Shown: piece by piece, positions 1 through 64,000 of the stretch | Layout of the letters: each line of letters begins with the position of its first letter | Numbering within the stretch: position 1 is the stretch's first letter | Virus record (IMG/VR): IMGVR_UViG_3300035498_000844 | Span: 1 to 64,000 of that record | Length of the DNA: 64,000 nucleotides | Origin: a virus | Lineage: Duplodnaviria; Caudoviricetes | Reading direction: 5' to 3' (one strand) | The notes under the pieces: model-generated | Told to the model about the DNA's origin: nothing | Databases searched by the model: none | Seen by the model: the letters and a program-made list of their open reading frames with translations, nothing else | Program-made: the position numbers and the translations under genes

Positions 1-261
1 AGAAAAAAGTTTATCGTGAATTTCCCTATGGCAATTCGCACAAACCAAAATACATTTTTTTACTTCTACTAAATCTTTTTCCAAATCATGGCAAGTTCCA
101 TTAGAAGAAATACCATATAATTTTTCTTCAGCATTGATATGATGAAATTCTAAAGCTGAATTAATCTTATGATAACCACATATATTACACTGATTACCAC
201 ATACTTTAATCAAATTATCTTTTCTTCTTTTTCTATAATTACTTGTTTCTGTTGCACCCAT
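1..261 (-). CDS. HNH homing endonuclease, N-terminal part (continues off the window); lies inside a probable tRNA intron
   Basis: Not in the ORF track. ATG at 261 with GGAG SD. Translates MGATETSNYRKRRKDNLIKVCGNQCNICGYHKINSALEFHHINAEEKLYGISSNGTCHDLEKDLVEVKKCILVCANCHREIHDKLFS: CxxC..LEFHH..C.LVCANCHREIH Zn-finger HNH signature. Confidence 0.9.
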   Translation of the reverse strand, partial: MGATETSNYRKRRKDNLIKVCGNQCNICGYHKINSALEFHHINAEEKLYGISSNGTCHDLEKDLVEVKKCILVCANCHREIHDKLFS

Positions 262-364
262 ATTTTCGCTCCTTTATTTTTCATATATAATATGAAAAAT
301 AAACCAATATGGTTAATTACTGTTGTCCAATGTTCATTTATGCTACTTAACACCATTTTCGCAC
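1..364 (-). mobile_element. Probable group I intron (5' part) in a tRNA anticodon loop, carrying an HNH ORF
   Basis: P1-like helix GCUGU/AUGGU places a U33.G pair at the junction and an HNH ORF follows. The catalytic core and 3' splice site would lie outside the window. Confidence 0.6.
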
Positions 365-397
365 AGCCGCGTGCTCTACCTGTTGAGCTACTAGCCA
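365..397 (-). tRNA. tRNA 5' exon (positions 1-33), probably tRNA-Asn(GTT), interrupted by an intron
   Basis: TGGCTAG-TA-GCTC-AACAGGTA-GAGC-A-CGCGG-CT gives the acceptor 5' strand, a full D arm and the anticodon 5' stem; tRNA sequence then stops. sigmaA promoter just upstream (about 422-450). 3' exon not in the window. Confidence 0.75.
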
Positions 398-628
398 AAA
401 TTTTTATTTCTTATATTATGTATTATATCATAATTTTTTTAAAAAATCAATTTAAGACTTTTGATAAGAATTTTTTCCTAACAACTATAATAAAGACCTT
501 GGCGCAAAAACTCAACCCCCTTATTATGTAAAGGTTTCTGGTTTGAAAAATCTTTATAAGAAATAATACTACAAACCTTTTTGTTCTTATTCCTTTCTTA
601 TCATATAAATATTATATCAAAAAATTTT

Positions 629-949
629 TTAAAAATCAAATTGATTTTTATAACCATAGTGAAGAAGTAAATTTTCAATATTTTCTTTTCCAACAATATT
701 CATTGAATGACACTTAAAGCCATCAATAGAAATACCTTTTTCTACAATATACTTAGCAATATCATATCCAGATTTTTTACTTCCAAGATCATGATCTAAA
801 GAAATATATAAATCTCTAACTCCGTTCTCATGTTCAAGAGTATAAATTGCTTCTTTATAATTTCTACAAATTTTTATAAGCGGAAAATATTTTTTAAATT
901 CCTTTGGACAGTCTCTCTCATCATCAACAAAAATTAACATCTTTTCCAT
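629..949 (-). CDS. Cyclic-phosphate-processing receiver-like domain protein
   Basis: LIFVDDER, ISLDHDLG, SGYDIAKYIV and HSMNIVG motifs of this stand-alone receiver family; own promoter. Confidence 0.75.
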   Translation of the reverse strand: MEKMLIFVDDERDCPKEFKKYFPLIKICRNYKEAIYTLEHENGVRDLYISLDHDLGSKKSGYDIAKYIVEKGISIDGFKCHSMNIVGKENIENLLLHYGYKNQFDF

Positions 950-1020
950 AACAGAATATTTTTCCTTTCTTTATATAAATATTATATAATAATTTTTATA
1001 TAAAATCAAAGGGAAAAAAT

Positions 1021-1512
1021 CTATTTAAATTGATGATCTTGGATTTGCAATTTACATCCTTTAACTCGCCTACTAAAATATAAATAGTTACTCATTTCAT
1101 ATATAGTTCCATTATAACTTACAGAAGTATTACCTTCTAAAGCATATTTTGCAGCTTCTATACATGATTCAGGAAGTTCTCCATTGTCATATTTCTTTAA
1201 AGCTTTATTTAAAGCTCCATTTTTTACTGGGCTAAATTGACCCTTTTCATAAATAACATCATATACTGAATTTCTAAATTCAGTAGAATTGATTCTATTC
1301 ATTACTACAATTCCTACAGCTTGCTGTCCCGCTATACATTGATTACCAGCTTCCGCAAATATAATTGATGTCATATATCTTAAATCAGTTTCATCAAAGT
1401 GCGCGGTTTCTAACTCAGTGGTAACTTCAGTTGGGACTTCCGCAGCCATAACAGGGGTCGCCGCAATTAAACACGATATAACAATAGCTCCTAAATACTT
1501 TCTTAGTTTCAT
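1021..1512 (-). CDS. SleB-like cell wall hydrolase (Hydrolase_2) with signal peptide
   Basis: IIFAEAGNQ..GQQAVGIVVMNRINS..F.NSVYDVIYEKGQFSPV, C-terminal HQFK; hydrophobic N-terminus ending VMA. Confidence 0.9.
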   Translation of the reverse strand: MKLRKYLGAIVISCLIAATPVMAAEVPTEVTTELETAHFDETDLRYMTSIIFAEAGNQCIAGQQAVGIVVMNRINSTEFRNSVYDVIYEKGQFSPVKNGALNKALKKYDNGELPESCIEAAKYALEGNTSVSYNGTIYEMSNYLYFSRRVKGCKLQIQDHQFK

Positions 1513-1695
1513 CTGTTGTTTTCATACCTTTCTTCTTAATGTTTTGCGAAATTCTCAAAACCTATACAAGAACAAGTAGAAAATAATAAAAAGTTAATAT
1601 TTTCTATAATAGATTCCCAATAATCAGAAGGGTATCTTTCTCTAATCCAAGCTCTCTCACAACTTGAATCGCCTGTTCTAATCTCTTGTTAAATG

Positions 1696-1962
1696 CTATT
1701 TTCTTACACACCATTTGCGCCATTTTTGATACCACTCTTCAAGAGTATATTTTTCATAATAATGCGCCCATTCATAATATGTTTTTTTAGCATCTTCCCA
1801 AGTCCAAATGTACTTCCACGTATTCCAATGCTTATCATGCCGCTTATACGCGCTACCTTTTGGGATTTTCGCAAGCTTATCACGTCTAAGTTTTCTGTTT
1901 AGATAATGATAATCTTCTTTTTCTTGAATAATAAAATAATTATGCTTATAAGATCGACTCAT
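1696..1962 (-). CDS. Small basic, Trp-rich hypothetical protein (MSRSYK...)
   Basis: 88-aa ORF with AGGAGG SD. Confidence 0.75.
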   Translation of the reverse strand: MSRSYKHNYFIIQEKEDYHYLNRKLRRDKLAKIPKGSAYKRHDKHWNTWKYIWTWEDAKKTYYEWAHYYEKYTLEEWYQKWRKWCVRK

Positions 1963-2075
1963 ATATAATACCTCCTAACAAAAAGCATTACATAATAATC
2001 ATTCTCTTTTAAAAAATTTATTTTTATTTCAAAGTAAATAAATGCTTTTGTCCTTTTGTAAATAAAAATAAATAA

Positions 2076-2201
2076 TTGCTAGAGTAGGATTCGAACCTAC
2101 AATTTAGGGATTTTCCTTTTAAAAAATATAATTGCTGGATAAATCTTTTTCAAGAATCCTTTTATTTATATCCCTGCGTTTGCCAATTACGCCATCTAGC
2201 A
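2076..2201 (-). ncRNA. tRNA-like RNA with a 58-nt anticodon loop
   Basis: Acceptor TGCTAGA/TCTAGCA, D arm GCGT-AATTGGCAA-ACGC, anticodon stem GGGAT/ATCCC, T arm GTAGG-TTCGAAT-CCTAC; loop 2112-2169. Confidence 0.8.
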
Positions 2202-2203
2202 AA

Positions 2204-2291
2204 TACGAGCACTGGGATTCGAACCCAGACTATGCCTTGTGAGGGTCTTCGCTTTATAAGAACTCGGCTTTAACCATTAAGCTATGCTCGC
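2204..2291 (-). tRNA. Non-canonical tRNA, possibly Ile(TAT); weak anticodon stem and long extra arm
   Basis: Acceptor GCGAGCA/TGCTCGT, D arm GCTT-AATGGTTA-AAGC, T arm CTGGG-TTCGAAT-CCCAG; loop CTTATAA closed by only about 3 pairs. Confidence 0.65.
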
Positions 2292-2294
2292 ATA

Positions 2295-2490
2295 ATCCTA
2301 CTAAAGCTTAGCACTTTATTCTTGCAGGTAGTTTTTGATGAGAATTTCGCTCATGGAAGGTTTTTTCTTTCTACGTTCTTCGGGTTTTCAATCTACTTAT
2401 CACCTTAAACAGGGCAACCCGCTTACTAAGACCTTTCAACATAACGCGCACCGACTAGTTTAAAGACTCCATTCGGACTGTCTCTTAATT
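2295..2490 (-). ncRNA. Candidate structured ncRNA leader upstream of the tRNA pair
   Basis: Follows a sigmaA promoter (about 2510-2538); no SD-led ORF; visibly GC-richer; several helices found by eye. Confidence 0.4.
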
Positions 2491-2544
2491 TTTTATAACT
2501 TATATAAATATTATATCATAATATTTTTAAAAAATCAAAAATCT

Positions 2545-2750
2545 CTTAGTTCGGTAAGTTTTTGCTAGTCAAGAGAAAACTAATAGATTAACGCACTACA
2601 TGACGTTTGACTAATAAAATATTCATAAAACATTTTATTGTTCTGAAATTGGATACTTCACCAACAACATCCAATGCTGTATACTTATATATTCTAAGCC
2701 TATAAGCAGCTAAAACGATTTACATATTTTTATTGTAAATTCTTATTATA
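2545..2750 (-). ncRNA. Candidate multi-hairpin ncRNA
   Basis: No ORF; hairpins TTGGATG/TATCCAA, AATAAAATGTT/AATATTTTATT, TAGTCAA/TTGACTA. Confidence 0.35.
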
Positions 2751-2759
2751 TTTAAAAAA

Positions 2760-3050
2760 TTAAATAATAAAATTAACCTTTCTTGACACAGAATTTATAT
2801 ATCTTACATATTTATTGCAATCTATCTCTTTTTCCCAATAGAAAATAAGCACATCAGTATCTTTATTATAACTTACGATAGTAGCATTATACTGATTTTT
2901 TAACAAAAGAATATAGTCTGTCAATGAAATATTCAGCAATCGCGCGGGAATCCACCATTTTGCGGAAATCTCTGATAATTTTGTAACATCATTACAATAC
3001 CAGTGATCCGATCCAGATTTCCATTTGCTCACTTTATACTGATGTGCCAT
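2760..3050 (-). CDS. Hypothetical protein
   Basis: 96-aa ORF, GGAG SD, operon context. Confidence 0.75.
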   Translation of the reverse strand: MAHQYKVSKWKSGSDHWYCNDVTKLSEISAKWWIPARLLNISLTDYILLLKNQYNATIVSYNKDTDVLIFYWEKEIDCNKYVRYINSVSRKVNFII

Positions 3051-3061
3051 ATAAGCTCTCC

Positions 3062-3397
3062 TTAAAGATTCAATTTTTTAATCAGGGCTGCTACATTAGC
3101 CTTTTCTTCTGCGGTTGGCTCTAGTCCAATGTTGCTAGTAGTCGTGCTTTCCGCATCATCCCATGGAAGATCTACGTCTGTACTTTTTGTTACTGTAATC
3201 TTAGCTCCTGGAATTGCAGCATCTCCATCTGGTTCTACATTAGTTTTTGCGCAAGTAAGACTAACTTTGATCTGTAAATTTTCTCCATTTTCAACTCCAG
3301 GAATTCGAATCTCTTTGTCATATCTAAAAGCTCCTGGGAACGTTTCCAAAATAGCTTTAATAATATCTTCTTTTAAGAAGCTCCCCTTTGCCGCCAT
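3062..3397 (-). CDS. Hypothetical protein
   Basis: 111-aa ORF, GAGG SD. Confidence 0.8.
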   Translation of the reverse strand: MAAKGSFLKEDIIKAILETFPGAFRYDKEIRIPGVENGENLQIKVSLTCAKTNVEPDGDAAIPGAKITVTKSTDVDLPWDDAESTTTSNIGLEPTAEEKANVAALIKKLNL

Positions 3398-3401
3398 AGA
3401 T

Positions 3402-3617
3402 TTAATCCTCCTCTTTTCTTACTAGATCATTCTCAGCAAAATCATAAACACTATCACTATCAGTTTCCCAAACTTCTATTGTGAGTATAGAATTATATTG
3501 ATCTTCAATTTTATTTACAGCTTCACTATAACTACTAGCATATGCTACACCATGAGCTTCTTCTTCATTATGGTCAACTAAATAAAACAGCTTATATTCA
3601 TAAAAATAACTTTCCAT
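3402..3617 (-). CDS. Small acidic hypothetical protein
   Basis: 71-aa ORF with own promoter and SD. Confidence 0.75.
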   Translation of the reverse strand: MESYFYEYKLFYLVDHNEEEAHGVAYASSYSEAVNKIEDQYNSILTIEVWETDSDSVYDFAENDLVRKEED

Positions 3618-3680
3618 ATAAAATTCCTTTCTATTTTCTTTTTATATAAATATTATATTATAAATTTTATAAAAAATCAA

Positions 3681-4502
3681 TTATTTAGAAAGATCCTTAA
3701 TCATAAGATTTTTTTCTTTTAAAACCATAGAAAGATCTTCTATAGATTTACAGATCTTGCATGGATGTCCCTTAAGACAACGCTTTCCACATCTTATACG
3801 CCATTCCGCAAAAATTGGCAAAATAAACCTACTATCTATTTCACCATCAAAGCCAATAATAACTTCTTTAAGTGGTCCAAACCATGCTTTATCAATAGCA
3901 TAAATCTTATAATAAGTTTCAATTGAATCTTCTTTTCCTAAAAACTCCATTACATCTACATATGGTTCATATGTCTCAACATCATCTGGGCGAATAAAAA
4001 ATTTCATAAGTGCAGGAGTTTTAGTCCATGAAGATTGTGCTATATTTGGAAAAACTCTAACTTGAGTTCCATATGCATGTGCGGCTTCCGCAACTTGATT
4101 TAATTCAAAACCTAGTTCTTCTACTATGTATATATCAGATACACCAAGAAAAAGAAATCCCCAAAGAGTATCCCAATTGTCAACAAAGTCACTAAAAAAA
4201 ACTTTATGTTTAATTTCACTATTATGAATTATTTCATAGACCTCTTTAGATATATAATATTCCGTCAATTTAAAAGCAAAATCTAGTTCAGGATGTTCTT
4301 TTTTTAAAGCGTTAAAAAATTTAATAGAGTTATTTTTAATAAAATCAGCTTCATCTTTGATAAAAAGATTAATTCTCTGATCTTTGTGCTCTTGCATGAA
4401 CTGAACTAAGCTAGTATCAGTTCTGTTATATACTATTGTAAGTTCACTTACTTCATTATAGTATTTATTATTTTTTCTTGTATAATTCAAACAGAATTTC
4501 AT
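3681..4502 (-). CDS. U32-peptidase-like (TrhP/RlhA superfamily-like) protein, tentative
   Basis: FFIRPDDVETYEPYVDVMEF motif and Cys-rich C-terminus CGKRCLKGHPCKIC; start moved to the SD-led ATG at 4502. The ORF is solid; the family call is recalled, not searched. Confidence 0.45.
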   Translation of the reverse strand: MKFCLNYTRKNNKYYNEVSELTIVYNRTDTSLVQFMQEHKDQRINLFIKDEADFIKNNSIKFFNALKKEHPELDFAFKLTEYYISKEVYEIIHNSEIKHKVFFSDFVDNWDTLWGFLFLGVSDIYIVEELGFELNQVAEAAHAYGTQVRVFPNIAQSSWTKTPALMKFFIRPDDVETYEPYVDVMEFLGKEDSIETYYKIYAIDKAWFGPLKEVIIGFDGEIDSRFILPIFAEWRIRCGKRCLKGHPCKICKSIEDLSMVLKEKNLMIKDLSK

Positions 4503-4570
4503 ATATTCTAGCTCCTTTATATGCAAATAAGGGATGGCGAAACCATCCCTTAAAGTTTCATTGGATTGGA

Positions 4571-4945
4571 TTAAGCAATCTTATAGGTTGTAACCTTCTT
4601 GCCATCAACCTTAGCCATGTCCTTCTCAATCTCACCTGCTTTAACAAGCTGGGTTAAACGAGCAACAACCTTCTGGCGTGTTGCATCTGGGTCTTCAATC
4701 TGAGCGACAATCTCATCTACAGTCTGCGCCTCTGCGGTAATAACTGCCAAAACCGCTGCACGAAGGTCATCTCCTTCAACTTTCTTAGCTGCAGCTCTCT
4801 CCTGTGCTTTAGCTGCCTTTGCCGCGAGTAACTCTACCTGTTTGTCAATAAACTCGATAGCGCCGTCTTTCTGATCACTTTCAGAATCCTCTACGATATC
4901 TCTAATTACATCAAACCAATCTTTCTTTGTCATTTTGTCTGCCAT
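4571..4945 (-). CDS. MTKKDW-family protein with C-terminal winged helix (paralog 1)
   Basis: MTKKDWF..FIDKQVELL; QTVDEIV..TRQKVVARLTQLVKAGEIEK winged-helix pattern; similar to 14975 and 18464. Confidence 0.75.
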   Translation of the reverse strand: MADKMTKKDWFDVIRDIVEDSESDQKDGAIEFIDKQVELLAAKAAKAQERAAAKKVEGDDLRAAVLAVITAEAQTVDEIVAQIEDPDATRQKVVARLTQLVKAGEIEKDMAKVDGKKVTTYKIA

Positions 4946-5045
4946 AGTTTTAATCTCCTTTTTTCTCATAAAAATTGTTTTTTCTTTATCTTATGTAAAT
5001 ATTATATCATAAAATTTTTTAAAAATCAATAGATGGGGTATTTTA

Positions 5046-5270
5046 CTAGATTCTTTTTTCTACCTCCCGCTTAATTAAACTTACTTCTGACGTAGTAGGA
5101 TAAAAACAATACTTATTAAAAATTTCATTCTGAAAGATAAAATTGTTAATATCAGATCCAGAATAATAAGCGTCTATAAACTCATTAATAATATCTAATA
5201 TTTTGTTTTTTCTATCTGTATCTAATAATCCTTCTTGCTCCGCCATATAAAGACCATAATCAAGTTTCAT
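5046..5270 (-). CDS. Hypothetical protein
   Basis: 74-aa ORF, TAATG-coupled to the upstream gene. Confidence 0.7.
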   Translation of the reverse strand: MKLDYGLYMAEQEGLLDTDRKNKILDIINEFIDAYYSGSDINNFIFQNEIFNKYCFYPTTSEVSLIKREVEKRI

Positions 5271-5545
5271 TACGCTATAGCTCCATTATTTTCTATCCAT
5301 TCTTCTTTAGAAACTTCTTCCCAGAAAAATTCGATATTAGAATAATAATTTTCTTCATCATCTTCATCTTCAAAATCATTTTCCCATCCTGTATAAAGAT
5401 AGGAATATGAATTAGCATTTTCTATTGCCAATTCATAAGCATATTCATCAATTTCCTCTTCGGTTGAGTCATCTTCAAAAGCTAAATATTTTTCTCCATC
5501 ACAACCACAATATTCATTTCCAAAATTAATTTTAATATATTTCAT
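5270..5545 (-). CDS. Very acidic small protein
   Basis: MKYIKINFG start; D/E runs such as DFEDEDDEENYY; TAATG coupling. Confidence 0.75.
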   Translation of the reverse strand: MKYIKINFGNEYCGCDGEKYLAFEDDSTEEEIDEYAYELAIENANSYSYLYTGWENDFEDEDDEENYYSNIEFFWEEVSKEEWIENNGAIA

Positions 5546-5856
5546 TATATTGCTTTGCCTTTCTTCCATTCTTCTTCAGATACATATTCATAATCAAACC
5601 AAATAGCTTGTTCATACATAATTTCTGCATTTCTACAAGCAAGTTCATAATCTTCTCCATTTTTATAATATTCTCGCGGTTCAAGATATCCAAGTCTTTC
5701 AAAAGTATCTGTATTAGCATGATTCCAGGCATCTTCCGCAGATACATAACAACAATGATTCTTTACATATCTATCATCAGAATCGTCATCAAAAGACAGA
5801 TATTTAACTTTATATTGCTTAATTGAAACTCCATACTCAAGCCTTACATATTTCAT
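5545..5856 (-). CDS. Acidic small protein, paralog of 5270-5545
   Basis: Shared MKY...KYL.F.DDS...E.VS.EEW pattern. Confidence 0.75.
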   Translation of the reverse strand: MKYVRLEYGVSIKQYKVKYLSFDDDSDDRYVKNHCCYVSAEDAWNHANTDTFERLGYLEPREYYKNGEDYELACRNAEIMYEQAIWFDYEYVSEEEWKKGKAI

Positions 5857-5923
5857 TATTATGCCTTCTTTCTTTTTATATTATTATTTTATCAAAATTT
5901 TTATTAAAAATCAAAAAAGAGAG

Positions 5924-6301
5924 CTATTCGCTCTCCTTCTCATTAATAACTTTATCTACACTATTTACTATATAATCTATAATATCTGTTACAGAATTAC
6001 CCGCTGCTTGAATGTTATTTGGTGTAACAATAGAAGCTACCATCATTTTATACATAGTTGCTTCTGATGGCATTAAAATTGCAATAAAAATAAATATTGT
6101 ACTTGTAATAACTAATTTTTTAATATTTTTAAGGTGCCATGTCATATCTTTTATTCTATTTTCAATCTTAGCTGCTCCCGCTACTATAAACCAACAAATT
6201 GCAATACTTAAAATAATACCGCCAAATAACCCCACGGCTTCTTTTAAATTAGAAGCAACATTAATAAAATAAAAATATAATGGATTAATAATTGGTTTCA
6301 T
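5924..6301 (-). CDS. Membrane hypothetical protein
   Basis: Two hydrophobic segments; ILMPSEATMYKMMVASIVTPNN motif. Confidence 0.75.
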   Translation of the reverse strand: MKPIINPLYFYFINVASNLKEAVGLFGGIILSIAICWFIVAGAAKIENRIKDMTWHLKNIKKLVITSTIFIFIAILMPSEATMYKMMVASIVTPNNIQAAGNSVTDIIDYIVNSVDKVINEKESE

Positions 6302-6660
6302 TAATTATCCCCTTTCTGGCGCAAATCACTCATTTTAACAATGGCGGTAACCTCTTCATTACTAAGATCTGGATCAATAATACTAACAGCATCATATAAG
6401 TCCATTTCAGCACCAGCCGCATATTTTAAAAAGTATGCAATATCATGTTCGCATTCACCGGTAGCTTGCGCAATTGTTTCTACAAGTTCATATGAAATTG
6501 CATTATTTTTGCACATATTTTGAACATTATAATGTGTTAAATCGAATAAAAAAAATGATAATCCAAAAAGTATTAATGATAATACAACTTTTAAAACAGA
6601 ATTTGTTAAGTATATAATACCAAAGATAATCATAATTATAAATATTAAAATAAATTCCAC
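6301..6660 (-). CDS. Membrane hypothetical protein
   Basis: Two N-terminal hydrophobic segments; GGAG SD. Confidence 0.7.
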   Translation of the reverse strand: MEFILIFIIMIIFGIIYLTNSVLKVVLSLILFGLSFFLFDLTHYNVQNMCKNNAISYELVETIAQATGECEHDIAYFLKYAAGAEMDLYDAVSIIDPDLSNEEVTAIVKMSDLRQKGDN

Positions 6661-6851
6661 TGACTTTTCTCCTTTTTAATAATTTTATCAAGTTTTTTAG
6701 CTTTTAAGTTTTCTCTTGCTGGTTTTCCGCCTCTCACAGGGGAATATTCATCACAATGCTGACACTGCTTGTAAAAAGTTCCCTCGCGCCCTTTAGCGCA
6801 ACAACCTTCATACTGATAAAAGAAGCAAGCGATTTCTCTAGTTTTACTCAT
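6645..6851 (-). CDS. Small Cys-rich hypothetical protein
   Basis: C..Y....CAKG......CQHC pattern; GAGG SD before ATG 6851. Confidence 0.7.
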   Translation of the reverse strand: MSKTREIACFFYQYEGCCAKGREGTFYKQCQHCDEYSPVRGGKPARENLKAKKLDKIIKKEKSQWNLF

Positions 6852-6894
6852 TTTAAGCACCTCTCTTTTATTTTGATATTAAAAACACTTTTAA

Positions 6895-7602
6895 CTAAGA
6901 CGCATAACCACTATAATCAATTAATACTGGACGAGATCCAATATAGCCAAGATTCTCATTATGAAGATCACGGATTTCTGCATTTTTAATAAAAGACATA
7001 ATCTGATCAAATTTTTTTTCACCATAATATTCCAGTAAATCTGTTAACCAATCTCTATTAAAACATAAAAAATTTTTTTCTTCACATCTACTTATGACTC
7101 GACTCGTTTTTTCTTTTGTATACTTTTTGTATTCTCCATTTTCATACCTTTTATGTCTTCTATCCCAGAAAGTTTCTGCTCTTTCTTGAATATAAATAGG
7201 GTGTCCATTAATTTTACCAATAATTTTTGTTTTTGCAAAAGCTTTTTCAACATGATTTTTCTTAGCATCTTGGTATTCCATTACCTCTTTAAGGCAATAG
7301 TCCCAATTATTTATTCCATTATCTGCGCCAGAAAAATCTTCATAATATTCTTCTCCATCAACATATTCATCTGCATCTTCATCATACTCTTCTGTAGATG
7401 TTATAAAACCAGTATAGGGAATCTTAATAACAAAATTAGTACCACTTAAAATAATTACTAATTTAGTGGCGCCAAAGAAATAATTATAAGATAAATCTTT
7501 TGGCAGATGATCTAAAATATCATATTCAAAAGTATCTTCTGTTAGTTCCCCATTAAAAATACAATCTTTAAAAAGATTTAAAATATTTTCTGTTCTATCC
7601 AT
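6895..7602 (-). CDS. Protein-kinase-like fold protein
   Basis: GATKLV..VIKIP N-lobe, DLHNENLG catalytic loop, VLIDYSG (DFG-equivalent). Confidence 0.75.
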   Translation of the reverse strand: MDRTENILNLFKDCIFNGELTEDTFEYDILDHLPKDLSYNYFFGATKLVIILSGTNFVIKIPYTGFITSTEEYDEDADEYVDGEEYYEDFSGADNGINNWDYCLKEVMEYQDAKKNHVEKAFAKTKIIGKINGHPIYIQERAETFWDRRHKRYENGEYKKYTKEKTSRVISRCEEKNFLCFNRDWLTDLLEYYGEKKFDQIMSFIKNAEIRDLHNENLGYIGSRPVLIDYSGYAS

Positions 7603-7688
7603 AAAAATATCACCAATCCTTTTTTCTTTTATAAATATATTATATCATAAATTTTAATAAAAATAAAATAAGTTGCTTAAATAGCAAC

Positions 7689-15994: not shown

Positions 15995-16183
15995 TTATTT
16001 ACCTCTCTTTTCTGCCTTAATTGCGGAAACTCTTTTAGCTCGATACTCTGCGCTTACAGGTGGATTTTCCGCAACCTGTGTGTATTTTGGAACTGGTTTA
16101 ACGCCTAACTGATTAGCTCTTGCAATTGCCTCTGGATAAGTTGTAATCTCTTCTTTTCCTACTAAATAAGTTAATTTTGTCAT
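15995..16183 (-). CDS. Hypothetical protein
   Basis: 62-aa ORF with own promoter and GGAG SD. Confidence 0.75.
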   Translation of the reverse strand: MTKLTYLVGKEEITTYPEAIARANQLGVKPVPKYTQVAENPPVSAEYRAKRVSAIKAEKRGK

Positions 16184-16249
16184 TGTTTAAATCTCCTCTC
16201 TTTTGATGATTTAATTATAGCACACTCTCTTACTTTTGTCAACAGGATT

Positions 16250-16738
16250 TTATAATCTTTTATTGATTTCAGTAATATTATATTTTACCTTATATTCTTT
16301 TAAGATATCCCTAATAATTGCACTATCTTTTGTTGTCTTACTAAAAATATCAATGTTATAATAAAATTCGTTTCTATACTCAACAGGGTTTGAAGTATAG
16401 CTAATTGCAAAAGGTTCGAGCTTTTTAATTATATCTTTATCTTTTGTAGTAACAGAAATTTTCCATAAGCATTCTTTTTTGCAACTATCTATAATTAATC
16501 TGGATAAATAAACGCCAATTAAGTTGGTAGCAATTGTTACTATTACTGTAATAGACACGTCAAGACTTGCAAGCTGTTTTACAATAATAGCATTAAAACC
16601 ATAAGCAATTGCGTTAATAAGTGCGGCAACTCTACGGTCAGCCCGCAAAGTTAAAATTGATTTCATTGTGGAAAGCATTACGTTTATTAAGCTACAGATA
16701 AAGAAAATTATAATTCCAGTTGTTAAGATATTTTTCAT
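16250..16738 (-). CDS. DUF5698/DUF2179-like membrane protein
   Basis: Three hydrophobic helices, LSTMKSILTLR and TNLIGVYLS motifs, ACT-like C-terminus. Confidence 0.6.
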   Translation of the reverse strand: MKNILTTGIIIFFICSLINVMLSTMKSILTLRADRRVAALINAIAYGFNAIIVKQLASLDVSITVIVTIATNLIGVYLSRLIIDSCKKECLWKISVTTKDKDIIKKLEPFAISYTSNPVEYRNEFYYNIDIFSKTTKDSAIIRDILKEYKVKYNITEINKRL

Positions 16739-16772
16739 TACTTATTCCACCTTTCTTTCTATTGTTATTATA

Positions 16773-16919
16773 TCAGGTCTGAATGATTTTGTCAAACTTT
16801 TTTTTCTTAAATTTTTTCACCCATTTTTTGTAAATAGGACATTTATGCCCTTTTCTACAAGTATAATTACAATAGAGGCAAACTCCAACAGTCCCTTTTT
16901 TATATGAATTTCCTTTCAT
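16773..16919 (-). CDS. Small Cys/His-rich basic protein (48 aa)
   Basis: Below the track cutoff; CLYCNYTCRKGHKC; SD upstream. Confidence 0.55.
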   Translation of the reverse strand: MKGNSYKKGTVGVCLYCNYTCRKGHKCPIYKKWVKKFKKKKFDKIIQT

Positions 16920-16955
16920 AATAAATAATGCCTACCTTTCAATTGGTTTGGACAA

Positions 16956-17258
16956 TTAATGTCCAAATCGAATATAGTGTTTCATCCAATTATCACCAAA
17001 ATAATCTTTTAATTCTTTTTCATATTCTGGATAATTTTCAAGAATAGATAATTTATAAACACTATCTAAATCAATAATTGTTAACCAGTCACCATTGACA
17101 CATTTTGAAAATCTTAAGGTATCCAAAATCCAGTCCATAGTTTCCTGTTTGAAATCCATTGTAACAAGTTCTTTTAATGTAATAAATTGCCCTTTAAAAA
17201 TAGGTTTAATTTCAAAATTGCTTACTTTAGTTCCACTAATCTTAGGTTCAAATGTTAT
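16956..17258 (-). CDS. Hypothetical protein, apparent ATA start
   Basis: Frame is open from ATA 17258, 8 nt after GAGAGG; first in-frame ATG at 17159. Confidence 0.55.
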   Translation of the reverse strand: MTFEPKISGTKVSNFEIKPIFKGQFITLKELVTMDFKQETMDWILDTLRFSKCVNGDWLTIIDLDSVYKLSILENYPEYEKELKDYFGDNWMKHYIRFGH

Positions 17259-17363
17259 TTTATCTTCCTCTCTTTCTTTACCTTGTAATTATATTATAGC
17301 AAATCTTTTTAAACCTGTCAATAGTTTTTAAAAATCGCCTAGGAATTAACCTAGGCGATTTTA

Positions 17364-17516
17364 CTACATTACATAAGCACCAGCAATCGCCTTTACAGTA
17401 CCATCAGGATTAAAAAAGATTACATTGTCCTGAATAACCTTAATGCCCTTAGCTCTCATCTCAGCGCGGAAAACATAGTCATTACGATACTTTCTCAGAA
17501 AATCAACTTTGCTCAT
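17364..17516 (-). CDS. Hypothetical protein
   Basis: Promoter, SD and terminator cassette. Confidence 0.7.
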   Translation of the reverse strand: MSKVDFLRKYRNDYVFRAEMRAKGIKVIQDNVIFFNPDGTVKAIAGAYVM

Positions 17517-17581
17517 AATTTTTACCTCTTTCTTTCTTTGATGGTTTAATTGTATCATAGAAGGACTTGTTTGTCAAGCCC

Positions 17582-17800
17582 TTATTTTCTTTTTGTGCAA
17601 TAATTAAAAGCATTAATAACATCAAGAAAAAGCTCATTATCTTCTGCAATCTCAAACAGGTCGTCCATGTCTGACTCATCTGGAACTCCATAAAGAAGCC
17701 AGTATTTAATCATGTATTCATTGTCAACATGTTTAAGAACATAAAGATCCATCTGTTTTAAAAGCAATACTCTGTCTACTAATAACCCTTTACTTTTCAT
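17582..17800 (-). CDS. Hypothetical protein
   Basis: GAGAGG SD; own promoter. Confidence 0.7.
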   Translation of the reverse strand: MKSKGLLVDRVLLLKQMDLYVLKHVDNEYMIKYWLLYGVPDESDMDDLFEIAEDNELFLDVINAFNYCTKRK

Positions 17801-17910
17801 TTTTATTACCTCTCTTTCCTTTCTGTAATTATATTTTATCAAAATTTTTATAAAAAATCAATTGGCAGATTGCACAAATTTCGGGAATAATCTTTGTGTA
17901 AGATTACTAG

Positions 17911-18016
17911 TTAACAAAGCGCAAAAAATGTGCTATAATAAAAGGTTAGGTAAAAACGGGCGCGTCACGACCCACCGCGCGCCGCCAATTATATAACGCT
18001 TCTTCTCTGTTGTCAA
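17911..18016. promoter_or_regulatory. Convergent promoter pair around a GC hairpin (module M3)
   Basis: Plus: TTAACA 17911, 17 bp, TATAAT 17934. Minus: TTGACA 18016, 17 bp, TATAAT 17993. Hairpin GGCGCG 17959-17964 / CGCGCC 17978-17983. Confidence 0.7.
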
Positions 18017-18048
18017 TAGGTAAAATGCACAAAAATACAGGATGCATT

Positions 18049-18414
18049 TTATGCACCCTGCTGATTTTTTCGATGTTTGGTTAATACCAGTGAATAGTCA
18101 TTTTTACCAATTTTGAAAGTAATTTCACGCTGACTATTAGCAATTTTGACTTCATCAGCGACAAGCATTTTAGCAATAGCACTAATGATTTCTACTTTTT
18201 CAGTGTCAACCTTTAAGACTCTTGCGGACTTTTTGCGGTCAGTAGTTCTATCTGCTTCATACCGCCGCTTCATTGATTTTGCTTTCTGTTCCATCTCCGC
18301 AACTTCTGGAAGAGTTTCATTAGAATTATCTTCATCATAAAGCTGTTCGGCTTCTTCTCTTGTGAGTCCTAAGACTTCCATGTGTTTCTGAATCTCTTTT
18401 TCTTTTTCGCTCAT
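18049..18414 (-). CDS. Hypothetical protein, paralog of 14059-14466
   Basis: Colinear motifs with 14059; GAGG SD. Confidence 0.8.
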   Translation of the reverse strand: MSEKEKEIQKHMEVLGLTREEAEQLYDEDNSNETLPEVAEMEQKAKSMKRRYEADRTTDRKKSARVLKVDTEKVEIISAIAKMLVADEVKIANSQREITFKIGKNDYSLVLTKHRKNQQGA

Positions 18415-18463
18415 GTAGTCACCTCTTTTTTAAAAAGGGTTAGTGGGGCTTTCGCCCCACTCT

Positions 18464-18847
18464 TTAAGCTACAGAGAAGTAAGCTTTCTTCTTCTCTACT
18501 TTCTTAACCACTCTTTCAGAGTCAACCAGTTTCTTCATTAAAGCGGAAACTTTCTGGTTGGAAAGGTGGTTGCCATCTTTCAGAGTATAAGTTGCGATAG
18601 CTTCATCTTCCATGAGTTCAGTAATAGTTACTGGTTTCGCGATTTCTACAAGTGTGTCATAGATCTTTTCGATCACTTCTGTGTTCTCTTTCTGGGTCTT
18701 AGTCAGAGTGGACTTACTAGACTTTCTGTCCAGAAGCTCAATCTCATGATCGAGGAAAGAAATAATGTCATCCTTGCGGTCAACTTCAGTAGCCTCAACA
18801 ATACCTCTTAAAACATTGTACCAATCTTTCTTAGTCATCTTTGTCAT
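18464..18847 (-). CDS. MTKKDW-family winged-helix protein (paralog 3)
   Basis: Starts MTKMTKKDWY like 14975; same downstream GGGGCTTTCGCCCC hairpin. Confidence 0.8.
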   Translation of the reverse strand: MTKMTKKDWYNVLRGIVEATEVDRKDDIISFLDHEIELLDRKSSKSTLTKTQKENTEVIEKIYDTLVEIAKPVTITELMEDEAIATYTLKDGNHLSNQKVSALMKKLVDSERVVKKVEKKKAYFSVA

Positions 18848-19013
18848 AATTCATACATCCTTTCTTAAATGAATTTTCTTTTTGTTTACATTGTTATTAT
18901 AACTCTTTTTCTTTTGTTTGTCAAGGACTTTTTTATTTTTTTAGAAGTTTTTGTTTCCCCTTGGCTTTGAAAACTCTCTTTTTTGTTTGTATCTTTATTA
19001 TACAGGATAAAGC

Positions 19014-19208
19014 TTATTTTGTCAAGCACTTTTTTCCAACTTTCTTTGCAATTCTCTGTCCGAGAAGTTTAATATGCGGATCTGATGAATTACAATATTT
19101 GATTGCAAAATATCTAGGATGATTGGCAATTCTCATACAAAACCTTGCTTCTTCATTAATTGAAAAATCATATTTGCGCTGACCTCTTAATGCTTTAGGA
19201 TAACCCAT
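19014..19208 (-). CDS. Small basic protein
   Basis: 64 aa with own promoter and GGAG SD. Confidence 0.65.
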   Translation of the reverse strand: MGYPKALRGQRKYDFSINEEARFCMRIANHPRYFAIKYCNSSDPHIKLLGQRIAKKVGKKCLTK

Positions 19209-19310
19209 TTTTTAAATCTCCTTTTCTTTTGATAATTCTATTATAAATGATAAGTTATATTTTGTCAAGCGTTTTTTTAAAAAATTTTTCACCCGTGGGG
19301 AGTGTTCGCA

Positions 19311-20030
19311 CTAGGCGAACACTTTTCTTAAATCCAACTCTTTTCTTTTTCTCTGTGGCAACCGCCAACAAGCTGTATTAATTTTCTTATCCATCTTTTT
19401 ATGAGTCGCAAAACATTTTGCCATAATGTCTACTTCAATTTCCACATCTTCAAGTCCAGTATGCTTTTCACAAAATTCTGGTGAGTCAATAAGAAATCTA
19501 TAGCAAGCTTCTGCGGATGTCTGGATGTTTCCCGCTTCACTTTCAAGACCATTCTGTAAAGCAAATTTAATATAACTTGTGCTATTGAGAATTACTTGAC
19601 AAGCCATAGACCAGATACAAAAATATTCTGTCCCGAATGGGAAAAACCATCTAACTAATGACTTGCTACAATAGCGAATTACATTGTTTAATGCTCTTTT
19701 ATCAAAGTTCATATTATAAGCGCCGACTTTTTTAACATTCCATGCTTTCATATCTGCTTTAATCTGTTTTCTGATATTAAAGATGGATTTTAAAATGCGG
19801 CTTCCGCTTTTAATATCATCCCAGTAGTTAGGAATCTTTTCCGCAAAGTATGCGGATTTCATCATCTCTGGATGGTCTAAAAAGATCTCTGCTACAACAA
19901 AACTTCTTTTAAGAACAATATGCCCTGTGCGGTCTGCAATAGCATAACCAATATCATAAGGCAAAGGCTGTTCCAAAGTGTTTGCGGTTTCAGTATCAAT
20001 AACTAAGTAATATTCTTTTTTTCTGCTCAT
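19311..20030 (-). CDS. DEDDh 3'-5' exonuclease
   Basis: VIDTETAN (ExoI), AYNMNFD (ExoII), HTGLEDVEIE (ExoIII). Confidence 0.85.
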   Translation of the reverse strand: MSRKKEYYLVIDTETANTLEQPLPYDIGYAIADRTGHIVLKRSFVVAEIFLDHPEMMKSAYFAEKIPNYWDDIKSGSRILKSIFNIRKQIKADMKAWNVKKVGAYNMNFDKRALNNVIRYCSKSLVRWFFPFGTEYFCIWSMACQVILNSTSYIKFALQNGLESEAGNIQTSAEACYRFLIDSPEFCEKHTGLEDVEIEVDIMAKCFATHKKMDKKINTACWRLPQRKRKELDLRKVFA

Positions 20031-20079
20031 TTTTAATTTCCTCTTTCCTTTTGATGTAACTATTATAACTCCATTAGAA

Positions 20080-20307
20080 TTATTTGTCAAGCGTTTTTTC
20101 ACTTTCTATCATATTTTTAATAAATAAATCAGAAAATGCGTCTCCATCAGCTTCGCTGACTTTATAGGCGATAAATTCCATAATAGTACCAATACCATAC
20201 ATGAAATGAAAGTCTCCATGACTTGCGTCATGCTTACCAATAAACATATCGCATCCACTGTTGAGTATATCATTTAATACAATTCTATAAGCGTCTTGAG
20301 TTGTCAT
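20080..20307 (-). CDS. Hypothetical protein
   Basis: 75 aa, own promoter. Confidence 0.7.
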   Translation of the reverse strand: MTTQDAYRIVLNDILNSGCDMFIGKHDASHGDFHFMYGIGTIMEFIAYKVSEADGDAFSDLFIKNMIESEKTLDK

Positions 20308-20428
20308 TTTTCTTGCTTCCTTTCCTTACCTTGTAAATACATTATAGCACCACAGCCGCAGAAAGTCAAGTAGTCAAATTGCACAAATTTCGGGATCCAA
20401 AAAATAAAATATTTGTGCAATTTTTCTC

Positions 20429-20497
20429 TTGACAAAAACTGATACATATGATATAATTAAATTTTGGGTCGCGCAAGGACCCTGCGCGACCCGTCAA
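20429..20497 (+). promoter_or_regulatory. Antisense sigmaA promoter firing into a GC hairpin (module M4)
   Basis: TTGTGCA box, TTGACA 20429, 17 bp, TATAAT 20452; GGGTCGCGCA-AGGACCC-TGCGCGACCC, then GTCAA. Confidence 0.75.
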
Positions 20498-20521
20498 TAA
20501 TAAAATAAAAAAGCGATATTT

Positions 20522-20671
20522 CTATCGCTTCATAAGCCATTCATATCTAGCTTTCACTCTGTCAAATTCAAGACTACCATTTTCGCATGCTTCAACTAAT
20601 GCGCAAAAACCAATTGTTTGTCTAGCTTCAGGACCAAATTTTCTAATTATATCAATAATCATTTTATCCAT
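20522..20671 (-). CDS. Small protein, paralog of 25932-26084
   Basis: IRKFG.EA..T..FC...KARY..LM.R shared. Confidence 0.7.
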   Translation of the reverse strand: MDKMIIDIIRKFGPEARQTIGFCALVEACENGSLEFDRVKARYEWLMKR

Positions 20672-20731
20672 TTTCAATTCCTCTCTTTCTTTTGATAGCT
20701 CTATTATAACATGCTTTTTTCTTTTTGTCAA

Positions 20732-21151
20732 TTAGTTATATTCAATTTTTTGAATTATTTCTGTTCCATCGTCTTGTTTTTTATAGGTAATAGTTTTTGT
20801 AACTATAATTGTATCACCAATATTATAATTATCATAAATACTTTTAGATACTTCTGTTTTTTCATCATCCCAAATTACATAATAATCATAAACAAAATGT
20901 CCACCTTTTCCGGGTATTCCTACAAAATGACGATCTTCTTTTTTATCTTCAATTTGAATAACAATTTCTGTTTTTTCAGTCCTAAAGATTTGTTTGGAAA
21001 GTTTATCATCTTTAAAAAGTCCAATTAAGAAAAATAATCCACCAACAAGAATTAAAAAATATCGCATTTTATAATTTTTATTATCATCTAATATCATACC
21101 TAAGAAAAAAATAATACATCCAACAATAGTTAACCATATCCAATTTATCAT
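20732..21151 (-). CDS. Membrane hypothetical protein
   Basis: Two N-terminal hydrophobic segments. Confidence 0.7.
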   Translation of the reverse strand: MINWIWLTIVGCIIFFLGMILDDNKNYKMRYFLILVGGLFFLIGLFKDDKLSKQIFRTEKTEIVIQIEDKKEDRHFVGIPGKGGHFVYDYYVIWDDEKTEVSKSIYDNYNIGDTIIVTKTITYKKQDDGTEIIQKIEYN

Positions 21152-21239
21152 TTTCAAGTCCTCTTTTTCTTTTGATAAATTAATTATAAGGGATAAAATG
21201 CTTTTTATCAAGTGCTTTTTTGAAATTTTAAAGAGATTT

Positions 21240-21695
21240 TTATAATCTCTTTAAAATTTCAATAATATTATTCGTAGCATCAACTGTAATTCCTAAATCC
21301 CAGTCATCACGATTTTTCTTTTCATCATCAATTAAGATTCCATAACCATATTTTCTACAAGTATCTGCTTTTTTAATTCCATAGGCTGTAATTAAAATTT
21401 TGTCAAGAATGATATCAAAACCATAATTTTCTAACCAGTTCATTTTTGCTTTAATGACTCTTTTATTAAATTCTTCCGTAGGAACTTTACTTAACCAACT
21501 AATAATTCCAATATTATATCCCTTTTCTTTTAAATCAACCAGAGTAGCTAAAAGATCTAAGGTGTTATAAAGCGGTTTTGCTTCTCTGTAAGGTCTTTCG
21601 TTGTAGCTTCTTAAATCTTCAAGCCATCCATCTACGCCGTAGAAATCACAAATGCTTCCATCCATATCTAACCAAATCCATTTATCTTTTTTCAT
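21240..21695 (-). CDS. HAD-superfamily phosphatase (5'(3')-nucleotidase-like)
   Basis: WLDMDGSICDFY motif I, ISWLS motif II, K, LIDD motif IV. Confidence 0.8.
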   Translation of the reverse strand: MKKDKWIWLDMDGSICDFYGVDGWLEDLRSYNERPYREAKPLYNTLDLLATLVDLKEKGYNIGIISWLSKVPTEEFNKRVIKAKMNWLENYGFDIILDKILITAYGIKKADTCRKYGYGILIDDEKKNRDDWDLGITVDATNNIIEILKRL

Positions 21696-21752
21696 TTTTC
21701 TTACTTCCTTTCCTTTTCTGTATCTTTATTATAGGACAAAAGACTTATTTTG

Positions 21753-22211
21753 TCAAGCCTTTTTTCGTTTTTTCTTTTTTAAATTTTCAAGTGTACGGGA
21801 TGTTACAATTTGTGCTCCATTAAATTTAATTTGAATTTCTTTTCCATTTACATTTAAATCACCTTCTATATAAAAGGGAATATTGTCTTTTCCTCTGAAA
21901 GGTTTGTCATGCAATTCTGAAATAACTCTTTCAAATTCTACGCCTTTATTATATTTGCCAATTAAAATATTTTCTGAACCAATAATAAATGCGCCTTTTC
22001 TAATTAATTGTTCTTGATAATGTTTTGGAAGTCTTAATTGAAGTTTTTCACAACCCCCACGTTTAGAACTTTCATGTTCAACTTTTAGGTATCTAGGCAT
22101 AATTTCTGCAACCTCTATCATATAAACTTCATGTTTATAAATAAAGCCTAAAATGTAAGAATCCGCAGCACTGTATTTTCTATAATTACGAATCATTGTT
22201 TCTTTTGTCAT
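21753..22211 (-). CDS. Hypothetical protein
   Basis: GAGAGG SD before ATG 22211; NKGVEFE...GD....EIQIK may be nuclease-like. Confidence 0.7.
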   Translation of the reverse strand: MTKETMIRNYRKYSAADSYILGFIYKHEVYMIEVAEIMPRYLKVEHESSKRGGCEKLQLRLPKHYQEQLIRKGAFIIGSENILIGKYNKGVEFERVISELHDKPFRGKDNIPFYIEGDLNVNGKEIQIKFNGAQIVTSRTLENLKKKKRKKA

Positions 22212-22213
22212 TT

Positions 22214-22465
22214 TTATAACACCTCTCTTTCTTCTACTTTGTAAGAAGCAAAAATACCTTTGTAATACCAATTTAAAATTTCTTTAGTATTTAAAAATTT
22301 ATTTTCATCATATTCATGTTTGTTTTCCAAACCAAATTTTCCATTGTAGCAATGAAAAATTTTTGTATCCTTAATACAACTTTTAATATAATCAACAGCT
22401 TTCTTTTTAGAAGATACGATTGCAATTATTTTTTCTGCTTCATAAATTAAATATACTTTCTTCAT
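22214..22465 (-). CDS. Hypothetical protein
   Basis: Promoter and SD cassette. Confidence 0.65.
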   Translation of the reverse strand: MKKVYLIYEAEKIIAIVSSKKKAVDYIKSCIKDTKIFHCYNGKFGLENKHEYDENKFLNTKEILNWYYKGIFASYKVEEREVL

Positions 22466-22514
22466 TTTTCTTTTCCTCTTTCCTTTTGATAAGCTTATTA
22501 TAGCATATATGTTG

Positions 22515-22664
22515 TTATTTGTCAATCACTTTTACAAAAAAGCAATTAACAGGATGAACAAGTGCTAAATAAGAATTTTTTGCTCTAGTTACTTCTTTTT
22601 CAGCCTCTTCTTTTGTTTCATAAGTTCCAAGTACGTGTCCACTAACGATTGCCTGATATTTCAT
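22515..22664 (-). CDS. Small hypothetical protein (49 aa)
   Basis: MKYQAIVSGHVLGTYETKEEAEK...; own promoter and GGAG SD; below the track cutoff. Confidence 0.65.
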   Translation of the reverse strand: MKYQAIVSGHVLGTYETKEEAEKEVTRAKNSYLALVHPVNCFFVKVIDK

Positions 22665-22730
22665 TTTTTGATCTCCCTTCCTTTTGATGATTTAATTATA
22701 GCACGCTAATCTCTATTTGTCAATTACTTT

Positions 22731-22955
22731 TTAAAAATATTTTTCTTGATCTTCCCAGTATTCTTTTTTATAGCAATTATAAAAGATTTTCATAAACCAA
22801 TATTTAAAACCAGAAATGACAGTTGCTTTAGTAGAAATATTTCCTTTGCTATACCAGTATTGATTAGCTTCTTCCATATTTTTTACAACAAAAATATATT
22901 GTCTTTTATGATTTTTATTTAACTGAACCCATTTTTCAATTTTATAGTGTACCAT
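22731..22955 (-). CDS. Hypothetical protein
   Basis: AGGAG SD before ATG 22955. Confidence 0.65.
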   Translation of the reverse strand: MVHYKIEKWVQLNKNHKRQYIFVVKNMEEANQYWYSKGNISTKATVISGFKYWFMKIFYNCYKKEYWEDQEKYF

Positions 22956-23184
22956 ATTTTTCTCCTTTCGGTGGGACTGTAGCCACCTTAGACTAACCAC
23001 CTAAAATTCATTAACTGACTAGTCCAAGCTGTGTGGCATCCGCAATCCCTTTCCTTGATTATAGTATAACACAACTGAACGAGATTACAATAGGTAATTT
23101 GCACAAAATTTGAGGTGCGGTTTTGTGCAAAATTTTTGTGGCATTTCGGGATAAAATATATAAAAATTTTGTGCAAATTGTCTA

Positions 23185-23260
23185 TTGACAAAATGAGCGA
23201 TTCATGATATAATTGAAATTTCGCCGGCGTGAGGACCGTACGCCGCCCGTCAAAAAGTCA
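23185..23260 (+). promoter_or_regulatory. Antisense sigmaA promoter firing into a GC hairpin (module M5)
   Basis: TTGTGCA box, TTGACA 23185, 17 bp, TATAAT 23208; CGGCGT-GAGGACCGT-ACGCCG, then CCCGTCAA. Confidence 0.75.
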
Positions 23261-23567
23261 AGTGGAAAATTGCACAAAATTTCATTTTTATTTTGTGCAT
23301 TTTTATTTAAAAATTTAAAAAAAATGGAGAAAAATTTACTCTTCTCCACTACATCACCTTTTCTCCACTCTGAAATCTTCTTTCTAATTCATTTAATCTG
23401 TTGTACTCTTCTTTGGTGATTTTTTACCAGTCATCATCTTGCCAATTAATTTTACTCTTTCTTTATCTTCTTTCTTAGTCATTTTTTTAATCTCCCTTTC
23501 TTTTGATGATTTAATTATACATCAGACATGCTTATTTGTCAATACTTTTTTAATAAAAATAAAAGAC

Positions 23568-23756
23568 CTAGATTGATCTAGGTCTTAAGTTGATAGTAGC
23601 GGTAACTTTAAATCTTCCATCTTTTAAGCTTGATGTTTCGATTGAAAGAACTTGATTTTCGCAATCTTTCATAACTTTTTTAATGATTTCTAATCCTTCC
23701 TCTGCGTTTCTTGCGAATCCTTTTACTTTAAATTCATTCATAGTTGTTGCAGTCAT
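23568..23756 (-). CDS. Hypothetical protein
   Basis: Promoter and SD cassette. Confidence 0.7.
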   Translation of the reverse strand: MTATTMNEFKVKGFARNAEEGLEIIKKVMKDCENQVLSIETSSLKDGRFKVTATINLRPRSI

Positions 23757-24009
23757 TTTTATTTTCCTCTCTTTCTTTTGATACACTTATTATACTATAT
23801 AATGATTAGTTTGTCAATACTTTTTATTCTTTAATTTTAAAAATCCATCCTTCGCGCAACTTTTCTACAGTAAATAAATACTGATTATTAGTAAGATATT
23901 TTATCAGTCTATCATAAGATTCTTTTTTGCTAACTAACATTGCCATGTTTGTTACCCCCTCTTTATTTGATTATGTATTTATTATAACATGAAAGTAATT
24001 ATTTGTCAA

Positions 24010-24294
24010 CTACTTTTTTAATCTTACTTTTACGACTTCATCATCATAAATATTTGAATCAGTACCATTATTATTCATCTGTAATACTACTTTATCACCA
24101 ATAGAAAAGCCACTTCCTTCAAATTCCCATAGATTTCCAGTTTCATCTTCTGCCAGATAAAGAGTTGCGGTTTCTTGATCAATAATTGTTGCATTGCGAC
24201 TATAATGGCTTTCAATATAACTTGCAAAAAAAATACCAAATGAAATTAAAACAGCCAAACCCGCAAGTTCAATATTTTCAATAATTTTTCTCAT
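24010..24294 (-). CDS. Membrane-anchored small protein (OB-like)
   Basis: One TM segment, then EDETGNLWEF...GD.VVL.M...GT motif. Confidence 0.7.
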   Translation of the reverse strand: MRKIIENIELAGLAVLISFGIFFASYIESHYSRNATIIDQETATLYLAEDETGNLWEFEGSGFSIGDKVVLQMNNNGTDSNIYDDEVVKVRLKK

Positions 24295-24423
24295 TTTCTC
24301 TTTCCTCTTTTCTTTTGATGTATTTATTATAACAAATTTAATTAAAATTGTCAAGTGTTTTTTTAATAATAAAGAAAGCTTTTTATCAAGCCTTCTTTAT
24401 TATTAAATTATTGAGTCCTTTTG

Positions 24424-24645
24424 TCAAGAGAAAAGAAAAAAGCTTTTATCGACGTACATCCAGTAAGATTCTACACATACTGACTTAGTTTTATCATCCA
24501 TGTATACTAAATAATGGTCATCATTTTTAACACCAACTAAAAAACAACCATTATCATACTCAAAGTCTACATCTAATTCAATCAATTGAGCTTTGATTTC
24601 TTCATAAGACATACCTATAAACATACCATTTTCTAAATCCATCAT
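24424..24645 (-). CDS. Acidic hypothetical protein
   Basis: 73 aa; promoter and SD. Confidence 0.7.
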   Translation of the reverse strand: MMDLENGMFIGMSYEEIKAQLIELDVDFEYDNGCFLVGVKNDDHYLVYMDDKTKSVCVESYWMYVDKSFFLFS

Positions 24646-24892
24646 TTTTTGTTTCCTCTCTTTCTTTCCTTCATCTTATGTCTTTATTATATCACGTTTG
24701 CTGTAAAAGTCAAGTAGTTTTTCAATTTTTTTATTTTTTCTATAGACCTTAAATTGCGTTAAGGTCTATAGAATTTGCAAGAATTTTTGTAAAGAATGGA
24801 ACGTACGCGCTGCTCAAAATTTGTCAATAGTAAAAATATACAAAAATTAGCAGGTCGTTTTGGTGCAACCTGCTGAATTTTTATTTTAGCTT

Positions 24893-25132
24893 TCATTTTC
24901 TGTTTTTTCTAGCTATTTCTCTGCCGCATTCAATTTTTCCGATTCTTTCTTCTTTTTCTGTAATTTTTCCATTAAATACCATTGTAACTTTATACATTGT
25001 AAAATTTACATTCCATGTATCCTTAATAGCATCTTCTCTTGCGTCTTTTTCTGTCTCAAATTTTCTTTCTTGAAAATCTCTTCCTTCCATTCCACCGTAG
25101 CTTGTAGTTTTGTAATAAGTAATTTCTGTCAT
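24893..25132 (-). CDS. Hypothetical protein
   Basis: 79 aa; own promoter. Confidence 0.7.
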   Translation of the reverse strand: MTEITYYKTTSYGGMEGRDFQERKFETEKDAREDAIKDTWNVNFTMYKVTMVFNGKITEKEERIGKIECGREIARKNRK

Positions 25133-25249
25133 TTCTTTTTACCTTAATCCTTTTTGGATTTCCTTTCCTTTTGATGGTTTAATTATAACTCCTTAGTAGC
25201 TTTTTGTCAAGCACTTTTTAAAATTTTTTTTATTTTTTGAAGAGACTTT

Positions 25250-25342
25250 TTACTTAGCCTCTTCAAACATCTCTTCATCAGAAATTTCAAGTTCTTTCAT
25301 AAGATCTTCTAAAGTTGCTCCGTACATCATCATCTCTGTCAT
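25250..25342 (-). CDS. 30-aa acidic peptide
   Basis: MTEMMMYGATLEDLMKELEISDEEMFEEAK; own promoter, GGGAG SD, downstream hairpin. Confidence 0.6.
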   Translation of the reverse strand: MTEMMMYGATLEDLMKELEISDEEMFEEAK

Positions 25343-25676
25343 TGTTTTGTTCTCCCTTCTTTTGATGGTTTAAGTATACCATACGTTACAATAAATGTCA
25401 ACAGTTTTTTAAAAAATTTTTAAAAATAAAAAATTGCAGGCTGAGTGTCTGCGTCCTATCTGGTGTCCACTCCTTCTCCCACTATTATAATATCATGTTT
25501 ATGCGGAAAAGTCAAGCAGTTTTTATTGTTAATTTTTTAACAATCTTCGCCCTTTGGATTGCGGGATTCAGCTTTAAAATGCGAAAACCTAGCTTTTCTG
25601 CGGAAAAAGCTAGGTCTATGTTACTATGGAGTGAACCGAGCTACCTACGATTGTTCGCGGTAACCCTTGAAGTGTA

Positions 25677-25847
25677 TTACTTCAAAAATGTGCTAATAGC
25701 TTCAAAGCAAACGTTTGCATTGTCCTTTGACTTTGTGTCTTCTTGTTCAGCAAAATTGTTCATTGCTGATGAGATAAGATCTTTGACACTCACAAAGTTA
25801 AGTACAAGCCTTAAAGCTGCTAGTTCGTCTAAGCTAACCTTGCCCAT
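25677..25847 (-). CDS. 56-aa protein with a structured 3' trailer
   Basis: AGGAG SD; MGKVSLDELAALRLVLNFVSVKDLISSAMNNFAEQEDTKSKDNANVCFEAISTFLK. Confidence 0.65.
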   Translation of the reverse strand: MGKVSLDELAALRLVLNFVSVKDLISSAMNNFAEQEDTKSKDNANVCFEAISTFLK

Positions 25848-25931
25848 TCGGTTCGACTCCTTTCTATATTCTATTTTCTTTATATTATTATTATACCATA
25901 AAATTTTTTAAAAGTCAAAATGAAGCGGTTT

Positions 25932-26084
25932 TCACCGCTCCATTAGTTCATTATACCTAGCTTTAATCTGCTTCATAGTCGGATTCCCGCCTAACTGAAT
26001 ACAAAATAAACAAAAGTCAAGTGTTTCATCTGCCTCAAACCCAAATTTTCTAATTACTTTATCCATCATCTGTTCTTTTGTCAT
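25932..26084 (-). CDS. Small protein, paralog of 20522-20671
   Basis: MTKEQMMDKVIRKFGFEADETLDFC...KARYNELMER. Confidence 0.7.
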   Translation of the reverse strand: MTKEQMMDKVIRKFGFEADETLDFCLFCIQLGGNPTMKQIKARYNELMER

Positions 26085-26188
26085 ATCTTATTCCTTCTTT
26101 CTTTTGATACCACTATTATAACGTAGTAGCTAGTTAATGTCAAGCGGTTTTCGTATCTTTACCGCTCTTTTTATCCCGCCCAAAGTCA

Positions 26189-26500
26189 CTATGAAGTGAC
26201 CCAGCCGCGTTTCTTTTTTATAGCTTCATACTTTTCCGCTTTTTCTTTTTCAATTTTTTCTTTATTATACTCTCTGACCTTAATCTTAAGATAATTATAT
26301 CTTTTTAAATCAGCTTTTGTCCAATAACGCTTGACACAGATCTTTTCAATGCCTTTGATCCTCAATGTTTTAACAAAGTTCTCTTTACCTATTGTTCTGA
26401 TAAGCTCATTGTCTTGCTTTATAATACAACTCACTGGTTTGTATTCTCCTGTTGTGCAAAACAGTGTGACTTGATACTCTTTCAACATAATTATCATCAT
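26189..26500 (-). CDS. Hypothetical basic protein
   Basis: 103-aa ORF; start could be 26488. Confidence 0.7.
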   Translation of the reverse strand: MMIIMLKEYQVTLFCTTGEYKPVSCIIKQDNELIRTIGKENFVKTLRIKGIEKICVKRYWTKADLKRYNYLKIKVREYNKEKIEKEKAEKYEAIKKKRGWVTS

Positions 26501-26553
26501 CCTTTTTTTATTATAATATCCTTGTTATTCATGTTATTCATTGAGTATGAAGC

Positions 26554-26766
26554 TTAACAAGCTTCATACTCTTCATCATCGGAATACTCACGATAATCCC
26601 AAGGAATTTTACATTCTGAACCATTATCATAGCAACGATAGACTTCTATTGAGCCGCATTGTGACATTGCAAATTGAGAAGCTTTATGTTTTGAAGAGAA
26701 CCAGAACTCTTTATCAGACTCCATCATGCTATATGCTTTCTTTACCACTTTATATCCCTTTACCAT
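26554..26766 (-). CDS. Hypothetical protein
   Basis: 70 aa; own promoter. Confidence 0.65.
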   Translation of the reverse strand: MVKGYKVVKKAYSMMESDKEFWFSSKHKASQFAMSQCGSIEVYRCYDNGSECKIPWDYREYSDDEEYEAC

Positions 26767-26963
26767 TTTTATTTCCTTCCTTTCTTGTCTGTTTCCTTAC
26801 CTTGTAAATACATTATAGCATTGTCGTTTAAGAAAAGCAATAGGCAAATTGCACAAAGATTCAATTATAACTTTGTGCAACTTTTTCTTAATTTATGTTT
26901 TCATGATAATGCACTTTAGGGAAAATTTTAATTGGCAAAATGAACAAAACAACTGCGAAAAAA

Positions 26964-27021
26964 TTGTGCATTATTACTATTGACAAGGCAAGTCGGCTCG
27001 CATTGACTGTGCGCGAGCCGA
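26964..27021 (+). promoter_or_regulatory. TTGTGCA box, -35 and GC hairpin without a -10 (module M6)
   Basis: TTGACA 26980; TCGGCTCGC 26993-27001 / GCGAGCCGA 27013-27021. Confidence 0.55.
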
Positions 27022-27463
27022 GCAATTGAGGGTAGCTGCTAGAAAGCAAAGAGAAAAATCGTGTAAAGAACCTGACGTACTCGCGCAATAAAGGGGGCGT
27101 ATATTTCGGGAAAATAAAAATTTCGATCGTTAGATTGGGTTTTGCCTGAACAAAAAAATCTCCAAAAGTATTTTCAAAATCAAAACACGAATCTTAAATA
27201 ATTTTTAATCCTTAACTTTAGCTTCTTTTAATAGCTCTTCCGCATTTCTTTCATATATTCAGACATTTTAATATATCTATTTGTGTTTGTTGTCTTTGAA
27301 AAATTCTATCATATTTTATTCCTCTTCCATTGCCACTTTAGCAATTGTTCCAATAATCTGAATTAATAAATCTTCTTGTTTTACATTTTTTCCAATTAAT
27401 AAACTTTTTCTATTAGCCATATCTGTAAATTTTTCAATAAGATATTTTACATTAATTTCTTTT

Positions 27464-27751
27464 TCATATAAGAGCATCCTTTATTTTCTTTTTCCAAGGT
27501 CTTCTTTTTCTCTCTAATTCCCATCTCATTTCCATTAATTGAGCTTCCGCAACATCAAAGCAATTACCAGTGTCAGTCCAATAAGGCATTTCAGGGTATA
27601 AACTATCTGCAGCCTGTTCCAATTCAGTAGCAAGTAATTCAAAATATTTTGCTTTCCCGCGATACTCATTATATTCATCTTCATTTACAAAAATCATCTG
27701 TCCCATTTTTATTTTAACCTCTTCCCATAATCGCGCGGTTTTGTTCCCCAC
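27464..27751 (-). CDS. Hypothetical protein
   Basis: 95-aa ORF; start uncertain. Confidence 0.6.
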   Translation of the reverse strand: MGNKTARLWEEVKIKMGQMIFVNEDEYNEYRGKAKYFELLATELEQAADSLYPEMPYWTDTGNCFDVAEAQLMEMRWELERKRRPWKKKIKDALI

Positions 27752-27826
27752 ATCAATTCATATAATCCTCTAGTGGCGATTTTCTTTGGCGAAGGTAGTC
27801 CCTTCTTATATAAATTAACTCCTTTT

Positions 27827-28105
27827 TTATTGTATGATAGTGCCATGTTTTCCCTCCATTCTAAATTGCATAATTAATCTTTTTAATATTTGATTATTTC
27901 CATCATTATAAGCTACAATATAATCTGCGGTTTGGACAATTTTTCTTAATAACTTCTCAACATTCGCTTCAAATAAAAATTCAACTGGTGCGCCATTTTG
28001 AATTGCCCATTGATAACTAATACTTTGTTTCACAGAATCTTGATCTTGTCCGCCGCATACCACAGTAAAAAGAAAGCATTGGCTATCTTCAATTAATTTA
28101 TTCAT
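27827..28105 (-). CDS. SLOG-like small protein
   Basis: TVVCGG..D, WAIQNGAPV.F, ADYIVAYNDG, MEGKHG. Confidence 0.5.
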   Translation of the reverse strand: MNKLIEDSQCFLFTVVCGGQDQDSVKQSISYQWAIQNGAPVEFLFEANVEKLLRKIVQTADYIVAYNDGNNQILKRLIMQFRMEGKHGTIIQ

Positions 28106-28152
28106 AGTTACGGAGAGCTAATCAAAGCCCCATGGGCCTAGAATTACAATCT

Positions 28153-28602
28153 TCATAACAGCTCCCGCGGTATATAAATAATTAGTTTATTTTGTTTCTT
28201 TGCATATTCAATAGTATCGTATGTTCCACCATACGGCTGCCCATCCCAAACTGCAAATAAAATATCACAATTATCTACCATGTAGCAATCTCTTTTATAA
28301 AAACAATCCTGTGAATATTTATCTTGAAGAGTAATTAAACTGATTGCTTGTTTCATAATATAAAGTTCATCTTGATGGTATCTTTTTCTTTTATAAGGAA
28401 AAACACAATAAACAGGCATATTTAATTTTAGACATTGTAAAGCAAAGATTTGATCAGCTCCCATTGCCATTCCATTATATGCGGCTGTTATTTTTTCTTC
28501 TTGCTCTTGTAATTTATTTAATTGGTCATATAACCATTGACCAATAATGGCTTCTTGTCCCTTAAGTCTTTCTGGTCTATGACCTGTAACTGCAATTTTC
28601 AT
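28153..28602 (-). CDS. YspA/DUF1273-like SLOG family protein
   Basis: MKIAVTGHRP, GMAMGADQ, RDCYMVDNCDILFAVWDG..GGTYDTI.YAK. Confidence 0.85.
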   Translation of the reverse strand: MKIAVTGHRPERLKGQEAIIGQWLYDQLNKLQEQEEKITAAYNGMAMGADQIFALQCLKLNMPVYCVFPYKRKRYHQDELYIMKQAISLITLQDKYSQDCFYKRDCYMVDNCDILFAVWDGQPYGGTYDTIEYAKKQNKLIIYIPRELL

Positions 28603-28742
28603 TCTTCTAACTCCTTATACATTTTTAACTCAGAAAGCCAATCTCTCAACTGCAAATGCTCTAAAGCGCATTCTTCACAACCTTTTTCTTTTTGCTCATT
28701 ATATTTTTCTTCGCAATGTTTAATTGCTTCATCTAATGTCAT
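28599..28742 (-). CDS. Small Cys/His protein (47 aa)
   Basis: MTLDEAIKHC...CEECALEHLQL..WL.EL; GGAGG SD. Confidence 0.65.
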   Translation of the reverse strand: MTLDEAIKHCEEKYNEQKEKGCEECALEHLQLRDWLSELKMYKELEE

Positions 28743-28769
28743 TTTGCGGAAACCTCCCTTCGTGGCGCC

Positions 28770-29060
28770 TTACACCTCGCTTCCCGCATCTTCTAATATA
28801 TGCCAAATATATCCATTATCATTAACCATTCCAATATAAATAAAAATTTTATTTTCTGGGATCGCCCATCCGGTTCCTAAAATATAAAATTTTCTTTCTT
28901 CTTCCTCTTCTTCCTCACTATCTATATAAGCCCAAAGACAAATATTATAATTCATATCTAAACCACAATTTACTAGATCAGCATTTTTAGGCATATTAAT
29001 TTTTATTAAGTTATCTGAAGGATTTCTTCTTTTTAATGGATATTTATAAATTGTTTTCAT
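28770..29060 (-). CDS. Phage hypothetical protein (MKTIYKYPL type)
   Basis: MKTIYKYPL...ICLWAY...F.ILGTGW...YIG.V....YIWH; GGAG SD. Confidence 0.75.
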   Translation of the reverse strand: MKTIYKYPLKRRNPSDNLIKINMPKNADLVNCGLDMNYNICLWAYIDSEEEEEEERKFYILGTGWAIPENKIFIYIGMVNDNGYIWHILEDAGSEV

Positions 29061-29200
29061 TTCATCATCTCTCCTTTTGTTTTTTCTAATTATATTATAT
29101 AAAAAATTTTTAATAAAATCAATCAATTTTCTTAAATCGAGTTTGACAAAGAAAAAATTTTATGATATACTATAATTAAGACGTAGAAAGGAGAGCTTTT

Positions 29201-30376
29201 ATGGCAAATTTAGAAGAAGATGCGCTCTATGAAGAGGAAGAAAATGATATAGAAAATGCGGATTTGGATAAATCAATAGAAGAAAAAATTGTTGAAGAAA
29301 ATATTAAACCAACAAGGAAATTAGATTATACACTCGCAACCCCGCAAGAGCGCAATGAATTAGTCAAAAAGATTATAGATGAAACTCCTCCTGAACAGCT
29401 TACTAATAGATACTTAGAAATTTTAACCGATTATATAATTTTCGCTATGGATAAAGAAGAGCGAAAACAGAAAAAAATCTTAACTGATAATAGAATGGTA
29501 ACTGTTAACAAAAGAGAGACATCTTTCCAAGGCTTAGCAAGTAAACTTGAAAATGGAGAAGACGGCATCTATAATATGATTGCAAATGATAAAAATATCA
29601 TTTTTACACCTAAAGTATCAATTACACAAGAAGATATTGCGGCGATCCCTGCTTTAAAGCGCCTCAGAACTGCTATCGAAGAGGTAGAGGAACAGGAAAA
29701 AGCGGCAACGGGCAAGCGCAAGTTTTTATTAAAAAAACAATTAATTGAAATGCGCCAAGACCAATATGTTATAAAAAATTCTTATCATCAACCTATCTAT
29801 TGCATGAATGCAATTAAAAGTTTTTCAAAATTACAACTTGATGAAACTATTAAAATAGTAGATAATGAGCCAGTTAGTAATGGATTAATTTCATTATTTA
29901 ATCCAAAACATATTTCTGCGCTTTTGTGTAATTATTCAAAATTAAAAGAAGATTCTTGGGGAAAGTTTTGGAGTGATTCATATTTTTTAATGGAAGATTT
30001 AGATAATTTAATTGAAGAAACTTTAAAAGATAAATATCCATTATATTATGATTTACTTATCTATAAAATTGATGGTAAACAAAATATAGAAATTCAAGAA
30101 CTTTTAAATGAAAAGCATGGAATTAAGCATTCAGTTGAATATATTTCATCTTTATGGAGAAATAAAATTCCTAAGCTATTGGCGGAACAAGCACAAAAAG
30201 ATTATTTAGTTTGGTATTATACTACTCAAGAATATGGTAAATGGAAAAAATGTTCAAGATGTGGGAAAATTAAATTAGCTCATAATAAGTTTTTTTCAAA
30301 AAATAAGACCGCAAAAGATGGCTACTACAGTATATGCAAGGTATGTCGCAACAAGAAGTCTGGATCAAAAAAATAG
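29201..30376 (+). CDS. Putative transcription regulator: HTH (sigma region 4/LuxR-like) plus C-terminal zinc ribbon
   Basis: LLIYKIDGKQNIEIQELL...HSVEYISSLWR; CSRCG...CKVC. Confidence 0.5.
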   Translation: MANLEEDALYEEEENDIENADLDKSIEEKIVEENIKPTRKLDYTLATPQERNELVKKIIDETPPEQLTNRYLEILTDYIIFAMDKEERKQKKILTDNRMVTVNKRETSFQGLASKLENGEDGIYNMIANDKNIIFTPKVSITQEDIAAIPALKRLRTAIEEVEEQEKAATGKRKFLLKKQLIEMRQDQYVIKNSYHQPIYCMNAIKSFSKLQLDETIKIVDNEPVSNGLISLFNPKHISALLCNYSKLKEDSWGKFWSDSYFLMEDLDNLIEETLKDKYPLYYDLLIYKIDGKQNIEIQELLNEKHGIKHSVEYISSLWRNKIPKLLAEQAQKDYLVWYYTTQEYGKWKKCSRCGKIKLAHNKFFSKNKTAKDGYYSICKVCRNKKSGSKK

Positions 30377-30438
30377 TACTCTTTATGTAAAAAATGTTGC
30401 AAATAAATTCATAAAAATATTATAAAGGAGGAATTTTT

Positions 30439-31635
30439 ATGCCAAGTTGTGTATGTTCAAAATGCGGCAAATCAATGGATGAAAAAAATTTTTATACCTA
30501 TAAAGATGGTAGAAAAACTGAACTTTGTAAAAAATGTTTGACTATGCATATTGATAACTTTGACCCAGATACCTATCTTTGGATATTAGAAGACATGGAT
30601 GTTCCTTATGTCCCAGAAGAATGGAATGTATTAAGAGATAAGGCTTATGCCAAAGATCCTTATGGAATGAATGGAATGTCCGTTATTGGAAAATATCTTT
30701 CCAAAATGAAATTAAAGCAATGGAAAGAATATGGATGGGCGGATGGCGAAAAACTTCGCGCGCAGAATGAGCAAAAAGCTAAATTAGCTATTGAAACTCA
30801 AAAACAATTTGAAGAAGAAGTAAAAGAGCAGTATGAAAAAGGAGAAATATCAGAGGCTCAATATAAAACATTAGTTAGTACCGAAACTCAGCATGCGGAA
30901 ATGCCGCATATGGCGCCACAGAATCCGATTGGAGAAAATAACTTTTATAATGAAAATAATTTTATGAAAGAAGAAGATCTAGTAGACCCTGCCGCAGAAT
31001 TAACTGCAGATGATAAGATTTATCTTGCGATGAAATGGGGAAGACTATATAAGCCTAACGAATGGGTTGATCTTGAAAAAAAATATAATGAAATGATGAA
31101 CTCTTTTGATATTCAAGATTCTGATACTATTGGAACCCTGATTCTTATCTGTAAAACTTATTTAAAAATGAACCAGGCAATCGATTGTGGCGATATGGAT
31201 GGATATCAAAAACTTTCAAGAGTGTATGATTCTTTACGCAAATCCGCAAAATTTACCGCAGTTCAAAATAAAGAACAAAAGAACGAATTTGTTGATTCTG
31301 TTGGTGAGATGGTTGCCTATTGTGAAAAATATGGTGGACAAATTCCAAAATATGAAATTAAAGTTAATTATGATATAGTTGATAAAGTAATCAATGATTT
31401 AAAAGGATATACTCGTTCTTTAATTTATGAAGATACTGCGCTTGCTAGACAAATTGAGGACTATATCAAAAAGCGTGAAAATGCGGAGAGCATGAAAAAA
31501 GATAAAGAATTAGCAAAAGAGCAAGGATTAGATGAAGTTCAAATTAATGATGAAGATATACAGCTTCATAAAGAAATGATTCATCAAGAAAAGCTTGCGG
31601 ATGAAGCTAGTTATTATGAGGAGGATAATTCATGA
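30439..31635 (+). CDS. Zinc-finger protein upstream of TerL (terminase small subunit candidate)
   Basis: N-terminal CSKC..CKKC; overlaps the TerL start. Role inferred from position. Confidence 0.5.
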   Translation: MPSCVCSKCGKSMDEKNFYTYKDGRKTELCKKCLTMHIDNFDPDTYLWILEDMDVPYVPEEWNVLRDKAYAKDPYGMNGMSVIGKYLSKMKLKQWKEYGWADGEKLRAQNEQKAKLAIETQKQFEEEVKEQYEKGEISEAQYKTLVSTETQHAEMPHMAPQNPIGENNFYNENNFMKEEDLVDPAAELTADDKIYLAMKWGRLYKPNEWVDLEKKYNEMMNSFDIQDSDTIGTLILICKTYLKMNQAIDCGDMDGYQKLSRVYDSLRKSAKFTAVQNKEQKNEFVDSVGEMVAYCEKYGGQIPKYEIKVNYDIVDKVINDLKGYTRSLIYEDTALARQIEDYIKKRENAESMKKDKELAKEQGLDEVQINDEDIQLHKEMIHQEKLADEASYYEEDNS

Positions 31636-33374
31636 GTCTACAAAATCTAATGGAACTATCCATTTCATATAATCAAAAAGTAGGCTTATCTGAAGAGCGC
31701 TTAAAAGCTCAAATTGGGAATTTAAGAATTCAAATATCTTTTTATAGAGAATATCCGGACCTTTTAGTAGATTTTATGAAAGGCCCGGATAGTACTTTTA
31801 ATTTTTATTTTTATCAGCGGGTTTTTATTAGAATTGTTATGCGTCATAGATATGTATATGCGACCTTCCCGCGAGCATATTCTAAATCTTTTTTATCTAT
31901 GATGGTATTAATGCTTAGATGTATATTGTATCCAGGAGCTAATCTTTTTGTAACCACTGGCGGAAAAGAGCAGGCTGCATCTATTACTATTGCAAAGATT
32001 GAAGAAATATGTCGATTGATACCAGCACTTAATAATGAAATTAACTGGGATCGCGGCGTTTCAACAAAATCAAAAGACAATGTAAAATATGTATTTAAAA
32101 ATGGTTCTTCTATTGATATTCTTGCAGCAAAAGAATCGTCAAGAGGTCAGCGTAGAACAGGCGGATTAATGGAGGAGTGCGTTCTTATTGATCAAACTGC
32201 ATTAAATGAAATTATTATTCCTACGACCAATGTAAATAGACTTTTACCAGATGGAACTAGACATAATGAAGAAAATGTAAATAAGTCTCAAATTTACATT
32301 ACAACTGCGGGTTGGAAAAATTCATTTGCATATGATAAATTAATTGAATTATTAATACAATCTATTATTGATCCAGATATGGTTATGGTTATGGGTGGAA
32401 CTTATGAGACTCCTGTAACAGAAGGATTATTAGATGAAGATTTTGTAGATCAATTAAAATTACAAGGCACTTTTAATGAAGACTCATTTGATCGAGAATA
32501 TAGAAGTATTTGGTCTGGAGATGCAGAAAATGCATTTTTCTCTGCTGAAAAATTTGATAAACATAGAGTTTTATTACAGCCAGAGTATGAATATAGTGGA
32601 AGAAGTAGTAAGAGCGCTTATTATATATTAGGTGTCGATGTTGGACGTTTTAAGTGTACCACAGAGGTATCTCCTATCAAAGTAACTCCGCAAGTTCAAG
32701 GATCCGCATTAAAAACCGTAGTTAATTTTTATACTTATGATGCAGAAGATTTTGAAGTTCAAGCTATAAATATTAAAAAATTATATTATAAATATAAAGC
32801 TAGACAAGTTGTTATTGATGCCAATGGTCTTGGTGCTGGTCTTATTGATTTCATGACAAAAGCGCAAATAGATCCGGAAACTGGTGAAACTCTCCCTCCA
32901 TTTGGAGTGTCTGGCGGAACTGCAGAAGATGCAACAGAACCATATAAAAAGATTAAAGGCACTGATGTTGAAAATGATGCAATGTTTTTAATAAAAGCAA
33001 ATGCCGCGATTAATACTGAAGCGCATACATATGTTCAAACGCAAATGTATAGTGGAAAGATAAAATTCTTAATAGATGAAAGCCAAGCAAAAACAAAATT
33101 AATGTCAACTAAAGTTGGTCAGAATATGAGTGTTGACCAAAGAAATGATTATTTGAGACCTTTTGTTTTAACAACAGCTTTAAGAGAGCAACTTTTAAAT
33201 CTAGTAGAAGAAAACGAAGGAATTAATATTATTTTAAAACAATCAACAAGAAGTATTAAGAAGGACAAGTTCTCTGCTTTTGAATATGGATTATATTATA
33301 TTAAACAAGAAGAAGATAGGAAGAAAAAGAAGAGAAAAAGAAATATTGCTGATTTTATGTTTTTTAATGGGTAA
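31632..33374 (+). CDS. terL: Terminase large subunit
   Basis: ATPase motifs FPRAYSKSF, RGQRRTGGLMEEC, ITTAG; RNase-H-like nuclease LGVDVGR, IDANGLG, KDKFSA. Confidence 0.92.
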   Translation: MSLQNLMELSISYNQKVGLSEERLKAQIGNLRIQISFYREYPDLLVDFMKGPDSTFNFYFYQRVFIRIVMRHRYVYATFPRAYSKSFLSMMVLMLRCILYPGANLFVTTGGKEQAASITIAKIEEICRLIPALNNEINWDRGVSTKSKDNVKYVFKNGSSIDILAAKESSRGQRRTGGLMEECVLIDQTALNEIIIPTTNVNRLLPDGTRHNEENVNKSQIYITTAGWKNSFAYDKLIELLIQSIIDPDMVMVMGGTYETPVTEGLLDEDFVDQLKLQGTFNEDSFDREYRSIWSGDAENAFFSAEKFDKHRVLLQPEYEYSGRSSKSAYYILGVDVGRFKCTTEVSPIKVTPQVQGSALKTVVNFYTYDAEDFEVQAINIKKLYYKYKARQVVIDANGLGAGLIDFMTKAQIDPETGETLPPFGVSGGTAEDATEPYKKIKGTDVENDAMFLIKANAAINTEAHTYVQTQMYSGKIKFLIDESQAKTKLMSTKVGQNMSVDQRNDYLRPFVLTTALREQLLNLVEENEGINIILKQSTRSIKKDKFSAFEYGLYYIKQEEDRKKKKRKRNIADFMFFNG

Positions 33375-33450
33375 AAATAAAGGACAGAAGTTAATAAAGA
33401 ATATAAAAATTTTTTTAAAATATATAGTGACTTAGAAAGGAAACTTTTCT

Positions 33451-33602
33451 ATGGACAGATACATTATTTATTTGCATAAAAATAAAATTAATAATAAAGT
33501 TTATGTAGGACAATGTTGTCTCGGAAAAAGAAAACCTCTGGAAGGCATCCTGTAACAGGTGAAAAACTTCATTGGAGGTACGAAGGAGGTGAGTTTCGTT
33601 GA
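33451..33602 (+). pseudogene. Internally deleted GIY-YIG homing endonuclease remnant
   Basis: MDRYIIYLHKNKINNKVYVGQ (GIY-YIG start) joined out of frame to KTSGRHPVTGEKLHWRY (NUMOD-like tail). Confidence 0.7.
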
Positions 33603-33955
33603 GGGCAAGTAGAGGAGAAATAAAAATTGAGGAAATTTTAAATGATTCAGGATTAAATTTTAAAGAAGAGTATAGTTTTCCAGATTTAGTCAGTACAAGC
33701 GGTCGCCCTCTTCGATTTGACTTCGCTGTTTTTGACGATAATGATGAATTAGATTTTTTAATAGAATATCAAGGGATACAACATTATGAAGCTAAGAGTA
33801 AATTTGGCGGAATTTCTGGATTAAGAAAACAACAGTATAATGATATGCAGAAGCGCGAATACTGTATGAAACATAATATTACTCTTATAATTATTCCTTA
33901 TTGGGATGAAGGTCGCGTAGATTATGATTATATAATGACTGCGGCAGGATACTAA
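33599..33955 (+). CDS. PD-(D/E)XK (Vsr/DUF559-like) endonuclease
   Basis: SRGE.KI..IL, LRFDFAV, LIEYQGIQHY, ND..KREYC..HNI.LI.IPYW. Confidence 0.8.
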   Translation: MRASRGEIKIEEILNDSGLNFKEEYSFPDLVSTSGRPLRFDFAVFDDNDELDFLIEYQGIQHYEAKSKFGGISGLRKQQYNDMQKREYCMKHNITLIIIPYWDEGRVDYDYIMTAAGY

Positions 33956-34022
33956 AAAATTTATTTTAGATCAATTTGACAAGAACAGAAAATTATGGTA
34001 TACTATAATTAGAAAGGTTAAG

Positions 34023-35624
34023 GTGTCTATCTTGATTAATAGAAAAGAAGAAATAAAGAAAAAAGGCTTTAACATGAGTCTTGCTCAAGACACCCCAGAT
34101 ATGTATGTTCCTAAGAATATTCCTAGTCCAGACTTTTCTAAAATAAAAGTAGGAATTAAATCTCTTGATGATGCAGTTTATCATTTAGGAGATTATAAAA
34201 AAATTAATCCTAGATTAGCAGATAAACAAACTGTTTTAAAAGCTATGCATATGGGGGATCTCCAAACTATGAAAGAAGTTTCTAATTTCTTTTATAAGAC
34301 TAGCGGTATTTATTCTCGCTTATGTCGATATATGGCATATCTATATAGATATGATTGGATGATTACTCCATATGTAAATAGCGAAAGTGTTAAAGATGAT
34401 AAAGTTTTAGATGGTTTTAATAAAGCTTTATTATATTTAGATAATTTTGAAGTAAAACGCTTTTTTGGTGAAGTAGCTTTAAAAGTTTTACGAAATGGTT
34501 GCTATTATGGATATTTAATTTCACAAAATAATAGAATGGTAGTACAGGAATTGCCAACAGAATATTGTCGTTCGAGATTTTCTGTGAATCAGCGGCCTGC
34601 AGTTGAATTTAATATGAGATTTTTTGATGATACTTTTAGAGATTCTATTCAAAGAATGAAAATGTTAAATTTATTTCCCGCAGAATTTAAAAAAGGATAT
34701 ATCGCTTATAAGGAAGGTCGTTTAATTCCAGATTTTCCTGGAGATACATCTGGTTGGTACTTATTAGAAACAAAAAATGTTATTAAATTTAATATCAATG
34801 GAGAAGATTATCCAGCTTTTATTTCTGTTATTCCAGCTATTATAGACCTGGATGCCGCACAAGACTTAGACAGAAAAAAGATGGCGCAAAAACTGTTAAA
34901 AATTATTATTCAAAAAATGCCAATGGATAAAAATGGAGATCTAATCTTTGATGTTGATGAAGCTCAAGCTTTACATAATAATGCCGTTAAAATGTTGGGG
35001 AAAGCAATTGGTATTGATGTCTTAACTACGTTCGCAGATGTAGAAGTTGCGGATATGGCGGATAAAAATACTACAACTACCGTAGATGAATTAACTAAGG
35101 TAGAACGTACGGTTTATAATGAATCTGGTACTGCGCAGAACTTATTTAATACTGATGGTAATATTGCTCTTGAAAAATCAATTATGAATGATGAAGCCGC
35201 AATGTATAATTTAATTGTTCAATTTGAATCGTTTTTAAACGATTTATTAGCTCCTTTTAATAAAAATCCAAAAAAGGTTTTTTATAGAGCGCAAATATTA
35301 ACTACAACAATATATAATTATAAAGATATGGCTAAATTATATAAAGAACAAACTCAATTAGGTTACTCAAAGATGCTTCCGCAAATTGCACTTGGACAGT
35401 CTCAAAGCTCTATTTTAGCTAATGCTTATTTTGAAAATGATATTCTTGATTTAGTTAATGTATTTATTCCACCTTTAATGTCTAGCACAATGAATGCAGA
35501 TATGTTAAATAGAAAGTCTAACTCAAATAATTCTTCAAATGGTAATGGGGAAGTGGGCAGAAATGAAAAAGAAGATTCAGAAAAATCTGATAAAACTATA
35601 GCTAATCGAGAAAGTATGAATTAA
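34023..35624 (+). CDS. Portal protein
   Basis: 533 aa between TerL and protease/scaffold; start codon uncertain. Confidence 0.8.
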   Translation: MSILINRKEEIKKKGFNMSLAQDTPDMYVPKNIPSPDFSKIKVGIKSLDDAVYHLGDYKKINPRLADKQTVLKAMHMGDLQTMKEVSNFFYKTSGIYSRLCRYMAYLYRYDWMITPYVNSESVKDDKVLDGFNKALLYLDNFEVKRFFGEVALKVLRNGCYYGYLISQNNRMVVQELPTEYCRSRFSVNQRPAVEFNMRFFDDTFRDSIQRMKMLNLFPAEFKKGYIAYKEGRLIPDFPGDTSGWYLLETKNVIKFNINGEDYPAFISVIPAIIDLDAAQDLDRKKMAQKLLKIIIQKMPMDKNGDLIFDVDEAQALHNNAVKMLGKAIGIDVLTTFADVEVADMADKNTTTTVDELTKVERTVYNESGTAQNLFNTDGNIALEKSIMNDEAAMYNLIVQFESFLNDLLAPFNKNPKKVFYRAQILTTTIYNYKDMAKLYKEQTQLGYSKMLPQIALGQSQSSILANAYFENDILDLVNVFIPPLMSSTMNADMLNRKSNSNNSSNGNGEVGRNEKEDSEKSDKTIANRESMN

Positions 35625-35640
35625 TTGAAAGGAGAAGCAA

Positions 35641-37041
35641 ATGCACCAGTCAATTTCGACTCTTGATTCTCCAGAATTTATTAATTTACAACCTTTAGAT
35701 ATTAATCCCTTAATGTCTAGTTGTGAAATTAAAGTTTTATATCTTGGAGAAAATCGTAACCATAGTTACATTTCAAAAGAAGTAGCTACTGATATGGCAA
35801 AATCGCTTAGAGGTGCGCCTATTGTTGGTTATTATAAAGAAGAGAAACAAGATTTTACAGATCATGGAGAAAAAATCATTTTTGATGATGAAGGTATCAA
35901 ATTTGAATGTATGACAATTCCTTATGGTTTTGTAGCTCCAGATGCGAAAGTTTGGTTTCAAAAATTTGAAGATAAAGATGATTTTGGAAATTCTGTCGTA
36001 AGAGAATATTTAATGACTACGGGTTATCTTTGGACAGGTCAGTTTGAAGAATGTAAATCTGCTGTTGAGGGCGAAGGAAAACCGCAGTCAATGGAATTAG
36101 ATGATGAAACAATTCAGGGGCAATGGTCAAAAAATTATAAGACAGGTATGGATTTTTTCATTATAAATGACGCGATATTTTCAAAATTATGTATTTTAGG
36201 CGAAGATGTTGAGCCTTGTTTTGAAGGTTCTGCAGTTACCGCACCAAAAGTTAGTTCAACATTTACTAAGGTAGATGATAACTTTAAGAAAACTTTATAT
36301 ACTATGATGCAAGAGTTACGTTTTGCGTTAGAAGGAGGACAAAGCATGGAAGAAAAGAATGTTGTTGATAACACTCCTGTAACTGAAGAAAATTTAACTG
36401 TTGAGGACAAATTTAATTTAGAGGATACAGTGAAAAATCAAATTGATACAGAAGGAACAACTTCTACTACTGAATATACAGTTGAAACTCCTGCTGAAGC
36501 AGAAGTTGTAGAGGCTGAGACTGAATTCGTTAAAAAAGACGAAAAAAAGGATGAAGAATCTGATGATAAAGAAGATTCTAGTTCCGAAGAAGATTCAGAA
36601 GAAGATAAGAAAAAGAAAAAAGAAGAATACAGTTGCGGCGAAAGTGATGATAAAGATAAAAAGAAATATGAATTACTTCAAGCTGAATATGATGACTTAA
36701 ATACAAAATATACCGCAATGTTAGAAGATTATCAAGTTTTAAAGAAATTTAAAGCTGAAATCGAAGACAAAGAAAAAGATGCTTTAATTGGTCAGTTTTA
36801 TATGTTAGATGATGAAGATAAGAAAGATGTTGTAGCTAATAAATCTAAATATTCTTTAGATGATATCGAAGCTAAACTTTCAATTATTTATACAAAGAAA
36901 AAACTCGCCGCAGAGCAGGCTCAAACAAAAGTATCTTCTGAGAATGATAATATTACTACTTATACTTTAACTGATGAAACAAGCGGACTTCCAGACTGGG
37001 TTAAAGCAGTTCGTGAAGTTGAAGAAAACTCAAAATTTTAA
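35641..37041 (+). CDS. Prohead protease with acidic scaffold C-terminus
   Basis: SLRGAPIVG, YLWT, SMEL, LCILG..VEPCFEGS; D/E/K-rich coiled-coil tail. Confidence 0.75.
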   Translation: MHQSISTLDSPEFINLQPLDINPLMSSCEIKVLYLGENRNHSYISKEVATDMAKSLRGAPIVGYYKEEKQDFTDHGEKIIFDDEGIKFECMTIPYGFVAPDAKVWFQKFEDKDDFGNSVVREYLMTTGYLWTGQFEECKSAVEGEGKPQSMELDDETIQGQWSKNYKTGMDFFIINDAIFSKLCILGEDVEPCFEGSAVTAPKVSSTFTKVDDNFKKTLYTMMQELRFALEGGQSMEEKNVVDNTPVTEENLTVEDKFNLEDTVKNQIDTEGTTSTTEYTVETPAEAEVVEAETEFVKKDEKKDEESDDKEDSSSEEDSEEDKKKKKEEYSCGESDDKDKKKYELLQAEYDDLNTKYTAMLEDYQVLKKFKAEIEDKEKDALIGQFYMLDDEDKKDVVANKSKYSLDDIEAKLSIIYTKKKLAAEQAQTKVSSENDNITTYTLTDETSGLPDWVKAVREVEENSKF

Positions 37042-37066
37042 TAAATATACAGGAGGAATATGAAAT

Positions 37067-37597
37067 ATGGCTACAATTAGTAGAAAAGGTTTCGCGCAGG
37101 TTGAACCTAACCATCTTTCAGGCATCGTAACAGGACAGATTTTAGCACAGTTACCAGTTGATACCACCACAATGGGTACTATTATTGAAAATGGTAGATT
37201 TGCTAAATATGACTATGTTACTGGTAAAGTAAATCTTACTGGCGATGGCGAATGGATGCTTATTTATAATGAAGAAAAACTTTATGATGAGAGAAAACAA
37301 TCTCATAAAGATTTTGCTATGATTGCTACTGATTATACAGATGGAGAGATTGTTCCTAGATTAATCTCTACTGTATTAGGTGATATTTATACAACGAATG
37401 CTTTTGGCGGAGCTGCAAAGCATGATATGGATGAAGTTGAAGGAATTGAGGCTAGTGAAGGAACTAAACTTTATGTTGATCCAGCTACTGGTTATCTAGC
37501 TCTTTCTGGAGATGAAAAAGGTCCAGTATTTCAGGTAGTTAAGGTTTATACAATGGCTGACGGTCAACCGGGCGTTAAGCTTATGAGAATTGCGTAA
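37067..37597 (+). CDS. Capsid decoration/cement protein
   Basis: 176 aa immediately before the MCP. Confidence 0.55.
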   Translation: MATISRKGFAQVEPNHLSGIVTGQILAQLPVDTTTMGTIIENGRFAKYDYVTGKVNLTGDGEWMLIYNEEKLYDERKQSHKDFAMIATDYTDGEIVPRLISTVLGDIYTTNAFGGAAKHDMDEVEGIEASEGTKLYVDPATGYLALSGDEKGPVFQVVKVYTMADGQPGVKLMRIA

Positions 37598-37612
37598 TAG
37601 GAGGAAATAGAA

Positions 37613-38650
37613 ATGGCATTAGATAGAAATAGTTTAATCGAATTGGCTAGAGCCAATGCTAAAGCTTCTTTAAATCCTTCAGCTACTTATTCTTTTGGAG
37701 ATCAGAAGCTTTCTGCGGAAGCACTTAATAAAACATTTATTAATGAATTAAATGAGCTTGGAAAAACTCCACAGCTTTTCCGCGAAAACCAAAATTTAAT
37801 TTATACTTTACTTGAAGTTGGTCTTACTGAAGTACTTCCAGTTAAAGTTATGCAGAGCTATGGTCAGTTTGCTGATGTTAAGACTTATGCTCAGGGTACA
37901 AGACCAGTATTTAAAGTAAATATTAGCGAAGCTTCTAAGAAACGTGCTAAACAGTTTGTTACTAAAGTAGGTTTAGCTGGTAGATATGAAACTTTCAAAT
38001 TAGACGGTTATTCACTCGAAGTTCCTACTAGCGCATACGGCGGAGCTGCTAGAGTTGAGTGGGAAGAAATGCTTGATAATAGATTCACACTTAACGATTA
38101 TTATAATTTAGTTCTTGAAGGTTTAGATGAATCTGTATATCGCGAGATTGCAAAATCTTTAGAGGCTACTGTAGATACTATTAAACCTGTAAACAAGACT
38201 ACTCAAGGCGCATTTAATCAGCATGAGATGGATAGATTGCTTGCTACTGCAGATGCTTATGGCAAATCTACTATTTATTGTACTTTTGAATTTGCTGCTA
38301 CTATGATTCCAGATGAAAAATGGACATCTGATGCAATGAAAGATCAGATTTGGAATAATGGTTATTTTACTTCTTATAAAGGACATAATGTAATTATCTT
38401 ACCTCAATCTTTTGAAGATGAAACAAATGAAAAGAAAGTAATTGATCCTTCGATTGCTTATATTATTCCAACTGGTGCAGAAAAGCCTGTAAAAGTTGCT
38501 TTTGAGGGTCAAGCCCAGGTTAAATCTTTTGAGAATAGAGATTGGTCTACTGAGATTCAGACTTATCAGAAACTTGGTGTAGCTACTTATCTTGTAAATC
38601 CAGGTATTTGTGTATACAAGAACACCTCTTTAACAAAAGATAATAAGTAA
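37613..38650 (+). CDS. Major capsid protein
   Basis: 345 aa, position after the scaffold, strongly biased codons, terminator 38664-38699. Confidence 0.85.
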   Translation: MALDRNSLIELARANAKASLNPSATYSFGDQKLSAEALNKTFINELNELGKTPQLFRENQNLIYTLLEVGLTEVLPVKVMQSYGQFADVKTYAQGTRPVFKVNISEASKKRAKQFVTKVGLAGRYETFKLDGYSLEVPTSAYGGAARVEWEEMLDNRFTLNDYYNLVLEGLDESVYREIAKSLEATVDTIKPVNKTTQGAFNQHEMDRLLATADAYGKSTIYCTFEFAATMIPDEKWTSDAMKDQIWNNGYFTSYKGHNVIILPQSFEDETNEKKVIDPSIAYIIPTGAEKPVKVAFEGQAQVKSFENRDWSTEIQTYQKLGVATYLVNPGICVYKNTSLTKDNK

Positions 38651-38726
38651 CAAATGATATTTTTGGGAGAATTGAATAATGTAAATTATTAATTCTCCCA
38701 TTTTTTTAGAGATAAAAGGAGAATAA

Positions 38727-39317
38727 TTGAATATGGAAAAAAATACATTAATTAAAGTTGCAAATAGAGATAGCGGAAGAGTTGGCTATGAAGTTCCGGA
38801 AATGGGAGTTAATCGTCAGTTCGCCTCAAGAGAGACAAAAGAGATTCCGTTTGCAGAATTGCAAAGTTTATATTTCTTACCTGGCGGAGAAGATTTATTA
38901 AAAAATTACTTAGTAATTAAAAGTCCAGAAGCTTTAAAAGAACTTGGTATTGATGTGGAGCCAGAATATTTTTATTCAGAAGAAGATATTAAAAAATTAT
39001 TAACTCAAGGAAGTTTAGATGAATTTCTTGATTGCTTAGATTTTGCTCCAGATGGAGTATTAAATATGGTTAAAGATTTATCAGTATCCTTGCCATTAGA
39101 TAATATGTCTAAAAGAAATGCAATTCTTGAAAAACTTAATTTTAATGTTACGAGAGCAATTGAAATTCAAAATACTAAATTTGACAGTGGCGATGAAGAC
39201 ACCTCTAATCAAAAGAAAAAGGTTGAAAGAAGGGTTTCAACCCCAACAGCCGCCACAAGTACGGGACGCCGCACAACTATACCAAAATATGAAGTTGTGA
39301 CTTCAGAATCAAAATAA
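38727..39317 (+). CDS. Virion-module hypothetical protein
   Basis: 196 aa, AAGGAG SD, TTG start. Confidence 0.7.
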   Translation: MNMEKNTLIKVANRDSGRVGYEVPEMGVNRQFASRETKEIPFAELQSLYFLPGGEDLLKNYLVIKSPEALKELGIDVEPEYFYSEEDIKKLLTQGSLDEFLDCLDFAPDGVLNMVKDLSVSLPLDNMSKRNAILEKLNFNVTRAIEIQNTKFDSGDEDTSNQKKKVERRVSTPTAATSTGRRTTIPKYEVVTSESK

Positions 39318-39342
39318 TAAATAGATGAAAGGGTGAATTTTA

Positions 39343-39864
39343 ATGCAAACATTATTTAGTAAAATTTATGACTCCTTTCTTTCTAAAACAACAGATGATA
39401 TGTATATGGAATTAACTAGGGGAGATACTGAAAAATTATTAAAAGAATTATTATTAAATTCATTGCATTATTTTGAGTTCCCTAGAAAAGATATTTATGA
39501 TTATAATGAAGATTTAGAAGAATATAATATAGAACTCTCTAATGAAGAGATTAATATTATTTCAACATATATGGTTGTAGAATGGATAGGTCAGCAATTG
39601 GCTAGTGTTGAAAATACTAGAATGAAATATAGCGGATCTGATTTTAAATTTACATCTCAAGCAAATCATATGCAAAAACTTTTATCTTTGAAAAAAGATT
39701 ATGAAAGATTAGGTTTTCATTTACAAAGATTGTATAAAAGAAGAAAAGCAGACGAAGATGGAGTTATGCGTTCTACTTTTGGAAGTATAATGGAACCTAT
39801 TAAAAAATCTAGTAGTAAAATTTCTTATATTAATATAGCTACTGATGAAAACGGAGGTAGCTAA
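39343..39864 (+). CDS. Head-tail adaptor candidate
   Basis: Position; SGSDFKFTSQANH motif. Confidence 0.55.
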   Translation: MQTLFSKIYDSFLSKTTDDMYMELTRGDTEKLLKELLLNSLHYFEFPRKDIYDYNEDLEEYNIELSNEEINIISTYMVVEWIGQQLASVENTRMKYSGSDFKFTSQANHMQKLLSLKKDYERLGFHLQRLYKRRKADEDGVMRSTFGSIMEPIKKSSSKISYINIATDENGGS

Positions 39865-39865
39865 T

Positions 39866-40183
39866 ATGATAATAAAGTATAATGCTGAAATTAATGATGC
39901 GGCAATTAATAATAATTTAAAAAGACTCACTAATCAGATTTATAAACTTTTACCAAGTAGAGAAGAAAATATTGATTGGGAAAAACCTTTAGAAACTATT
40001 ATTGAAGAGTTTGCAGGAATGAATAGATTGCTTATCGACCAGCATGATTCATTATTTTCACTTTTATGTAAATTAGAAGGGCTATTTACATTAACTAAAG
40101 AAGATGATTTTTTTCTTTTTAGAAGAACTATCTTTGAATGTCTTGGTCTGTGTAATAGTTTGAAACAAAAATGCCAGGATTAG
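39866..40183 (+). CDS. Virion-module hypothetical protein
   Basis: GGAGG SD before ATG 39866. Confidence 0.7.
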   Translation: MIIKYNAEINDAAINNNLKRLTNQIYKLLPSREENIDWEKPLETIIEEFAGMNRLLIDQHDSLFSLLCKLEGLFTLTKEDDFFLFRRTIFECLGLCNSLKQKCQD

Positions 40184-41139
40184 AAAATTTAAAAACCAGA
40201 TTAAGCTATCAAGGCGGAAACGCGGAAGGTCGATTCCAGAAAGATAAGTTACAATCTCTGCGGAAGGCGTTATTATACTCTTATCAGGCGGAAACCGCAA
40301 TATTTCCAGATGGCAGAAAATTTAGATGTTTAATTAATAGCGATAAACTAAATACTGACTATGATAATAAAATTTTATCAATTCCTTATGAAGATATAGA
40401 CTTAAATAATGAAAAGAATGAAATGACTGCAGAAGGAATTACACCAACTGATATAAAAGTTGGAGATGTTTTTGAATGGGAAAGAACTGGAACTTTTTGG
40501 ATAATCTATTTACAATATTTAGAAGAAGATTCTTACTTTAGAGCTGAAATTAGACGATGCAAAGGCGAAATAGAAGTAAATGGAAAAACTTATAAGGTTT
40601 ATTTAAGAGGTCCCGCAGAAACTGAGATTCAATGGAATCAAAAACATAATACCTCTTGGAATGATCTTAATTATTCATTAGTTGCTTTTGTGCCTAAAAA
40701 TGAAGATACAATAGATTATTTTCATAGATTTACAAAGATAAAAATCGCTGAAGATGAAACTGGAAAAGTTAATACTTGGGAAGTTGCTACTGTAAATCCA
40801 TATTATGGAGATGGAATTATAAAAATTTGTTTGAATGAATCTTATAATAATGAGATGGCAGATGTTATTAAACAAGAGTCGACAGTATCAAATATAGAGA
40901 ATAATTCAGACATTGAGGGTAAAAAAGAAGTTTATCCATATGATATTGTGTCTTATGAAATAAAAAATAACAGTGGCGGCAATTGGTATATTAGTGATAA
41001 TAAAAAAGCTAATATTATAAAAAAAGACGACACATCTGTTACTATTGAAATTACCACTGGAAGAAGTGGCAATTTTGATTTAATTTATAGAAAAGAAAAT
41101 AAGGAAATTATATTTCCAATTATTATAAAATCCTTATAG
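40171..41139 (+). CDS. Head-closure/neck protein candidate
   Basis: Beta-rich; IKVGDVFEW...WIIYL; position. Confidence 0.55.
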   Translation: MPGLENLKTRLSYQGGNAEGRFQKDKLQSLRKALLYSYQAETAIFPDGRKFRCLINSDKLNTDYDNKILSIPYEDIDLNNEKNEMTAEGITPTDIKVGDVFEWERTGTFWIIYLQYLEEDSYFRAEIRRCKGEIEVNGKTYKVYLRGPAETEIQWNQKHNTSWNDLNYSLVAFVPKNEDTIDYFHRFTKIKIAEDETGKVNTWEVATVNPYYGDGIIKICLNESYNNEMADVIKQESTVSNIENNSDIEGKKEVYPYDIVSYEIKNNSGGNWYISDNKKANIIKKDDTSVTIEITTGRSGNFDLIYRKENKEIIFPIIIKSL

Positions 41140-41157
41140 AGATAAAAGGAGAAAAAA

Positions 41158-41751
41158 GTGAATAGAGATTTAGTAATGATAGATAAGTTAAATTCATCTT
41201 TCTTATCTTGTGAAAAAGATATTGAAACTATTTTAAAAAAGCTTTTTGTTGATAGTAAACAATATAGTAAAGAATTAAAACGATTATTAGTAATAAATAC
41301 TAAAGATTGTTTAGATAATAAAAGTAATCAAGCTTATATTGATAAAATTGAATCAATGTCTTTAGGAAAATTGCGAGAAGATGGATATATTAAATTAGAA
41401 CCAAAGATTAGAATGCCTGAACATGAAGAGGTAAAATCTTATATAATTATTAGTTTTGATAATTTTACTCCTAACGCAAAAAATCCTCAATTCCGCGATT
41501 GTACGGTATCTTTTGATGTAATTTGTCATACAGACTGTTGGGATATTGGAAATTATAAATTAAGACCTTTAAAAATTTGCGGTTATATTGATGGAATTTT
41601 AAATAATACTAAATTATCTGGAATAGGAACTTTTCAACTCGCGGGTTGTAATGAACTTATTTTAAATGAAAGTTTATCTGGCTATTGTTTAACTTATAAG
41701 GCAATTCATGGTGGAGAAGATATTGAGACAAGAGATATAAATAATGATTAA
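41158..41751 (+). CDS. Tail terminator/completion protein candidate
   Basis: Position before the tail tube; DCTVSFDVICH. Confidence 0.5.
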   Translation: MNRDLVMIDKLNSSFLSCEKDIETILKKLFVDSKQYSKELKRLLVINTKDCLDNKSNQAYIDKIESMSLGKLREDGYIKLEPKIRMPEHEEVKSYIIISFDNFTPNAKNPQFRDCTVSFDVICHTDCWDIGNYKLRPLKICGYIDGILNNTKLSGIGTFQLAGCNELILNESLSGYCLTYKAIHGGEDIETRDINND

Positions 41752-42484
41752 TGATTTACTTCTATTGTCTGGGAATGATATTCCATTCCAAGAAGCTCAA
41801 GTTAATATTCATCAGCCAACCATAAAAGAAATTGCTTATATAGGTGAAGAGGCGTTTTTTATAGGATGCGAATTATTAAATTTTTCTAAAGAAGTTTTGA
41901 GTACAGAGGACAAAATTAATTTAGAAGATAAAACTAATTTTGAAGTATTTATGTCAATAATGAAAGACAAAAAAACATTAGCCCTTCAAAGGAATAATAC
42001 ATGCGCAAAGATGGTTTTAACTATTATTTTTCCTAATTATAATATAATGGTTGAAGAAAATCAAATATCATTAAAAAATGAAAATGAAGCGCATTTTATT
42101 AATAATAATAATTTTGAAAATTTTAAAGAAATTTTGGTTGCTATGTTTTGTTTAAAACCAAAAAAGAATGATTCTCAAAGTTTTAATCCTGTTGGAGAAC
42201 AAGCTAAAAAGATTGCTGAAAAGTTGAATAAAGGTAGAGCGAAGGCCGCAGAGGCTAAAGGAGAGAAACAAAAAATTTCCATACTTGGTAGATATCTTTC
42301 AATTTTGGCGGTTGGACAATCTAAAAATTATAATGATTTATTACAATATACTGTCTATCAATTATTTGATGAATTTGAACGCTTTGAGTTAAAAGAATCT
42401 TATGATATTTATCTTAAAGCAAAATTAGCGGGAGCTAAGGATTTAGAAGAAGTGGATAATTGGATGAAAGATATTCATTCATAA
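41744..42484 (+). CDS. Tail-module hypothetical protein
   Basis: 246-aa ORF. Confidence 0.7.
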   Translation: MINDLLLLSGNDIPFQEAQVNIHQPTIKEIAYIGEEAFFIGCELLNFSKEVLSTEDKINLEDKTNFEVFMSIMKDKKTLALQRNNTCAKMVLTIIFPNYNIMVEENQISLKNENEAHFINNNNFENFKEILVAMFCLKPKKNDSQSFNPVGEQAKKIAEKLNKGRAKAAEAKGEKQKISILGRYLSILAVGQSKNYNDLLQYTVYQLFDEFERFELKESYDIYLKAKLAGAKDLEEVDNWMKDIHS

Positions 42485-42522
42485 TCAAAAATAACTTAAA
42501 AATTTTTAAGGAGGATATATAG

Positions 42523-43461
42523 ATGAAGTTTGGTGTACGCGAGATTTGTAATGTCGTATTTAAACCGAAATCAGATGTTGTAATTGGAAAAAAGACCTTT
42601 AAAAAAGGTCAGCCAGTTCTTTATATTGATTCTGCAAAAACTTCAACAGTAGAAGGTGCAGCAACAACTGTATATGCTAATGGTGGTAGAGGTAATACTA
42701 GATTAATTGCTTGGGAAGGTGAAAAAACTTTAACTTTCACTGTTGAAGACGCTTTACTTTCTCCTATTGGTTTCTCTATTTTATCTGGCGCAGGATTATT
42801 TGGAACAGGAAAGACAGATAACAAAGTACATGTTCATACTACTTCAATGACAACTATTAGTAATACTGCTACTGGAGATGCAACTCCTGTTCTTGTAGTA
42901 GATTTAACAGATGCTTTAGGTGAGGATGAAGAAATTTGCGGTCCTGACTATACTTTTGTTGCTCTTGCAGAAGATGATGGTGATTTAACTGGTGATCTTG
43001 TTGAGATTAAGAGTATCGAAGGTAAGGTAATTACTTTGACATCAACTGAAAAAGATCTTGTTGGCAAGATGGTATTTGTTGATTACTATGTAGTAAAAGA
43101 TGAAGCTAAAGTTGATGAAATGCAGATTGATGCAGAGCATTTTGCTGGTTACTATTATGTTGAAGCAGATACTCTGTTCAGACGTCAGAAAGATGGTGTA
43201 GATTTACCTGCAAACTTAACATTCCCTAATGTTAAAATTCAGTCTAATTTCACATTTACTATGGCTTCTACTGGTGATCCATCTACATTTACATTTACCA
43301 TGGATGCATTCCCAGGATATACTTACTTTGATAAGACAAAGAAAGTTTTATGTGTAATGCAAGTAATTGATCCAGATGAAGATGAAGATTTAAAAGCTGG
43401 AACTACAGTAATGGATAGTCATACTGCTCATGCGGCTGCCGCAGTAGTAGCAGAGGGCTAA
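42523..43461 (+). CDS. Major tail tube protein
   Basis: Highly expressed codon bias, beta-rich, GDPSTFTFTMD; terminator 43470-43489. Confidence 0.75.
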   Translation: MKFGVREICNVVFKPKSDVVIGKKTFKKGQPVLYIDSAKTSTVEGAATTVYANGGRGNTRLIAWEGEKTLTFTVEDALLSPIGFSILSGAGLFGTGKTDNKVHVHTTSMTTISNTATGDATPVLVVDLTDALGEDEEICGPDYTFVALAEDDGDLTGDLVEIKSIEGKVITLTSTEKDLVGKMVFVDYYVVKDEAKVDEMQIDAEHFAGYYYVEADTLFRRQKDGVDLPANLTFPNVKIQSNFTFTMASTGDPSTFTFTMDAFPGYTYFDKTKKVLCVMQVIDPDEDEDLKAGTTVMDSHTAHAAAAVVAEG

Positions 43462-43506
43462 TGATTTAAGGAGGCGGGAAACCGCCTCCATTTTTTGTTT
43501 ATGTAG

Positions 43507-44847
43507 GTGATAGATATGGATGCATGGGAAAGTTATATATATTATAAAAATGCAGATTGGCAATCTAATAGAGCATTTTTATATAATCAATTAGGATCTT
43601 TAGATATTGTTCAAGCTTATAATGATAATGCTAAAAAACTTGAAGCAACTTTAGCAAATGGACAAAATATTCCAGAAGATTTCGTAAAAAATGTGCAATC
43701 TGTGTTAGAAGTTAGATCTTCTAAAAAAGATTTAGAAACGTCATCTGATGTTGAAAAAATATTTAATGAATTAGTTAATTTTGTAAAGACTGATTTGAAT
43801 AAAACTATATTATATGGAAATTTAACTGTTGGTAGAGTCGGTGGTGGATATGACACCTCTATTATTAAAGATATGCAAAGTTTAAATAAAGTTATTGATA
43901 GCTTTAAAAAAATTAAAAATACTTTTGATAATTTTGATTCTAGTTTTCAAGAAAATGGATATAGTGATGTTAGCATAGTCTCCGCAGAAGGAATGAATAA
44001 AACTAAAATTGCTTACGATCAATTAGATAATTTTATTAAAAATTATGGTGGAATATCTAACATTGACGTAGGATGGGATAAAATTCAAAAAGATATAAAA
44101 ACAGTTTGCGGTTCTTTAGTTGGAGACTTTAAAGGCGGCCTTCTTGAATTTGGAGACTATATTCATTCTAAAGCTTTAATAGGAATTGAACAAGCTGTTG
44201 GAGATGCAATAATAAAAATAAATTCAGCTTCTTTAAGTGGAACTAAAGCTACTTTAATATTAGATAAAGAATTTGCAGATGCTAAACTTGGTGGACAACG
44301 AAAATTTGTTAATAAAAGTGATAATGTTGTTAACTTAACTTATACAGAAAATGATATGTCAATAACTGTAGATTTAGGTATTTCAGATAAATCTTATATT
44401 AAATCAAGAGGCAGAGGCAAAACTCTTGCAGATCAAATATCTTGGCAGCCTTTAATGACTGAAGGAGGATTAACAAATAGTAGTTTTGAATATTATTATG
44501 CTAATGCATATTTACATGGTATATCAGAAAAAGAACAAAATGATTTAGATAGATATTTAGCTGCAAAAGCCTCTGCATTTATTATCTCTGGAATTTCTGG
44601 AGGAGATCAAACTCAAGCATATTTTATTCGTTATGCAGATACTCTAGTGTATGTACCAACATTTTTAAGACAGATAGCAACTAACATAAAAGGTTCTTTG
44701 ATTGTTAAACCTAATAAGGCATTAAAAGAAAAAGATAATGTTTTTATTCAAACTAAAGCTTCAGAAGTAGAAGATGCTTACATTAGAACAAAAAATACAT
44801 TATCTAAATTACGTCAAAATGTTAAATTTACAGGGGCAAGAAAATAA
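43507..44847 (+). CDS. Hypothetical protein, possible restriction-endonuclease-like fold
   Basis: GGLLEFG...KSDNVV...GISDKSY spacing resembles PD-(D/E)XK; weak. Confidence 0.5.
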   Translation: MIDMDAWESYIYYKNADWQSNRAFLYNQLGSLDIVQAYNDNAKKLEATLANGQNIPEDFVKNVQSVLEVRSSKKDLETSSDVEKIFNELVNFVKTDLNKTILYGNLTVGRVGGGYDTSIIKDMQSLNKVIDSFKKIKNTFDNFDSSFQENGYSDVSIVSAEGMNKTKIAYDQLDNFIKNYGGISNIDVGWDKIQKDIKTVCGSLVGDFKGGLLEFGDYIHSKALIGIEQAVGDAIIKINSASLSGTKATLILDKEFADAKLGGQRKFVNKSDNVVNLTYTENDMSITVDLGISDKSYIKSRGRGKTLADQISWQPLMTEGGLTNSSFEYYYANAYLHGISEKEQNDLDRYLAAKASAFIISGISGGDQTQAYFIRYADTLVYVPTFLRQIATNIKGSLIVKPNKALKEKDNVFIQTKASEVEDAYIRTKNTLSKLRQNVKFTGARK

Positions 44848-44913
44848 AAAACTTGACAAAAGAAAAATTTTATAGTATAATTATAATAGAAATGAGATAA
44901 AAGGAGAATAAAA

Positions 44914-45489
44914 ATGGCAAATAAAGTGAGCTATGCAAATCTAAAATTAAAAACAGATACAAGTGTTTCTACTTTTGATTTTAATGGACAGACTATTGAA
45001 GTATTAAATTATTTACCTATTGAAGATAAATATGATCTTATAATGATTACATTACAAAAAGCATATGAAAATGGAGTCTATAACTCTTTAAAATTAGATA
45101 TGTTTTTTAATCTTCATCTAGTATATATGTATACTAATTTATCTTTTACAGATAAACAGAAAGAAAATGAAAGTAAATTATATGATACTTTAAAGAGTAA
45201 TGGATTTATTGATAAAATGTTAGATGTTTTAAATGAAGATGAATATAACGATCTTATTGAATTTATGGAAGATATTATTGCAGATACTTTAAATTATAAG
45301 AACACTGCGGCTGCTGTTATTCAGAGTTTAATTAATGATCTTCCTGGAAATGCAAAAGCAGCAATGGAGATTGTAGATTCATTTGATCCAGAAAAATATC
45401 AAGCGGTTATTGATTTTGCAACTGCGGCAAATGGTGGACGCCCAATTAATGATATTGGAAAAGTTATTCCTTTATCTGATAAAAAGTAA
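44914..45489 (+). CDS. Tail assembly chaperone candidate
   Basis: Position before the tape measure gene. Confidence 0.5.
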   Translation: MANKVSYANLKLKTDTSVSTFDFNGQTIEVLNYLPIEDKYDLIMITLQKAYENGVYNSLKLDMFFNLHLVYMYTNLSFTDKQKENESKLYDTLKSNGFIDKMLDVLNEDEYNDLIEFMEDIIADTLNYKNTAAAVIQSLINDLPGNAKAAMEIVDSFDPEKYQAVIDFATAANGGRPINDIGKVIPLSDKK

Positions 45490-45586
45490 TTAGGTCAAAA
45501 TAGATTAAAAGTCAAGCCTTTACTATCATTATATGATAGTAAAGGCAATTTTTTTATATTGTTTTCAGAGGAGGCAAAAGGATTAT

Positions 45587-48500
45587 ATGGCTAATAATAA
45601 TATCAATTTTGGTATTCGTTATACTGTTGATAAAGCTAGTTTAAATGAAATTAAGTCTTCATTACAATCATTACAAAAGTTAACCACAAGTGATTTAATG
45701 AATTTAAACAAAAGCATGGACTTACCTTCAGCAAAGGCACAATTAGCTCAAATTAAACAAACTGCTAAAGAAGTAGGAGATGCTTTAGATCGTTCATTTA
45801 ATACTAATTTAGGAACTCTTAATATATCTAAATTTAACCAAGAATTAAAAAGTTTAGATATTAATAGAATATATAATGATTTTAATTCTGCGGGAGCCGC
45901 AGGTCAAAGTGCATTTAGAAATATAACATCTCAAATCTTAACTACTAATATGCAATTAAAGCAGACACATAGTTTATTAGATAATATGGCTACGACAATG
46001 GCTAATACTATTAAATGGGGCGTTGCTTCTGGGGCAATGAATAAGTTATCTGGATCTGTACAGGAAGCATATTATTATATTAAAGATTTAGATAGTTCAT
46101 TAAATGATATTAGAATCGTAACAAATAAGTCTTCTGATGATATGGCGGAATTTGCAGCTCAAGCAAATAAAGCTGCGAAAGCATTAGGGCAGTCTACTAC
46201 TAATTATACAGACGCTTCATTGATTTATTATCAGCAAGGTTTAAGTGATGAAGAAGTTGCAGCTAGAACAGAAGTAACATTAAAGACAGCTAACGTTACT
46301 AAGCAAAGCACAGATGACGTTTCAGAAGAATTAACCGCAGTATGGAACGGTTATAAAGTTAATGCACAAGAAGCGGAATTATATGTAGATAAATTAGCAG
46401 CAGTTGCTGCAAGTACAGCATCTAACCTAGAAGAATTATCTAAAGGTATGAGTAAAGTAGCATCTGCGGCAGCCGCAATGGGCGTTGGAGAAGATCAATT
46501 AGCAGCGCAGCTATCTACAATTATTGCTGTTACAAGACAGGCTCCAGAATCTGTTGGTACTGCATTAAAGACTATTTATGCTCGTATGACAGATATTCAA
46601 GCAGGTGTAGATGAAGAGGGAGCTACATTAGGCACTTATTCTGGGCAAATGGCGAAAATGGGTGTTAATGTACTTGATGCTACAGGCAGTCTTCGTGATA
46701 TGGGCGATGTTATTGAAGAAATTGGTGAAAAATGGTCTACTTATAGTCGTGAGCAACAAGTATACTTAGCAAGAACTATGGCTGGCACGCGCCAATATAA
46801 TAATTTAATTGCATTATTTGATAACTGGGATCAATATACAGATACATTGAAAGTTGCGCAAGATGCAACAGGAACTCTCCAAGAACAACAGGATATATAT
46901 ATGGAGAGTACGGAAGCTCATTTAAAAAGAACTAAGGCAGAATGGGAAGATTTAGTTGATTCTTTTGCAAATGCTGATACTGTGAATGTATTTTCTGATC
47001 TAAGTTCAGAAGTTTTGCATTTAACTACTTCTTTAGTAGATGGAATAGGCGGCGGCGGAAACGCACTTTTAGCTCTTGGATCTATTGCTACTCAAGTATT
47101 TAGTAAGCAAATCGCTCAAGGACTTGCTACTACTATTCAAAATTTTCAAAAGGTAAGAAGTAATGCAGAACAATTGAATGCTCAATTTGAATTATTGCAG
47201 CAATTTAAAGGAATTAAAATTAATGATGAAGCTACAAATAAATTAATTAATATGAAGCAGCAAATTATTAATTTAAGTTCAATTGCAACCACAGAACAAC
47301 AGAATGAAGCTAATGAAATGATTAAGGCTACAAACGAGCTGTATAATCAAAGAGATGCGTGGGAAGAAAAAAAGCGATCTACAGAAGAGTACATTGGTTT
47401 AATTCGCGTTGAAAAAGATATAAATATTGATCTTTTTGACCAAGAAAATCAACCAACTGAGACTACTATTGATCAATTAAAAATATATAATGAACAGATA
47501 GAACGAGAAATTGAAGTAAATAAAAAACATAAAGAAGAAATTAAAGCTGTATCAAATGCTATGAAAAATTTATCAAGTGCAAATCAAGAATTAATTAATA
47601 TAAAAAAAGATTCTCAAAGCACTGATGAACAACAAACACAAGCTATAGAAAATCAGAAAAAAGCTTTAAATGAATTGACGCTTTCAATAGAAGATATAGA
47701 AGTAAATTATGATGAGTTAAATAGCATTGGAAGAATTTCTTCTGAAGAGGCTCTTAAAATTGCGAAAAGATATCATGAAGCAATGCAAAAATATAAAGAG
47801 GCTCTTGTAGCTGGTAATGAAAATGAAATAAGAAATTCTGCACAAAATGTAGCAAATATTTATTCTAAATTGATTGATCAATTAATTTCTGAGGGTATCA
47901 TTGCTAGTAATACTATAAAAGGTCAAATAAATGGTAATACAGAAACATTTGAAAATGCAATAATAAATGCTGAAAATGAATATCGAAAATTTATAAATAA
48001 TATCGCTTTAATTCAACAGATTCAACAAACAATTCAATTAATTAGTTCAATAGGAATGCTTTCTTCTAATATTTTATCTTTAAAGAATATTTGGAAGACT
48101 TGGAATGATGAATCTTTATCAGGTAGTGAAAAATTATTGCAAACATTAAGCTCTCTTGGAATGGCTCTTCCAATGATAGTTGCTAATTTTGGTAATTTAA
48201 GCACAGGAGTGATTAAATTGGCTACGGCTATGGGAATGGTAACTACTGGAACGGTAGAATTAAAAACTGCTTTAACATTCTTAGGAACAAGTACTGTCTT
48301 AGGTCCTTTAGCTCTTATTACTGCAGCTATAGTAGGAATTACTGCGGCATATAATTATTTTACTGTTACAGAAAAAGAAGCTAAAAAAGCTCAGGAAGAT
48401 TTAACAAAATCTATACAAGAAAGTAATTCTGCATTACAAGAATATAATAAAAATTTATCTTTATTATCAAATAATGGTGTCAATGCAAACAGTGAATTAT

Positions 48501-51500
48501 CAAAAGAATTTGAAAGATTATCTGAAGGTGTTTCTAAATATGGCGAAAATATTAGTCTATCTGCGGATGAATATAAACGTTATCAAGAAATCGTTAATCA
48601 ACTTGTTGGCATCTCTGATTCTATTGTGATAGGATATAATAATGAAGGACAGGCTATTATTGATAAAACAACTGCATTAAAAGATCTTATAAAATATGAG
48701 CAAGAAGAAAGACTTCAATCAATGCAATTTTCTGGAGAAAAAGGAGATACGGAAAAAGAACTTCTTAAAAGTGCTAATGCCGTTTCCAAAAAGAAAAAAG
48801 AATCTCAAGAAATAGATGTTGATGCAGCTATTACAGCAAGAAAACAAATTAATAAGCCAGAAAATTTAGTTAATCAAAATATTGAAGAATATGCTAATTC
48901 ATTAAAAAATTTAACTGATTTATTTCATGGTGCAGTGTCTAGTGCAGATAAATTTTCAAATGAATTAAATATTATTAATACTATTGTTGGAAGTAATAAA
49001 CTAGAAGATATTAAAGAAATTAATTATCAAGATTTTAAAAATAGTCTTGATAAAATAGAAAAAGACTTTAAATATCAATTACGAAAAGGTTTAATTAGTC
49101 AAGATACTTATGATGAATATATAGATAATATAACAAAAATTAATGAATCTTATTCAGAAGAAGCTTTTAATAATATGCAAGAAAGCATTTCTTTATCCTT
49201 AGAGGATAATATAAAAGAAATGCAACTTGTTTATAAAAACTATGCAAATATATTAGAAAGATCTTTTGCTACAGAGAGTGGAGCTGCCTGGACAAAAATT
49301 CAAAATATGGGTTTTGGTTCACAATTTAAGCAATATTTAAACAATTTAAAAATAGATTCAGAAGAGGGCTACAAGAAAGCCTATGAGGATATAGAAAGTA
49401 ATTATACTAAATTTATTGATGGATTACAAAGTTTAGAGTTAGCAAAAGCAGGCGGAATATTTGATGAAAGTCAATATGATAGCTATGCAGAGTATATCCA
49501 AGGAATAACTAAATATCTTAGTGACCATCCAGAAGTTACTAGCCAAGTTCTTGATATTGCTTTTGGACTAACATTTGAAATTAAAGATGATAATATTAAA
49601 ATCGCTGATAAAGAAATTGAAGATATAAAAGAAAGAATACAAAAACAAATAAATACTTCTGGTGAAGATATAAATTTTGATGAAGTTTGGGAATATTTAT
49701 CTAATAATTTTTCAAGTGATGAAATTAATAAAATTCTTGAAAAGGGAATTAATATTAATTGGAAGGATATTCTTGCAAGTGAGACTTCTAAAAATCAGGC
49801 TACTGCAGTTATTAAAGAAATTTTAAGTCAAGCTGTAGGAACTACTGTTGATGAAACAGAGATAACTGATGCTGATTTAGAGGGTTTGGGCGCTACAACT
49901 AAAAAGAAAATAACAGAACTCAAAGAAGAAATTTCTGATTATGCTAAATATTTACAAGAAGCTGCAAAAGAATCTGATAAAATTGATGATAGCTTAGAAA
50001 ATAATGCAACTGCCGCAAAAAAAGTTGCAATTGCCAATACTCGTTTAAATAAAGGTCTTGAAGATTTACAAAAGAATTTTGAAGGGTATAAAGATAGCTT
50101 ACAAAACAGTGAAAAGGGAACCGCTGAGTACGCAAAAGCATTAAATGAACTAAAAGATGACATGGCTAATGTTTTAAATCTTAGTAGTGGAGACGTTCTT
50201 TCAAATGATTTTTTTGAGGGTGAACAAGGCGTACAAAATTTAAAAGATATTGAAGCTGCGGCTAATGGTGATATTGAAGCTATTGAAAGATTAAGAAAAG
50301 CGGCTTCGGAAGATATAGTTCAACAGATTATTGTAAATTTAAACGATCAAAATGCTATTGATGACTTAAAATCTTTAACTAATACATTAGAAAATTATGC
50401 TGCTAATAATAATCTTGAGATAGGAGCAAGACTTGATAATGCTAGTTTTATAGACTCTTTAAATGATATAATCAACGCTACGAAAATGACAGCTGAGCAA
50501 GCAGGAAATTACTTGAAAGCTATGGGTTATGACGCAGAGGTTTCCTATGATGAAACTAGAGTTCCTTCAACTATGCAAATGCCTAGTGTAAGATTTGCAG
50601 TTAAAGCTGATGAAAATGGGACATCTATTATTGCTGAACCAGATTTTACAGAAGTTGAATATGAACAGGTAGTTAGAACTCCAGTTGTTAAAGCATTAAC
50701 CTATACAGGTTCTGCAGGTGGTACTGTAAATTATAAAAATACCGCAGCTGGCGGCGCTACTACAAATAAGAGCAAAAAAAGTGGCGGAGGTAGTGGAAGC
50801 AAGACTAAAGAGCCTAAAAAAGAAAAAAATGTTAAAGATGAAATTGACAGATATCATGATATTAATCTTGAATTAAAAGATACTTCAGAATCTTTAAATA
50901 GAATACAAAAAGCAGAAAAGAATTTAATTGGAGAAGAACTAATCGACAATCTAAATAAACAATTAGATATATTAGAAAAGCAAAAAAAGATTTATGAAGA
51001 AAAACTTAAATTAGAAAAAGAAGAAGCTAAGGAAATTCAAGAAGCTCTTAAAACTCAAGGAGTTCTTTTTGCAGATGGCGATTTAGGTTATATTACTAAT
51101 TACACTGCTGTACTTCAAGCTAAATTAGATTATGTAAATGATATCATTGCTCAATATAATGCAATGTCCGCAGAAGAGCAAGAAGGTTTTAAAGATACTG
51201 TAGATCAAGCTAAAGAAGATTATGAAGATTTTAAGAAGCAGATCGAATCATATGATACTTTAATTTCAGATACTATTCCTGGACTTGAAGACGATATTCA
51301 AGATGCGGTTGATAAGCAAGTTGAAATACAAATTAAGCAATTTACTATGGAAGTTGATGTCAGACTTGATATGGCAGAGGCTGAGAGAGATTTCAATAAG
51401 TTTAGAAAAAAAGTTATTGATAAAATTGAAGATGACGATATTTTAGGTAACGCAAAAGCGGACTTAGATGACTTATTAACTTACTTTGATACTAATGATA

Positions 51501-53941
51501 CTGGTATCGGACCAATCCAAAAATTAACAGATCAAGTTAACGATACTTTGGACCAGTTAGAACAACTTGAAGATGGCGGAACTGCAGATGTTTATGGAAA
51601 AAATCGCGCGCAAGCATTAGAAGATTTAAAGAAATATTATGAAGAGCTAATGAATCAGTTAGAAGATGTTCAAGATTTAGTAGATCAAATTGAAGATTCA
51701 TATCTTGACATGATTGATGAAGCTATTGAAAAATTTGATGAACAAGTAGATCAATATGAATATATTAATGATTTATTAAATCATAATTTAAACGTAATTG
51801 GTTTATTATATGGCGATGATGCTTATTCAAAAATGACTCAATATTATCAGCAGATTGAAGCTAATAATAATAAAGAATTAGATTTCTTAAAGAAACGTGT
51901 TCAATATGCTTATGATATGATGCAGGCGGAAACTGATCCAGACGCTAAAGAAAAATGGCAAGAAGAGTGGGAAGATGCACTATCTACATTAAATAAAAAA
52001 GTTGAAGATTCTTTGCAAAATATTATTGATAAATATGTTAATAGTATTAATGAAGTATTTGATGAATTAAATAAAAAGATTACAGATGGATTAGATTTAG
52101 ACTATGTAAAAGATGAATGGGATTTAATTAATAAAAATGCAGAACAATATTTAGATACTATTAATGGAGCATATGAAATTCAAAAATTAGAGAATAAATA
52201 TATAGATGCTCTTAATGACACTGATAGCTTATCTGCTCAAAAGAAATTAAATGATTTAATGACCGAACAGTTAGCAATGTTGCAAGATAAGGAAAAATTA
52301 ACTCAATATGATGTTGATCGTGCAAATCAGCTTTACGAAATTGCATTAAAAGAAATCGCGCTAGAAGAAGCACAACAAAATAAATCTACAATGAGATTGA
52401 GACGTGATTCTCAAGGTAATTATACTTATCAATATGTTGCGGATGAAGATAGCATAGCTCAAGCGCAACAAGAGCTATTAGATGCACAAAATTCTTTGTA
52501 TAACCTAGACAAAGATCAGTATAAGCAAAATCTTGATGATATTTATAGTATATATTCTGAGTTTCAACAGAAATTATTAGCCTTATATCAGGATCAGACT
52601 TTAAGTGCGGAAGATCGCGCACAAAAAGAAGCTATGTATGTTGAGCAATATGGGGAACTAATTAATGGATTAGTTGAACAAAATGAAGATATTAGAACTA
52701 ATCTTCATGGCTCTGCTTTTGATTCTCTTGCAGAAATGTATGATGTTGATGTTAAGAATTTTACTCAAATGACTGATGAAGAACAAGATACTCTTATGAA
52801 TAGCTTAATTCCTCAATGGGATTCTGGAATTCAACATATGACTGATACTTTTGCGGGAGAAGGAGGCTTTATTCCAACTTGTTCTGATGCCTTTGATCAA
52901 TTAAAAGAGGTTACTGAGGATTATCAAACTTCATTAGACGATTTAGAGCAGGCGGCAGGTGTTGATTTTGAGTCTATGGCTAATGGATATGATGAAAATA
53001 TTCAAAAAGCTCAAGAATTATTATCCGCAAATGATGACTTAATTAATAAATATAGTGAAGAGATTGATGCAATTAAAGCAGTAATTTCTCAATTAGATGA
53101 TTTAATTATTCAGTATGCGGCCGCGCAAAGAGCTGCTGAAAAAGCAACTGAAGCTGCTTATGCTTACTGGCAAGCTGCGCAAGATATTGATTATGATGGA
53201 GAAGAAGAATTAGAAAGTGGATATTCTAATAGAGTATATACTACTACTGTTGGTAGCATAAATAAAACAGTTTCTGCATCATCTTCCTCTAATTATAGTT
53301 CTAGTTCAGGTAGTAGTGATGTTAGTAAAAAAACTAAAAATAGTAAAAAAAATAGCGATAACGATAATAATGATAATAATTGGAAAACAATTACATTATA
53401 TAGCAGTTCAACAACAGATATAGGACATCCTTTGATAACAATGGATACTAGTCAATATAATTTTACTATTCTTAATAATAGAGAAGGAAAAAATCATAGA
53501 TATAGAATTGAATCTAATGATGGAGAAATTACTGGATATACAGATACTCTTAAATGGGAAGAATATAAAAAATATGATACTGGTGGATATACCGGAGAAT
53601 GGGGAGATTCAAGTGGCAAACTTGCAGTATTACACCAAAAAGAATTAGTATTAAATGACACTGATACTGAAAACTTTTTATCTGCAATTAAGATTATTAG
53701 AAATATGGATAGCTTATTAAGTTCATTAAATCAATCTGTATTAGATAGAGCTTTTAGTTTATCATCTAATATTGGAACTGGTTTCAATGGAATTGAAAGT
53801 AATAGTTCCAATGATACTGTTGAACAGAATGTTCATATTGAAGCTTCATTCCCAAATGTAAGCGATTCTAAAGAGATTGAAAATGCATTTAATAATCTTG
53901 TTAATCGCGCAAGTCAATATGCTTATAATACACAAAGATAA
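45587..53941 (+). CDS. Tape measure protein (2785 aa)
   Basis: TP901-type TMP core near the N-terminus, long helical repeats, C-terminal DTGGYTG..HQKELVLN; SD-led ATG at 45587. Confidence 0.92.
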   Translation: MANNNINFGIRYTVDKASLNEIKSSLQSLQKLTTSDLMNLNKSMDLPSAKAQLAQIKQTAKEVGDALDRSFNTNLGTLNISKFNQELKSLDINRIYNDFNSAGAAGQSAFRNITSQILTTNMQLKQTHSLLDNMATTMANTIKWGVASGAMNKLSGSVQEAYYYIKDLDSSLNDIRIVTNKSSDDMAEFAAQANKAAKALGQSTTNYTDASLIYYQQGLSDEEVAARTEVTLKTANVTKQSTDDVSEELTAVWNGYKVNAQEAELYVDKLAAVAASTASNLEELSKGMSKVASAAAAMGVGEDQLAAQLSTIIAVTRQAPESVGTALKTIYARMTDIQAGVDEEGATLGTYSGQMAKMGVNVLDATGSLRDMGDVIEEIGEKWSTYSREQQVYLARTMAGTRQYNNLIALFDNWDQYTDTLKVAQDATGTLQEQQDIYMESTEAHLKRTKAEWEDLVDSFANADTVNVFSDLSSEVLHLTTSLVDGIGGGGNALLALGSIATQVFSKQIAQGLATTIQNFQKVRSNAEQLNAQFELLQQFKGIKINDEATNKLINMKQQIINLSSIATTEQQNEANEMIKATNELYNQRDAWEEKKRSTEEYIGLIRVEKDINIDLFDQENQPTETTIDQLKIYNEQIEREIEVNKKHKEEIKAVSNAMKNLSSANQELINIKKDSQSTDEQQTQAIENQKKALNELTLSIEDIEVNYDELNSIGRISSEEALKIAKRYHEAMQKYKEALVAGNENEIRNSAQNVANIYSKLIDQLISEGIIASNTIKGQINGNTETFENAIINAENEYRKFINNIALIQQIQQTIQLISSIGMLSSNILSLKNIWKTWNDESLSGSEKLLQTLSSLGMALPMIVANFGNLSTGVIKLATAMGMVTTGTVELKTALTFLGTSTVLGPLALITAAIVGITAAYNYFTVTEKEAKKAQEDLTKSIQESNSALQEYNKNLSLLSNNGVNANSELSKEFERLSEGVSKYGENISLSADEYKRYQEIVNQLVGISDSIVIGYNNEGQAIIDKTTALKDLIKYEQEERLQSMQFSGEKGDTEKELLKSANAVSKKKKESQEIDVDAAITARKQINKPENLVNQNIEEYANSLKNLTDLFHGAVSSADKFSNELNIINTIVGSNKLEDIKEINYQDFKNSLDKIEKDFKYQLRKGLISQDTYDEYIDNITKINESYSEEAFNNMQESISLSLEDNIKEMQLVYKNYANILERSFATESGAAWTKIQNMGFGSQFKQYLNNLKIDSEEGYKKAYEDIESNYTKFIDGLQSLELAKAGGIFDESQYDSYAEYIQGITKYLSDHPEVTSQVLDIAFGLTFEIKDDNIKIADKEIEDIKERIQKQINTSGEDINFDEVWEYLSNNFSSDEINKILEKGININWKDILASETSKNQATAVIKEILSQAVGTTVDETEITDADLEGLGATTKKKITELKEEISDYAKYLQEAAKESDKIDDSLENNATAAKKVAIANTRLNKGLEDLQKNFEGYKDSLQNSEKGTAEYAKALNELKDDMANVLNLSSGDVLSNDFFEGEQGVQNLKDIEAAANGDIEAIERLRKAASEDIVQQIIVNLNDQNAIDDLKSLTNTLENYAANNNLEIGARLDNASFIDSLNDIINATKMTAEQAGNYLKAMGYDAEVSYDETRVPSTMQMPSVRFAVKADENGTSIIAEPDFTEVEYEQVVRTPVVKALTYTGSAGGTVNYKNTAAGGATTNKSKKSGGGSGSKTKEPKKEKNVKDEIDRYHDINLELKDTSESLNRIQKAEKNLIGEELIDNLNKQLDILEKQKKIYEEKLKLEKEEAKEIQEALKTQGVLFADGDLGYITNYTAVLQAKLDYVNDIIAQYNAMSAEEQEGFKDTVDQAKEDYEDFKKQIESYDTLISDTIPGLEDDIQDAVDKQVEIQIKQFTMEVDVRLDMAEAERDFNKFRKKVIDKIEDDDILGNAKADLDDLLTYFDTNDTGIGPIQKLTDQVNDTLDQLEQLEDGGTADVYGKNRAQALEDLKKYYEELMNQLEDVQDLVDQIEDSYLDMIDEAIEKFDEQVDQYEYINDLLNHNLNVIGLLYGDDAYSKMTQYYQQIEANNNKELDFLKKRVQYAYDMMQAETDPDAKEKWQEEWEDALSTLNKKVEDSLQNIIDKYVNSINEVFDELNKKITDGLDLDYVKDEWDLINKNAEQYLDTINGAYEIQKLENKYIDALNDTDSLSAQKKLNDLMTEQLAMLQDKEKLTQYDVDRANQLYEIALKEIALEEAQQNKSTMRLRRDSQGNYTYQYVADEDSIAQAQQELLDAQNSLYNLDKDQYKQNLDDIYSIYSEFQQKLLALYQDQTLSAEDRAQKEAMYVEQYGELINGLVEQNEDIRTNLHGSAFDSLAEMYDVDVKNFTQMTDEEQDTLMNSLIPQWDSGIQHMTDTFAGEGGFIPTCSDAFDQLKEVTEDYQTSLDDLEQAAGVDFESMANGYDENIQKAQELLSANDDLINKYSEEIDAIKAVISQLDDLIIQYAAAQRAAEKATEAAYAYWQAAQDIDYDGEEELESGYSNRVYTTTVGSINKTVSASSSSNYSSSSGSSDVSKKTKNSKKNSDNDNNDNNWKTITLYSSSTTDIGHPLITMDTSQYNFTILNNREGKNHRYRIESNDGEITGYTDTLKWEEYKKYDTGGYTGEWGDSSGKLAVLHQKELVLNDTDTENFLSAIKIIRNMDSLLSSLNQSVLDRAFSLSSNIGTGFNGIESNSSNDTVEQNVHIEASFPNVSDSKEIENAFNNLVNRASQYAYNTQR

Positions 53942-54055
53942 TTTTTAAGGGAGAGTGTTTAACTCTCCCTTATTTTTGGGTGTTTATAATTAAAAAACTT
54001 GACAAATATTTCATATTATGTTAGAATAAAGAGAGAAAAGGAGAAAAAAGAGTCT

Positions 54056-57000
54056 ATGAATACAATAGAAAACAATATATGTCAAGCTATTGATATAATA
54101 GTTCAAAAAGCAATATCTGAAGCGGAATACGATAAGACTATCCAGGCTACTATTGTAAGCTGTGTAGATGCTACTATTGGAAAATATAAAATGAAATATC
54201 AAGATAGTACATTTTATGCGTATTCAGGTAGTTCAGAAATTACTTACACAGAAGACTCAATTGTATATGTATTAATTCCTGGAAATAACATGAGCAAAGA
54301 TAAAACTATTCTTGGGGCAGTTAAAAAACTAGGAATAAATTATGTAACAACAACAGAAGGAGACGAGGCGTACGAAGTGGTTGGAAAAAATTGTCTTTCT
54401 TCTTCTGAAAGTTTTGGATTAAGTTCTTATAGAGAAGGAACTTACGCAAAGATATTGTATCATAAAGATTATAGTGATGAACAAAATTTAATAACTTTAA
54501 ATAAGACTGCGGTAAATGAATATATAAAAAATTCTAGTACTATTATTTGCGGGGCAAAAATAAGAACGTCATTATCAGGAGAACAGCAGTATCGCGGTAA
54601 TTATGGTATTATTTTTGCGTTAGATTTTATAGATAATACTAATAATGAAATTGTGACAAGATATTATACTATAGATGTTGATAAAATGACAGGAAATCCA
54701 TATAAATTAATCTATGAAACTAGACAATATGGAATCTTTGAAATTGATAATTCTAATTTTAAAGAAGTTAATTATATTAGCATTTTTACAAATGATTTTC
54801 CTACGAATAAACCAGAAGAAGAATGCATTGATGATATCTTTATAAAGGATATTGAACTTTGCGGAGCGGAGCGCTTAAGCGATGATGACATTAGTAATTA
54901 TAGTTTAAGTTTTGTTACTCCACAAGGGACCTATTTTGATAATAATTCTTTAGATTCAGATATTTGCACCTTACAAGCGCAAGTCCGCGTAAAAGGAAAA
55001 GTAATAGATAATGATTCTCAATCTTTACCTTACTATTGGTTTATTGAACACGCGGGTATTACTTCTCAAAGTCAATATTATAATAAATATGGTGGACAAG
55101 GGTGGAAATGTTTAAATAATTTTAATGTGATTCAAAAAGAAACAGACTCAGATCCTACGGTCGTAGAGTGGGTTCCCGCATCCTATGAATGGAAAATTAA
55201 AAAAAGTGATATAGGTGCAAAAGAAGTTAAGTATAAATGTGCAGTTGTATATGATGGCACCGTAATTACAAAAACTATTATTATAAAAAATTTATCTTCT
55301 GAATATGATATTATTATTGAATCTGATGGCGGAACTCAATTTTATTTTGACATAGGCTTACCAACTTTAACTTGTTTAGTTAGTGGAGAGAAAAATTCTA
55401 ATTATACATATTCTTGGGGAGTTACCGATAATACGGGAACTTTTCAAAGCTTAGAAAGTAATAGCAATCAAATAAAAATAAATGTAAATACAATTACTAA
55501 TTTTAGTACATATCAATGTACAGTTTATAATAAACAACTATATATTGGTACTGCTTCTATTGTTTTAACCAATAGTCTGGAAGCTGAAGGTGTTTATAAT
55601 TTAGTTATTAATGATGGCACGTATGTTTATAAATATAATGAAAATGGAATTAGTCCAGCGAGTCAAGCGCAAGATTCTCCTATTGAAATAAAAGCATTAA
55701 CTTTTAACATTTATGATAACTTAGGTAATAAAATAGATGATGGTATTACAAGACATTGTGATATTAAATGGATCGTTCCATCTGAAAATACTTTAATTGA
55801 AATACCTAGTAGTTATCAAGCTTCCGCAGTTGATTTAATTAATGGAACGAAAACTTATAGTAATATAATGTCTTTAAGTTATAAAATTGCGGATAGATAT
55901 AATATTACCAAAACAAAAAATAATATTCAATTAATAGTAAAATATAAAGGAATGAATTTAGTTGCTAAGACTGACTTTACTTTCGTAAAAGAAGGAGAAT
56001 CTGGTACTAATGGCACTGAATTTATATGTAGAATAGTACCAAATGTCGCTAGTGGAGAAGTCGCTCCATTATATCCTACAATTACTCAATTAAGTGGCGG
56101 AACTTGGTCAATTAATTATACTCCAGTAAATAGCAATAGATTTTTTAGAGCGCAATTATGGCATAATGAAAATAAAATATTAGATAGCGTAACTTCTACT
56201 AATTCAACAGAAGGTAAGAGTGCCAGTATAACTTGGAGTATATTAAAAAATAAATATACTTCATCAGTTTCAGATACAAGTGCATTAACAGTGAATGCCG
56301 CAACTGGAGTATTTGGATTTAGTAGTTTTACAAGCGAGCATCCAGCCCATATAGTTAAAGTTATTATTGTTTATGATGATGTAACTTACTATGCAACAAT
56401 GCCATTAATTACAGTTAAATTAACTAATAATAATTATAAAGTTAATTTAAAAGAAAATACTGGTTTTAGATATGCAGTTTATACATCAGATGGACAGAGT
56501 CCTAAATATGATAATAATAATCCTTTTGAATTAACAATTACTCAAAATAATACAAATGTGAGTACTGGTGTTAGTTATACATGGAGCTATTTAGGTCGTC
56601 TCTATGAAGGCGGTAATTGGATTAATAGTATTAATATAGGAGATAGAGTTCTTAGCGGATTGGCTTCTAATCAAAAAGCAGTTAAACCATTAGATAGTTT
56701 TGATGGACAATGTGTAACTAATGCATTGCTATGTGTTATTTCTAAAGACAATACGGAGATTGCAAGAATCCACATTCCAATTCATCTTTTATTAAATAGG
56801 TATGGAAACTCTGCTATTAATGGATGGGATGGAAATAGTATAAATATTGATGCTAATGGCGGTTTTATCTTAGCTCCGCAAGTTGGCGCAGGTATTAAAG
56901 AAACAGACAATAGTTTTACTGGCGTCGTAATGGGTAAAGTTAAAGAGAGTGGTCAATCTAAAGAAGATATAGGTTTAATTGGTTATTCTAAGGGAACTAG

Positions 57001-64000: not shown

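Follow-up and report, generated by a model that had tools for sequence, protein, structure and literature searches.

Here, we describe a phage tRNA-Asn(GUU) gene that is broken in its anticodon loop by a mobile insert, the termini of which are predicted to fold like a tRNA and the interior of which carries the gene of an HNH homing endonuclease. Judged from sequence, the element, with its HNH gene, belongs to a class of tRNA-shaped introns in phage tRNA genes that has hardly been described. The copy that led to this work lies at the edge of the window, by which we mean the whole stretch of 64,000 nucleotides that was analyzed (G000:C1:1-64000). The window forms the start of a linear viral record of 73.8 kb. 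The record, 56% complete, comes from a tailed phage of ~30% G+C, with terminase, portal and sigma-factor genes present. Its contig begins at base 1, inside the element, so the rest of the split gene, including the 3′ exon, is absent from the record; a search of the entire 73.8-kb record found the missing 3′ part nowhere else. The window thus holds a truncated but clear copy, and its relatives supply a covariation-backed model of the HNH-bearing form.

RESULTS

A tRNA-Asn gene broken between U35 and U36

Positions 397-363 of the window (minus strand) are the 5′ exon of a tRNA-Asn(GUU) gene, corresponding to tRNA positions 1-35. They read, in order, a 7-nt acceptor strand, U8 and A9, the D arm, A26, a 5-nt anticodon-stem strand, and C32, U33, G34 and U35. 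After base 363 the tRNA pattern ends. The nearest intact phage tRNA-Asn(GUU), that of locus L254, is identical to this exon at 32 of 35 positions. The insert-free anticodon arm, as predicted, occurs uninterrupted in 55 viral contigs, and an exact search of viral contigs for the tRNA 5′ half of the window gave 0 matches.

A preliminary description of this DNA had recognized the tRNA 5′ half at the start of the window, suggested that the gene is tRNA-Asn, and predicted a 3′ exon consisting of an anticodon-stem strand, a T arm and an acceptor strand ending in CUAGCCA. All three suggestions hold up. The predicted 3′ exon is found in the closest relative, L003, where its acceptor strand is perfectly complementary to the 5′ strand of the window and the anticodon-stem strands match too. 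With introns allowed, ARAGORN calls homologous split genes in L004-L008. The same description placed the break after U33, which is two bases off. In the window type, the break falls between U35 and U36 (35/36), and in loci where the insert ends in CCA only a 35/36 junction yields the anticodon GUU. The window-type junction has a one-base ambiguity at the DNA level, because U flanks both ends of the insert. In two Lys loci (L043 and L046), the junction is 34/35. Protein-spliced tRNA introns of archaea and eukaryotes, in which the splicing endonuclease cuts a bulge-helix-bulge motif, canonically lie at 37/38, and not at 34/35 or 35/36; moreover, the insert junction is, by inspection, a 7-bp stem plus T arm rather than two 3-nt bulges around a 4-bp helix.

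Complete relatives and their host tRNAs

Relatives were found in syntenic phages by HNH protein searches, and 15 complete elements were checked by hand. A loose structural scan returned hundreds of chance matches in AT-rich DNA; the work relies solely on a strict filter and on the loci checked by hand. The complete inserts are 616-847 nt long in these 15 loci, and the length of the window insert is estimated at ~740 nt. The host gene is tRNA-Asn(GUU) in L003, L004, L006, L007, L008, L047, L096, L115, L117 and L118; tRNA-Lys(UUU) in L043, L046 and L049; tRNA-Gly(UCC) for a second element of L006; and tRNA-Ile(GAU) in L124. Inserts that lack the ORF also exist, one of 70 nt in an Asp-like tRNA of L039 and another of 92 nt in the tRNA-Thr(UGU) of L008. 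In L003 and L004/L005, the HNH ORF comprises 205 codons and the tRNA 3′ half lies ~25 nt past its stop.

In every locus, removal of the insert restores a 7-nt anticodon loop, with boundaries set by the inner fold alone. The window itself contains only the 5′ exon and the 5′ part of the insert, so loop restoration is seen in the 15 relatives. The outer anticodon stem is fully paired across the insert in 13 of the 15 complete loci, with sequences that differ from locus to locus, and the outer acceptor strands pair as well. Most of the outer tRNAs are intact even though the HNH proteins have diverged to ~46-50% identity. Some copies look decayed: L003 has three outer acceptor mismatches, L047 a broken outer anticodon stem, and L118 only 5 of 7 inner pairs. 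In one phage genome, G001 (93% complete), the split gene is the sole tRNA-Asn. Another, G002, has split Asn and Lys genes, plus a split Gly gene recovered by our own scan, and no intact copy of any of these three isoacceptors was found in the 60 kb scanned. Among GenBank phages, no record carries the element at the DNA level; the HNH protein finds its best GenBank matches, 35% identical, in Lak phages, whose copy of the gene stands free.

Two of the loci hold other unusual tRNA genes. In L124, the tRNA gene next downstream of the split tRNA-Ile (the region from ~1875 up to the end of the contig) is likewise interrupted after its anticodon-loop U, and this second interruption starts like a tRNA-shaped insert before the contig breaks off. 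In L008, positions 3776-3900 contain a T arm, a 3′ acceptor strand and CCA, followed at once by a complementary 5′ acceptor strand and a D arm. This order resembles that of a circularly permuted tRNA, and the region has a weak Rfam YrlA match (33.5 bits). The same tRNA array contains a RAGATH-33 match (135 bits) and a sub-threshold match to twister-P1.

The insert is shaped like a tRNA

By all appearances, the insert mimics a tRNA, with termini that pair into a 7-bp acceptor-like stem beside a T-arm-like hairpin, followed by a discriminator base with or without CCA. In all 15 loci, the 7 nt that open the insert form base pairs with a 7-nt strand close to its end. Across loci, two bases, UA in most cases, come after the 5′ strand of this inner stem and lead to a hairpin of 4 bp whose short loop is rich in A. 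At the other end, the 3′ strand is preceded by a T-arm-like hairpin of 5 bp, with a loop of 7 nt that in most loci agrees with the T-loop consensus. One discriminator base then closes the insert, joined by CCA in 7 of the 15 ORF-bearing loci and in both mini-inserts, and the exon resumes. The HNH gene and its leader occupy the place of the inner anticodon arm, and the HNH stop codon sits in the 5′ strand of the T-arm-like hairpin. In the window, the 5′ strand of the inner acceptor-like stem lies at 356..362 (minus strand) and is identical to that of L003; its 3′ partner would lie beyond the contig end, and the 3′ strand of the inner stem is therefore seen in relatives alone. Next come (340..355, minus strand) UG at tRNA positions 8-9 (355-354) and a D-like hairpin (353-340) with a 4-bp stem and a short A-rich loop, the hairpin again identical to that of L003. 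The uppermost position of the inner stem is a G-A mismatch in the window-type insert, which counts against the splicing scheme discussed below.

Covariation was assessed on an alignment (A2) of the 15 whole inserts, with 500 shuffles and with partners slid by 1-3 columns as controls. The inner structure has 95.4% of its cells paired, versus 68.4 ± 2.2% in the shuffles, none of which (0/500) reached as high a value. When the 3′ partners are slid by 1-3 columns, 40-52% of cells pair. Changes on both sides are seen in 12 of the 16 inner pairs. In the acceptor-like helix (helix 1), 7 of 7 pairs have changed on both sides, 92% of cells are paired, and each pair occurs as 3 to 6 standard pair types; in the D-like helix (helix 2), 100% of cells are paired and 3 of 4 pairs have changed on both sides. 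Cognate inner strands pair at 6.5 of 7 positions, compared to 3.3 for non-cognate strands. These patterns indicate that the inner fold is under selection.

For the natural 70-nt ORF-less element of L039, the minimum free energy fold is a cloverleaf inside a cloverleaf (z -3.5). The tRNA-Thr mini-insert of L008 has a minimum free energy fold without the nested form (z -0.05). In a construct made for folding only, in which the 5′ part of the window was combined with the 3′ part of L003, the outer acceptor, D, anticodon and T helices form, as does the inner stem. Because ORF-less versions exist, the fold would not be mere packaging for a nuclease mRNA. A 29-bit Rfam tRNA match in L004 (3604-3677) was considered as a separate gene and rejected, since it consists of the 3′ exon together with the T-like arm, which is taken for a D arm.

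The HNH gene and its leader

Positions 1..261 of the window (minus strand) encode the first 87 codons of the HNH homing-endonuclease gene, which runs off the contig at base 1 with no in-frame stop in the fragment; the full gene of the relatives has ~205 codons. The ORF has HNH signatures. Against the Pfam HNH model, the 87 residues score 20.7 bits (E 4.6e-4), just under the cut-off of 21.4, and a full-length homologue matches PHROG 2255 at E 7e-20. The fragment is 95-97% identical to the proteins of L003-L005. In the HNH protein alignment, the Cys and His columns are invariant, consistent with membership in PHROG 2255 and with an HNH motif that has zinc-binding cysteines. An HNH ORF inside the insert had been noted in the preliminary description and is indeed present, starting at 261. 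Its start lies 101 nt into the insert, and not 103 nt as given there, because the break follows U35 instead of U33.

The leader of the HNH gene (262..339, minus strand) includes a conserved motif (335-320), a hairpin (299-277) and a ribosome-binding site (275-269). The motif at 335-320 also precedes free-standing relatives of the gene (L119 and L120). It resembles the last 6-8 HNH codons before the T-like arm (L003-L117), forming a direct repeat of ~15 nt. This repeat of leader and ORF end could be a scar of the entry of a nuclease cassette into a tRNA-like shell, or the remnant of an earlier copy. The HNH ORFs of L006, L007 and L008 contain in-frame TAG codons at sites that encode Gln in relatives, and G002 encodes, at 100-160 kb, a tRNA whose anticodon is CUA. 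Several host phages of the element use TAG-to-Gln recoding.

The insert is mobile

Copies of window positions 1-455 in L003 and L004/L005 are 93-94% identical to it, whereas the flanking genes are only ~72% identical. Because the insert is so much better conserved between these phages than its flanks, it is mobile, as had been proposed at the outset for an insert with an HNH homing-endonuclease gene. Nearly the same insert is also found in different tRNA-Asn alleles (L006 versus L122; L003 versus L004). Taken together, the identity gap and the sharing of an insert among tRNA-Asn alleles fit a homing element. Genes of the same HNH family stand free beside intact tRNA-Asn genes in L119, L120 and Lak-A2, and since these relatives adjoin intact tRNA-Asn genes, the family appears to target tRNA-Asn DNA.

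RNA ligases and transcripts

Several phages with split tRNAs encode RNA ligases. G001 has a 405-residue Rnl5-type protein (PF09414 and PF21189, with a PHA02142 OB fold and an RNA_ligase domain), whose best solved match is NgrRnl, the Naegleria RNA ligase (5COT, E 9e-25). An Rnl5-type ligase is also present in G005, G006 (the L003 record) and G007; weak matches to this type are seen in G002 and G004; and G003 encodes Rnl1. These ligase-bearing relatives are 47-100% complete. No PF09414 match was found in G008 (84% complete). In the record of the window, no RNA ligase was found by TIGR02306, PF09511 or the G001 ligase protein, which shows nothing, because that record is only 56% complete. The co-occurrence of ligases with split tRNAs may weigh in favor of splicing. 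Against this, RNA ligases that serve tRNA repair are in any case frequent in large phages that have tRNA arrays.

Four gut metatranscriptome libraries, searched as assembled contigs, hold parts of an L004-type element. No contig in these four libraries joins the exons across the L004-type insert, and two contigs cross the boundary between insert and 3′ exon unspliced. In one 187-nt contig, a different tRNA 5′ half directly adjoins a 3′ exon and a downstream flank that are ~90% like L004. This contig represents either an insert-free allele or spliced RNA of a related phage.

Surroundings of the split gene

About 25 nt upstream of the split tRNA lies a promoter-like site (422..450, minus strand), with TTGATT, a 17-nt spacing and TATAAT with TG (10 of 12 consensus matches). 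The motif is also present before other tRNA genes of related phages, where it is seen as repeated short matches, and the site is a putative promoter of the split gene. A second copy of the motif occurs at 639-611 (minus strand), followed by ~160 nt without an ORF before the putative tRNA promoter; the fold of the region 451-639 (minus strand) is no better than that of shuffles (z -1.2). Directly upstream of the split tRNA, at 629-949 (minus strand), is a cREC_REC gene (PF20274, E 1.5e-22), which keeps the same place next to the split tRNA in L004. Pfam searches with ten ORFs neighboring the split tRNA were uninformative.

At 2076-2201, on the same strand, a tRNA-like gene matches the Rfam tRNA model at 43.7 bits. 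Its acceptor, D and T arms are normal, and its anticodon arm has ~60 extra nucleotides that lack the tRNA-shaped ends of the HNH element. This extra sequence may represent either an elongated stem or an insert of a different type. Beside it, at 2204-2291 (minus strand), is a 90-nt tRNA (Rfam, 48.9 bits), called by ARAGORN as Ile with anticodon UAU, in which the anticodon stem pairs poorly and 17-19 additional nucleotides follow the anticodon arm.

DISCUSSION

On balance, the insert is probably cut out by tRNA-trimming enzymes and the tRNA rejoined by an RNA ligase, making the element a spliced intron; we hold this at slightly better than even confidence. More tentatively, and at somewhat below even confidence, we suggest that it exemplifies a ribozyme-free form of bacterial and phage tRNA splicing, in which RNase P and a 3′ tRNA endonuclease would excise the insert and a ligase of the Rnl5 or Rnl1 type would seal the exons, the window holding an HNH-bearing variant. 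What RNase P and RNase Z recognize is a T arm with an acceptor stem stacked on it, then a discriminator that may or may not be extended by CCA. ATP-dependent T4 Rnl1 seals breaks in anticodon loops and Rnl5 is a nick sealer, with 3′-OH and 5′-phosphate ends as substrate. From the anatomy of the insert, its conserved fold, its precise boundaries and its mobility, we infer the following enzymatic steps. The whole split gene would be transcribed from its own promoter. RNase P would cut at the 5′ end of the inner acceptor stem (predicted site 363/362), so that the 5′ exon ends in a 3′-OH. The cut past the inner discriminator or CCA would be made by RNase Z or some other 3′ tRNA endonuclease and would give the 3′ exon a 5′-phosphate. 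The outer tRNA fold would keep the two halves together while a phage ligase of the Rnl5 or Rnl1 type, acting on 3′-OH and 5′-phosphate, seals the nick in the anticodon loop. The released inner RNA would serve as the HNH mRNA, and the HNH enzyme would cut insert-free tRNA-Asn genes of co-infecting phages, with repair copying the insert in (homing).

The preliminary description took the insert for a self-splicing group I intron with an intron-encoded HNH endonuclease. There are grounds for that view: like cyanobacterial tRNA introns, the insert sits in a tRNA anticodon loop and has an ORF for an endonuclease; in the Asn cases, the last base of the 5′ exon is U; and a weak fold-back can be drawn beside the break. 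The 5 pairs (3 of them G-U) of this proposed P1 do exist in the letters but are not conserved in relatives. Its bases belong instead to the acceptor-like and D-like stems of the insert, and covary with the far end of the insert. Rfam 15 group I models have no match in the first 3 kb of the window (1-3000, E ≤ 10), in six related loci (L003-L008, E ≤ 1), or in an 841-nt slice with one complete element (L004 2850-3690, E ≤ 10). A terminal G is lacking, as inserts end in U or CCA and never in G, and the 5′ exon ends in C in tRNA-Gly (L006) and in A in tRNA-Ile (L124). The non-coding part of the insert (~101 nt plus ~25 nt, ~126 nt) is too short for P3-P9, and the ORF-less relatives of 70-92 nt cannot hold a catalytic core. 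As far as sequence can tell, the group I reading is refuted, and we regard it as extremely improbable. Another route would have a small ribozyme or a phage endonuclease act at the junction of outer anticodon stem and inner stem, perhaps leaving cyclic-phosphate ends for cREC processing and joining of the RtcB type. In many bacteria, RNase Z does not usually cut after CCA. Where the insert ends in CCA, the cut must fall after it, which is a point against the RNase Z route and in favor of this other one. The cREC gene directly upstream in the window also fits, since the authors who described the domain propose that it processes cyclic-phosphate RNA ends and link it to RNA ligases in phages (PMC7824862). 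Nonetheless, no Rfam group II or small-ribozyme match lies inside the element, even at permissive thresholds, and no known self-cleaving ribozyme family matches there; the conserved fold is exactly the acceptor and T-arm unit read by RNase P and RNase Z; and the ligases found are of the 3′-OH/5′-phosphate type. For these reasons we consider this other route quite unlikely.

A weightier alternative, which we nonetheless think unlikely, is that the insertion is selfish and kills the tRNA. The HNH cassette would then occupy a phage tRNA gene that is dispensable, its tRNA-like ends would serve only to release the HNH mRNA from the transcript of the tRNA array through RNase P and RNase Z and to stabilize it, and the halves would never be rejoined. 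Free-standing HNH relatives sit between tRNA genes, where tRNA processing would free their mRNA, and the split tRNAs of L003, L047 and L118 look decayed. Additionally, phage tRNA sets are partial, such that the loss of one tRNA may be tolerated, and if the insert homes again and again into intact genes, the halves could look intact even with no selection for a functional tRNA. What this explanation accounts for less well is that the ORF-less versions of 70-92 nt keep the fold and boundaries yet have no mRNA to release, and that the insert boundaries always restore the 7-nt loop. Most outer tRNAs remain intact despite the divergence of the inserts to ~46-50% protein identity; G002 would hold three dead tRNA genes, with no intact isoacceptor copy in the 60 kb scanned; and a ligase of matching chemistry co-occurs. 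We thus lean toward excision followed by ligation as the fate of the transcript.

To our knowledge, textbook tRNA introns of bacteria and phages are self-splicing group I ribozymes, protein-dependent tRNA splicing belonging to archaea and eukaryotes. If the halves are indeed rejoined, tRNA splicing would have a third mode, which on confirmation would constitute a new pathway. Phage RNA ligases would gain a programmed role beyond damage repair, and the maturation of such tRNAs would depend on the phage's own RNA-repair kit. Elements of this kind would also account for tRNA genes of large gut and rumen phages that now escape gene finders or are annotated as broken.

Several known systems share features with the element. 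Group I introns sit in the anticodon loops of bacterial tRNA genes, including cyanobacterial tRNA-Leu(UAA) and tRNA-fMet and Azoarcus tRNA-Ile, and some have endonuclease ORFs. Like these, the insert described here occupies the anticodon loop, places a mobile endonuclease in an intron loop, and leaves a host gene that is usable only after removal of the RNA. Unlike them, it lacks a catalytic core, does not obey the U-G/terminal-G rule, and has no Rfam match. Being a predicted tRNA mimic, it would need proteins or RNase P for its removal, as opposed to self-splicing. Free-standing HNH homing endonucleases are found in phage tRNA clusters, among them F-TflI, F-TflII and F-TflIV of T5, with SegB of T4 as a GIY-YIG analogue. 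Free-standing HNH enzymes of PHROG 2255 belong to the same protein family as ours, and close relatives lie between tRNA genes, next to tRNA-Asn; the HNH gene of the window, by contrast, is inside a tRNA gene and wrapped in what is predicted to be tRNA-shaped RNA.

Mitochondrial tRNA punctuation, plant t-elements, mascRNA and bacterial YrlA are tRNA-like processing signals, in which a mimic of acceptor and T arm draws RNase P and RNase Z to a longer RNA, as we suggest for the insert. We know of none that lies within the anticodon loop of a genuine tRNA, a position at which cutting has to be followed by ligation if the product is to work. In T4 Rnl1/Pnkp repair and with Rnl5 enzymes (NgrRnl and DraRnl), as in the scheme favored here, a phage ligase joins 3′-OH and 5′-phosphate in the anticodon loop of a folded tRNA; those systems, however, are known for repair of damage by host nucleases, and not for programmed splicing. 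In the literature, as far as it could be searched and with incomplete coverage, we found no HNH-bearing tRNA-shaped introns, no RNase P-dependent tRNA splicing, and no route that combines RNase P, RNase Z and a ligase.

The closest precedent is in the Lak megaphages. Devoto et al. 2019 reported tRNA introns in these phages that they called "enigmatic", with no match to an Rfam family and no mechanism, and remarked that the intron of tRNA-Thr(TGT) "itself may encode a tRNA" (PMC6784885). As in our phages, these are tRNA inserts without Rfam match, and the 92-nt insert in the tRNA-Thr(UGU) of L008 is likewise tRNA-like. The Lak introns are short and ORF-less (PMC6784885), whereas the window insert, at ~740 nt, has an HNH gene in place of the inner anticodon arm. 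Lak-A2 has a homologous HNH gene as well, which stands free after an intact tRNA-Asn gene; in the window, the HNH gene lies inside the tRNA gene itself.

Follow-up and report, generated by a model that had tools for sequence, protein, structure and literature searches.

A tRNA-shaped phage gene with a 58-nt folded domain in place of its anticodon loop, probably a non-decoding RNA kept by related uncultured phages

The window, the whole 64,000-nt stretch of DNA analysed here, covers positions 1 to 64,000 of an IMG/VR phage contig of 73.8 kb, which is estimated to be 56% complete, has a G+C content of about 30% and encodes a terminase, a portal protein, a SleB-type lysin, anaerobic NrdD/NrdG and a dUTPase; the genomes of its relatives measure 130-142 kb. 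The source phage is of a gut or rumen type, and its host is bacterial, since the contig carries the SleB-type lysin and a related locus (L061) was found on a contig of an Erysipelotrichaceae MAG. On the minus strand, a 96-aa ORF is followed by a promoter, a leader of about 200 nt, tRNA-Ile(UAU) and the tRNA-like gene that is the subject of this analysis, and then by an 88-aa basic ORF, the lysin and a cREC (PF20274) protein. The likely promoter of the leader/tRNA-Ile/tRNA-like unit, TTGATT-17-TG-n-TATAAT (2510-2538, minus strand), was located by a consensus scan, and the same box was also observed upstream in L012, L022 and L068. The conserved leader ncRNA of this unit (2295-2500, minus strand) matched regions upstream of tRNA-Ile in L032, L036 and L056 with 72-74% identity over about 185 nt, and it is visible in L026 and L068 too. 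The tRNA-Ile(UAU) gene (2204-2291, minus strand), detected by ARAGORN and by Rfam at 48.9 bits, has a long variable arm; it is the tRNA that the original prediction had placed, correctly, 2 nt before the tRNA-like gene.

The cREC gene (629-949, minus strand; PF20274, E 1.5e-22), described here as context only, lies 1.1 kb from the tRNA-like gene, and cREC was also found in the phages L012, L056, L057 and L004. The cREC (cyclic-phosphate-processing receiver) domain has a receiver fold, is predicted to process 2',3'-cyclic phosphate ends and is linked in operons to RNA ligases (PMC7824862). In addition, an RNA ligase of the Rnl2 family (PF09414, about 410 aa) was present in 5 of the 6 related records searched. 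Pfam and PHROG searches with the 88-aa, 96-aa and ~190-aa neighbour proteins returned no function.

The tRNA-like gene spans 126 nt on the minus strand (2076-2201). The 5' strand of its acceptor stem, UGCUAGA (2195-2201), forms seven Watson-Crick pairs with UCUAGCA (2077-2083), and the discriminator base is an A at 2076. The D arm, GCGU-AAUUGGCAA-ACGC (2176-2192), is tRNA-Leu-like and carries G18 and G19 in its loop; the outer ('anticodon') stem is formed by GGGAU (2170-2174) and AUCCC (2107-2111), and the T arm, GUAGG-UUCGAAU-CCUAC (2084-2100), is part of the Rfam tRNA match. Over the four stems, 21 of 21 pairs are Watson-Crick. The Rfam tRNA model (RF00005) aligned with the full length of the gene and skipped 63 nt in the anticodon arm, scoring 43.7 bits with an E-value of 5.6e-6 for the window against a gathering score of 29, and the tertiary nucleotides conserved in tRNAs are retained in this match. 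These results bear out the original description of a tRNA scaffold whose four stems pair perfectly and whose anticodon loop measures 58 nt, and the 7-bp acceptor stem, the D arm with G18 G19 and the T loop of the form UUCRANY are all characteristic of a tRNA.

In place of the anticodon loop lies a 58-nt insert domain (2112-2169, minus strand). Its central element is the hairpin GGAU-U-UCUU-GAAA-AAGA-UUU-AUCC (2137-2159), which appears in the predicted folds and is capped by a GNRA tetraloop at 2148-2151. An inner hairpin in this position had been noted from the start and is present as quoted, but it is better read as GGAU/AUCC plus UCUU-GAAA-AAGA with the GNRA tetraloop. The hairpin leads into C-A-G-C-A (2133-2137), the window's form of a C-N-G-C-A motif that is invariant in the relatives, and then into a U-rich strand with a purine tail, AUUAUAUUUUUUAAAAGGAAA (2112-2132), in which a U6 tract follows CAGCA. 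This strand can pair with the A-rich 5' part of the insert (2160-2169). The pairing was observed in both the minimum free energy fold and the constrained folds of the window gene, and it is the counterpart of a helix (helix 4) of the type A genes described below, where it is kept in 7 sequences. The fold of the whole molecule was more stable than that of shuffled sequences (z = -2.8), while the insert folded alone showed no extra stability over shuffles (z = -0.2). A repeat check of the 73.8-kb contig found no second copy of the insert, only AT-rich 9-13-mers.

With default settings, ARAGORN missed the gene. When introns were allowed, it was reported as 'tRNA-Ser(AGA)' with a 51-nt intron within the anticodon, but this AGA register is arbitrary. 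Enumeration of the splice registers gave none with a 7-nt anticodon loop containing U33 and a purine at 37; the best registers were A-U-(GGA/AGA/AAA)-A-A only, and all others were worse. The earlier statement that no register produces a Y32-U33-NNN-R37 loop is consistent with this enumeration.

To place the gene among its relatives, about 50 loci (denoted L) were gathered with the 88-aa ORF and its ~190-aa neighbour as anchors. Near-identical contigs of the same phage from five other samples (L007-L011; 99.9-100% identity) carry the gene unchanged, indicating that it is not an assembly artefact; because of this same identity they contain no comparative information and say nothing on selection. 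The slot between the 96-aa and 88-aa genes varies among the relatives. It holds a normal tRNA-Ile only, of CAU or UAU type, in L012, L022 and L023; tRNA-Ile together with an ORF of about 190 aa in L013 and L019; tRNA fragments in L020 and L021; a broken tRNA in L006; and long ordinary tRNA arrays in the distant loci L005, L006, L043, L047 and L048. At least five or six lineages have one or two tRNA-shaped genes that lie 0-2 nt after tRNA-Ile(UAU). Such insert-bearing genes of the relatives are 119-138 nt long, their anticodon-arm inserts measure 40-55 nt, and tRNA-Ile(UAU) lies upstream of them in L026, L030, L032, L035, L036, L056, L061 and L068; L027, L029 and L033 have one insert-bearing gene each. 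The window gene shares this synteny, lying 2 nt after tRNA-Ile(UAU) and behind the leader that matches L032, L036 and L056. Beyond these loci, cultured phage records gave no match to the window region, and the operon of the relatives gave only generic tRNA similarity there. Exact patterns combining the T arm and the 3' strand of the acceptor stem had no match in viral, genome and metagenome collections, and of nine pattern matches in the genome collection eight were attributable to chance, L061 being the only family member.

The inserts of the relatives have a module in common, consisting of a GNNA-capped hairpin, a spacer of about 4 nt and the C-N-G-C-A motif, whose C, G, C and A do not vary in alignments A3, A4 and A7. 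The hairpin has 6 bp of the form N-N-N-U-U-A / U-A-A-N-N-N, and its top, U-U-A-[GNNA]-U-A-A, is invariant in 8 relatives, with GAUA, GUAA, GGAA, GGUA and GAAA as tetraloop variants. The stem varies as GGAUUA/UAAUCC, GAUUUA/UAAAUC, GGUUUA/UAAACC and AGUUUA/UAAACU. Across the 8 relatives 97.9% of cells are paired and 3 of the 6 pairs have changed on both sides, a covariation score that was reached by 0 of 500 shuffles and approached by no slid register. The module was found in at least three unrelated tRNA bodies, namely an Ala-like body (type A), a Leu-like body (type B) and the distinct body of L029. The original prediction had spoken of a tRNA body with an altered decoding arm and had proposed a covariance alignment as a check; the arm of the window gene is homologous to the module at the same position in these phages, and the module hairpin and the type A bodies covary in the relatives. 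The refuting scenario that it had named, a private degenerate insertion, does not hold in view of the conservation of the module, though L012, L022 and L023 have a normal tRNA only.

Type A genes were found in L026, L030, the group L032/L035/L056/L057/L061, L036 and L068. Their body is of class I and its D arm is Ala-like (GCUC-AGNUGGGA-GAGC), and a U-rich strand follows C-N-G-C-A in their inserts. For 7 distinct sequences, 97.5% of cells are paired and both partners have changed in 17 of 35 pairs, the acceptor stem included, in an alignment that was fitted to the model and favours structure somewhat. The outer stem (helix 3) is CCUGG/CCAGG in most members and UCAGC/GCUGA in L068, so that pairing is kept. 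No conserved anticodon-like loop was observed in type A, and the L068 copy (L068_A) lacks even the UUCUAA stretch; an inner anticodon-like hairpin (UCUUU-UUUCUAA-AGGGA, 'UCU') that had been considered was dropped because it is absent from this copy. On comparative grounds, type A is a conserved, structured tRNA-like RNA incapable of decoding. The absence of a conserved anticodon loop together with the structural covariation indicates a maintained class of genes that bear the module and have no anticodon.

Type B genes were found in L026, L027, L029, the L032 group, L033/L036 and L068. They are paralogues of tRNA-Leu(UAA) with a long variable arm, in which the module stands 5' of an intact loop C-U-N-A-A-A-A. 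Without the insert, the exons form a canonical class II tRNA-Leu(UAA) that is about 70% identical to the normal tRNA-Leu(UAA) of the same phage and has an identical anticodon loop. The anticodon is GAA in L032 as against UAA in the near-identical L035 and L056, and it is CAA in L027 and AUA in L029. Position 34 differs among near-identical copies, and the variation does not look like that of a gene under strict decoding constraint. Short repeats flank the insert (GGA...GGA; AGA...AGA in L029) and vary along with the stem sequence. RNAalifold suggested for type B that C-N-G pairs with the exon-1 strand, but this was rejected, the pairing being present in 3 of 4 lineages only and absent from type A. 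A tRNA-shaped (minihelix) insert was likewise set aside by inspection, the hairpin having 6 bp and a 4-nt loop and no flanking acceptor-like strands.

The window gene combines a type-B-like body with a type-A-like arm. Its body is closest to the type B gene of L026 (L026_B; L026:679-816), L026 being, as judged from its 88-aa protein (63%), the closest of the diverged relatives. The 5' parts, TGCTAGATGGCGTAATTGGCAAACGC in the window and TGCCAGATGGCGGAATTGGAAGACGC in L026_B, are identical at 22 of 26 positions. Four compensatory double substitutions and no broken pair separate the two genes, at acceptor pair 4:69 (U4:A69 in the window vs C4:G69 in L026_B), at anticodon-stem pair 28:42 and at two T-stem pairs (GUAGG/CCUAC in the window vs GUUAG/CUAAC in L026_B). 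The T arm is the same as in the type B genes of L027 and L032, and the hairpin top CUUGAAAAAGAU (UCUU-GAAA-AAGA) is nearest to the L026_B variant CUUGUGAUAAU. The type-A-like traits are the position directly after tRNA-Ile, the short variable loop and the absence of an anticodon, and within the insert the A-rich 5' and U-rich 3' strands around the hairpin and a purine tail ..UAAAAGGA before the 3' strand; in the R1 alignment the insert is collinear with type A across the GNRA loop, the C-N-G-C-A motif and the U tract. Set against type B, the gene looks reduced, as it has no long variable arm and lacks 3-4 nt in the anticodon loop, GGA|CUNAAAA|UCC having become GGA|AAA|UCC; a type-B-like splice register would leave 3-4 nt of loop. 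The hairpin also deviates from that of the family: its stem has an internal loop, the UUA-GNNA-UAA top conserved in the relatives is missing, and C-N-G-C-A follows without the 4-nt spacer.

The window gene scored 56.2 bits with the type A model (R1) and 61.8 bits with the type B model (R2), the top full-length matches outside the training sequences, but ordinary tRNAs came within 1-2 bits. Since these scores are no better than those of ordinary tRNAs, the assignment of the gene to the family is based on its collinear insert, its set of motifs and its synteny, including the conserved leader. This exact version was found in one lineage only, in which all copies are identical, so that the case for selection on the window copy rests on fairly distant homologues.

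Intron and ribozyme families were searched in the window and in the loci of the relatives. No group I core was found in the 58-nt insert, and no Rfam intron family matched the window at gathering score; nor did hammerhead, pistol, hatchet, twister, tmRNA, YrlA or SRP. In L026, L027, L029, L030 and L032, no intron or ribozyme family was detected at E <= 2, and the loci of the relatives gave only sub-threshold fragments of YrlA and tmRNA at that cut-off. Self-splicing of the window insert is excluded by its size together with the absence of any intron or ribozyme match, in agreement with the first assessment of the insert as too short. Inspection of the window gene and type B gave no drawable BHB motif (3-nt bulge, 4-bp helix, 3-nt bulge), and neither EndA (PF01974) nor RtcB (PF01139) had a match in the contig (56% complete) or in three near-complete relatives. 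The enzyme search that had been suggested earlier was in this way negative for RtcB and tRNA endonuclease and positive for the PF09414 ligase in relatives, and with cREC in the contig this ligase indicates that cut-and-rejoin chemistry is available in the clade. Among other candidates, a hammerhead-like core (CUGANGA...GAAA) was not conserved across members and an 11-nt GNRA-receptor motif did not fit. To our knowledge, the insert has no convincing similarity to a CRISPR repeat that would make it a mimic.

Because this domain recurs at the corresponding position in related uncultured phages, the gene is probably a conserved non-decoding tRNA look-alike and not a broken or intron-bearing tRNA. 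The more specific reading, to which we give about an even chance, is that this gene of an undescribed phage family encodes a tRNA-like ncRNA which is processed, does not decode and acts via its elongated arm. The unit would be transcribed from the promoter at 2538-2510 together with the leader RNA and tRNA-Ile, and the tRNA-like RNA would be excised by RNase P and 3' processing enzymes as a tRNA is. The RNA has a body of the tRNA-Leu type, with a 7-bp acceptor stem, D and T arms and a discriminator A, whose anticodon stem opens into the 58-nt domain made of the A-rich/U-rich helix, the GAAA-capped hairpin and a single-stranded C-A-G-C-A. This domain is the local form of the module that related uncultured phages, with genomes of about 130 kb, carry in the tRNA-like genes after tRNA-Ile(UAU). 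Instead of reading codons, the elongated arm may serve as a handle for a protein or RNA partner, with the GNRA-capped arm and the exposed C-N-G-C-A as its working part. As a guess, the RNA could be a decoy or ligand for a tRNA-targeting factor in a tRNA-centred conflict, an arena favoured by the presence of cREC and RNA ligase in the clade. Such a role would fit current knowledge of phage tRNAs (PMC10264068, PMC11464382).

More tentatively, and with less confidence than for the window gene itself, it may be proposed that in a clade of uncultured Bacillota-type phages with genomes of about 130 kb there is a small RNA operon consisting of a leader ncRNA, tRNA-Ile(UAU) and one or two tRNA-shaped RNAs whose anticodon arm bears a dedicated, possibly mobile, structured GNRA + C-N-G-C-A module. 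The tRNA-shaped RNAs might then act as non-decoding effectors; as decoys or adaptors, for instance, they might bind a tRNA-targeting defence of the host, a tRNA (to which the alanine-like GCA / NGC of the motif would point) or the repair enzymes of the phage itself, cREC and the ligase. Type B might represent a novel class of tRNA intron processed by proteins.

The strongest competing explanation holds that the window gene is a recently reduced, dying type B gene, a paralogue whose anticodon loop has been shortened and whose variable arm is gone, and which persists as functionless, not yet deleted DNA. The closeness of body and hairpin top to L026_B, the shortened loop and the missing variable arm all suit such a decay, as does the instability of the slot, which elsewhere holds a tRNA only (L012/L022/L023), an ORF (L013/L019), fragments (L020/L021) or a broken tRNA (L006). 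L056 also has a normal tRNA-Leu(UAA) elsewhere, which would make type B copies redundant. However, decay is not what is seen in the stems, where every pair is Watson-Crick and four differences from L026_B are compensated, or in the tertiary nucleotides and the element order of the family, both of which are kept. Type A indicates moreover that loss of the anticodon is compatible with long-term conservation, and dead DNA is rarely kept by phage genomes. On this evidence, decay of a type B gene is considered rather unlikely, although it deserves more weight than any other alternative.

A second explanation is an intron-bearing tRNA, in which a host or phage nuclease would excise 51-58 nt and the phage ligase would join the halves, with cREC healing the ends, to give a working tRNA. 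For type B a cut-and-rejoin route is made conceivable by exons that form a perfect tRNA, by the bounding repeats that track the stem and by the PF09414 ligase and cREC of the clade; short 'enigmatic' introns have also been reported in the tRNAs of Lak megaphages (PMC6784885). Cut-and-rejoin cannot, however, yield a tRNA from the window copy or from type A. In the window copy no register restores a loop of seven nucleotides with U33 and R37 in place, only 3 nt being left by the type-B-like one, and no single excision turns type A into a tRNA. With neither a BHB motif nor EndA or RtcB in the contig and three relatives, and with no group I or ribozyme match at permissive thresholds in the relatives' loci or at gathering score in the window, the suggestion in the original prediction of an intron needing a protein endonuclease and ligase is improbable for the window gene.

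Equally improbable is a selfish or mobile DNA or RNA element that landed at the anticodon stem/loop junction, its hairpin and C-N-G-C-A serving its own propagation. The presence of one module in at least three unrelated tRNA bodies and the short flanking repeats, which resemble target-site duplications, would be expected of such an element and raise the possibility that the module is or was mobile; yet no second copy was found in the contig, no insert-free allele of the same genes and no associated nuclease or transposase gene, and the fixed place beside tRNA-Ile(UAU) across lineages suggests vertical inheritance of the unit and not repeated insertion. Least probable of all is a DNA-level signal within a dead tRNA gene, by which the 88-aa gene downstream would be driven or controlled from inside the insert, through a promoter (TTGAAA-17-TATATT, 2153-2125) or through an operator of palindromic form, for although the consensus scan gave a site matching 10 of 12 positions within the insert on the right strand, and the relatives' hairpins are near-perfect palindromes with TATAAT-like hexamers, promoter-like sites occur at chance level in this AT-rich region (11 vs 8.6 +/- 3.2 in shuffles), their -35/-10 elements stand at non-homologous positions in the window and the relatives, and the flanking tRNA body covaries as RNA.

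The non-decoding look-alike was also compared with known systems. T4 species 1 and 2 RNAs are tRNA-like stable RNAs encoded within the phage tRNA operon. Like the window RNA as proposed here, these RNAs and YrlA (PMC4201824) are non-decoding, have tRNA-like acceptor and T modules, are processed like or co-transcribed with tRNAs and have a long helical arm as a handle. No match to them was found by sequence or by model, the topology is different, since the RNA described here ends at its acceptor stem, and the YrlA model gave the relatives' loci only 28 bits against a threshold of 69, in a match across the junction of two tRNA genes. Group I introns in the anticodon loops of bacterial and phage tRNAs, for example tRNA-Leu(UAA), likewise interrupt the anticodon arm of a tRNA-Leu-type gene. 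They are longer than 200 nt and have a P1-P9 core, whereas the insert here has 58 nt, no core and no Rfam intron match; their site lies between U34 and A35, and that of the type B module 5' of C32. Archaeal and eukaryal BHB introns (EndA with RtcB or Trl1) also measure tens of nt and lie in the anticodon arm, but they occupy position 37/38 with a BHB motif, while the insert here stands elsewhere, with no BHB, no EndA/RtcB and a bacterial host.

In full-text literature searches no description of the module or of the operon was found, and the nearest published observation was that of the 'enigmatic' tRNA introns of Lak megaphages (Devoto et al. 2019, PMC6784885). Those inserts resemble the ones described here in that they measure tens of nt, which is below the size needed for self-splicing, interrupt the anticodon region of tRNA genes in gut-associated uncultured phages and are shared by related phages as conserved elements. 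They were predicted as introns of tRNAs with assignable anticodons, in contrast to the window copy and type A, which have no anticodon. One Lak insert is itself tRNA-shaped, while the insert here has the form of a GNRA hairpin with C-N-G-C-A and not that of a tRNA.

If the proposed reading holds, some phages maintain complete tRNA bodies in which the decoding end is replaced by a conserved folded domain, and the tRNA shape would have jobs besides translation, as decoy, adaptor or carrier. Phage tRNA genes are now viewed as weapons against host anticodon nucleases, and the work on them has dealt almost entirely with ordinary decoders. If the reading of type B is correct, these genes would offer a tractable case for the handling of short non-self-splicing tRNA inserts in bacterial viruses, a question open since the Lak report. 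The family also provides a concrete annotation signature for a 'tRNA with giant anticodon loop', which default tRNA finders miss.

Other odd tRNAs of the contig are located at 14.6-14.95 kb. The window gene had originally been counted as a third independent example of an altered decoding arm in this genome; the altered arm itself was observed here, but the R1 and R2 models do not link the tRNAs at 14.6-14.95 kb to the module. In addition, judged from its letters, the invariant G-C-A of the motif can be read as an alanine codon and N-G-C as an alanine anticodon, which would be intriguing given the Ala-like body of type A.

Upstream of the tRNA-Ile(UAU) gene (2204-2291, minus strand), there is a non-coding leader of ~200 nt (2295-2500, minus strand), preceded by the likely operon promoter (2510-2538, minus strand). 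The leader, whose 5' start reads AGACAGUCC.GAUGGAGUCUU.AAAC, is 72-74% identical over ~185 nt to three loci of related uncultured phages (L032, L036, and L056), and a counterpart is recognisable in two others (L026 and L068). No match was found among Rfam families. The leader appears to be a conserved ncRNA in its own right within the tRNA-Ile(UAU) operon. The tRNA-Ile(UAU) itself has a variable arm of ~20 nt (CCCU-CACA-AGG), and homologues with a variable arm of the same design are present in L013-L018 (64.7 bits, L013:2276-2363), while the same slot in other relatives is occupied by an ordinary tRNA-Ile(UAU) of 73-76 nt or a CAU-type tRNA.

On the 3' side, a gene encoding a basic, Trp/Tyr-rich protein of 88 aa (MSRSYK..., 1696-1962, minus strand), with no family match in Pfam or PHROG, directly follows the tRNA genes in practically all of the related phages that were sampled (about 40 loci, L004-L055). 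A ~190-aa protein with the C-terminal end ...KSQSKRRHQWK is often encoded between the two. In three lineages, a tiny SD-led ORF ending in ...RKFD(V/I)W (L026:817-870, L032:789-860, and L068:1104-1175) was observed 3' of the type B gene, the insert-bearing tRNA-Leu(UAA) paralogue, with the ~190-aa ORF next.

Immediately 5' of the 88-aa ORF homologue, two distant relatives carry a tRNA whose acceptor stem, CGCGGGG with a C1xA72 mismatch, is of the initiator type, one with an 8-nt loop, UUUUUGAC (L005:4574-4645), and one with a shortened loop and a broken T stem (L006:4923-4992). In two further loci, three units in a row lie 5' of this homologue (L020:1-230 and L021:1-341), each consisting of a T-arm-like hairpin (GGUUCGAAU/CAAUU type) and an acceptor-3'-like strand; none of the three gave a full tRNA-model match, and they may be remnants of tRNAs or another remodelled tRNA-like RNA. 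Further odd tRNA-like genes surround tRNA-Lys in the window (14616-14950, minus strand), where the hairpin/C-N-G-C-A module is absent and neither family covariance model detected them (top score 21.6 bits).

A stand-alone cREC gene (PF20274; 629-949, minus strand) is located 1.1 kb away from the tRNA-like gene, with homologues in the phages of L012, L056, L057, and L004. An RNA ligase of ~410 aa (PF09414) was found in five of six related records and is absent from the window's own contig, which is 56% complete. In the related 130-kb phage of L004, a full-length ROOL RNA (7642-8249, 340.8 bits) adjoins the tRNA array; none was found in the window.

A unit of tRNA-Ile, the anticodon-less insert-bearing gene (type A), and type B was found at L061:4686-5012 (142.7 bits with R1, the type A model) on a 36.9-kb contig (JAEDOA010000004.1) binned in an Erysipelotrichaceae MAG, a weak hint at this family as the host group.
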